Assembly: GCA_002104945.1 (NCBI GenBank)
Contig: MCFH01000095.1
Location: forward strand, 52,648-116,647
Length of the DNA: 64,000 nucleotides
Direction of reading: 5' to 3'
From: Piromyces finnis finn
Taxonomy: Eukaryota; Fungi; Neocallimastigomycota
The position numbers were made by a program, and so were the translations under genes. The notes beneath the pieces are model-generated. The model saw nothing but the letters and a program-made list of their open reading frames with translations. It was not told the DNA's origin and searched no databases. Of this stretch, positions 1 through 64,000 are shown one piece after another (positions within the stretch are counted from its first letter, which is position 1; the number at the start of each line of letters is the position of its first letter).

Positions 1-1
1 A

Positions 2-3000
2 AATATTACAGAGACGATATTTCAGGCATATTCCAATACTTCATCGAATACGGATATATATAAACTAAAAATCACAATTGGCGAGAAGACTTTCACAGAG
101 ATATTTAGGGTTATCGAAAAAGATGATATCTTTGATATATTAATTGGAATCGATTCCCTTAAAAGGAATAGGTTTAGTTTAAATTTTGTGGATGATAATT
201 TATATTACATTGATAAAAACAATTCTCCCATGAAAATTGCAGACCTCCATTATGATGTAAATCTCCAGGAATCTAAAGGGGAGGATTCAGAGGAGGAAAC
301 TATAGAAGAAACACCAATGTTAATAACAGTAGCGATGTCTACCCAGAATGAAGGAAAAGAAGGAACGTTAGAAACAAAAGAAAATATTATTAATAATATT
401 GTGAATAAAATTCCGAAAGATATTAGAGATGTAGTAAGAAAGCTATTTGATAAATTTAATCATGTTATCGCTGTTAAAACTGACGATCTGAGTAGAACAA
501 AATTACTACCTCATCGTATCAGGTTGAAGCCAAACTCGTTTCCTTTTAAACAACGAGCATATAGGCTATCAAAAGTGCAAGCAGATGCATTGAAAGAGGA
601 GTTAACCAAGCTGATTAAGAATAAATTAATTGAACCATCCCATTCATCGTGGTCGTCGCCTGTAGTCTTAGTGCCTAAGAAAAATGGAAAATACCGAATG
701 TGTGTGGATTATCGACGCTTAAATGAATGTACAATAAAGGATTCCTACGCTCTACCACTAATTGATGACATACTGTGCTACGTAGGTAAGAAAGCTGTTT
801 TGACTACTATGGATTTGTTTTCGGGTTACCACCAAGTTCCGATGTATCCTGAGGATGAAGATCTTACATGTTTTACCACTATATATGGAAACTATAATTT
901 CAAGGTAATGCCTTTCGGGTTATGTAATGCCCCAGCTACCTTCCAGAGAGAAATGAACAGGATTTTCTTCGACCTTATTGGGAAGTGTGTCTTTATTTAT
1001 ATTGATGATTTGATAGTCTTTTCCAATACAATGGAAGAACATATTAGAGATTTATCAAAGGTTTTTAAAATACTCAGGGAAAATGGTTTAAGAATCAACA
1101 TTGAGAAGTGTCACTTCTTTCAAGAAGAAGTAGAATTGCTAGGCCATGTATTATCTAAAGAAGGAATTAAACCAATTCCGGGGAAAACGCAGGTAATCAT
1201 GAACTGGCTACCACCGAAAAATGTTTCTCAATTGCGTTCGTTTTTAGGGGCTGTAAGTTACTACCGAAAATTTATTGATAAATTTGCACAATATGCTAAA
1301 CCATTATTTAAGTTATTAAAGAAAGACGAAGAGTTCAAATGGAGTCCAGAGGCGAATAATTCATTTGAAATCTTAAAATTAAGACTAATAGAAGCTCCGA
1401 TATTAATGCCACCGGATTTTGATAAACCATTCAAGATTAGAACAGATGCATCACGTAATGGGATAGGTGGAGTGATTTTACAAATAGATGAAGATGGAAT
1501 GGAGAAACCACTACACTTTGTAAGTAGGACACTGAATAAATCAGAAGAAAACTATAGTGTAACAGATTTAGAAGGGACAGCTGCATATTATTGTTCTAGG
1601 AAATTCAAGCATTATATAGTAGGAAATACGTTGGAAACTGAATTAATCACCGACCATAAACCGCTAGTTGGATTGATTAATAATAGCGAACCAACCAATA
1701 ATCGACATCTTAAATGGGTCACTACGTTTAGTATATTAAAAATCAAAGTGTTGTACGAAGAAGGAAAGAAGAATGTAATAGCTGACGCTCTATCAAGATT
1801 GACCAGTAAGGAAGAAAGTCAGTTAGCACCAAGACCAAGTCATAACAAACAAACAATCAACGTGATCGTGGAGAACAATAGTAATACTACTACTAATAAT
1901 AAAATAAGTGAGAATAATAATCAATATAAAAATATAAATGATTTTATTAATAGGAAACTTATAACTATGGATGGAATACAATACTACAAGAGTAATGGGA
2001 AACTAAGAAGAATTATAGATGATGACGAAGAAAAATTCAGACTAATTGAAGCCGCTCATTCTATCGGACATGAAGGTATATACAAGACCTATCATAGGCT
2101 AAAGAAGGAATTTTATTGGAAGGGCATGAATAACGATATAAAAATTTATATTAAGTGTTGTCCAAGATGCCAACAATTCAAGCCACAGAAATCTAACCTT
2201 TTTGTTGAAAGCATACCTACAAAGCCAGGCTTACCATTTTCAAGAGTAGGTCTTGATCTGGTAGGTCCGTTGCCAATAACAAATAAAGGCAATAAATACA
2301 TCATTGTCCTAGTGGACTATTTAACTAAATGGGTGGAGGCTGAGGCTTTGGAGAATATAGAATCCGATGATGTCATTGACTTTTTGAAGAGGGTATTTTC
2401 TCGCCATGGTATTCCAGAGGTTCTAGTAACAGACAATGGACCTCAATTTAGATCTGATAAGACGAAGGCATTCCTGGATTTACATGACGTGTACGTCCAA
2501 TACGTATCGACATACCACCCTGCATCTAATGGAGAAGTGGAAAACCGGAATAAGGAGATAATCAAATATCTGAAACTATTAGGTAATGAAGAAGATGAAT
2601 GGGATGAAATACTGCCTAGTGCATTATGGGCCCTTAGAACTTGTAAAAACGAAATTACAAAGTTCAGCAGCTTTGAACTACTATATGGACGCAAAGATCT
2701 ACAACCCTTCGAACTATCTTTGATGAAAGACAGGAATAAGTATGAGAACGAAGAGGAATATTGGATACAGAAGTTCGTGAGACATCATAAGTGGATACAA
2801 GAAGCCATCGATAATATTGAAACAGCCAATAAATTATGGAGTGACCGGAGACGACAGAGTAAACGAATGAGAGCCGCATATAAACCTGGAGATTTAGTAT
2901 TAGTTAAAGTATTCAATAGAAGGAAACTGGACCCTTATTTTACTGGACCCTTAAAAATCATAAAGAAAGAATTTAATACAGTTACAGTTTGTGATCCTAT

Positions 3001-3067
3001 TTCAGGGGAAATTGCAGAACGGAATATTCACTTAAAGAATATAATTCCATATTTTTCTGAATTGTAA
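2..3067 (+). mobile_element. pol: Ty3/Gypsy LTR retrotransposon pol (end of protease, RT, RNase H, integrase); 5' end lies outside the window
   Basis: Frame is open from base 2 (protease C-terminal DILIGIDSL). RT motifs YRMCVDYRRLN, MPFGLCNAPATFQ, FIYIDD; RNase H TDAS and TDHKPL; integrase HHCC (H630-H...C..C), VGLDLVGP, VTDNGPQF, NGEVE; GPY/F-like PYFTGP. No chromodomain. Confidence 0.97.
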
Positions 3068-3090
3068 TAAAAAAAAAAAAATATTTAAAA

Positions 3091-3127
3091 TTGGACTTCA
3101 AGGGACGAAGTCCAAACTAAGGCGGGA
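3091..3127 (+). promoter_or_regulatory. 9-bp hairpin followed by polypurine tract of the left Gypsy element
   Basis: TTGGACTTC-aagggac-GAAGTCCAA (3091-3115), then AAGGCGGGA immediately before TG at 3128. Confidence 0.7.
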
Positions 3128-3764
3128 TGTCTTGGTACACCACATTCAGAAAAATGCAATAAATCCATATATTTGGTAAATGAAATAACCCTTATAATAT
3201 ATATGGATTTAAATATTTTTATTTAATAAATTTATATAACGATAGTAATAATAAGAATGGTAAATTAAATTAAATTAATAACTTATAAATAATTTATTAA
3301 AGTAAAATAAACTTTTTATAATTTAATATAAGGATGATAAAAATATAATTATATAAGGAGGAGAAAGACGCGTATATATATATAAAAGAAAAGAAGAGTT
3401 TTTAGTTTTAGTTAGTTTTTAGTTAGTTTATATTAGTTATATTATAAATAAAATAAAGATAAGGTGATAATAATAGAAGAATAAATAATATTATTGTTAG
3501 ATTTAGTGAAGGAATTAATAATAATATTAGTTTATTTTCTAAGATTATACCTATTTTTAAAACAAATAATAATATAAAATAATAATAAATAATACTTATA
3601 AATAATAAAGCTTGTAATAAAAATAATAAAATAATAAACAAAATAATAAAATAATATATAATCAAAAAATATTCATCTAGAATATAAATTTGTTATTTAT
3701 AACTGTTGTAGTGTCCCAAACAATAAAGAAAAAGGTACTTATAATAAAATTCTGTACCAAAAAT
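3128..3764 (+). repeat. Probable 3' LTR of the left Gypsy element
   Basis: Starts TGTCTTGGTAC right after the PPT; partial inverted terminus GTACCAA at 3754-3760; internal TATA-like TATATAAAAG. No second LTR in the window, so the right end is approximate. Confidence 0.5.
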
Positions 3765-4089
3765 TATTGGCGCCTAACAGAAATTACTATTTTAAAATCA
3801 TTGTCTTAACCCTATGTGATTTTATCTAAATTACATAAGGTGAAGACAATGATATTATAATTAAGTTTCATATAAAATAAAATAAATGATACTAATTTTA
3901 ATAATAGTTTATTTTTATAATAAAAGAATACTGTTTAAATCTGTATTATTAATAAATAAATACAAAATATAATATTTTAATAATAATTTATTTAGTATCG
4001 TAGTATTTATTCAATAATGTATCACTTTTAATACATTACATAATAAAAATACATTAAATGATTTTATTGGATGAAAATATTGTAAATAT

Positions 4090-4985
<896 letters not shown>

Positions 4986-5949
4986 TTTTTTTGAATGGAC
5001 AGCTTTTACAATTCATCGGAGGGTCTCATGTTCCATAGATAGAAGGTCTTGCCGCTTTTTTTTTTTTTTACTAAATCCTTATCATAGAGTAGTTCAATGA
5101 GGCTACTTCTTGATAGGGATTTAGTAAGGACATACCAAACGTCATCGAGAGTGCCAACGTTGTACCGATATAGTAAAGGAACCATCCTAATGTTCCGTAC
5201 AGAGGGTTTAATGTTTTAATATTTCTTCAAAAGAAAACATTATGAACTCATAGGAGAGTCTACGTGTAACACTATTCTACCTGATATTACTTTTTCTTTT
5301 TTTATTTCAATTAATTTATTAGGTAGGGACCAATCCCACTGTACAAATTGCAGATTCGGTGAACTATTACTTAAAATAATTATTATATTTTATTTTATAT
5401 CTCTATCTTTATCTATACCTATATATATATTTTATTATTTATCAAAAAATATTATCTCCTAATATAATGTAAAATCATAAAGTAAAAACAAAAAGTATAT
5501 TCTCTTTCTTGACTAAAATAAAATTTATTACATTATATCATATTAAATAAATTGCTTGTTGAATCCTTTCAAATTTGAAGGATTCAACTTTACAAATTAA
5601 TCTAAAAATTAAAATATAACAATCCTTAAAATTGGGTTTATTATTAATAAAGTATATAAGAAAAATATCTTTTTTTCTTTTGTATAAATTTATAATAATG
5701 ATTTAAAATTGAATAAAATTTAAAAAAAAAAGAAGATATGATTCAGATACTACACATACAAATACATTAAATTAAAATAAACATATAAAAAGGTTTTTAC
5801 TTTACACCAAACATTTCATCTAATAGAGTAAGGTTAAAAAATAAATATTTTCTTGAACAATTAAATACTATTAACTATTCATTTAGTTTTTATTTATTTA
5901 TTTCGTTTTTTTATGTAACATTTCATTATTCTTAATTTATGTAATTTTT

Positions 5950-8554
5950 TTATTTTACTAGTGTAGAATTTTCTTGATCATTAATCCTTTGTAAACTTTG
6001 ATTAAAAAATATATTATTAGGATTATCAAAAATAATATCATTTTCAATACATGTATCAGAGGTAGCATCTTCATTAATTATTTCAACAGAGGATTTATCT
6101 GGTTTACTTTTTTTATTGTTTATTTGGCTATTTTTTCGATTTTTTATAAATAACGATATATCAGGTGCATTGATGTATTGACTCAGTCGACTCTCATTAT
6201 TGGAAGAAAATGTTTCTATTGGGTATCTAAAAATATAATACAATCTTGTTCCAACTAAATAATAAACACATATAATTGACAGTATGATATAACTAATAAT
6301 AAGTAGTACATAACTTGAGAAATAGTTATAATCAACAATCTTCTTTAATGATAAAATAACAAATAAATTAATAATATAGGCAAATAACATAATATTAATA
6401 AATTTTATTTCCCCATATTTCTTTGATACTTTTTTCGTTTTTACTACCATATATAATATTGTAAAGAACTAATAGTTAAAAATAATAAAAAATTATTATA
6501 ATGTTAGTTTAATATATTAAAAATAAATATAATAGAAATTATGTATAAATAAATAAATAAACAACTAGATAAATTATAATAAAAATAAATAAATAAACAA
6601 CTAAATAAATATAATAAAAATAAATAAATAAATAATTCTATATATATAGAATTTTATAAATATTTACCATTATCCTATAAATTATTCGATCAAGATATTC
6701 AAGCATATACCCATCTTTAAATTTACATTTTGGATGACGAAAAGTTGTTATATTACCAAAAGTTTCTATATAGAATTTAAATTTTATAATATAGAATAAA
6801 CCCGATAGCAGCATAAGGAGCATCACAATAATTATTATTTTAAATAAACGTTTATTATCTAATTTTTTACCAAAGTTGACCCTTGACTTATTATTATATA
6901 TGGTATAAATTCGAAAGGTGATCACAAGTATTGGTAGCATAACCAAGTTGGACATTATGATGTTATTAATAAACATTATCTGACACATTGTTGTCGATTT
7001 TGTGTAAACCTCAAATATAGGAGTTAACGTATACAATACGATTCCTATAATAATATAACAGCAAAGGACTGGCGAATATGATTTCAAATAGGGGTGTTTT
7101 TTATATTTTAGCAATAATATTAATGGAATTAATGATCCTAAAATAGTAATTATGAATGATATATGAAAGGAAATCTTTATGGTATCTTTTCTTTTTGAGT
7201 GATCAATGACCAACATGTTAATATTTTCAAATATGTTTGAAATATAGGAATAGCTTAAACCAGCCAAGAAATTCCTTATGGCTTGAGGTAAAAGTAATCT
7301 TATTTCGATAAATGGTGGATTATATTTACCTTTAAATGCTTCTTTAATGTTAATTCTATTCATATTATCCATTAATTCACATAGTTCTGAATTTTCATGA
7401 CAATACCTTCCAATAGACTCAATTTGATCCTTTTTTGACACATCAAAAGTTGGAATAGCACCAAAATTATCAGCTCTAAAAATTTGCATTTCTTCAGATA
7501 TTAAATTAAGAGTGACATTTTTAAGTAAATCAGCCGAATAATTACTATTTTTATTAATAATTGCATACTTTATATTTGTAACTGTTGTGTTTTTTGGTGG
7601 TAGTGATACCAAAAAAGTTTTATTTTTTGTTTCAATATATTTATAATGGGATGCTTTTCCTCTTGTTAAGAAAACCTCATTATCTAATAGAGAATTATAT
7701 ATATTTTTTTGTGTTTTCTCAAAAGGTTTATCTATACTAAATGTAGATAGCTTTGTGATAAAGGATTGAAAGGAATTAAATAAATCAAGAGATTTTTCTC
7801 CATAAAAAATAGTTTCAAAGTTTGTACCATTTATTTTAATATTATATTTATTTGTGGTATATTCTATAAAGAAATCTAATAGTTCATCATCATCATTTAA
7901 ATTTAATTCGATATATGCGGCGGGATTTGAATTAGTTGATTTGTTATTTGATGGATTGACCATTAATAACACATCATCCCATGTTAAACTATTTATACTT
8001 TTATCCACTAAATTTATTTTATTATAGTATATTAAATTAAAATCTTGTTCATACGGCAATCCGAATAAATCTTTATCCGTTAAAAACCCATTTTCTAAGG
8101 CATTGGCAGTATGATAGGAAAATCGTGTCGTGTTATAGATGTTTGCTAAATTCATATAATTATCTCTAATATTTCTTATATCATACTGATGATTGGCAAA
8201 ACCACTTTCGATGAAAGAAACATCATTAAATAAAAACTTTTCATCCACTATTAGGATATCATAATTTGATTTTTTTATTTCTTTTATTATAAATTCACTA
8301 TAGGTTTCTTTTGAAAAAGAATTATTTCTTGAGAAACAAGTAAAATTTAAATGAATTCTATTTAATTCTGAATATGAATTATAAAATTTCAAAAAAAAAT
8401 TATTTTGTAAAGTTGAATAATTTGTACAATTAAAAAATTCTCCCGTATTAGGTTCTTCAATTAACAATTGAAGATTTATTTCATTCGCATAACATTTCAT
8501 AAAAAATATTATACAATAAATAAAAGTAATTAAATTAATTATACTCAATTTCAT
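5950..8554 (-). CDS. Class C-like (7tm_3) GPCR with N-terminal solute-binding-protein-like ectodomain; exons 8554-6668 and 6468-5950
   Basis: Signal peptide; SBP-like motifs DILIVD and LFGLPYEQDFNLIYYN; hydrophobic helices with KHPYLKSYSP and TFRIYTIYNN typical of class C 7TM; phase-0 GT-AG intron 6667-6469 joins RIM to FFTILYMVVKT in frame. Confidence 0.85.
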
Positions 8555-10171
8555 TTTTTTTTTTTTTTTAAAAAAAATTATTTATTTTTCTTTCATATGC
8601 AATTTATATGAATTTGACATTTACATTTATAAATTATAAAATATATAGTAATAACTACATAATTTTTATTATTATTTTTTTTTTGGTTTTATTTAAATTT
8701 TAAATTATTTATTTTAAATTACTATTTAGGTATTTAATATTGCCAAAGATAAATTGTCATTATTTAATAATATAGTTATTTGGTTTTTAAATTTTTTTAT
8801 ATAAGGAATATACTTTTTTTAATGATTTTTCTAATTTTATAGTTTAATAATTTGTTAAAAAAAGTATATTATTTTAATAATTCAATAGTCTTTCTTTTTT
8901 AAATTTATTATTTTTAAAAAGTGTTCTTTTTATTTAATTGAAAAAAGGCAATTCTTTCATTTCAAAAAAAAAAAAAAAAGAAAAAGAAATGTTTTCTTTT
9001 TTCTCTATTATATAATTATTACAATGTTTACTAATAAAAAAATTTTTTTTTTTTTTTGTTTATGTTTTAAAAAAATTTTAATCTATTTGTTATATTCTTT
9101 TAATAATATATTCCTTTATATTCTATTCTATCTAAGATATATTTTTAATTTAATTGAAAATGTATCATAAAACAAAAATAAATTTTTTAATTTATTTTTA
9201 ACTTTTTTTTTGGTTACAAATTAAAAATTTGAGACAGATTAATTTTTTAATATATTTTATATATTGTAATAAATTATTTTATGTAAAAAAATTTATTAAT
9301 TTTTTTATTTAATTTAAATAAAAATAAATGTAAATAATAAATGTTACACCAATTTATTTTATTACACAATTTAATATAATAAATAATGAATAAGGTTGAT
9401 TATCTCTTTATAGAAAATTAAATCGTGTAACATAAAAAGGTATACATTTTTAAATTTATGATATTTTTATTTATTATGGAAATTTGTGTAACTTTCATGA
9501 TTTAAATTTTAAATTTAATAAAAATGAATCATATTTTTTTACAAAAAGAAAAAAAAAAGTAAACTAAAAAACGTAAAGTGAAAAACATAAACTACAATAA
9601 GTATAAAAGAAAAAGAAGCATTTAAAAAGAGTTGAAAATAAAAAGATAAAATTTAAAATAAATGCTTTTTTTAAATGTATTAATTTCTTTGTTTAAATTA
9701 AATTTGAACATTTTTTTAAATTTTTTTAAAAAAATGAAACTTTAAAAAAAATTTTTTTAAAAATGTTTCATCTTAAAAAAAAAAACCCACCAGAAATGAA
9801 ACAAAATAATGCCAAAAAAAAACTAGAAAAAAAAATTTTTTTTTTTTGTATCAAAATTCCATGCAACAAAAGCAAAAAAAAAATGGTTGTTAGGAATGGG
9901 AAAAAAATATTTATATAATAACACTTTTAATGAATATTTCTTAAATAAATGATTTCACTTGTAACATGAAATATTAATCGAAATATAAATAATAAACGAT
10001 AGTATTTATTTGTCTATTCATTAAATCATTATCGATATTGTATGGGTGGTTACACTATCATTGGTAAATAATATAATGATGTTAGTACTCTGGAAAAAGT
10101 ATACCTATTTACTTTATTCCAAATTTTCATGTTATAAAATTCATAATAATTAAAAATATGTTCATATTCTA

Positions 10172-10466
<295 letters not shown>

Positions 10467-12811
10467 GTTGTTGCTGTAGTAATTTTTCGAATCTTATATA
10501 ATTATAAAAAAGTATATATACATACATTATTCTATTCTATTAAACATTATTATATATTAGAAATTATATTATCTTCAATTTATGAATTCAATATATATTG
10601 AATTACATCTTTAATTTCTTTAAATAAAAAATAGTTAATAGTATATGTATGATATCCTATATAAACATATAAATAGCTAGTTTTTAATTTTTTTTATTGA
10701 TAAAACTGTTTTTCTATAATTTTTATTATTACTACTTCTTTAGTTGACATTGTAAGATTGATATGTTTTTTAGTTTATTTATTAAATAAGTAAAAGAAAA
10801 TTTTTTATTTTCTAGTTTAAAGAAGCTTGCTACTTTATCAAAAATATTAATATATTCAATTTTTTTTTAAAATATCAAAAGCAAAATAAAATTATCAGTT
10901 TTAATTAATTATTTCATGACTTCTTTTTAATGGTTTTTTTTTTTAATATTTTATTAATTATTTTTGTTAATTTTTTTAACTTGAAGATTGTTAGATTCAT
11001 TTATTTCTTTTACTATTTCATTAATATGTATCATCAATAGTACTTTCATTTCTCATTTAGAGTGTTATGGTGTAAAGATTCTAATAAAGTATTATGTTAT
11101 AATTTTCTTGATTGATTTTTTTTTGAAGTCATCTCGTTATTATTTTTATGTGTGTTCAATACTATTTTATATATTTTGTTTTGTTCTTTCTTTCTTTTTT
11201 TTATTTATTATTTAGTATTATTAAATTTACAAAATAAAAATTTAAAAATAAATAATTTCTAGTATTGTTGTTTATTTAAAAATTGTTTTAAACTAATATT
11301 CAAGAAATAAAAAGAGTTTATAAAAATTCACTTAAAACCATCCTGTTCATATAATTTTTTCAAACTTTTATAATATAATCAAGAATAATATAAAAATAAA
11401 AAATTACTTTATAATGTCCATATCACTAATATTTATTAATAAAAATAAAAGTACATCCTTTTTCTTTTTTTCTTTTTTTTTTTTTTTTGTTAATACCAAT
11501 TCAATTTTAACTAGTAGATATACTTATTTGGTCAAATATTTACCTTTCACTGATATACTTAAATATATTAACAACAAATATTTTATGAATATTTTATTAA
11601 GATTTTATTTTTTCTTATAATTAATAATAATAATAAATTTTACTATTTCGATACAACCTTCATACATACTATAATATTAATAATTTAATTTTATTATTTT
11701 TGTAATTTTTATTTGAAAATAAACGTTAAATAATATTATGAATGTATTTTTTTAACAATCCATAGCAATAGCAATATAATAAAAAAAATCTAGTCTTTTA
11801 TTAAATATATATATTAATAAGTCCTCTTTTTTTTTTTTTTTATTACTACATCATTTTAATAATATGCTGTAGTAGTATATATATTTTTTATAATAAATAA
11901 GATTAAAAAATAAAACGGATAACATTAAATGTATGCTTTAGATTTTTACTACACCTACACTAATAAATGGTTATATGAATTTATAATGGTAAAAAAAAAA
12001 AAAAAAAAGCAACTTTTATGTATATTTGTGCATTTATTTGTTATCTATTTATTATAAATAAAAAGAAAAGTTTAAATAAATTGGTTAAAAGATATTTTAA
12101 TTATTAATTATAAAAGAAAAAAAAAAAGGCATATTACACTTTAATTTCTTTATATAATAATTATATAATAAAAATAGATATTAAGAAGTAATTTAAATAT
12201 TTTATTTTAAAATATTTTTTATTATATGATATTCTTTTATATATTCTTTGATATATTTAAAATGAGGAGAAAAAAAAAAAAAGTTAAATAGTACTGATGG
12301 TGATGGTAGTGGTGGTAGTAGTGGGTGGTTATTTTTAAAAATTTATATAAATTTAAAATTTAATAATAATTAAAATTAAATAATTAAACTTATTAAAATT
12401 AAACCAAACTTTTTGTTTAAATTTTTATTTTAAACCTTATTTTTTTTTACATTTCATTGATTGTCCATTTGAAATGAAATTTAAAAGTTTTTACCCAACA
12501 CTTACATTAGTATTAAAAATATAATATCCAAAAAAGAGAGGGGAAGAGTTTAACCTTTATTTATCATTGTAGGTGTAATTAATTAATTAATTTTAAGATT
12601 ACATTAATATTTTTATTTTTTTACCAATATATTATTTAGTATATGTCATTAAATATAAATTTATAAATTTATATGTCCATTAGTTTTATTTTGTATTATA
12701 TATTTTTTTAAAAAGTAAGTATTAAATATAAAAATAACATAAAAAATGTAATATTTAATAATTCCTATTTTTTAGTAATAAAATAAAATAATAATAAAAA
12801 GATTTATAATC

Positions 12812-15346
12812 ATGAAGAAAGAAATTTCTCTCACACCAAAAGAGAAAATTGAAAAATATAATATTTTTATGAAAATATGTGAAGCCATTAGAAATATTGA
12901 TGAAAATAAACAATTTTTGTGTATAGAAACGGAATTTTTTGATATTGAAAAAAAAGATTTAACTGAAATTGGATGGTGTATTTTTAAAAAAGATGGTACC
13001 ATAGTAAAAAATAGTCACTTTTTAATAAAAGAGATTTTTAATTCAGTAATAAATCCAAATTCTGAAATACTAGAGTTAAATGCCATTAAAAATAAATTAG
13101 AAATTGATATTAAAAGTGTAAACTATATAGTTGGCTATGAAATAGATGATATATTAAACACTATAAATATTTTAGAAAATACAGATATAAAATCAAAATT
13201 TGTTAAAATAAAAGATTCATTTATTCCAGAATATGGTATAATTGATACTGATGACTTATGTTTTGGAGGAAGTATAGATAAAAGTATAAAAAATTTGAAA
13301 TATCCCTATGAAAAGTCATTTAACATTGGTAAAATATTTATTCTATTTTATTTTATTTTATTTTTTTTTTTAGTGTTAAAACACATAATAATAATATATT
13401 ATATTTATGATTTTATGCGTATCGTAGTGTTCTTTATATTCTCTGTTTATAATTTGTTTTTATTTTTCTACTTTATTATTTTTTCATTATTTATTTTTCC
13501 TTTATAAATATATATATGGATAAAGGTGTTAATATATATATATTTATTAATAATATATTCTTTCTAATTTTTTATATTAAAAAAAATGTGGAATATGGAA
13601 TGGTATCAGAGGAAGATATAGTAAATACAATAACATTTTTATTAAAAATTATTTATAATGATTATGCAAAATTAATTAACGCCATCAGACATAATATTAG
13701 TGAAAATAGATTTTTTATGTGTATAGACGTCGAATCAAGTAAAAATAATCCAAATATACTATCAGAGTTGGGTTGGTGTATTTTTCAAAAGGATGGAACA
13801 GTTAAAAAAAAGAAGCATGTCATTGTAAAAGAAAATATGGAAAAAGAATTTGATGGGTTAGAGAATGACAAACATTACTTGATTGGAAAACCGGAGATTC
13901 AAGACATCACCTCAATTAATGAGGAATTAAAAAATGATTTAAAAGAAATAAATTATATAGTTAGTCAAAGAATTAATCTTGATTTAAACCTTTTAAAAAC
14001 AATTAATATTGATATATCAAACTTTGTTTTAATGAATAACCATAAAGTTCCTCAATACGGTATTATAGATATCATGAATTTATATGATGGAATCTTCTTT
14101 TCAAATTGTCAAGGATTGGAACAAGGTTTAACTAAATTAGGAATTTCATATGATGAATTAGATAATACAGGTAAGGAAAAGAAAAAAATATATAATATAT
14201 ACATTTTATTGTATAAAAAAGTATTTTAAGAGGAAAAAAAAAATACGTCCGAAGATTATAGATACCCTAATATCTTTTATTATATTAATTAATCAATAAT
14301 AAAAATATTTATATATTTTAATATTTTATTTTATTTTTTATTTTTTATTTTATTTTATTTTATTTTATTTTATTTTATTTTATTTTATTTTATTTTATTT
14401 TATTTTATTTTATTTTATTTTATTTTATTTTATTTTATTTTATTTTATTTTATTTTATTTTATTTTATTTTATTTTATTTTATTTTATTTTATTTTATTT
14501 TATTTTATTTTATTTTATTTTATTTTATTTTATTTTATTTTATTTTATTTAATACTAACTCAATATTCATTTATTCAATGTATATGTATCTTTCTTATAT
14601 ATAGGCAATAAAACACATTATATAATGGATTTCTTTTTCAAAGTAATTGATAAAGACAAACCAGAAAAATATAAAGATTTTGTTCATTTAATTAACAGTA
14701 TAAGAAGTAGAATTGATAAAGAAAAATTATTTTTATGCTTAGATATTGAAGCGTATGAACTTGAAAAAAAGTTTTTAACTGAATTTGGTTGGTGTATTTT
14801 TAAAAAGGATGGGGTAATCCTAGAAAATAAACATTTTATTGTTAAAGAAAATATGAAATATCATAATGGTATTCATGTACCAGATAATAGAGAAAACTAT
14901 TTATTTGGAAAATCTGAAATAAGGGAATTAAAAGAAATTGAAGAAGAATTAAAAATCGATGTTGCCAAAGTTAATTATTTGGTTGGACAAGGAGTTATCA
15001 GTGATATTCGTTTTCTTAAAAAAATTAAATTCAAGACTTCAAAATTTAAAAAAATGAATGGTAAATATGTTCCAGAATTTGGAATAATTGATACCATGGA
15101 TTTGTATTCAGGATATTTCCTTAAACAAGGTGTTAGTCTAGAAAAAATGTTAATTAAATTAAATATTTCATACGATAAGTTACATAATGCAGGTAATAAA
15201 AAAAAACCTTTTTATAAAATTTGAAAAGAAAAAAAAAAAGATTGATATTTAATAATATGTATATTATATAATATTAATAGTTATAATATAATATTATAAA
15301 GATATATATTAACGATATTAATTCCAAATTATTGATTTTATAAAAT

Positions 15347-15389
<43 letters not shown>

Positions 15390-18300
15390 CAAACTATAAT
15401 GTAATAAATAATATATTATATAAAAAAGGTAATGATGCAAACTATACCATGCAAGTGTTCTTAAGAATTATTAATGGATCAAATTCAACAAAAACTATAA
15501 CATCATCAACAACAAAATCGTCAACTCAAGATCAACATCAAAAAGAAGATAGTAGTAATCTTGAAAAATTCAGAAATTTAGTAAAAATGATTAATGCCAT
15601 TCAACATAATATCAGTAAAAATCAATTATACTTAAGTTTTGATATTGAAGAATACGAACAAAATAAAAAATTAATTACAGAAATTGGATGGTGTATTTTC
15701 AAAAAAGATGGAACAATTAGGAAAAAGAAACATGCTATTGTCAAAGAAAACGTTTATCGTAGAAATAGTATAAAAAAACCAGATAATAAAGATGATTATT
15801 TATTTGGAGTATCAGATATTCAAGAGTTAAAGACTATTGAAGAAGAATTAAGAAATGATGTTGAAAAAGTTAGTTTCTTAGTATGTCATGGTCTAGGAAA
15901 GAATGATATTCGTTATTTGAAATCCATTAAAATTGATATATCTAAATTTATCAAAATGAAACTTAATAGACCTCCATATTATGGTTTAATTGATACCATG
16001 GACTTATATTCTTGTCTTTTTGATACTAAAGGTGTAAAATTGGAAAATAGTTTAACAAAATTGGAAATACCATTTAATAAAATTTATAATTCAGGTAAAA
16101 AATTAAAAAAAATAATAGAATATAAAACACTATTTACACAGAATTCTATATATAAATATATAAAGACTTTATAAAAAAATTTTATTTATAATAAAATAAA
16201 TGTACTATTTCACTATTTATAAATATTAATGTTTAAAAAATTATAAATATTTATATTATATTATATAAATCAATATAGCACAATTAATATTAACAATTTA
16301 AAATTATATTATAATTCTTCATAAAAAAAAAAAACAATTTTTTTAGGTAATAATGCTATGTATACTATGGAATTATTTTTAAAATTAATGGACAAGTACA
16401 AAGGAAATGCTCAATTATCTCAGGAAGTAAATTTAAAAAGTATTACTCATTATATGCAAACTCATACAAAACAGAAAAATAATAGCTTATTAAAGGAAAG
16501 TAAAAAGGAAAAGAGTGAGAAAAAGGAAGATTCAAATCAATTCCAAGAACAAACAAAATTGGTTGAAGCCATTCGTACCATGAATAATGATAAATCATAT
16601 TTATGTTTAGATATTGAAGCCTATGAGTTTGATCAAAAGAAATTAACTGAATTTGGATGGTGTATTTTTAAAAAAGATGGTACAATTATAAAAAAGAAGC
16701 ATACCAATGTAGAAGAATATTTAAAATTCAGAAATGGAAAACATGTTCCTGATAATAAAGAACATTTCTTATTTGGACAATCCGATATTCAAAAATTAGA
16801 AGTGGTAGAAGAAGAATTGAAAAAGGATATTGAAAATGTCAATTATATTGTTGGACATGGTATTAAAAGTGATATAAATTACCTTAAATCAATTAATGTT
16901 AACACATCTAAATTTTTAACAATGAAGAATCAAAATATTCCAGAATTCGGTGTTATTGATACCATGGATATTTATTCAGGACAATTTAATACTAAAGGTG
17001 TTGGATTAGAAAAATGTTTAATTAAATTGGAAATTCCGTATTGTAGATTACATAATGCAGGTAATCCTTTTATTTATTGTGTTGTTATCCTATTCCCTAT
17101 TTATAATTTTTTTAATTCAATAGCTTTTTTTTTATTATTATTAATTATATGATTAAATAAAAATAAAAAAAACATAATTTAAAATAAAAATTATTTTTTT
17201 TATAGGTAATGATGCAATGTTTACAATGCAAGTTTTTCTAAAGATTATAAATAAATCAAAAACAGTACCATTACAATTATCCATTAATTCAAATAATGAA
17301 AATACTAATGAATCAGAAAAGCAAAAGGATAATAAAGGAAAAGATATGAATGAAGTTAAAGAAATAAAAGAAAAGAAAGAAATAGAAGAAACAAAGAAAG
17401 AAAAGAATGATATTAAATTAACTAAACCAAAAAAAGAAAAAAAAGATGAATCTATTCAATTTCGAGAAAATGAAAAATTAATTGAAGTTATACGAGCTAT
17501 TGATAATGATAAATTATATTTATGTTTAGATATTGAAGCCTATGAGTTTGATCAAAAGAAATTAACTGAATTTGGATGGTGTATCTTCAAAAAAAATGGT
17601 TCCATTTTGAAAAAGAAACATGCTAATGTAAAAGAATATTTAAAATTCAGAAATGGTAAATATGTTCCTGATAATAAAAAACATTTCTTATTTGGACAAT
17701 CCGATATTCAAAAATTAGGAGTGGTAGAAGAAGAATTGAAAAAAGATATTGAAAGTGTCAATTATATTGTTGGACATGGTATTAAAAGTGATATAAATTA
17801 CCTTAAATCAATTAATGTTAACACATCTAAATTTTTAACAATGAAGAATCAAAATACTCCAGAATTCGGTGTTATTGATACCATGGATATTTATTCAGGA
17901 CAATTTAATACTAAAGGTGTTGGATTAGAAAAATGTTTAATTAAATTGGAAATTCCATATTGTAGATTACATAATGCAGGTAAATAAAAAAACTATTTTT
18001 TTTATTAATCAAGTATTAAAAAAAGTAACCATATCGAATTTTATAGTATTATTTTATTACAACCAGTAAATTAATTAATAAACGAATAATATAAACAAAT
18101 TATAATAATTGACTATTTCTTTCTTTTTTAATTTTATTATTATCTATTTTCTTTAAATTTAATTTTAATAGGTAATGATGCCATATTTACTATGCAAGTA
18201 TTTTTAAAAATTATTAATACTTTAGAAACTGTACCATTTCAAATAACACAAGAAACATTAAAAGAAAATGAAGATGATTCCGATAAAAGTTTACGTTCAA

Positions 18301-19777
18301 GAAAACAAAAAAGTGGATCCGATAAATCTATGGAACTTTCAAAGTTAATAAAAATGCTAAAAAATAATATTAGTAAGAATAAATTATTTTTATGCATAGA
18401 TATTAAATCCTATGAAAAAGATCAATCCATCTTAACAGAATTTGGATGGTGTGTTTTCCAAAAAAATGGAACAATCGAAAAAAGAAAATGTGTCATTGTC
18501 AAAGAAAATATGAATTATCAAGAAGATGAATCATCAAATAAAAATTATTTATTTGGAGAAAGAGAGATTCAAGAATTAAATAGTATTAAAACTGAATTAA
18601 TGAATGATATTGAAAAAGTACATTATATTATTGGGTACAATATAAATAATATAGCTCATCATCTGACATCCATGAAAATAGATATCACAAAATTTATTAA
18701 TATGAAAAGTTGTAAAATTGAAGAATTTGGTATGGTGGATATTATGGATATTTATTTAGGACATTTCCATACACAAAGTGCAAGTTTAGAGGAGGATTTA
18801 ACAAAACTCAAAATTCCATATGATAAAATTTATAATGCTGGTAAATATTTATATATAATAAAAAAAAGTTTTTTTTCTTTATTTCTTGTTACTAGTCCCA
18901 TTTTATTTTTTTTATGAATACCTTTTATATTTTATTTTATCGTATATTATCTTTTTTTTGTGTATTTCTATGATTTATAATTAATTAAATTATCAAAACT
19001 CTATATTAATATTTTTTTTTTTAATAATAGGTAATGCATCCATCTTTATATTTCAAATTTTCATAAAAATTGTAAATAATCCAAAAGAAGTTCCTTTACA
19101 ATTACCTATAGAATTATTAAAAAATAATAAATTTCAAAAAGGGAGTAATCAACAATCCACGTCATCCTCCACCTCCACCTCAAAAAATAAAAAAAAATTT
19201 AAAAATGATACGGAAAGGTTTAAAGAGTACAATAAAATAATTCATACAATTCAATGTAACATTAATAAAAATAAATTATATCTTAGTTTGGATATTGAAG
19301 CCTTTGAACAAAATCAAAAAATATTAAAAGAATTTGGATGGTGTATTTTTAAAAAGGATGGAACCATTACAAAAACAAAACATGTTATTGTAAAGGAACA
19401 TATGAATTATCATAATGAAAAAAATGTACCAGATAATAGAAATTATTATTATTTTGGTAATTCAGAATATATGGAATTAAAAAGTATAGAAGAAGAATTA
19501 AGAAAGGATATTGAAAAAGTAAGTTTCTTAGTTGGTCAAGGTATCAATAATGATTTACGTTTTCTAAAATTTATTAATATTGATACTTCAAAATTTGAAT
19601 ATTTGAAAAGCTATCAAATTCCAAAATATGGTCTTATTGATACCATGGATATAAACTCTGGATATTACCTTGCAAATGGAATTAGTTTAGAAAAAAGTTT
19701 AATAAAATTACAAATTCCATATGATAGATTACATAATTCAGGTAATAAATATTTGTATATATATATACAAATCAAAA

Positions 19778-19808
<31 letters not shown>

Positions 19809-19827
19809 TAATATAATTATTATTATT

Positions 19828-19864
<37 letters not shown>

Positions 19865-22800
19865 TTTATTTAAACAAATATTTAAAAATCTAAAAAAAAA
19901 AAAGATATTATTAATTTAATATTTATTTTATTTGTTATAATTTTATTTAAATGTTTTTTTTTTTTTTCAAAAGGAAATGATGCCATATTTACTATGCAAG
20001 TCTTTCTAAAAATGATTAATGATTGTAAAACGGTACCACTTCAATTAACAGATGAAAGGATAAAAGAAGTGAACTCTAAAGTAGAAAATGATAGTGGATC
20101 ATCCTCCACTAAACAAAAAGCCAAAAAATTCAAGAATGAAGCTGTAAAATATGATGATTTTGAAAAATTAATTAATAGTATTAAATTTAACATTGGTAAA
20201 AATAAATTATATATATGTTTTGATATTGAAGCCTATGAATTAGATCATAAGATTTTAACAGAATTTGGATGGTGTATTTTTAAAAAAGATGGAACCATTA
20301 TTAAGGAAAAGCATGCCATTGTTAAAGAACATTTAGAGTATCATAATGGAACCTTGGTTCCCGATAATAGAGATAATTATTTATTTGGTACTTCTGTCAT
20401 AGAAGAGTTAAAGGTGATTGAAGAAGAATTAAGAAAAGACATAGAAAGCGTTCATTATTTAGTAGGTCAGGGAATAAGTAATGATTTACGATACCTTAAA
20501 TCTATTAATATTGATACCTCAAAATTTGTTAGTATGAAAGATTCTAAAATTCCTAAATTTGGTATTATTGATACCATGGATTTATATTCTGGAAAATTTT
20601 ATACCCAAGGAGTAAGTCTTGAAAAATGTTTATTGAAATTAAAAATTCCATACGATAAATTACATAATGGAGGTAAAGAATAAAAATATTCTTTTTCTTT
20701 TTTTTTTATTTAATATTTATACTATAGTTTTTACAATATAATTTATGATGAGTGATAATATAATAAAACTTTTTTTTCATAAGGTTTAAAATAAATAACT
20801 AATGAAATATAATATATAATGAAATATATATAAAAATATAAATATGTTTAGGTAATGATACCATATTTACAATGCAAGTTTTTATGAAAATTATAAATAA
20901 TCCTAAAAAAGTACCCTTACAACTTTCAAAAAAATTATTAAAACAAAATAATGAACAATTTAAGAGTGGCAAAGATAAATTATCTCAACAACCATCAAAA
21001 TCTAAAAAACAAAAGGAAGAAGGAATACAATATAAGGATTTTATCAAATTAATTCATACCATAAAATTTAATATCGGGAACAATAAAAGCTATTTATGTT
21101 TAGATATTGAAGCCTATGAACAAAACCAATCCATTTTAACGGAATTTGGATGGTGTATTTTCAAAAAAAATGGAACTATTACTAAAAAGAAGCATGTTAT
21201 AGTGAAAGAAAATATGAATTATCATAATGGTAAAAAGGTTCCAGACCATCGAAATAATTATTTATTTGGGGAATCTGAAATTCAAGAATTAAAAGATATT
21301 GAAAAAGAACTTAAAAAAGATATTGAAAGTGTGAATTATATTGTAGGTCAAGGAATTAATAATGATATTCGATACCTTAAATATATTCATGTTAATATGG
21401 ATAAATTTGTTAGTATGAGAAATTCAAAAGTTCATAAATTTGGTATTATTGATACAATGGATCTCTACTCTGGTTATTTCAACGTTCAAGCCGTTAGTCT
21501 AGAAAAAAGTTTGTTAAAATTAAAAATTCCATATGATAAATTACATAATGGAGGTTATTAGTATTTTATTTTTCATATTTTATTTGTTTACACCATATTA
21601 TTATAATGAATATATTAAATATGTATATTATATATAAAAAAATAATATTTTTTTTATCTTTTGTATATATGAAGTCTTACTAACACAATATTTATTCCTT
21701 TTTTATATCAATTCATAAATCAATTAATCAATCATTCAATCAACATGAAATATATGAATATGATGAATACTAATTCAATTAAAAAAAATAAATAAATAGG
21801 TAATGATTCTGTATTTACAATGCAAGTCTTTTTAAAAATTATATGTAATTTAGAAAAGGTTCCACTTCAATTACCAAAAGAATTTTTAAAAGAAGAAAAG
21901 GAAGAAGAAATGATAAAAGAAAATTCATCTGAAAATTCAATACTAAAAAATAAAGTCAAAGAAGAATCCGAAATATATGAAGAGTATTCAAAACTAATTA
22001 GTACCATTAGACATAATATTAGTGAAAATAAATTATTTATGAGTATTAGTATCAGGACACCAAATAATGATAATAATACTGATCTTGATGATAAAGAATC
22101 AATAAAAATATCAGAATTAGGTTGGTGTATATTTGAAAAAGATGGTTCTGTCACCAAGAAAAAGCATATTCTTTTCAAAAAGTATAGCACAAACCAAAAT
22201 GTTCCAGATGCTTATTTATTTGGGACAACGGAAACCGAAGAAGAAATCAGTAATGATGTGATAGAAGAATTAAAAAAAGATATTGAAGGTATAAATTATT
22301 TAATTGGTCAAGGAATTGAAAGATCCTTACATTTACTTAAATCTATGACAATTAATGTCAATAAATATGTTATTATGAAAACGCCTAAAATTCATAAATA
22401 CGGTGCCATTGATACCATTGATTTGTATTCAGGTCAATTTAGCACAAAATTTAAAAGTTTGAGTGAAAGTATGAAAAAATTACAACTCCCTTGTGATAAT
22501 TTAAATAATTCAGGTAAATATATAAATATATATATATAAAAAAAAGAAAAAGAAAATATAAATTTATTACTATTTTTTATTTTTAAAAATATATATCAAT
22601 AAATATGTAAATACACCATATACATATAAAGCATTTATATATTTATTAATATTCTAATTATATAAATTTAATGTTTAATAATTTATATATATATATATAT
22701 ATATATTATGTTTTTTTTATTTCTTTTTTTTAAAAAAAAAATAAAGGTAATGATACAATATTTGCAATGCAAATATTCCTAAGAATTATTAACAATTCTA

Positions 22801-22901
22801 AAAAAGTTCCATTACAATTAAAAAAGCCGAAAATGAAAGATGAAAATCCTGATGAAGAAATGAAAAAAGAACTAGATCAAGCTGATTTATTAAAAAATTA
22901 A
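12812..22901 (+). CDS. 12-exon gene encoding ~2489 aa with 11 tandem Gfd2/YDR514C/QIP-like DEDDh 3'-5' exonuclease domains
   Basis: Exons: 12812-13328, 13610-14170, 14605-15192, 15429-16094, 16347-17060, 17206-17979, 18172-18840, 19031-19741, 19974-20672, 20852-21553, 21800-22513, 22747-22901. All introns are GT-AG and phase 1, all internal exons are multiples of 3, total 7470 nt, stop TAA at 22899-22901. Repeat motifs LDIEAYE..LTEFGWCIF, G.G..D..YL, IDTMD, LHNAG|NDA. Family assignment is from motif recall. The exon 2 acceptor is the least certain. Confidence 0.88.
14325..14550 (+). repeat. (TTTTA)n pentanucleotide microsatellite in intron 2 of the exonuclease gene
   Basis: Direct reading. 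Confidence 0.97.
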
Positions 22902-23513
22902 TTGTTCTATTAAAAATATTATAAAACTAATCAATTAATGATATTACTAGTAATAGTAATTAGTAATAGAATTAGAAAAAGTTAAAACTGAATGTATTTT
23001 ATATTTTATATTTATGTTTATTATACGACTATTTTCATTCACTACTATATTCATCTCATACTAAAAAAAAAAAGAAATTAAATTATTTTTTTTTATTTTT
23101 CAAAAAAGTATTGTATAATAGTATTCTTTTTTTATTATTATTATTATTGTTATTGTAATAACTAGAATGAATTTTTTTTTTCAAAATAAAGTAGTAAATA
23201 TTATTTAATATAAAATAATTAAAAAATTAGAATGAAAAAAAAAAAAAACAAGTTTATAAAGTTTTTTTTAGTGTATAATAATTGTATTTTGACTTTCAAA
23301 GGATACTCATTGTCAATAATCAAATTTTGTCAAAGGACATAAATTAAGATTGCCATTATTTATACAACTTTTATTTCATTTTTATTATTACTATTTAATA
23401 AAATATTTTAAATATTAATGAAATTTCTTTTTTTGAAAAAAAAAAATATTATAATATATAATTATATTTTTATATTAATACATTTATATATTTATTTCTA
23501 AAAATACGATTGC

Positions 23514-23997
23514 TATGGCACAATCAAGTTCCAGTGCAATTTCTGATGAAATGTATCAAGATCAAGTTACTAACGGTTATTTCGATTCCTATGCCATTGG
23601 ACATACTGAAACTTCATCACAATAAAACAATAAAACTCACAAACTGATACTATATCCAATACATTAATAAGTACCTGGGCAAATGAACAAGGTTGGAGTC
23701 AAGAAGATTCAAAACCAAATACAGTTTCAAATGGTAAAAGTACTTCGAATACAAGTAGCAAAGAAGTATCTATCGAAGATTCCAAAACCATTTCTAAGGA
23801 TAATACCATTAGTAAAGTTAACTCCGATTCGATTACCTATTCTATAAACCAACAATTCATAAATAATCCAACAGACAATGGATGCTATGAATATGAAGTT
23901 ATTCTAAGACTTAAAGCAGAAGCTATTGTGTAGGCTTATGGGATGAATGATGATTACAAAGGTAAAATTTTATTCAACCGAAGTTACCTATAATGAT
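23514..23997 (+). pseudogene. Decayed fragment of a Ser/Thr-rich protein gene
   Basis: Coding-like composition, translating as MAQSSSSAISDEMYQDQVTNG...*...WANEQGWSQEDSK...GCYEYEVILRLKAEAIV*, with stops and frameshifts. Confidence 0.4.
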
Positions 23998-24498
23998 GGC
24001 GATAACTTTATAATAAGCAAAACAAGGATGTTCCTATAGAGAGAAAAAGTCTGAAATTGAATATCTTGATAACAACTTGTTTGATATATAAAAAGCATCC
24101 AATAATGGTGTAGCTAATCATCATATAAATATTGTAATGTTTCAATTACAAATGCAAATTAATAAATCAATATATAATTATTTTTTTAAATAGCGTTTCT
24201 TTTACCTTTTTTTTTTTTCGAATAAGTTTATTAATACAATATAATTGCAAATAAAAATAAATTATATTTAATAAAAAAATAAAATATATTTTTAATTTTA
24301 TTGAATATATTGAATATTATTAATTATTATTGAATATAAAATAAATAAATGGTACTGTTTAAATATTTTAAATGGCTTAGATGCATAATAAACTATAATT
24401 TTATAATATAAATCTGTATATCTATTTATTATAAATTAGAAATAAAAATCAAATAAAATTTTAAATGAAAATTTTTATCACTATAAATATATAGTTAT

Positions 24499-25260
24499 TT
24501 AAACATCTGTTTTTTTTAACAACATTAAAAAAGCGTATTCTAAAAATGAATCATCTATATCAGGAATGTTTGTATAAAAAAAGGGATAATAATAGATTTC
24601 ATCATTATTGTAATCATGTACAAAACCTTCTTTATCTGTAATTGAATCCTCCATACTCTTGAACAGTTCTCTTTGCATATAACCTGTAGATGAAGTATTG
24701 AGAGAAGATGGAATAATACCAACACGGCTTGATTTGGAATGTATAAATAGTTCCTTTGCTGTAAGTCCTTCGGAATAGCAACTTTGCAAAACGGCTTGAA
24801 TTCCTACTGACATTAAATTTTGAATTACATTATCAATTTTCCCTTTCGAACCACTATTAACAATATTGATTGAATTATTGTTAATTAATTTAGATAAATA
24901 TTCTAATAGTAGATAATTTTTTAAATAGTACTTTCTTATTTCTCTTATCTCTTTACTGTCTTTGTCGTGAGAAAGAATTGAGGAATCTAAATTAAGAAGT
25001 CGTATTGCCGATAAAGTATCAAGAATTTTTTTCCAAAATGGATGTAAATTCATTTTCATTGCCAGGGTCTGGTATACAATCTAAAATGGAAATACTAATA
25101 ATGTGAAATAAATTGTATTCATGCACCATACGTTGTACATCCCACATAAATTTTAAATAAAAAATTGGTACCATAATGAGTAATAGAATATAATAATACA
25201 GTTTGATTGCTATCATTAATAGTGTGAAGTAGAATAACCACGATCTACTAAAATTAAACT
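24499..25260 (-). pseudogene. Frameshifted fragment of a compact multisubunit RNA polymerase largest-subunit (beta'/Rpb1-like) gene, probably from a linear plasmid or virus
   Basis: NSGSKGKIDNVIQNLMSVGIQAV ~ SGSKGS..NI.QM..CVGQQ; EGLTAKELFIHSKSSRVGIIPSSLNTSSTGYMQRELFKSMED ~ GLTP.[29 protein letters not shown].MED; upstream frames give FMWDVQRMVHEY..SISILDCIPD. No introns; at least 2 frameshifts. Confidence 0.8.
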
Positions 25261-25378
25261 TGAATAAAGCAAATAACGATGGAGATACTTCATTGCATTA
25301 TGCTTTTATTTTAATTTCACAATATAGAAATAACTAGATATTTAATTTCAAATGGAGCAAAAATAAATAAATGTAATA

Positions 25379-26847
25379 ATGAAGGTAAGACACCATTACA
25401 TTTTTCTTGTTATATTGGACATTATTGTAAAAAAAAAAAAAAAGTTAATATTAGTAAGAGGTAAAATCCAATATGAAAATAAGAGTGTAAGTATTGTAGA
25501 AATTATTCAAAATTTAAGAAATATTAATAATGGTTATTATCCTGATAAAGATACTGATACAAGAATTGAAGAAAAGTTTAAAAAGCTATACAAAAAGGCA
25601 GAATATTTAATTTGTAATAAATTGGGTTATACTTATGATAAGAATCATTCATTATTTGAAAAATATAGTGATGTAAATGATTACAATCAATTGAAAATTA
25701 CCTTTAATAATAGAATAAATAGTTATGGCATATTTAGAAGTATTTAGAAGTTTAAATGATGATAGTATTGAATTAATTAATGGAAATAATGATAAAGTTA
25801 AAGTATTATCTTTTTACACGGCTAATGAAAGTAGTACTACCTCTAATCTTTGAAGTATTAGAATGTACAATAATTGTAATTTTAAGAATGATATTAGAGG
25901 CGAATATTTTAGAGTTGGAAACAATAATTATAATTCTTTTTTATTTAACAAATGGCTCTGGAAGAATACAAGCTAACCATATTTTAAATAATACTATGAA
26001 ACTTCAATTAATTGCAAATGCTTGTAGAGGTAATACAGAATGTTGTACTATGATGAAAAATTCTGATAGAAATGTAAATTTTAGTTTAATTCAAGATGAA
26101 GACAATTATTATTTGACTAAATTAACTGGAAAAGATACTTTAGAAGCTAAAGGAATAATTATAATACCAGAATGAGGTAATTATACTTTTAGATACGATG
26201 AATACAAAAGTTGGTCCAAATGATCAATGGTATTTTGGATACTAGTGGTAAATATATATATATAGATACATTAATGGATGATATATATACTGGTGTATTT
26301 GGAAAAAGTGATAATCATATTTTAATATTTTATGTTATTATACAAACAATGGAAATAAAATGTATAAATCTATTAAAGATATAATTAGTAATTTTATATA
26401 ACACTGGTACTATTAATAGTATTAATAACAAAATAAACAGTGAGAGTTCTAAGTCAAATAATCATCTTACAGGAAACGAAGAAAGAGAAAAAATTAATAA
26501 AGTATTAAAAGTATTAAATGAGAAAAAAAAAGATTAGTACTACAGTAGATAAAGATAATAAAACTGAATTTGAAATAATTGGTGGCGCAATCTCAATGCA
26601 TTTATTAGAAAAGGTATATCCAATTAGTATAGGATTAAATAATAGAACTGAAAATTTCGAAGGAGGACATTTTATTGAACAGAGATATGCTAAAGATCTA
26701 TGTGATAATACGTATAGCAATAGTAATATTGCTAACACATATTTTCAATGTAAAGCTGGAAAATTGTCTGCTAGATCAGGAGAAGGATCTTGTAAAATGT
26801 GTGATCATGTAGAAATAACAGAAATTCTAGATATTGATATACATTAA
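25379..26847 (+). pseudogene. Intronless decayed ORF fragments of unknown function next to the RNAP fragment
   Basis: Consecutive coding-like fragments (122, 131 and 109 aa) broken by stops and frameshifts. Confidence 0.35.
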
Positions 26848-26954
26848 CTATTGATGTATTGAAAACTTTTAAAGATCAAGGTTTAAATAATAAAATTTTA
26901 CCATACACTTCTGATATAAATAACATAAGAGATAAGAAATAACCAACGAATAAG

Positions 26955-29597
<2,643 letters not shown>

Positions 29598-32500
29598 GTC
29601 ATTTATTTCATGCAATGTTTTGAGTTTCAAATATATAAAAATGTAACATTACAAATAACAATAGGAAAACCTATCATCAAGCATTTGAAGTTATTTATAA
29701 TGACATCAACTCTAAAATTGTCAGTATCTTTGACAGGGAGTTAGTTCCTTTTTTTTTTATTATTTTTAATCAGATATAGTTTCTAAATTAGATGAAAGAG
29801 TATGCTTCCATATACAAAATCCAAGTTATATACTTAAAGAATGAAAATCCTCACACCGATACTCACGAAAATTCGTATGCTTAAACAGAAAATGAAGAGC
29901 TTTCTCCTACAATAAGTAATAGTAGTAAAGTAATGGATGCTACTAATTGGAGTAAATATGAGGAAACATCCTATATTGAGGGAATAGAGTTGAATGGACA
30001 GAAAGGATTACAAAAATGCAAAACAATATTATATATATATATATATATAATATTGTTATGTAAACATGTGAAAAAATTTATGTTCCTTGCAATGTTGTTA
30101 ATACTATTACCAATATAATTTGTATTACTACCAAAATAATCTTACAAATACCATTTGTATATAACTCCTATTATTTCACCAATCACATCCACTACAAGTA
30201 GTATAATTAGTATTACTACAAAATCTATTGATATACAAACTTATTCCTTTAACATCTGAAAGTATTCAAAAATGGAAATTCAATTATTTTTTTTTTATTA
30301 AATATTATAAAGTTAGAAACATACGAATCTTTTGATATGAGAATATCAAACAGGGACTATACATAGTTTGTTACTTCAACTACAAATCCTTCCTATCTTT
30401 ATTTGAAAGTGATTCAAAAAAAATATTTAGAAATCCAATATATTATTATTTGAATGTAGATAACTTTGTTCATAATAAAAATAACAACTATAATAGTTGT
30501 AAAACAAATAATAATACTAATAATGTGTAAATCTATGATAATAATGATTTTATATAAATTTTAATCAATATATTTTTATATCTAATATTATTTTTAAAAG
30601 TTTTGTTTTGTGTTACAATTAAAAACTTTCCGTTTAAACAATTTTAAATTTGAAGAAGCCGTTAAAGATTTATATTAAAATTTCCAAATATGGAAAGTAG
30701 CTTCACATCATACGAATAAATTAATAATTTTATTTTCCGTGTTTTTTTTTTAAAGATATCTTTTTAAATAAATAAATGAAAAGAAACATCTCTTTATTAT
30801 TAAGGATACCTTTCTTTTTTTAAGAGTATATTTTTATTTTAATGGAAGGAAAGAATATACTATTTTATTAGTATTCCTATTTTATAAACTAGAGTAAATT
30901 TTATTTTTTATAATTCCAAAAAAAAAAAAAAGATGTGTATCAATTTGAAACCAATTTAAAGTTAAAGTATTAATAATATTTATATTTCAAAAAATTAAAA
31001 CACAGATCAAAAATATTGCTTTAATTTTTAAAAAAAAATATATATATAAATATATAAAAATAAAAATAATAACAATAGTAATAGCAATTAAAACAATAAT
31101 AATTAGAATAATGAATAATAGTTATAATTAAAATAATTAAAACATTCATAATTAGATTTTTATCCATTCAAAAACACAACAATATAAAATAACTATATCA
31201 TAATGGAAATTTATTCATTTTATGATTATATCTTTAATCAATATTATATTTCTTCTTTTTTTAAAAAAAAAAAACTATCAATCTTTTTTTTTGTCAGGGT
31301 AATAAAAAATAAAAAATCACCATATTCCTATTTTTTTATGGCTAAAAAAGTATGGTCATTTTCATAAATATAAAGTTATTATTGTTTCTATTGTTTCTAT
31401 TTCCCTTTTACTATTATTTATTAATTATTATTTATATTATTTTTTTTAATAATATTAATATATTAATAATATATAATGTCAATTTATTTAATTAAATTGG
31501 ATTTAATTACAATTTTATAAACATTTTTTGAAATTTAATTTTAATTAAATTTTTTTAATTATATTATATTTTATATATATTACATTATACTTTTAATATA
31601 AATAAAAAATAGAAGATTCGAAATAGAATATTTTATTTGTAACACAATTATTAACAATTTATTTTCTTTAAAGATCTCCACAATGAAGAATTAATTAAAA
31701 ATTTAATATTATTCAAATTAAATTTAATAATAATTAAGTTTTATTATTATTTAAAGTTATGTTCCTGTTAATGTTTTTATAATAAATAAAATTTAATTTT
31801 TAAATTAATTAAATTAATTTTTTATTTGTTGGTTTAAGAAATAAAAAAAAAAAGGCAGCAATCAATATCAAAAGTTTAAAAAAAATAAATTATATAACTA
31901 TATATACTATGATAATATGTGTTATTTTTGAAAGTTTTTATGTAGAATCAAAAGGTTTTTTATTTTTGAAAGGTTTTATGTAGAATCAAAAGGTTTTTTA
32001 TTTTTGAAAGGCTTTTATATTATAGACTTTGTATAAAAAACATTTTATACAAGATCTATGATATAAAATGTTTTTTAGTAGAAATTATAAAATAATTTAT
32101 TTAAATAGAAAAGATGTCATTTTCTGTTTATTCTACACAATAATGCTTAATACTTCTTACAACCTTTTCACTGCATATAAAGGATATACAAAATTTAAAA
32201 AAATTTCTATACATTTTAAACCCACAAATATTTCTACTATTCCCTACACTATAATAAAACTTTTATTAAAAAGTTTTATTAGGAAAAGTTTTTTTTTAAA
32301 ATATTTAATATATACTTTATTATTTATTTTACAAATCCTTTTTTTTCTATTTATTTAGTTAAAAAAAGGTAAATTATTAAGTATGAACAATTATTTTTAT
32401 ATCTATTCAATAGATATAGAAAAATAATTTTATATTTATATATATATAATGATAATGAGGATAAATATAAAAGTTTTATATAAACATATTAAATGGTATT

Positions 32501-32700
32501 ATTGATTAAATACATGATTTTTTTTTTATTTCTTTAAAGAAAAATAGTTTAAAATAAATACTGAATAATATTTAATAAATAATGATGACCATGTATTTAT
32601 TTAAAACTATTATCTTTTTTTAATTATTCTTTTTTTTTTTTTTTTTTAATTTTCTCTCCTAAAAAAATAGAATATACTAAAATTTCCAATATTAGAAAAT

Positions 32701-33741
32701 TTAAGCTTGGACACCAGCTCTGTTTCTAACTAACCAACTGTAGAAGTTTTCAGTAGCATAAGTTTCACCAGAATAGTTGTATTCATTAATGTAAATAATC
32801 CAGTTTCTTGGATCAGGATATTTAGTACCACTACTATATTTGGATTCAATGACCTTACTTTGTTCATCAGAAGTCTTATAAATGGTTCTGTAACTGGAGT
32901 TTTTGGAAAAGGAAGTGTTAATAATGTCAACATTGTACCACTTCTTGTTAGTTTTAGTATTAAATCTAGTGTAAACATAGTTCCAACTGTAGTAACCGTT
33001 GTCACCACCAACATGAACATCATTGTATTGGTAACCCATGTTACGAGCAAGAATACGGAAAGCTCTAGCAATACCATTAGTGCTACCAGACTTTAAAGCT
33101 AAAACAACAGCAACATTGTCTTTGTAGGCAACCTTATCATTAACACCAAAGTTTTCCTTAACCTTGACAGCAAGATTAAATAAATCCTTGTTGAAATCGT
33201 AAGGAGTAGCATTAGTGTAATCCTTACCAATTGGTAAATTCCATTGATTAAGTAATTTCTTAGCATAGTCATTAACTAAATTTGGAACACCCTTACCAGA
33301 AAAGTTAATATAAGTGTTAAGGCCATCAAAAGCACCAGCATCAGCGGTAACCTTGTCAGTATCTAATTGAAGAGATCTAAGGTTCTTAGCATTGTAGAAA
33401 GCACTTGGAGAAATATTAATAGATTCAATAAATCTATCGTTGGTGTAGGCATCCTTTTCATTAACAACAATAGTTCTAGCATCACTGTGAGAGAAGGCAG
33501 CAGTACCAATTTGGTTGACGTAATATCTTTTTCCATTGTAGACAACATATGGATTAACAGAGAAAGATGTTCTTTTTTCGTTAACAACACCAGTAATGGT
33601 AGCCTTCATGTTGTCATCAGAAAGCCAGTAACGGAAAACACCATCACTGAAGTTGATTGGAATACTTAAAACAGCGCTAACGCTAAGGAGAGCAAAACTA
33701 AATAAACTGAAAAGTTTCATTTTTACTTTTTTTTTTTTCAA
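32701..33741 (-). CDS. Secreted protein with BspA-type LRR N-terminus and transglutaminase-like domain (copy 1; likely start at the second Met, MKLFS)
   Basis: Signal peptide; FRY..KATITGV..V.YNGKRYYVNQIGTAAF (BspA/LRR_5-like); GIARAFRILARNMG..WNYVY..WYNVD (transglutaminase-like); intronless with strong codon bias. Confidence 0.8.
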   Translation of the reverse strand: MKKKKVKMKLFSLFSFALLSVSAVLSIPINFSDGVFRYWLSDDNMKATITGVVNEKRTSFSVNPYVVYNGKRYYVNQIGTAAFSHSDARTIVVNEKDAYTNDRFIESINISPSAFYNAKNLRSLQLDTDKVTADAGAFDGLNTYINFSGKGVPNLVNDYAKKLLNQWNLPIGKDYTNATPYDFNKDLFNLAVKVKENFGVNDKVAYKDNVAVVLALKSGSTNGIARAFRILARNMGYQYNDVHVGGDNGYYSWNYVYTRFNTKTNKKWYNVDIINTSFSKNSSYRTIYKTSDEQSKVIESKYSSGTKYPDPRNWIIYINEYNYSGETYATENFYSWLVRNRAGVQA

Positions 33742-35379
33742 AAAAAATTACTATTATACAATAATAATTTCGTTGTAAAGTTTAAAAAATACATAAATTT
33801 TAAGTTTATTTATATTTTTTTTTAATGTTAGATTTTTAATTTAGTAATTTATATTTAATTTAAAAATAATAAATGAATAAATTAATTTATAATAATAATT
33901 AAGATTATTATTATCCATTTTAGAAATTTGAAATTCTTTCTAATTTTTATAATAAATAAAGTTTGGGTTTTAGAATATTAAATAAATTAATTTTTTTAAT
34001 AACAATTTTGTTACATTTAAAAACAATAATAATATTAAATAATAGAAAAAAAATTTAATAAAAAAATTAAAAAAGTTTAATTATTAAAAAAAAAAAAAAT
34101 TAATTAATTCAATAAAGTTTATATTATTATACTAATAATACTAATAATAATACTTTATAATACTTTTTACTATTTAATAATATTATTATCTAATGCGTTA
34201 TTTAACCATAATAATACTTTCTACGATTTAATACTAACTACTATTTAATAATAAATGCTTTAAAGTTTTAATTCAATACATTGTATTAAATGGTTTTAGT
34301 ATTATTATCAAGTATTAAATTGATGTATACTTTTATTTTAATACAATAATAATAATAATAATAATAATAATATACCTAATTATTTTCTATTTATATTGTT
34401 ATTAGAATTATAATTAGTACTGCCATCCATCTTTTTTTTTTTTAATAAAATCAAAGTATACTTTTGTTATTCCCACTTTTTTAAATCAAAAGAATTTGAC
34501 ATTCCTTCATTTCTTTTACGATTTAAATATCTTTTTTAATATGAAAATGAAAATGTGTTGTGTTGTTGTGTTTATTAAATAAAATGCAGTTTCTTTTTTT
34601 TTTTTTGAACTTTTTAATTAAAATTAAAAATTAAATTTAATATAAAAGAAAACACAAAATGAATAAAAAGTGGGAAATTTTTAATGAAAAGAAAGAGAAA
34701 AATAAAAAAATTGCTATTGATACTTGACAAAAAATTTAAATATAAATTAGTAAAAAAAAAAAAAAAGGAAAAGAAATAATAATGATAATAAGGATAATCA
34801 CTTTTATCCAAAAAATTACCATAATAAAAAAATTCCTTTTTTTTTTTGGTTGTGGTCCATTTTTGGCCAAAAAGTTAATTTTTCCCAGTAAAAAGGTTAG
34901 GTTAGTTCAAAACATAAATACTATCCTCTAACAACTATAATATCTTTTTTTCACTTGTACTCTTTGGGCACTAATTTTTAATTAGCCCATTTTTAAAATA
35001 TATAAAATAATAAAAAAAGAAAACTATACACACAAACTTTTATTCAAAAGTTTTATTAGGAAAAGTTTTTTTTTTAAATATTTAATATATACTTTATTAT
35101 TTATTTCATAAATTCTTTTTTTTTTTCTATCTATTTAGTTAAAAAAAAAAAAAAAGGTAAATTATTAAGTATGAACAATTATTTTTATATCTATTCAATA
35201 GATATAGAAAAATAATTTTATATTTATAGATAAATATATGGTTTTAATAAGATATATAATATTTTTTTAATGTTACATGTTACATAGTTATAATTAAATA
35301 CATTTATGATAATTTTATTTTTAATAATTTTTTTCTTTGTCTCCTTATAAAAATACTAAAATTTCCAATATTAGAAAAT

Positions 35380-36387
35380 TTAAGCTTGGACACCAGCTCT
35401 GTTTCTAACTAACCAACTGTAGAAGTTTTCAGTAATTTGGTCAGAGTAAAGCTTTTCACCGTAGTAACCGTATTCGTTAACGTAGATAATCCAGTTATCA
35501 ACATTAGCATATGGACTGTCATTACCGAATTTAGAAGCAATAAACATTCTTTGACTGTACTTGGTTCTGAAAATGGAATTAACACTAGAGTTCTTGTTGA
35601 AGTTAGTGTTAAGAATATCAACATTGTACCACTTCTTGTTACTGTTATCATCTAATCTGGTGTAAACGTAGTTCCAGTTGTAGTAACCGTTGTCACCACC
35701 AACATGAACATCATTGTATTTGTAACCCATAGTACGAGCAAGCATACGGAAAGCTCTAGCAATACCAGTGTTACCACCACTCTTTAAAGCTAAGACAACA
35801 GCAACATTATCTTTAGCAGCAACTTTATCATAGTGAGAGAAGTTTTCCTTAACCTTGACAGCAAGTTTAAATAAATCCTTGTTGAAAGTGTAAGCACTAA
35901 CATTAGTGTAATCCTTACCAACTGGTAAATTCCACTTTTGAAGTAACTTCTTAGAATAGTCTTCAACTAAACTTGGAACACCCTTACCAGAAAAAGTAGC
36001 GTACTTGGTAAGACCATCAAAAGCATCAACATCAGCGAAAACATGACCAACATTTAATATAATATCCTTAAGATATGGAGCATTTTCAAAACACTTGCTG
36101 GCAAAAGTAATTTGATCATCATGGTTAATAGTAATACTTCTGACCATACTACCATCAAAAGCATTTGAACCAATCTTTTCAAGAACATATTTGTAACTAC
36201 CATTTCTGGATTGAGCATATGGACCAATAGAGTATTGATCCATGTTCTTGTCTCTGACACTAACAAGAGTAGCCTTGTTGTTCTTAAGAGAGTAGCAGAA
36301 AGCTATATCACAGAAATCATAGGCTGGAGCACTGAAGACAGCACTGACGCTGAGGAGAGCAAAAGATAATAAACTAAAAAGTTTCAT
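35380..36387 (-). CDS. Secreted BspA-LRR/transglutaminase-like protein (copy 2)
   Basis: 335-aa intact ORF, paralog of 32701-33741 with the same C-terminus TENFYSWLVRNRAGVQA. Confidence 0.85.
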   Translation of the reverse strand: MKLFSLLSFALLSVSAVFSAPAYDFCDIAFCYSLKNNKATLVSVRDKNMDQYSIGPYAQSRNGSYKYVLEKIGSNAFDGSMVRSITINHDDQITFASKCFENAPYLKDIILNVGHVFADVDAFDGLTKYATFSGKGVPSLVEDYSKKLLQKWNLPVGKDYTNVSAYTFNKDLFKLAVKVKENFSHYDKVAAKDNVAVVLALKSGGNTGIARAFRMLARTMGYKYNDVHVGGDNGYYNWNYVYTRLDDNSNKKWYNVDILNTNFNKNSSVNSIFRTKYSQRMFIASKFGNDSPYANVDNWIIYVNEYGYYGEKLYSDQITENFYSWLVRNRAGVQA

Positions 36388-37204
36388 TTTTTTTTTTTTT
36401 TAGATACTATTTATTATTATTAATTAATAATAATTTTGTTGTAAAGAAAATAAAAAATTTGGGAAATTTTCTGATGTATTTATACTTTTCTTTTTCTCCA
36501 TAATTATCATTATTAGTTTCAATAATGACTTTTTTATAATAAATAAAGTTTGACATTTAATTAAAAAATTTAATATAATTTTTTTTTTTGTATTGTACAT
36601 AATATTATAATTACCTTTATACCTTGCTAAAAGTTTATTGGCTACTTTTTTTAAAAATAAAAATGAAGAAAGTGTTATATTATTCATTTCACCATATAGT
36701 ATTATAGTATCATAAAGAATATTTCATTAGTAATTCTTTCAATTACATGTAAATGTTACCTATATTACAACTACCATTTTTATTTTCTATAAAAAATCTT
36801 TTTTAATTATTCACTTTTAAAATATATAAAATAATAAAAAAAGAAAACTATACACACAAACTTTTATTCAAAAGTTTTATTAGGAAAAGTTTTTTTTTTT
36901 AAATATTTAATATATACTTTATTATTTATTTCATAAATTCTTTTTTTTTTTCTATCTATTTAGTTAAAAAAAAAAAAAAAGGTAAATTATTAAGTATGAA
37001 CAATTATTTTTATATCTATTCAATAGATATAGAAAAATAATTTTATATTTATAGATAAATATATGGTTTTAATAAGATATATAATATTTTTTTAATGTTA
37101 CATGTTACATAGTTATAATTAAATACATTTATGATAATTTTATTTTTAATAATTTTTTTCTTTGTCTCCTTATAAAAATACTAAAATTTCCAATATTAGA
37201 AAAT

Positions 37205-38212
37205 TTAAGCTTGGACACCAGCTCTGTTTCTAACTAACCAACTGTAGAAGTTTTCAGTAATTTGGTCAGAGTAAAGCTTTTCACCGTAGTAACCGTATTC
37301 GTTAACGTAGATAATCCAGTTATCAACATTAGCATATGGACTGTCATTACCGAATTTAGAAGCAATAAACATTCTTTGACTGTACTTGGTTCTGAAAATG
37401 GAATTAACACTAGAGTTCTTGTTGAAGTTAGTGTTAAGAATATCAACATTGTACCACTTCTTGTTACTGTTATCATCTAATCTGGTGTAAACGTAGTTCC
37501 AGTTGTAGTAACCGTTGTCACCACCAACATGAACATCATTGTATTTGTAACCCATAGTACGAGCAAGCATACGGAAAGCTCTAGCAATACCAGTGTTACC
37601 ACCACTCTTTAAAGCTAAGACAACAGCAACATTATCTTTAGCAGCAACTTTATCATAGTGAGAGAAGTTTTCCTTAACCTTGACAGCAAGTTTAAATAAA
37701 TCCTTGTTGAAAGTGTAAGCACTAACATTAGTGTAATCCTTACCAACTGGTAAATTCCACTTTTGAAGTAACTTCTTAGAATAGTCTTCAACTAAACTTG
37801 GAACACCCTTACCAGAAAAAGTAGCGTACTTGGTAAGACCATCAAAAGCATCAACATCAGCGAAAACATGACCAACATTTAATATAATATCCTTAAGATA
37901 TGGAGCATTTTCAAAACACTTGCTGGCAAAAGTAATTTGATCATCATGGTTAATAGTAATACTTCTGACCATACTACCATCAAAAGCATTTGAACCAATC
38001 TTTTCAAGAACATATTTGTAACTACCATTTCTGGATTGAGCATATGGACCAATAGAGTATTGATCCATGTTCTTGTCTCTGACACTAACAAGAGTAGCCT
38101 TGTTGTTCTTAAGAGAGTAGCAGAAAGCTATATCACAGAAATCATAGGCTGGAGCACTGAAAACAGCACTGACGCTGAGGAGAGCAAAAGATAATAAACT
38201 AAAAAGTTTCAT
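37205..38212 (-). CDS. Secreted BspA-LRR/transglutaminase-like protein (copy 3, protein identical to copy 2)
   Basis: Identical 335-aa translation; one synonymous difference seen by eye near the 5' end. Confidence 0.85.
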   Translation of the reverse strand: MKLFSLLSFALLSVSAVFSAPAYDFCDIAFCYSLKNNKATLVSVRDKNMDQYSIGPYAQSRNGSYKYVLEKIGSNAFDGSMVRSITINHDDQITFASKCFENAPYLKDIILNVGHVFADVDAFDGLTKYATFSGKGVPSLVEDYSKKLLQKWNLPVGKDYTNVSAYTFNKDLFKLAVKVKENFSHYDKVAAKDNVAVVLALKSGGNTGIARAFRMLARTMGYKYNDVHVGGDNGYYNWNYVYTRLDDNSNKKWYNVDILNTNFNKNSSVNSIFRTKYSQRMFIASKFGNDSPYANVDNWIIYVNEYGYYGEKLYSDQITENFYSWLVRNRAGVQA

Positions 38213-41200
38213 TTTTTTTTTTTAGATACTATTTATTATTATTAATTAATAATAATTTTGTTGTTAAAAAAAAAAAAGTAATATGTAAGGACAAAATCCA
38301 GGTATATTTATATTTTTTTTACTATTATTACAACTTTATAATTAGTATTAATATATTTATACATATATATTTATATATACATATTTTTTTTTTTTTGTAT
38401 ACACAAGCATAATGCTTATTTTTTTTTCCATTAGGTGAATGTAAATAAAACTTTAAATGATAATAAAAAATTTTATAAATTAAATTATCATTCATCATAT
38501 ATTCCACTATACAATAATAAATGGAAAGAATAAATAAATCTTTATAATTAATAAAAATCTTTAGTGTTTATTGTTTGTTTCAATTTTAACCTCATCAATG
38601 TTAAACAAAAAATTAATTAAATTAATATAAATTTTATTTATTTATATTTATATATATTTATATATATTTATATATATTTATATATATTATTGTATATAAT
38701 ATTAAATGGGTATATAAATTAAATTATATTTCAATATAGATAATAATTTATATATCAATGGATCACTCTATTGTATAAATAATAAAAAAAAAAAAGATAA
38801 ATTTTTAATAATTATCATAATAATGTTAGAAATTTATCTTTAATTATTTTTATAGTGAATAAAGTTTATTTTGTGTACTTTTAATTTATTTTATAATAAA
38901 TAAACTACAATTTAATATGCTTTTATAAAAAAGTTTTTAATTTATTTATTATTAATTAATTTCATCTTTATTTGTTATATTAAATAAAATTAATTTTCTT
39001 TTCTATAGTTTATTTAATAATAAATAAAGTTTATTGCCATTAAAAAAAATTATTTCATTCAATGGCTGACCAATAGATTTATTCCATTTTTTATTTGTTT
39101 AAATTAATTTTGTATTTTCATTTTATTAATAAAAAAAAAGATATTATTATCCATTTAAAATTTATTATTAAATAAAGTTTTAATTTTTAATTAAATTTTT
39201 TAAAAAAAATGTTTAAAAAAAAAAGAAAATCAAACATCCATAAATAAAAAGAATTTTTAAAAGAAAATACTTTTAACCTTTTTTATTATTAATATAAATA
39301 TATAAAAAGATATATTGAACAAAGGACTTTTAATATATTGATAAATAATAAAAATAAAATGTTATCTTTTAAATCTTTATTATTTCTATTAATTTATTTT
39401 ATATGCATGAAATGCAGTTTCAAATAAAAAAAGTTATTGCTTTCTTTGCTAGTATTCACAATTAAAAACACTTTTTTTTGCAAATTAAAAAAAACATTAA
39501 TAAAAAAGTTTTTTATACTTTCAGAATTTTCTAAAAAAGTTTTTTAAAAATTAATATTAAATAAGGAATAATAATAGCTTTTAATTATTATTATTATTAT
39601 AATTTAATATACATACGCAAAATAATAAAAGACAAGACAATTAAAGAGAAAATGCCATAAACCTTTCATTCCTAACCAAAATACTATAAAATGTTATGCC
39701 ATGGTATTGTAAATACTAATTCCTTTAAATGTTTATTTTTTATTAAAATAAAATGCTGTATATTTGGGGATGTCTATCTTTTCTCAAAAAGTAATATTAT
39801 AATTATAATAGTAATAGTAGTAGTTACTTTATTTTGTTTGTTTATTTATTAATAAAAGGATGACTTTATGATCGAATAATATAATACAACATCATCATTT
39901 ATTTATTATTGATGTTTTACATTTAATGTCTTTGTTTTAACCTCAAATCTTTTTTTTTTATTGATATTCCTCCACAATACTAATCTTAATTTATTTAATT
40001 AAAACAATTTTAACCAATAGGATTTTACTTTTAAACATTAATTTATATTGAAAATTTCCGTTATTTTAGAAAATTAAAAATTAATTTAATAACAATTTAA
40101 TTTAATTATTAATTAATTTTAAATAAAGTGTAACTTTCTCTTAATAAAAAAATAATTTATTTTATAATAAATAATAAATAATAAATATTAATATTGAATA
40201 ATAAATAAGTATTAATAATAAATAATATATATTATTATTATAATTACACATTATTAAATACTTTTAAGTATACTTTTTTTTTTATTAATAAAGGAGATTA
40301 TTAATAAAGTAGTATAGAAATAATCTTTTTTTTTATAACTATAAAAGTATCATTGTAAAAGATTCTATTAACAATTATTAATTGAAAAAGATATCAATAG
40401 TAAAAATTGTCAATATATTATCCATTTTCTCTTTCTTCATTTCAATTGAAAGCTTAAAGTAAAAAAAAATGATAGTCCTATACAAAAATAGCATAAATAA
40501 AAAAAGAAAAAAGAAAATGGCTAAACAACTCTATTCCTGGTGGATTCATTAATTGTTAAAGTTGTTATTATTTTGTTTATTTTTTTTATTAAAAATGTTT
40601 TACATTTTACGAAATTCTTATTTTATTGGAAAAAAAAAAAAAAAAAAGATTAGAATTAAATAATAAAAAAGTTTATATTCATTTGTATCTTTTAAATGAA
40701 CCTTTCTCTTGCATAAATACTTTTATAAAGTAAGAGTTAAAAAAAAGATATTATCAAATCTATATTTAAAAAGAAAGGCACGGATAAAAAAAAAATCATT
40801 AATTTTCTTTTTTAATACTGGCAACATACCATTTAAATGCTATCTATCAATTATTTAGTTAATCCTTTTTTGTTGATTTGTTAGTATATTTAAAAAAAAA
40901 AAAAAAACGTTCTTTATATGGAAAATATTCCTATAGCCAATTTGAATTAGTAAAGATTATTTAAAAAAAATTCAAATAATTCATATTCTTAAAGTATTCT
41001 TTATATTGAAAAAGAATTTAATAGTAATAAAATAAATAATGTTGAGTTGACATTTAAGTCTGATAATTGTTTTTAATGAATTTCTTTTTTTTTTTTTTAG
41101 TTATATAAAGCTAAATGTAAATGTATTGTTTAAACGCGTAGCATCATAATCTCTCAATACTATAAATGTTGGAATTCATTAAATAAATATTCATTTTATT

Positions 41201-42037
41201 AATTAATAATGACATTCCCATAATAAAAAAAATACTTATTCAATTTCTACCTTAATTTCTATATTAATTTCTATTTTTTTCACATCAATAAAAATAAAAC
41301 ATTTATACAGAAATAATTCCATTATTGAATTTTTAAAGTTACTTATCACAAATAATAAATAATTTGATTTTTATATAAAATAAAGTTCATTTTCCAAAAA
41401 TTAATCATCTAATGGTGTTACATTATAATGTGTAACTCTTTTGACAATGGTAACACCAAACAAACAAAATAAATGATTTTATATTAAAAATAAATTAATA
41501 ATTTCATTTATTTTTAAAGGGAAAGTTACTTTTTTTTTATGGTAAAAAAAAAAAGTATGTTGGTTGGTAGTCATCATACCTAATTAAATAGACTTTACTA
41601 ACTTTAACAATTACAAAAGACAAAATGTAAATTTAAAAGAATAATAAAATATAATCATGAACATACAAATACCTATAAATAATAATTTTAATGGTATATA
41701 TTTCATTAGAGTAAAAGGTGATTATAAAGGATACAAAAAAAAAAAAAGGTAATGATATTGTAGAAAAAAAAATGACTGTAACTATTGTTATGATGCAATG
41801 GGAGATTAAAATTTATGTTGTTGTTTTTATATATAATCAATAGAAATGACATCATATTTGAAATGGCATCTACTAAATAAACTAAATAAAAAAAGTCAAT
41901 TAAAAAGACAAAAAAAAAACTCTTTTTGTAACTGAAAAGAAATAACTCTTTTAATATTTTTATGTGTGTGTATGAGAATGTTTTTTTTTTTTTTTTTTTT
42001 TTTTTTGTGTTCTTTTTTTGTGGTTGTTTATTCATTT

Positions 42038-42073
<36 letters not shown>

Positions 42074-43640
42074 CTTTTTAATTCACTTTTTTTTTTATTT
42101 ATTTATTAAATTATCCCAAATAATTTATCTTTTCAAAAAAAAAAATTAATTAAAAAAAAAATTCTCCAAAAAACAGAAAATTTAAAAAATATTATTAGAA
42201 TATTATAAAAAGTATTGAAAGGTTTTACCAAGTTATATAAATATTATTATAAAGAATTAAATAATAGAATATTATCAAGTATTGAATTGTTATTCCAAAG
42301 TGAATATTATCAAGTATTAAATTGTTATTCCAAAGTAATAGAATATTTAATATTCTTCAATTTTATTTACTATAAAATAATATAAATATTATTTTAATTT
42401 GAATTTTAATATTCTATTAATATTCTAATGTGATAAATCATAAAAATAATATATATTATAACGCCAAAGATAAATATTCATATCAAGTAATTTCTCTTTT
42501 ATAGTGTATTATTTAACATTTCTAATTGGTATGCCCTTGTATTGAATAAACATATATTGAAATTTTTAAAGTAATATCTATTATGAACTTTTTGTTGAAT
42601 TAAATAATTATTCATTCATATCCCTTTATATTTTTAAATCATAAAAAATAACTAAACCTTTACTATATTAAAAATGTATAATTCATAAAATTCTATCAAT
42701 GTAATGCAAAAAAAAAAAAAAAGTTTCTCATTTTAAAAGAAACAAAAAACTATAATCGTTAATAATAGCTAACCTTTCAAGTAGTATAATTTCAATATTA
42801 TAATAATAATCCTATTGAATTTTCAGATAAAAATGAAAATTTAATATATTTATGTTATTTATAATTATAGGTATATAAGAAATAAAATTAAATATTTATC
42901 TAATAAATGTTTTAATGATTATTGTGGTTTTAATGATAAAATACTAATAGTTCATTATGATTATGATGGTATATATAAAAATATATTATGTAGATTTTCC
43001 TATATGCATTGTGGTAAAGCATGGCGGAATACATATCAAATAAATGATATGTATTTTTCTTTTATCTATTTCAAGTCTTAAACCTAGGAATATGTTATCA
43101 TGATATCATGTAATTTAATTGCATAATAATATTTTCATTTTAGGTTTAACTTCGTCCTTTCCAAGAATTTAAAAATATTTTCATTTTATATAAAAATACT
43201 TTTTATGGTATAAAAACATTAAATATCTATATACTAAGATAAAAGATATTTCATTGGCAGCCTCATCTTCCCACGGATATTAAAAACAATATTAACCTAT
43301 TAAAATTATAATCAAATGCCTTTTTGAGGCTAAATAATTTTTGCATTAGCTGGTGGATTTATCTTAATCCATAGGGTACAACCGCCAAGAATAGAATCTC
43401 TATAAATATGCTAGGGTATATACAGTGTCGAATCAGAAACTTTATGTATTGTTATTTATAACAATTTCAATAAACATTAATATATACATTCAAATTAATA
43501 AAATTAATGTTTTGTTATCTAAATACTTTTATTTTCTTTATCTTTTATTGTTAATAATAATAGTATAATTCAAAACTAAATTGTTAGATTAACTCTTTCA
43601 TCAAAATAATAAATATAATAAGAAATAATAAATAATAAAT

Positions 43641-43748
43641 AGTAATAGTAATAGTAATAGTAATAGTAATAGTAATAGTAATAGTAATAGTAATAGTAAT
43701 AGTAATAGTAATAGTAATAGTAATAGTAATAGTAATAGTAATAGTAAT
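43641..43748. repeat. (AGTAAT)n hexanucleotide microsatellite
   Basis: Direct reading. Confidence 0.97.
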
Positions 43749-44752
43749 TGGTAAAAGTATAAAAGTTCATTTTTAATATTAAATTGAATAAAAGATTAAA
43801 AATAACTAAGTTAATCTTAATTACTTTTTTTAAAAAGAATAACTAAATTTTTAGTATTCAGAATAATGACTTTTATTTAATTAATTATGGACAAAATAAA
43901 ATCATAATATTAAGATTATTTATTCGTAATACTTGAAGTATTATTTGTTAGTAATAATCTTTACAAAGGTTTTATTCTATAAACTATTCTAAACTATTTA
44001 TTTTATTTGTAATTTTATATTTAATAATAAAATAACTTTTTAATACATGATTATATTTATAATATATTTTATAATACTAAAACTTAAACTTAAGACATAT
44101 TCATGATTATTAAAATTAAGTATTGTTAATAACATTAATAATGTTAATTATTATTTAATTATAATATAATTAATTGAATATAATTATAATAATTATATTC
44201 ATTGAATTAAAAGGTTATGGAATATCTTATTGAAAATAATTATTATAAAATAAAGTTATTATCTTCCGAAGGATTATTTTAATTTAATTTAACCATTAAC
44301 TTTTATCCTTTGGGTGAATGGTTTATGTTTAATGCATCGGGGTGATAATTCTCTGAATTAACAATTAATCATCAATAACAAAAATATTTTTAAATTGGAA
44401 TATCACATGAATCAACAGAGATATCGACCTAATCTATGATTTATTATTGATATCTCGAGAGTGGCTTTCTAATGAACCCATTTTTATCCAACTCACTCTT
44501 ATCCAAAAATCGCTATTTGTTGTAGAGTTATAATTGTTTTTTGTTATTAAATTATGACCTTCAGGGTTAAAGTTATTTATTATAAAGATTCCTAAGGGTT
44601 AAGGTCATTTTGAATTTTGAATTTTTTTTATATTCTTCAATATTGTTTTATATTTTTTAAAATTTGATAATAATTAATTTTTTTTTATTTTAAAAGGAAT
44701 TTCAAAATTTCAAGTGATCTTGAGATTGCAGATTCCACTAATATCGGTGACA
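43749..44752 (-). mobile_element. Diverged solo LTR, family B (homolog of 57162-58291)
   Basis: Colinear similarity with 57162-58291 (ATAATCTTTACAAAG, TCAGGGG/CGGGGTGATAATTCTCTG, CTCGAG.GTGGCTTTCTAA, CAAGTGATCTTGA); ends GTGACA. No clear TSD. Confidence 0.75.
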
Positions 44753-46252
44753 AAAATGTCAAAATCACAATTCATGAAATTTGACATTTCATGAAATTTC
44801 ATAATTTTGAATTATTAGTTAAATTAATTAAAATATTAATTTAATAATATTTTACTAATAATAGTTTATTTAATATAAATATTAATTGGAAAGCTATTTA
44901 TTATCCGGAGATAAATAGAGTGTAACAATTAATTAATATTAAACAAACCAATTAGTAAAATAAGATTCATTTAAATAATTATTAATATTATTTTTAACAA
45001 CTTATTAATATCGATATTTAAAGAAAATTATATTATTTTTACTATTATATTTTATTAATATTTATATTTATATTATTATACATGTATAACTTAAATTATA
45101 TTATTATTATACTTTATTAATATCAACATTATATTAAAAATGAAGTATAAATAAGTTGAACAAAGAACAACTTTAAGAAGTTCTTTGTGAGATTATTATA
45201 CTCATTTTTATATAGTAAATTCAATATTTAAAATTAATAATTATCATTTACTTATATTATAAAAATTAAATAAAATATTTCTTAAAAAACTATATTTATT
45301 ACTCTTTTATTTATAAAAATTTATTATTTACTATATAATTAAGCCTATCCTAACCTAGTAGACTTAATTATAATTCTAAATCCACTCTAACTCTTGACAA
45401 AAAAAACATCATGCATTACGGTCGTTAAAATAAAAATAGCATGTAAAAATTTTAATGATGTAATTTGATAATAATCTTAATTTTGAATTTTACTTCAAAA
45501 AGTGATTATTATATTATATCTTTTGTTATAACTATATAAGTTATATTGATTAAGATTTAAGATCGTTTTTATAAAAATTAATAAAATTGTTTTGTTAAAA
45601 CACTAAATTGTTTTATTAGAAACACTTGTTTTTCTAATATTTAAATATTTAAAATTTTATTTATTTAAGTATAAAAGTGATTATTAAAATTATAAAATAT
45701 TAATCTAACTATATAATATTTCTTTATTAATAATAATAATAATGATTAAAATAAGAATATTTACATGTATTTATATTTTCTTTTAAATTTAAACTATTTA
45801 CATTAAAACAATAAAATTAATAACTATTTACAATAAAAGTAATTAGAAATAACAATAAAAGAAATAATTAAAAGTTAAAGAATATAAAAAGTTGTTTATT
45901 TTACAATTAATTAAAGTAATAATTATTTTTAATGTTTTAATAAAGGTGTTTAATTATATTATTTTATAACATGAATTATTATATTTGTTTACTTTTAAAG
46001 TGTAATTTACTAACGAAGTTATTAAATATTTAATTTAACAATTAATTTAACAGTTATATATTTTGATCTCGATTAATTAAAGTTTATTATTTTCTTTCAA
46101 TAATCAAAATATATGCAGTGTTTAGGATTAATTTTATTTAAGAATTTTGGTAAAGTACTTAATTAAACTATAACTTGTTTTAAGTTACTTTTAGGGTTAA
46201 CTTAAAAATCAGGTATAATAATAATTTTATATTTATTATTTCATTATTTATC

Positions 46253-48556
<2,304 letters not shown>

Positions 48557-49549
48557 TGTTAAGTTTTTGGATTTGGTTATGCGGCCAGGTCAGAATGTTA
48601 TCAATTATATAGTAAATGTGTTTTTAAGAAATTAAATTTAAATATAAAATAACCCTTTAAACTTCCAAATGAGAAATTAATATTTATTCTTTAGAATAAC
48701 TTTTTTTATAAAATTTTATTTATTTATTAATAATAATATAAATGATAATATATTTAATAACTATATAATTAAGATTATAACTATAATCTTTACAAAGAAT
48801 TAAAATCGAATTCAATTCATTCTATTTTATATTCTTTGTTCAGATTATTAAATTGATAAAAATAAAGTATTACATGTAATATGTTAATAATATAATAAGA
48901 TTGTTTGTTTGTTTGTTTGTTTTGTCATGACATAAAATAAAATAAACATATGATTAATCATTTAAACACTTGATCCATTAACCTATTTTATAATAATTAA
49001 AATTATTTAATTTATAAATGTTAACCGTTACACCTAAATGGTTTAGTTCTATTTTTAGTAACAGTCACTATCATTAATTAAATTAATATAATTAGAATTT
49101 CTATTGATATCTTTTTAATTTTCGTCAAGTCATAAGAAATGTCTATGATCCATACTTGATATCATATTAATTTTAATTTACTTATTAAAATCTTCGAATG
49201 ATCATATCTTCCTTAAATGACCTGTTAGAAGGACCGCGATTGTACCAAAATGTAGCTTTTTCCTTAAGCTTTCTAATAAACCTGGTTTCACAACCGTATC
49301 ACTTACAGCCGTAGCGATCGTTTTTGGCGAGTTACACCTTGTTTCGTGTTTGTTTATTTTTGGTTAAGGGTTATAGTGTATTGATATTAAATTTTTTGAA
49401 ATCATAACCCTTTCACTGAACCAAAATTTAAAAGGTGACTTTTAAAGGTGTTTTAAAATAATTATTGGGATTATTTAATTCTAATTATTATGTTTAATTA
49501 ATTATAGATATTATCTGAATTTGTTTTAAATCCAGTTAATATCTTCACA
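48557..49549 (-). repeat. 3' LTR (family A)
   Basis: 993 bp, TG...CA, direct repeat of 56159-57154. Confidence 0.97.
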
Positions 49550-49946
49550 ACGCCCTCCCTAGGAATTCGTATTCCAGACGAATTCTAGAAACTGGAGCGA
49601 GAAATAAAAATTTTTGATTTTAAAAAATTTTTACGAGAGGAAGTAATAATTTCAAAAGGTCACTTGGCCATTGTGAGATTTTTGAAATTTCACTTTTTGA
49701 AAAATTTCTTTGTTGATAAAATTTTAATAATAAAATTGATAAAGTAAGATTTAAAAATGATAATAGAAATAAAAAAAATTAAGTTTTAATATAATAATTG
49801 AAAAATATTAAAAGTAAAAATTTTGAAATGTTGAAATTTCAAAATTTTGTGATGAGTTAAATTTCGAAATTTAGTTGTTATAAAAATTTTTTGTAATTGT
49901 TGTAAAAGTTATTTTTAGAATTATTGACTTATTAATATAATAATAA

Positions 49947-51198
49947 TTAATTATATGCTATAGAAGCATAATGACGTCCACTTTTTAAATATTTTTGATA
50001 AATGAATTGGTTGCGTGGATTGTCTTCTACTTCACTTGCTGGTACCCAATTGTAAGTAGGGCGGTATTTATATCGAATTTTATATTCATATCGTTGTTGT
50101 TTAGAATTGGTACGGAATCCAGATATTTCCACTATATCTTTTATTGATTCTGGATCCGCAGTTCTATTTAAAAATTCTTTTGGAGTTGGTTTATAAGGTT
50201 CTAACTCAGATACATGAAATATTGGATAGTGTTTGGGGAAGGGTGATTTTTTGATATCAATTTCATAATTGTTATTTCTTAAAACTTGTGTTATTTTATA
50301 TGGACCATATTTGCAAGGAGCTAGTTTGGAACTATTTTCAATATTTAAAGAAGGTGGGGCTTGAATCCAAACTAGATCATCAATTTTAAAATTTGGAGCT
50401 TCTAAACGACTTTTATCCACTCTTCTTTTATACAATTCTTTGGAGCGTAGTAACACTTCTTTTATGTGGTTGAATGCATCATTAACGTTTTGAACTAGTT
50501 TATGATTAATATTACATTGTGGTAATAGGGTCATTTCATCCATCGGAGGATGAAAACCATAATTAATGAAGAATGGTGTTTCTTTGGTTGATTCATTAAC
50601 AGCATTGTTATAAGCGAATTCTGCAAGTGGAAGCCAGTCAACCCAATCGTCATGATAAAAAGACTTGGAATAACATCTAAGATACTGTTCAATAAAAGAA
50701 TTTGACCTCTCGACCTGTCCAACAGTTTCATGATGGTCAGTAGTAGCTATTCTTGGATGAATATATAATAAATCCAAAAATTCGAGCCAAACATCACTTG
50801 TGAATTGTGAGCCTCTATCAGTATATAGGTCATAAGGGAAACCATGTAGACGATATACATTGTTTAAAAAGGCTTTAGCAGTTTGTGCTGCATTTGGAAC
50901 TTGTTTAAACGGAACTAGGTGAATCATTTTGGAAAAGCGGTCAACCACTACCATAATAACGGTGTATCCTTTAGACTCAGGAAGGCCACAAAGAAAGTCA
51001 ATTTCTATAGATTTCCATGGGCGTTCTGGAGTATCTAAGGGTTGCAATTTTCCATACTTACGATGTCTAGTTACTTTATTTCTTGCGCATGTTTCACAAG
51101 AATTAACAAATTTAGTGACATCATCTTTAATTTTAGGCCACCAAAAATTTCGAGTTATCAATTCTAAAGTTCTTTTTATACCAAGATGTCCAGCAGAG
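49947..51198 (-). pseudogene. Integrase with GPY/F motif and divergent C-terminal chromodomain
   Basis: AGHLG..RNFWWP..SCETC; SIEIDF, TDRGSQF, GQVER; KYGPY; YEYKIRY...WVPASEV. Separated from RT by an insertion. Confidence 0.92.
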
Positions 51199-51924
51199 TG
51201 TAAAAATTTTAAAATTTAAAACAGATTATAAAATTTTTTACAATAAAACAAAAACACTAAATAAAATAAAAAATTAAAAACAAAACAAAATTTATTTATA
51301 TCCTCTTTTATTTATTCTTATTTAGTTATTAACTAAACTATAGTTAATAACAATTACATCGTTTAACTATGAAATTTTACATGTATTTATATTTTTTACA
51401 AATTATATTTTAATATACTATTCTATTTAATTATACATATATTCAATATAAAATAAACAAAACTAATTTAATACTAATTTAATTAAATAATAAAATAATA
51501 AAACTAAACTAAAACTAATTAAATACACTTTTGATTCAATTTGAGTAAACTACAAATTGAATACAGTCCATGTATTACCTATATATTAATTAAATATTAA
51601 TAATACTATTTATTATATATTTACTATTAAAAAATACTAATTTAAAACTACGCTAAAGTTATTAAACTATTTTTAATTAAATAAGAACTTTTTAAGATTT
51701 AATTTGAATATTTAAAATATTTAAATTTAATTATCCATTAATTTAAATATTTATCCAAATTTCATTTCCAATTTTGATATTTTAAAATTAATATTTATTT
51801 AATTATTCCTTAAAATTTATATAATAAATTTTATAAATAATTTTTCATTAAAATATCAAAATTATTATTTAATAATTATTAATTAATTATTAAATAATTT
51901 AAAGATATATATTATATCTTTACA
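51199..51924. mobile_element. Nested solo LTR (family C) in the integrase zinc finger
   Basis: 726 bp, termini TGTAAA...TTTACA, TSD CAGAG (51194-51198 and 51925-51929). Removing it restores HEQPSAGHLG. Confidence 0.9.
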
Positions 51925-54388
51925 CAGAGGGTTGTTCATGATATTTCATAAGAACATCTAAACGTAGTTTTTCAGGAATATAAACTAAGTTGTTATATAG
52001 AATAAGATTATTTTTTAATTCAAACTTGTTCATTTTCCTAAATGGTTTATAAGCTTTTTGGTCATTATATGGGCTGAAATATAACATAATATCCTTAGCG
52101 GTTTCATCATCCTTTAAGTATTGAATAACTTGTTCCAAGAAGTTACTCATAATACCTATGAAGCTTGGTATGAGTTTTACATTTTTTGAGTCTAAAATAA
52201 ATTCTGGCTTTACTTCATAAGTCTTATCCATGTAATCAGGTCTGCGAGATAGACTATCAGGTTTACCATTCTTACGACCTTGTCTGTATATAAGTTCAAA
52301 ATCGTATTCTTGAAAGAAAAGGTGCCAGCGATGTTGTCTTTGATTACCTACCTTTCCTCCAAGAGTATAAAGTAAGTTTCTATGATCAGTGTAAACTTTT
52401 ATTTTGTACTTAGCACCAAGAAGAAGGTGCCTCCAAGTAGAGAAAGAATCCTTAATGGCTAATAATTCTTTATCTGTTATAGAATAGTTAACTTCAGAAC
52501 TACTGAGACTTCTGGAATAGTAAGCAACAGGATGTAAACGATTTTCTGAATCATATTGAGATAGTATAGAACCAATAGCAACATTACTTGCATCACATTC
52601 TAAAATATATTGTTTTTGAGGATCAGGATGTGATAAAATAGGTGCGGAAGTTAAACGAGTTTTTAAAATGTTAAATGAGGATTCACATTCTGTAGACCAC
52701 TTGAACTTTGCATTGTGGAGGGGTTTAGCCAAGTCTGCAAAATTCATTACAAAGCGTCTATAATAGTTACAAAGACCTAAAAATCTTTGTACATCCTTAA
52801 CTGTGGTAGGAGTAGGCCAATTTTTGATTGATTCTATCTTTTTTGGGTCGGTAGCAATTCCTGAACCTGAAATAACATACCCTAAGAATTCAACTTGTGG
52901 TTTGTCGAATCCACATTTAGGAAGCTTAGCGTATAGATTATTTTCTAATAGTTTTGAAAGAACTTCACGTACATGTTGGTGGTGTTCTTCTAAGGTTTTT
53001 GAAAATATAAGAATATCATCCAAATAGAGAATAACAGATTTTTCTAAGAAAGGTCTGAGAACAGAATTTATAAATGCCTGGAAAGTAGCAGGAGCATTAC
53101 GTAAACCAAATGGTATCACTAAATATTCATAGTGACCAAATTTTGTGCGAAAAGCAGTTTTATATTCGTCACCATTTCTTATTCTAACTAAATTATAAGC
53201 AGAGCGTAAGTCGAGCTTGGTGAAATAATTTGCACCTTTGACACGTTCTATAATGTCGGTAATAAGCGGTATTGGGTAGGAATTACGTATCGTTACAGAA
53301 TTGAGTTTTTTATAATCAATACAAACTCTAAGAGTACCATCTTTCTTTTTCTGGAACACCACTGGATATCCTGCGGGTGATTCGGATGGTCTAATAAAGC
53401 CTTTTTCTAAATTTTCCTTGATATACTCTTCTAAAACTTTTGATTCTTCTTCTGATAAAGGATAGATGGGACCATAATGAAGAGTAGCATCTTTTTCTAG
53501 TACTATTTTGCAATCTGTAATTCTATGTGGCGGTAGTTTATCAGCTTCTTGTTTGCTGAAAACTTTTGCCAAATCTCGATAGGGTTCTGGAATATCCTCA
53601 ATAGTATGTTCTTCTAAATTGCTTACTTCTTCTGGTTTTTCGGACAAAAAAGTATGAATTAAATAATTATAATTATATCCATCATAATTATTTTTATTTA
53701 ATATAACTTTTTTAGAAAATTTGGAACGTTTAGATTTGAATTTGTGGAATCGACCATTTTTCTTCTTCTTAAAGGTTTTGGATCTGAAATAAAAATTATG
53801 AATTTTATTTTTTAAATTATAAAAAGTAGCGGAATATTTTTTATCATTATTTGCACCTGTAGAAGTGGTAGGTGTAGTATTCTTATCATTTCTATTATAA
53901 GAAATGAATTTTTCTAAATTTAAAAACTTAGTAGCATGCTTCATATTGAATTTCTTTTTGTTAAAATCATATTTTAAATTTGAATATAAATATTTTTTAT
54001 TATAATTATAATGAATTTCATATTTGGACATGAATATATTTCCAAATAATAAATCTGTCGGAATATAATCCGCAAGTAAAAATTTTTCTTTGAAATTGAT
54101 GAAATGAAATTTATTGTTGATAAATAGTTTTAACTGGAAGTTTAGGTTGATATATTCATCAAGTTCAATTGAAGTACCACTGATACCTTGTACAGTGATA
54201 ACATTATTCATTTTGTGAGAATGTAATTGCAATGTACGTAATAGTTTGTACGACATAAAATTACAATAAGATCCACTATCTAATAGTGATGTACATATAG
54301 TTTTATTATGTATTTTATTTGTACCTCCATTATTGGATAATATATATGTATTAAAAGTAAAGAATGTTGAAGGTAACGTATTATCTTT
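51925..54388 (-). pseudogene. Protease-RT-RNase H region of the chromovirus
   Basis: LLDSGS protease site upstream of the listed Met; LRVCIDYKKLN, PFGLRNAPATFQ, YLDD, ECDAS, TDHRNL. Confidence 0.95.
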
Positions 54389-55007
54389 TGTAAAGTCGAC
54401 ACAAAAGAATAGATTAGGATATCTATTCTATTACAATAACACTAAAGATTTATATAAAATTGTTTTGTTAAAAAAATATCTTTTATTATAATAGAAATTA
54501 TATTAATAACAATTACATCGATAAAATGATGAAAAATATCTTCTATTTATATTTTTCCTAAATACATTTATATTATATTATAACTATTTATTTCTTATAT
54601 ATTATTATTTAAAATCTACACTAAAATCTTAATTATTAATAAATATTCAAATATTCAAACTATAACTATTTTTAGTAAAATACAATTGGCAATTCAAATT
54701 AAGTACTATTCAATTTGAATATGTGCCCATGTATTATTGATATATTAAACATTTAATAATTATATACTAGATGTCTATTTCTATTACAAAACAATACTAA
54801 AACTAGGGGTTTGAATTGAGAATTTTAATTTATTTGTTAAACATTAAGAATAAACTAATAATTTATTTTGTTTTAAACTTTAATTATTAATAAATAAATT
54901 ATGTCCCATTTTCTTTTTCTGTAATATAATTCGTGTAACTTAAACAATGATATTTATGGCTTAAGTTACATTAAAGATATCAATCTGTGGCGTTTGATAT
55001 CTTTACA
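54389..55007. mobile_element. Nested solo LTR (related to family C) at the gag-pol junction
   Basis: 619 bp, termini TGTAAAG...CTTTACA, TSD TCTTT (54384-54388 and 55008-55012); shares TTAATAACAATTACATCG, CCATGTATTA and ATATCTTTACA with 51199-51924. Confidence 0.88.
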
Positions 55008-55086
55008 TCTTTATTGATAGTGGGAAAAGTGTAGTTTAATATTTTTATATTCGAGTGGTGATGGGACTTCAATGGAAGTCCTTTAT

Positions 55087-56123
55087 TTAGTTTTTTGAAC
55101 TAATTTTTTGAGCCTTATAATTGTTGTTATAGTAATTATTATTATGTTTTTGGAAGTTATTGCTATTGTTATTGTTATTGTTATTGTTATTGTTGTTGTA
55201 TGGTCTGTGGTGGTTGAAATGTGAATTTCTTTTCTTGTTAGATTTGGAACTGGAAGACTGGGTAATCTTATTCTTTGTAGAAAGAGAACTTTCAATCAAA
55301 ATACATCTAGTTATAATGGACTCCATAGTGGTTGGAAATACCTCCATCTTTTCAATTTCTTCCTGATATTTTGGATGTAACCCATTGTAAAAGATTAAAG
55401 ATAATGCTTCTTCATTCCATTTAAATTGTTGTGAAAGAGAGCGGAATTCTTCGATATAATCATTTATTTTACCATATTGTTGTTTTAAACGCATTATTTT
55501 GATTTTAGCTATCTTGTAACTAGCAACATTGGAGAAAGCAATTCTTAATCCATCCAATAATTCTTGCATGGTAGCTGGATAAATATTATCCTTGTACTTG
55601 GCAAGATACCAATTTCTAGCAGCATCACGAAGACGGGATTGTACAAAATTAATTTTTGTTTCTTCTGGTAAAGATCGATTTGGTAGAGTTTTAAAAGTAT
55701 CTTCACATAATTGGCAAATAGATCGGTCTCACTAGTCTTACCGGAAAACATACCTGGATCTGGGACTTGAGTAATTGGAGTAGCAAAACGACCTCTCATG
55801 ATAACATCATGATCTAAGTCAAATCTTGTTGAAGTAGATTCATCATCTCTAAAGGCAGTAGGTCTTGGAGTAGCTATCCTATCATAGTTGGTATGTAACA
55901 ATGGATGTTCATCTTCATTCTGAGTAACTTGACTATTATTCATACTGGTTAATACTCCCATGATTTCATTTAAACGATTGTTCACATCATTGGAAAAATT
56001 TTGAAAATCTTCACGGAAAACCAAATTTTCATTGATACCCTCAATGATATCTTTGGCAGTCTGAGTAGCATCCTCTCTAAGTTGGTTTACCTCGTCTGGG
56101 AAGTTAGGAACTGGAGTGAACAT
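55087..56123 (-). pseudogene. gag: gag of the chromovirus, one frameshift near 55720
   Basis: PDPGMFSGK..., then an alternative frame gives RLRDAARNWY..MQELLDGLRIAF..LKQQYGKINDYIEEF..FYNGLHPKYQ (Retrotrans_gag-like). Confidence 0.9.
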
Positions 56124-56147
56124 TCTAAAGTAGCCACTAAACAGCGG

Positions 56148-56158
56148 GTAAAGATTAT
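56148..56158 (-). promoter_or_regulatory. Self-priming primer-binding site ATAATCTTTAC
   Basis: Abuts the 5' LTR, lacks TGG, and is the exact complement of GTAAAGATTAT inside the LTR (56394-56384, minus strand). Confidence 0.85.
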
Positions 56159-57154
56159 TGTTAAGTTTTTGGATTTGGTTATGCGGCCAGGTCAGAATGT
56201 TATCAATTATATAGTAAATATGTTTTTAAGAAATTAAATTTAAATATAAAATAACCCTTTAAACTTCCAAATGAGAAATTAATATTTATTCTTTAGAATA
56301 ACTTTTTTATAAAATTTTATTTATTTATTAATAATAATATAAATGATAATATATTTAATAACTATATAATTAAGATTATAACTATAATCTTTACAAAGAA
56401 TTAAAATCGAATTCAATTCATTCTATTTTATATTCTTTGTTCAGATTATTAAATTGATAAAAATAAAGTATTACATGTAATATGTTAATAATATAATAAG
56501 ATTGTTTGTTTGTTTGTTTGTTTGTTTTGTCATGACATAAAATAAAATAAACATATGATTAATCATTTAAACACTTGATCCATTAACCTATTTTATAATA
56601 ATTAAAATTATTTAATTTATAAATGTTAACCGTTACACCTAAATGGTTTAGTTCTATTTTTAGTAACAGTCACTATCATTAATTAAATTAATATAATTAG
56701 AATTTCTATTGATATCTTTTTAATTTTCGTCAAGTCATAAGAAATGTCTATGATCCATACTTGATATCATATTAATTTTAATTTACTTATTAAAATCTTC
56801 AAATGATCATATCTTCCTTAAATGACCAGTTAGAAGGACCGCGATTATACCAAAATATAGCTTTTCCCTTAAGCTTTCTAATAAACCTGGTTTCACAACC
56901 GTAGCACTTACAGCCGTAGCGATCGTTTTTGGCGAGTTACACCTTGTTTCGTGTTTGTTTATTTTTGGTTAAGGGTTATAGTGTATTGATATTAAATTTT
57001 TTGAAATCATAACCCTTTCACTGAACCAAAATTTAAAAGGTGACTTTTAAAGGTGTTTTAAAATAATTATTGGGATTATTTAATTCTAATTATTATGTTT
57101 AATTAATTATAGATATTATCTGAATTTGTTTTAAATCCAGTTAATATCTTCACA
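56159..57154 (-). repeat. 5' LTR (family A)
   Basis: 996 bp direct repeat of 48557-49549. Confidence 0.97.
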
Positions 57155-57161
57155 ATCACTT

Positions 57162-58291
57162 TGTAAAAGTTTTACTAAACTTATAATTTAATATTAAAAT
57201 ATTAAATTAAATAAAAGGTTAAAAGATAACTAGGTTAGAAAAAAAAATGTTTTATTAAAATAATCTTAATTGATTTATAAATGAATAATTAAATTATATA
57301 TTATGGTTAAAATAATTTCTTTTATTTTATTTAATGATATATTGCTAAAATATATAATAATAAGATTATTTAGTAGTAATACTCATTAAGTATTAATTAT
57401 TATTAATAGTTAATAATTTATAGTTAATAATCTTTAGTTAATAATTTATAGTTAATAATTTAATAATTTATGGTTAATAATTTTTGGTTAATAATCTTTA
57501 CAAAGATTTTAATTTCATAAACTATTCTAAACTATTTATACTATTTGTAATTTTACATTTAATAATAAAATAACTTTTCAATACATGATTATATTCATAA
57601 TATATTTTATAATACTTAAACTAAACTTAAGACTTATTCCTAATTATTAAAAAATAACTATTGTTTATAATATTCATAATATTAATTATTTCTTAATTAT
57701 AATATAATTCATTGAATATAATATTAATAATTATAATCCTCTAGTTCAAAGATTATAAATTATGTTATTGAAATAATTATTATAAAATAAAGTTAATTAG
57801 TTCCGGAAAATAATTTTAATTTAATTAAACAATAATTTTTATACTTTGAGTGAATGATTTATGTTTGATATATCAGGGGTGATCATTCTCTGAATAAACA
57901 ATTAATCATTGCTAACAAAATATCTTTAAATTGGAATATCTCGTGAACCAGCAGAGATATTGACCTGATTTTAAGATATGTTGTTTGTCTCGAGCGTGGC
58001 TTTCTAACGAACGTAATTATAACCAAAACATTTTTATTCAAAAATCGTCATTCGTTGAGGAGATACGCGTGTTTTTCCTTATTCCATTTTAACGATAAGG
58101 GTTAAAGTTATTTATTATAAAAATTATTAAGGGTTAAGGTCATATTTTAACCTTTTCTAAATTTTTAAATATTTCTTAATAAAATTTTATAATTTATTTG
58201 AAAATAAAATATTTGTTGATTTTGAATTTTCATAAGTGATTTCACAATTCCAAGTGATCTTGAAATTGTATTTTCACTAGTATTCGTGACA
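57162..58291 (-). mobile_element. Solo LTR, family B
   Basis: TGTAAAAG...GTGACA, TSD CACTT (57157-57161 and 58292-58296); homologs at 43749-44752 and from 60925. Confidence 0.9.
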
Positions 58292-58296
58292 CACTT

Positions 58297-59440
58297 TGTT
58301 AAGTTTTTGGGTTTGGTTATGCGGCCAGGTCAGAATGTTATTAATTATATAGTAAAAATGTTTTTTAAGAAATTAAATTTAATTATAAAATAACACCTTA
58401 AACTCCCAAATGAAAATTGAAAAGTTTATATTTACTTTAAAATAACTTTTTATAAATTTTTTATTTATTTAATAATAATAATATAAATGATATTATAAGT
58501 AACTATATAATTAAGATTATAACTATAATCTTTACAAAGAATTAAAATCGAATTCAATTCATTCTCTTTTATATTCTTTGTTCAGATTATTAAATTGATA
58601 TTAATAAGAATAAAGTATTACATGTAATATATTAGTAATATAATTAAATAAGTAATAAGATTGTTTGTTTGTTTGTTTGTTTGTTTGTTTGTTTGTCATG
58701 ACATAAAATAAAATAAACATATGATTAATCATTTAAACAGTTGATCCTAATTAGTAATTATAAAAACTATTCAATTAATAATTCATCATTATTAATTGAT
58801 ATTACCATAACATATTTGTTATAATTAAATAATTATTATTTTCAAAATTATTTCTAATAAAACTTGCCGTTAACCTATTTTATAATAATTAAGATTATTT
58901 AATTTATAGGTGTTAACTGTTACACCTAAATGGGTCTAGTTCTATTTTTAGTAACAATCGTTATCATTAATTAAATTAATATAACTAAAATTCCTATTGA
59001 TATATTTTTAATTTCATCAAGTCATAAGAAATATTTATGATCCATACTTGATATCATATTGATTTTAATTTACCTAATAAAATCTTTAAATGATCATATC
59101 TTCCTTAAATGATCAGTTAGAAGGACCGCGATTGTACCAAATTGTAGCTTTCTTCCTAAGCTTTCCAATAAACCTAGTTTCATCACCGTAGCACTTACAG
59201 CCGTAGCGATCGTTTTTGGCGAGTTACACCTTATTTCGTACTTGCTTATTTTTGGTTAAGGGTTATAGTGTATTGATATTAAATTTTTGAAATCATAACC
59301 CTTTCACTGAATCAAAATTTAAAAGGTGACTTTTAAAAGTGTTTTAAAATAATTATTGAAATTATTTAATTATAATTATTATGTTTAATTAATTATAGAT
59401 ATTATCTGAATTTGTTTTAAATCCAGTTAATATCTTCACA
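58297..59440 (-). mobile_element. Solo LTR, family A variant (about 150 bp longer)
   Basis: Same termini as LTR A, more diverged, extra segment ~58745-58870; TSD CACTT (58292-58296 and 59441-59445). Confidence 0.93.
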
Positions 59441-59505
59441 CACTTTCTATATTCATTTATAGAATTAAGCTAATATTTTTCTTCGTATCAAATTAAATCA
59501 GTAAA

Positions 59506-59577
59506 GGAGGGTTGGCGCAACGGTAGCGCGTCCGCCTCCAGAGCGGAAGGTTGGGTGTTCGAATCACTCACTCTCCA
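59506..59577 (+). tRNA. trnW: tRNA-Trp (CCA)
   Basis: Cloverleaf: acceptor GGAGGGT/ACTCTCC, D arm GCGC/GCGC, anticodon arm TCCGC-CTCCAGA-GCGGA, T arm GGGTG-TTCGAAT-CACTC; followed by a T run (Pol III terminator). Confidence 0.96.
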
Positions 59578-59730
59578 TTTTTAATACCTATTATACTAGT
59601 TTAATTAAATATTAATAAAAAATACATTTTATTTCCGTTATCTTTTAATAAATATTATTAATTAGAGTTAACATAGTTCATAATTAAATCCTAGAGTTAA
59701 CTCTTATACTCAAATAATTATAACAAAAGA

Positions 59731-59858
59731 AAAGTTCACTTTTTAATATTTTCATTTAAAAAAAAAAAAAAAGAAAAAAGACTTTTTTGGTGAAATGAAA
59801 ACTTTTTTAAATTTCGAAATAAATAAAGAAAAGCAAAAAAAAGTCTTTTTTCTTTTTT
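59731..59858. repeat. Short MITE-like repeat; an inverted copy lies at ~63811-64000
   Basis: Internal arms AAAGAAAAAAGACTTTTTT / AAAAAAAGTCTTTTTTCTTT; core TGGTGAAATGAAAACTTTTTTAAATTTCGAAATAAATAAAGAAAAGC reverse-complemented at 63821-63867. Confidence 0.7.
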
Positions 59859-60739
59859 GCTTTTCGGTTAATTATCTTAATAATTAATTAATCGAAAAGA
59901 TAAACAAAAGTTATTTTTCGTTAAAAACTAACTAAAAAAAGACAACTTAATATTATTGCTTTTTATTATTTAAAATTTATAACAATACTTTTGATTTTTA
60001 TTATTATTTGACCGATGATTATATTTACAATATTAATTAAATAATTTTATTATATATTATAATTATTATTTTATAATATATGTATTTCTTTTTCTTTAAA
60101 AAAAATAATTAAATATAAAACTTTATTTACAGGATTTATTTTTCGCTTTTTAATGCCTTACAACAATTTAAATAGCCGACAAAAGCTACTAACTAGAGGT
60201 GATATACTAGACCTCAAAATATATTTAAACTATATATTTTTATGTAGATTTACCTTCACAACAAACCTTTAGCCTTCGGTGACTAAAGTTCCTTATTTGC
60301 CAGAGTTTGTTAAAGTATTCAGCTTGAGAGTCCTGTATTACGTGCTTTTTATCACACTAACAATCCCTTCCCCCAAGTAAGCGTGCTATTCACATTCGTC
60401 CTACTTTTACAAATACTTCAGTGATTAATAACTATAGTTTCTAACCAACTGAAACTAGTTAATTATACATTGAAGCTGTATATGAGCTCTATACGCACCT
60501 AGTATATTTTTACAAGTATTTTAATTTATAAAGTTTTATATTTATAAATATTTTTTTTGTTTGGTGTATATATATTTTTTTATATATATATACTTATAAT
60601 ATCTTTAATATTTATTAAATTTTAATAAGCTATTATTTCTAATAGATGTAAAGATATAAAATATATCTTTAAATTATTTAATAATTAATTAATAATTGTT
60701 ATTATTTTAATAAAACAATATTTTTTTTATATAACTTCT

Positions 60740-61298
60740 ATGATGCATACAATATGTATTAATTCTTAATTATTTAATAATACGAGAGTTATTAAATAAT
60801 ATTATAATTTTATAATTAAATATAATAAACTTTATATTTTTAAAAATTAACTAATACTTGCAAATGAACAAGTATAAAAATCATTTATTTTATTTTCTTA
60901 TTTTTTTAGATACAAATATTATCATGTAAAAGTTTTACTAAACTTTAATTTAATATTAAATATTAAATTAAATAAAAGATTAAAGATAACTAGGTTAGAA
61001 AAAATGTTTTATTAAAATAATCTTAATTGTTTTATAAATGAATAATTAAATTATGTATTATGGTTAAAATAATTTCTTTTATTTTATTTAAATAATATAT
61101 TATTAAAGAATATAATAATAAGATTATTTAATAGCAATACTTATTAAGTATTAATAAGATAATAATCTTTACAAGATTTAATTTCATAAAACTATTCTAA
61201 ATTATTTATACTATTTGTAATTTTACATTTAATAATAAATAACTATTAATACATGATTATATTCATAATATATTTTATAATACTAAAGTTAAACTTAA
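60740..61298. repeat. Third copy of the inverted-repeat arm sequence joined to a truncated family-B LTR starting at 60925
   Basis: ...CTTGCAAATGAACAAGTATAAAAATC...TAGATACAAATATTATCA|TGTAAAAGTTTTACTAAAC; LTR similarity stops near 61298. Confidence 0.8.
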
Positions 61299-62439
61299 GG
61301 CTTAGTCTTAATTACGTGACTAACTTATGAAAACATAAACATGTATTAAAAGTGTTGTAAACGTAATGTCTACGTGTTATAGAGATTTTTATTTTATTTT
61401 TATGATCACATAACCTTACATCTCATTATATAACTGTAATTTACAATGTAACTTTTTCTCTTTGTTAACCTTATTAATAAAATTATTTATTAATTAAATT
61501 TATTTTACAGTAATAATATTGTATATAATGTATTTATATTATTAGTATTAGTATTAGTATTAGTATTAGTATTATTATTATTAATCTATAATATTATTTT
61601 TTTTATATATATTATTATATTTTATTATTAATTTGTATTTATAAATACATAAATGTACAATTATTTTCATATAATTGTAGTATTTTGTTATGTGTTTCAA
61701 TCAATATGATAATGGACATGATAAGAGTTATTTTTATGTAGAAAGAATCTTTAAATAATATATATTTTGTTCATAATTTTATTAATCACGCTTTAATATA
61801 TTATTCCGTTTATATGCTAAAACGATAATCCCAGTCATTTATAACTATTTTATTAAAAATTAACAAAAAACAAGAAGCCTTTTTATAATATTTATTTCTA
61901 GTCTATTTATACTATCAGGGCTTACATAATGATTAATTGTACAATTATAAGGCTGGAATTATATGGATTATATATCTTCCTTATTCTTTTATATTTCATT
62001 ATTTTACATTTAAGGAATTACTATTTAATAAAAAACTATATACATTTAATATTTACAAATATAATAGATTTAGGTCACCTATTATTTTTATATCATGCCT
62101 GTAACAGTGCTAGCGTTTTCAATAACCTAAGAATATGTTTTAACAATTCCTTTATGGGAACCGGACTACATACTATTCAGCAATCCTCATTTTCCCTGTA
62201 GATATTGGAAATTAAACAAACTTTTCATTTGAATAGTAAACTTTTAAATTACTCTTGTACATGTTTTTTTTTTTTTTTTTTTTTTTTTAATAATCGTCAT
62301 TAAATACATAGATCTTTTTGGGAACATATTATTTAATTCAAAATATCTTCTCAACAAATTAAAGTAAAATGTTAATAAATAGTCAATTTCATTTTTAATA
62401 AATAATTAAAAAAATATTTTAAGAAATATATATAATACA

Positions 62440-62480
<41 letters not shown>

Positions 62481-62903
62481 TAATTTAGTTTAAATAAATG
62501 TTATTTATTAATAATTAATATATTCAAAAATATTTAACTAACAATAATAATAAACTAACATTTTTATTCATTATCCTTTAATTTTTATTTTTATTTTATT
62601 TCTATTTTTACTTCTTTTCAATTTTTTAATTTTTTTTTTACATGGTTTTAAAAATAGTTGCTATTTTAAAAAAAGTAATAATAAGTTCTCATTAAAAATT
62701 AACTTTATATAGTAAATATATATAGCTATATTAAACTTTTATATTATAACTTTTATAAAATACCAATATTTTTTGTTTACTATTTTTTTTGACAATTAAA
62801 AAATACAGTGTTTTATAAACTTTAATAGTATCTTATTTTTATATATTTTTAAATGAATTTTATTATACTAATAATTATAGTATAAAAAATGTAAAAATTT
62901 TAT

Positions 62904-63668
62904 TTATTTATTAGCTTTAATATAATATCTTTCATTATGTTTTACGTAACAACAATAACAACAATCAATTACTAAAATACTTATTAATGCTGCTATAAAC
63001 CCTAGTTTTGAAAATGCCTCACCTATCCCATCACTATCAGAAGGTGTATAGTTATTAGTTATGCATGTTCCTCTGTAACATTTGTTGGAAGAGCAATCTG
63101 AATTTTTTATACAAGGCTCACCAGGCATCCGACCACATTTAGTATATCCTATATACGATGAATAGAAAGCACTAGGTCTTATATATAAAGAAACACAATG
63201 TTCAATATTAACTTCTAAATTCTTTATACATCTATTGTTTATACATTTATTTGAAAAACATTGACTATCTGTTTTACAATCAGTAGAAACATGAATAGTT
63301 TTATTTATATTAGACTCGATATAATTAGCTATAGTTACTTCATAATCATCTATATAGGAAGTAAATATATATCTATGAAGATAACCATTTTTATCTTCAA
63401 TTTCAATAAAAGGTTTGCTACTATTCGGCTGTATATAAATGCAATCATCATCTTTACATACATAAGTATATTCATCATCATCATCAGGTGAGTTATAATT
63501 ATTAAAATCAAAATCTTTAATTATGGTGCGACTAAATGCTTCACCACGATAAATAAGTTCAGCTGGAATATCATCAGATTCAACACTAATTGTACGAGTA
63601 TATCCATATTGACAAAATACCATAAAATATAAATAGGTTGATAGTATCAAAATAATCTTCTTTTTCAT
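62904..63668 (-). CDS. Secreted or single-pass membrane protein with two Cys-rich modules, unknown function
   Basis: Intact 254-aa ORF; signal peptide; CKTDSQCFSNKCINNRC and CGRMPGEPCIKNSDCSSNKCYRGTC; C-terminal TM helix followed by a CCYCC cluster. Confidence 0.8.
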   Translation of the reverse strand: MKKKIILILSTYLYFMVFCQYGYTRTISVESDDIPAELIYRGEAFSRTIIKDFDFNNYNSPDDDDEYTYVCKDDDCIYIQPNSSKPFIEIEDKNGYLHRYIFTSYIDDYEVTIANYIESNINKTIHVSTDCKTDSQCFSNKCINNRCIKNLEVNIEHCVSLYIRPSAFYSSYIGYTKCGRMPGEPCIKNSDCSSNKCYRGTCITNNYTPSDSDGIGEAFSKLGFIAALISILVIDCCYCCYVKHNERYYIKANK

Positions 63669-63810
63669 TATACTTTATAAAAATTATATATAACAAATAT
63701 TGAAATTAAAATTGAAATTTATAATATTTTTTTTTTATTTATCACACTATCCTTTAATGTTTAGTAGCTTTCAGTTTAATAAAATATAAAATGTTTATTT
63801 TCGTTTTTTT

Positions 63811-64000
63811 TTTTTTTTTTGCTTTTCTTTATTTATTTCGAAATTTAAAAAAGTTTTCATTTCACCAAAAAAAAAGTCTTTTTTCTTTTTTTTTATATAA
63901 AATTTCAAAAAAATTAAATTTCTTAGAACCAATCCTTTTTTAATAATAAAAATTAATAGAACTTTCTTTTTTTTTTAAATGAAAATAAAATAATGAACTT
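63811..64000. repeat. Inverted copy of the 59731-59858 repeat, with an internal insertion
   Basis: Reverse-complement match at 63811-63894 and 63967-64000. Confidence 0.65.

Follow-up and report, generated by a model that had tools for sequence, protein, structure and literature searches.

A probable single gene encoding eleven tandem QIP/Gfd2-type DEDDh units, six with intact catalytic residues, in the anaerobic gut fungus Piromyces finnis

The known QIP/Gfd2-type exonucleases either assist Argonaute as single-domain proteins or have no assigned role, and DEDDh enzymes in general have DNA or RNA as substrates. The RNase T / DnaQ-type enzymes are bacterial single-domain proteins, of which RNase T acts as a homodimer; they share the superfamily fold with the units described here and carry D-E-D-H-D at equivalent motifs, at an identity of only 14–18%. 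Gene knockdown in anaerobic fungi at present relies mainly on RNAi. The QIP exonuclease domain of Neurospora crassa (PDB 4WBQ) has the same DEDDh fold and catalytic motifs as the P. finnis units, but QIP contains one such domain, whereas eleven are fused in P. finnis, five of them without the full catalytic set. Of the two, only QIP is known to bind Argonaute and to remove the siRNA passenger strand (cited in PMC7528652 and PMC5796279). GFD2 has been termed a QIP ortholog, and in N. castellii RNAi was little affected when GFD2 and its paralog were deleted (PMC7528652); membership of the family alone therefore does not prove a role in RNAi. For a related anaerobic fungus, QIP homologs have been listed and RNAi is described as working, and anaerobic gut fungi have been reported to be without an RNA-dependent RNA polymerase (PMC5796279).

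Singletons of the Gfd2/YDR514C family (e.g. BCR36DRAFT_412845, in the same genome) carry the PF21762 domain found in the array. They consist of one domain and a low-complexity tail followed by a stop, without a VPLQL motif, whereas the array units read through into the next unit. In Sporobolomyces johnsonii, a 668-aa protein (GAA5887158.1) has the same domain internally duplicated, with H-N-x-G-N-D in both copies; it has two copies only, comes from a distant fungus and clearly represents an independent event. None of the best 150 matches from 1.84 billion representative proteins had more than two matched stretches, which bears out the expectation of the preliminary description that relatives are as a rule single-domain, and a literature search on tandem DEDDh exonuclease domains found nothing. 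The eleven-fold concatenation reported here has not been described before for the QIP/Gfd2 family, and is only partly annotated publicly (the last 569 residues and three junctions).

The window analysed is a 64,000-nt stretch of the P. finnis assembly (GCA_002104945.1, contig MCFH01000095.1). Positions 12812–22901 on its plus strand probably constitute a single 12-exon gene encoding eleven QIP/Gfd2-type DEDDh units in a row, six of them intact. The gene is assigned to the P. finnis nuclear genome, and its predicted product is 2,489 aa (about 290 kDa). Eleven stop-to-stop frames lie on this strand, each of which closes just past [HYFDN]-N-x-G, with a GT donor within the Gly codon, and the next frame restarts at AG|G(T/C) AAT GAT to give G-N-D-x-x-F/Y-T-M-Q-V-F-L-K-I-I. 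When joined, the 12 exons amount to 7,470 nt with no internal stop; at the exon base composition (stop probability per codon 0.103), a run of 2,489 codons would stay open by chance with a probability of about 1e-117. All 11 introns are phase 1, bounded by GT..AG and 145–434 nt long, and interrupt the H-x4-D motif at one shared spot (HNAG|ND). The GC content of the introns is 7–14%, versus 21–26% for the exons, and retention of any one intron would bring an in-frame stop after 2–59 codons. The preliminary description had proposed eleven ORFs joined by eleven same-position phase-1 introns into a frame of ~2489 aa, each ORF being cut at H-N-x-G and receiving its catalytic Asp and last helix from the next exon. 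Both proposals hold: the frame is exactly 2,489 aa, and the missing end of the domain profile (after about position 174 of 188) is encoded by the following exon.

Exon 1 (12812–13328) carries the start codon and the degenerate unit 1 (Pfam DEDDh_C E 0.037); its ATG is also present in an uncultured relative (L011), and in both a stop lies close upstream. Exon 2 (13610–14170) supplies the last helix of unit 1 and the degenerate unit 2 (E 4e-8). The acceptor of intron 1 (13609/13610, CAG with a weak pyrimidine tract) was picked by homology with L011 and is less sure than the other junctions. Exon 3 (14605–15192) contains the unit 2 helix and unit 3, which has the full D-E-D-H-D set (E 3.5e-26). 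Units 1–3 adjoin directly, without a linker; from unit 3 onward, the units are separated by Lys/Glu/Ser/Asn-rich linkers of 25–62 residues, for which disorder is predicted. Exon 4 (15429–16094) thus comprises the unit 3 helix, a linker and the degenerate unit 4 (E 1.2e-17), and the same arrangement of preceding helix, linker and new unit is found in exon 5 (16347–17060; unit 5, full catalytic set, E 1.3e-26), exon 6 (17206–17979; unit 6 after the longest linker, full set, E 1.2e-27), exon 7 (18172–18840; unit 7, degenerate in P. finnis only, E 2.7e-9), exon 8 (19031–19741; unit 8, full set, E 8e-22), exon 9 (19974–20672; unit 9, full set, E 8.6e-27), exon 10 (20852–21553; unit 10, full set, E 2.6e-25) and exon 11 (21800–22513; unit 11, degenerate, 23.6 bits). 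A short conserved motif (VPLQL) follows the last helix of units 5–11. Exon 12 (22747–22901) provides the last helix of unit 11, the VPLQL motif, a short acidic tail and the stop codon (TAA, 22899–22901). The C-terminus it encodes is identical in a public protein model (P0172), and this ending is kept in L011 and in a further related sequence (L010).

Profile searches and predicted structures place each unit in the QIP/Gfd2-type DEDDh family, with Neurospora QIP as the best solved relative. The Pfam check per repeat called for in the preliminary description gave a PF21762 (DEDDh_C) match in all exons, running from profile position 2 (46 for unit 11) to 173–174 of 188, except in exon 1, where it is limited to positions 2–29. 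Nine units (2–10; 34–98 bits) pass the curated cut-off of 27 bits, and units 1 (14.6 bits) and 11 (23.6 bits) fall below it; both nevertheless match unit 9 as clear homologs (E 2.8e-26 and E 7e-49, respectively). A profile built from unit 10 and its relatives matched 4wbq_A with an E-value of 1.6e-41 and H-N-A-G-N-D-A aligned, in agreement with the family first suggested. In the AF2 model of unit 10 (pLDDT 95.7), the helix encoded by the next exon sits inside the fold, and a Foldseek search with this model returned QIP (4WBQ) as the top match (E 2.8e-11, 26% identity, TM 0.71 by target length), followed by RNase T, DinG and DNA polymerase proofreading domains. In a tandem model of units 10 and 11, both domains were predicted with confidence, unit 11 adopting the DEDDh fold though degenerate, while the linker had a pLDDT <50 (pTM 0.50), consistent with the flexible linkers proposed earlier. 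A complex prediction for two copies of unit 10 scored 0.00, which gives no answer either way on self-association.

The claim of eleven tandem nuclease domains stands as regards eleven homologous units but not as regards catalysis, since only six (units 3, 5, 6, 8, 9 and 10) have the full five-residue set D-E-D-H-D (D-x-E, D, H-x4-D) in P. finnis. In units 1, 2, 4, 7 and 11 at least one catalytic residue is replaced. The catalytic positions read E-E-I-F-D in unit 1, D-K-I-Y-A in unit 7 of P. finnis and S-R-S-N-D in unit 11; unit 2 has His replaced by Asp and the last Asp by Lys, and unit 4 has His replaced by Tyr and the last Asp by Asn. The degeneracy of units 1, 2, 4 and 11 is shared by all three species compared (P. 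finnis, L011 and a second uncultured relative, L007), whereas unit 7 is degenerate in P. finnis alone and intact in L011 and L007. In comparison with L011, dN/dS across exons 1–11 was 0.10–0.43 (0.31, 0.18, 0.12, 0.22 and 0.17 for exons 1, 2, 3, 4 and 11, and highest, at 0.43, for exon 7), figures that are rough, as dS of 0.65–1.4 is near saturation in so AT-rich a genome. The degenerate units stay open and, judged by these comparisons, appear to be under purifying selection.

The 11-unit array is present in both uncultured relatives. L011 has 11 units, the terminal exon and 11 introns at matching positions (a model of 2,496 aa), and L007 shows units 2–11, with intron 10 lost so that a single genomic frame (P0024) spans units 10 and 11. 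Between species, exon nucleotide identity is 67–84%, the introns vary in length and align poorly, and the units cluster by array position. No stop or frameshift was found in any unit of the three species, and splice sites are retained at every junction. A search for related loci with a narrow alignment yielded six loci; among relatives, neighbouring units are fused by intron loss both in L007 and in L001, the latter a smaller array whose units could not be matched one-to-one to those of P. finnis. Further support comes from L018, a 5.3-kb intron-free contig close to L007 in which units 5–11 lie in one 1,601-aa frame. It is colinear with the L007 exons (units 5–11 and the terminal exon) at 92–96% nucleotide identity and breaks exactly at the predicted junctions. 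The source of L018 is a relative rather than P. finnis, its ends match nothing and are probably chimeric, and there is one frame break near its 5' end; it is an mRNA-like continuous contig joining units 5–11 in a near relative. Another intron-free sequence (L010/P0173) spans unit 10, unit 11 and the end.

The public P. finnis annotation truncates the gene to its last quarter. The 569-aa model BCR36DRAFT_190160 (P0172) is an exact substring of the 2,489-aa model (residues 1921–2489) and uses introns 9–11, including the junctions on both sides of exon 10. It starts at an internal Met within exon 9 (unit 9), and shorter transcripts could thus exist. Searches for homologous proteins with P0024 and P0172, covering lengths up to about 1,000 aa, gave no further multi-unit public models. 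Small sequence runs (X1–X4) contain 0.48–0.70 of the sampled words, as compared with an exon share of 0.74 for the stretch; at a guess, this word share fits transcript assemblies. From conserved frames and splice sites, rather than from transcripts, we infer that units 1–4 are on the same mRNA as the remainder.

These data also bear on whether the full frame is made at all. The locus might consist of clustered genes or sub-blocks that are expressed separately, with internal promoters or poly(A) sites in the introns giving one- to three-domain products, of which the annotated 569-aa protein would be an example, so that the full frame would rarely or never be produced. That the sole public model covers only the last 569 aa and begins at an internal Met would fit this, as would the in-frame ATG that follows directly after the acceptor in most exons (in the T-M-Q-V-F motif). 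Yet a product running from such an ATG to the next intron would have neither the catalytic Asp nor the helix that ends the fold, and the G-N-D-x-x-F-T codons upstream of the ATG are conserved and needed to complete the preceding domain. Moreover, across 2,489 codons and three species no stop separates the last helix of a unit from the next unit, the intron-free L018 links seven units in a near relative, and units have been fused through intron loss in L007 and L001. We consider separate expression quite unlikely. Very unlikely, in our estimation, is a polyprotein precursor cut in the linkers, perhaps near VPLQL, into single-domain nucleases, such that the array would serve as a dosage amplifier rather than a scaffold. 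The long, variable, predicted disordered linkers and the conserved motif after the last helix of units 5–11 are what such a precursor might look like; however, VPLQL is present after the final unit as well, where nothing is left to release, units 1–3 have no linker between them, a protease site of known kind was not identified, and purifying selection keeps inactive units that a pure dosage device would not need.

A single intact reading frame could still encode something other than a partner of Argonaute, or something no longer in use. A DNA-directed exonuclease unrelated to Argonaute (acting, for example, on retroelement cDNA or other ssDNA in the manner of TREX1) is unlikely on balance: RNase T, DinG and DNA polymerase proofreading domains are the structural neighbours after QIP, and the genome is rich in LTR elements, with a Ty3/gypsy pol frame within the window, but QIP, described as a remover of the siRNA passenger strand, is closest by both sequence and fold, and a DNA-specific feature was not identified. 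It is most improbable that the array is a decaying relic, in which tandem duplicates are turning into pseudogenes and the degenerate units are functionless. Catalytic residues are missing in five of the 11 units, and the loss in unit 7 is recent, with the highest dN/dS; against this, no unit in three species has a stop or frameshift, splice sites are retained at all junctions, and dN/dS is 0.17–0.31 for units 1, 2, 4 and 11, which, though degenerate, are orthologous by position.

The single gene probably arose from a single-copy paralog that already had a phase-1 intron inside H-x4-D. Such paralogs exist in the P. finnis genome: the four singletons read of five (C150, C13, C173 and C146; C35 was left out) share the phase-1 intron at HNAG|ND, and singleton paralogs are 40–56% identical to unit 9. 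A segment from the exon 2 tail through exon 1 and the intron would have been duplicated in tandem and in frame, taking the intron along with each unit; this would explain why the last catalytic Asp and C-terminal helix of each unit lie in the following exon. On this account, the locus is an example of tandem gene copies becoming a single giant reading frame by way of a split-motif intron; arrays of this type elsewhere have probably been fragmented by automated gene callers.

The encoded protein would be a flexible, multivalent 3'-5' exonuclease in which several active heads act on 3' ends and the conserved inactive heads may bind nucleic acid or a partner. Homology with Neurospora QIP would make small-RNA duplexes or precursors handled with Argonaute the likeliest substrates, and the genome contains three Piwi-domain loci; it is from homology that we infer enzymatic activity, an RNA substrate and the RNAi or anti-retroelement role first suggested. 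The fixed pattern of live and dead domains, kept in at least three species, makes the array a natural test case for the role of inactive nuclease domains and, if the protein acts in RNA silencing, would bear on how RNAi operates in anaerobic fungi. More speculatively, and with a low chance of being right, the array could be a mixed nuclease machine, covalently linked and confined to anaerobic gut fungi. In it, units 1, 2, 4 and 11 would be adaptors for small RNA or Argonaute, six or seven active modules would trim or degrade many 3' ends simultaneously, and RNA silencing or the control of retroelements would thereby be strengthened in this lineage specifically. The domain-coding DNA of unit 5 is 87–100% identical to that of unit 6; if the array were such a mixed machine, gene conversion between these two units and the varying number of units between genera would reflect ongoing adaptation.

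Eleven long stop-to-stop frames lie on the forward strand between window positions 12782 and 22901. Each ends a few codons past the motif [H/Y/F/D/N]-N-x-G, whose glycine codon, GGT, carries a GT donor behind its first base; each following frame opens with G(T/C) AAT GAT directly behind an AG acceptor, giving G-N-D-x-x-F/Y-T-M-Q-V-F-L-K-I-I. Joined in this way, twelve exons (12812–22901) amount to 7,470 nt, or 2,489 amino acids, with no internal stop; this bears out the single uninterrupted frame of ~2489 aa put forward in the preliminary description, together with its 11 introns at the same position, all of which are phase 1 and GT..AG. The introns are 145–434 nt long with a GC content of 7–14% (versus 21–26% in exons), and retention of an intron leads to a stop after 2–59 codons. 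Because the exon base composition predicts a stop at every tenth codon, the chance of an open frame of this length is ~1e-117. The acceptor of intron 1, set by homology with a relative, is the sole soft spot in the exon model, and we regard the gene structure as modelled as highly probable. Intron 2 is the longest (434 nt, versus 141 nt in L011, a metagenome contig from an uncultured relative) owing to a long (ATTTT)n microsatellite at 14330–14550.

Six lines of evidence point to a single gene. The public P. finnis protein BCR36DRAFT_190160 (P0172; NCBI, 569 aa) is an exact substring of the model (residues 1921–2489) that takes in introns 9–11 along with the terminal exon and begins at an internal methionine in unit 9; public annotation therefore confirms three junctions, while truncating the gene at that point. 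In L011 the orthologous array is complete, with eleven units plus terminal exon (model of 2,496 aa), and its eleven introns, likewise phase 1 and GT..AG, match those of P. finnis in position. The contig of a more distant uncultured relative (L007) holds units 2–11, and on it units 10 and 11 are fused into one genomic open frame (P0024) because intron 10 is missing. The 5.3-kb contig L018, which reads as one frame of 1,601 aa, behaves like spliced mRNA, its source being closely related to L007. Colinearity extends over the L007 exons for units 5–11 plus the terminal exon (92–96% nucleotide identity), and the breaks in the alignment fall exactly at predicted exon ends. The ends of L018 (1–125 and 5076–5298) are without a match to L007, the 3' part being another, more GC-rich frame, and there is one frame break close to the 5' end; these features are taken as assembly errors, the ends being probably chimeric. 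A 1,539-nt sequence from another relative (L010) is intron-free and runs over units 10 and 11 as far as the stop. In the comparison of P. finnis with L011, individual exons have dN/dS values of 0.10–0.43 and are 67–84% identical at the nucleotide level, whereas introns align poorly and differ up to threefold in length. Four small P. finnis sequence runs, far below the size of the genome (56.46 Mb assembled in 232 contigs), hold 0.48–0.70 of the sampled words, the exon share of the stretch being 0.74; this is consistent with transcript assemblies, as a hint only. The predicted continuity of units 1–4 with the remainder is argued from frames, splice sites and selection across two or three species.

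The assignment of the repeats to the QIP/Gfd2 family holds, as supported by Pfam, structural and profile matches and by the description of GFD2 as the QIP ortholog in PMC7528652. Repeat by repeat, the Gfd2/YDR514C-like domain DEDDh_C (PF21762) was found in every exon, with E-values of 1e-17 to 1e-27 for units 3–6 and 8–10, 4e-8 for unit 2 and 3e-9 for unit 7; units 11 (6e-5) and 1 (0.037) fell under the cut-off. In all units but unit 1, where the match is limited to the first 28 profile positions, it breaks at position 173–174 of 188, which leaves each of these exons without the domain's end. An AlphaFold2 model of the complete unit 10 (residues 95–310 of P0172; mean pLDDT 95.7) has the helix from the next exon (model residues 186–202) fully built into the fold. 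Among PDB structures the model is matched best by the Neurospora QIP exonuclease domain (4WBQ; E 2.8e-11), with DinG, RNase T and proofreading domains ranking behind; the profile made from unit 10 plus relatives matched the QIP chain with E 1.6e-41, H-N-A-G-N-D-A being aligned.

All units of P. finnis, L011 and L007 were aligned with the single-domain paralogs and read at the catalytic positions. Six P. finnis units (3, 5, 6, 8, 9 and 10) retain the full D-E-D-H-D set, and the other five are degenerate: 1 (E-E-I-F-D), 2 (D-E-D-D-K), 4 (D-E-D-Y-N), 7 (D-K-I-Y-A) and 11 (S-R-S-N-D). In both relatives units 3 and 5–10 are full; units 2, 4 and 11 are degenerate in each, as is unit 1 in L011 (off the contig in L007). 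The decay of unit 4 in L007 is unlike that in P. finnis and L011. Degenerate units remain open and keep their splice sites, with dN/dS of 0.17–0.31; for unit 7, degenerate in P. finnis only, it is 0.43.

In a maximum-likelihood tree, units 1, 2, 3, 4, 9, 10 and 11 cluster by position across species, and the eleven-unit layout is therefore older than the split of P. finnis from the L011 and L007 species. For units 5 and 6, by contrast, the clustering is by species. The DNA that codes for these two domains (16520–17060 versus 17440–17979) is 87–100% identical within each of the three species, and the identity falls off in linker and intron, a pattern that points to recurrent gene conversion confined to the domain; for the metagenome contigs, collapsed repeats in the assembly could be an added cause. 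Elsewhere in the genome there are five single-domain DEDDh_C loci. The four that were read have a phase-1 intron at HNAG/ND, as in the array, and a second exon consisting of the helix and a low-complexity tail before the stop. Since these paralogs share the intron, the array is best explained by a putative tandem duplication, in frame, of a stretch that starts inside exon 2 and takes in exon 1 and the intron, from which identical intron positions and the completion of each unit by the next exon would follow.

Among 1.84 billion representative proteins unit 9 had 534 matches, and none of the best 150 contained more than two matched stretches. Multi-unit proteins among these 150 were pieces of the arrays described here (P0024, P0002) and one true two-domain protein of 668 aa (GAA5887158.1) from the basidiomycete yeast Sporobolomyces johnsonii, which is independent of the array and has H-N-x-G-N-D in both copies. 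Searches with longer array pieces found no further multi-unit public models. This lack is partly an artefact, because prokaryotic gene callers cut arrays of this kind apart at the introns, and in eukaryotic pipelines they end up truncated. In a Neocallimastix-like organism there is a smaller array of different build (L001 260–2800, L022 1–1279, and the piece P0174), in which two units are fused with no intervening intron and the junction after the pair is spliced in the transcript-like L022. A frame break in L001 between the linker frame (1651–1983) and the last unit (1886–2593) persists in L022, so that this unit may stand in a frame of its own or depend on a frameshift. In the P. finnis array a known family takes a new, conserved form: eleven-fold, with live and dead domains in a fixed mosaic.

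Units 1–3 adjoin directly, and later units are separated by spacers of 25–62 residues rich in Lys, Glu, Ser and Asn. In an AlphaFold2 model of units 10–11, built on a shallow alignment, both domains were confident and the linker had pLDDT <50 (pTM 0.50), consistent with domains that are independent and flexibly tethered. Each N-terminal helix has a basic K-rich patch in front of it. The motif V-P-L-Q-L is conserved past the C-terminal helix of units 5–11 and in the terminal exon in three species (17240–22830), and is missing after units 1–4 and from the single-domain paralogs.

As a flexible chain of eleven QIP-type heads, six of them predicted to be active and five inactive but conserved, the protein would be a multivalent 3'–5' exonuclease; the inactive heads would most likely bind nucleic acid or a partner, since selection keeps them. 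That the intact units are active nucleases working within one polypeptide is a reading we somewhat favour. By homology, the likeliest setting would be small-RNA handling with Argonaute. QIP homologs and working RNAi have been reported in anaerobic fungi, with a clear RdRP lacking (PMC5796279), and the genome has three Piwi-domain loci. An RNAi-linked role for the array protein is a tentative possibility, and two points caution against leaning on the Argonaute setting. DEDDh enzymes may prefer DNA. In N. castellii, moreover, RNAi was barely affected by deletion of QIP orthologs (PMC7528652).

No link between the array and its neighbours was seen in the window surroundings. Upstream lie a Ty3/gypsy pol frame (188–3064, + strand; open for 959 aa), with reverse transcriptase, RNase H, integrase zinc-binding and integrase core domains, and a class C GPCR-like gene (6638–8551, − strand; 637-aa frame, 7tm_3 match at E 1.8e-10). 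Downstream is an isolated Rpb1 fragment (24499–25056, − strand), a 185-aa frame with domains 4 and 5 only.
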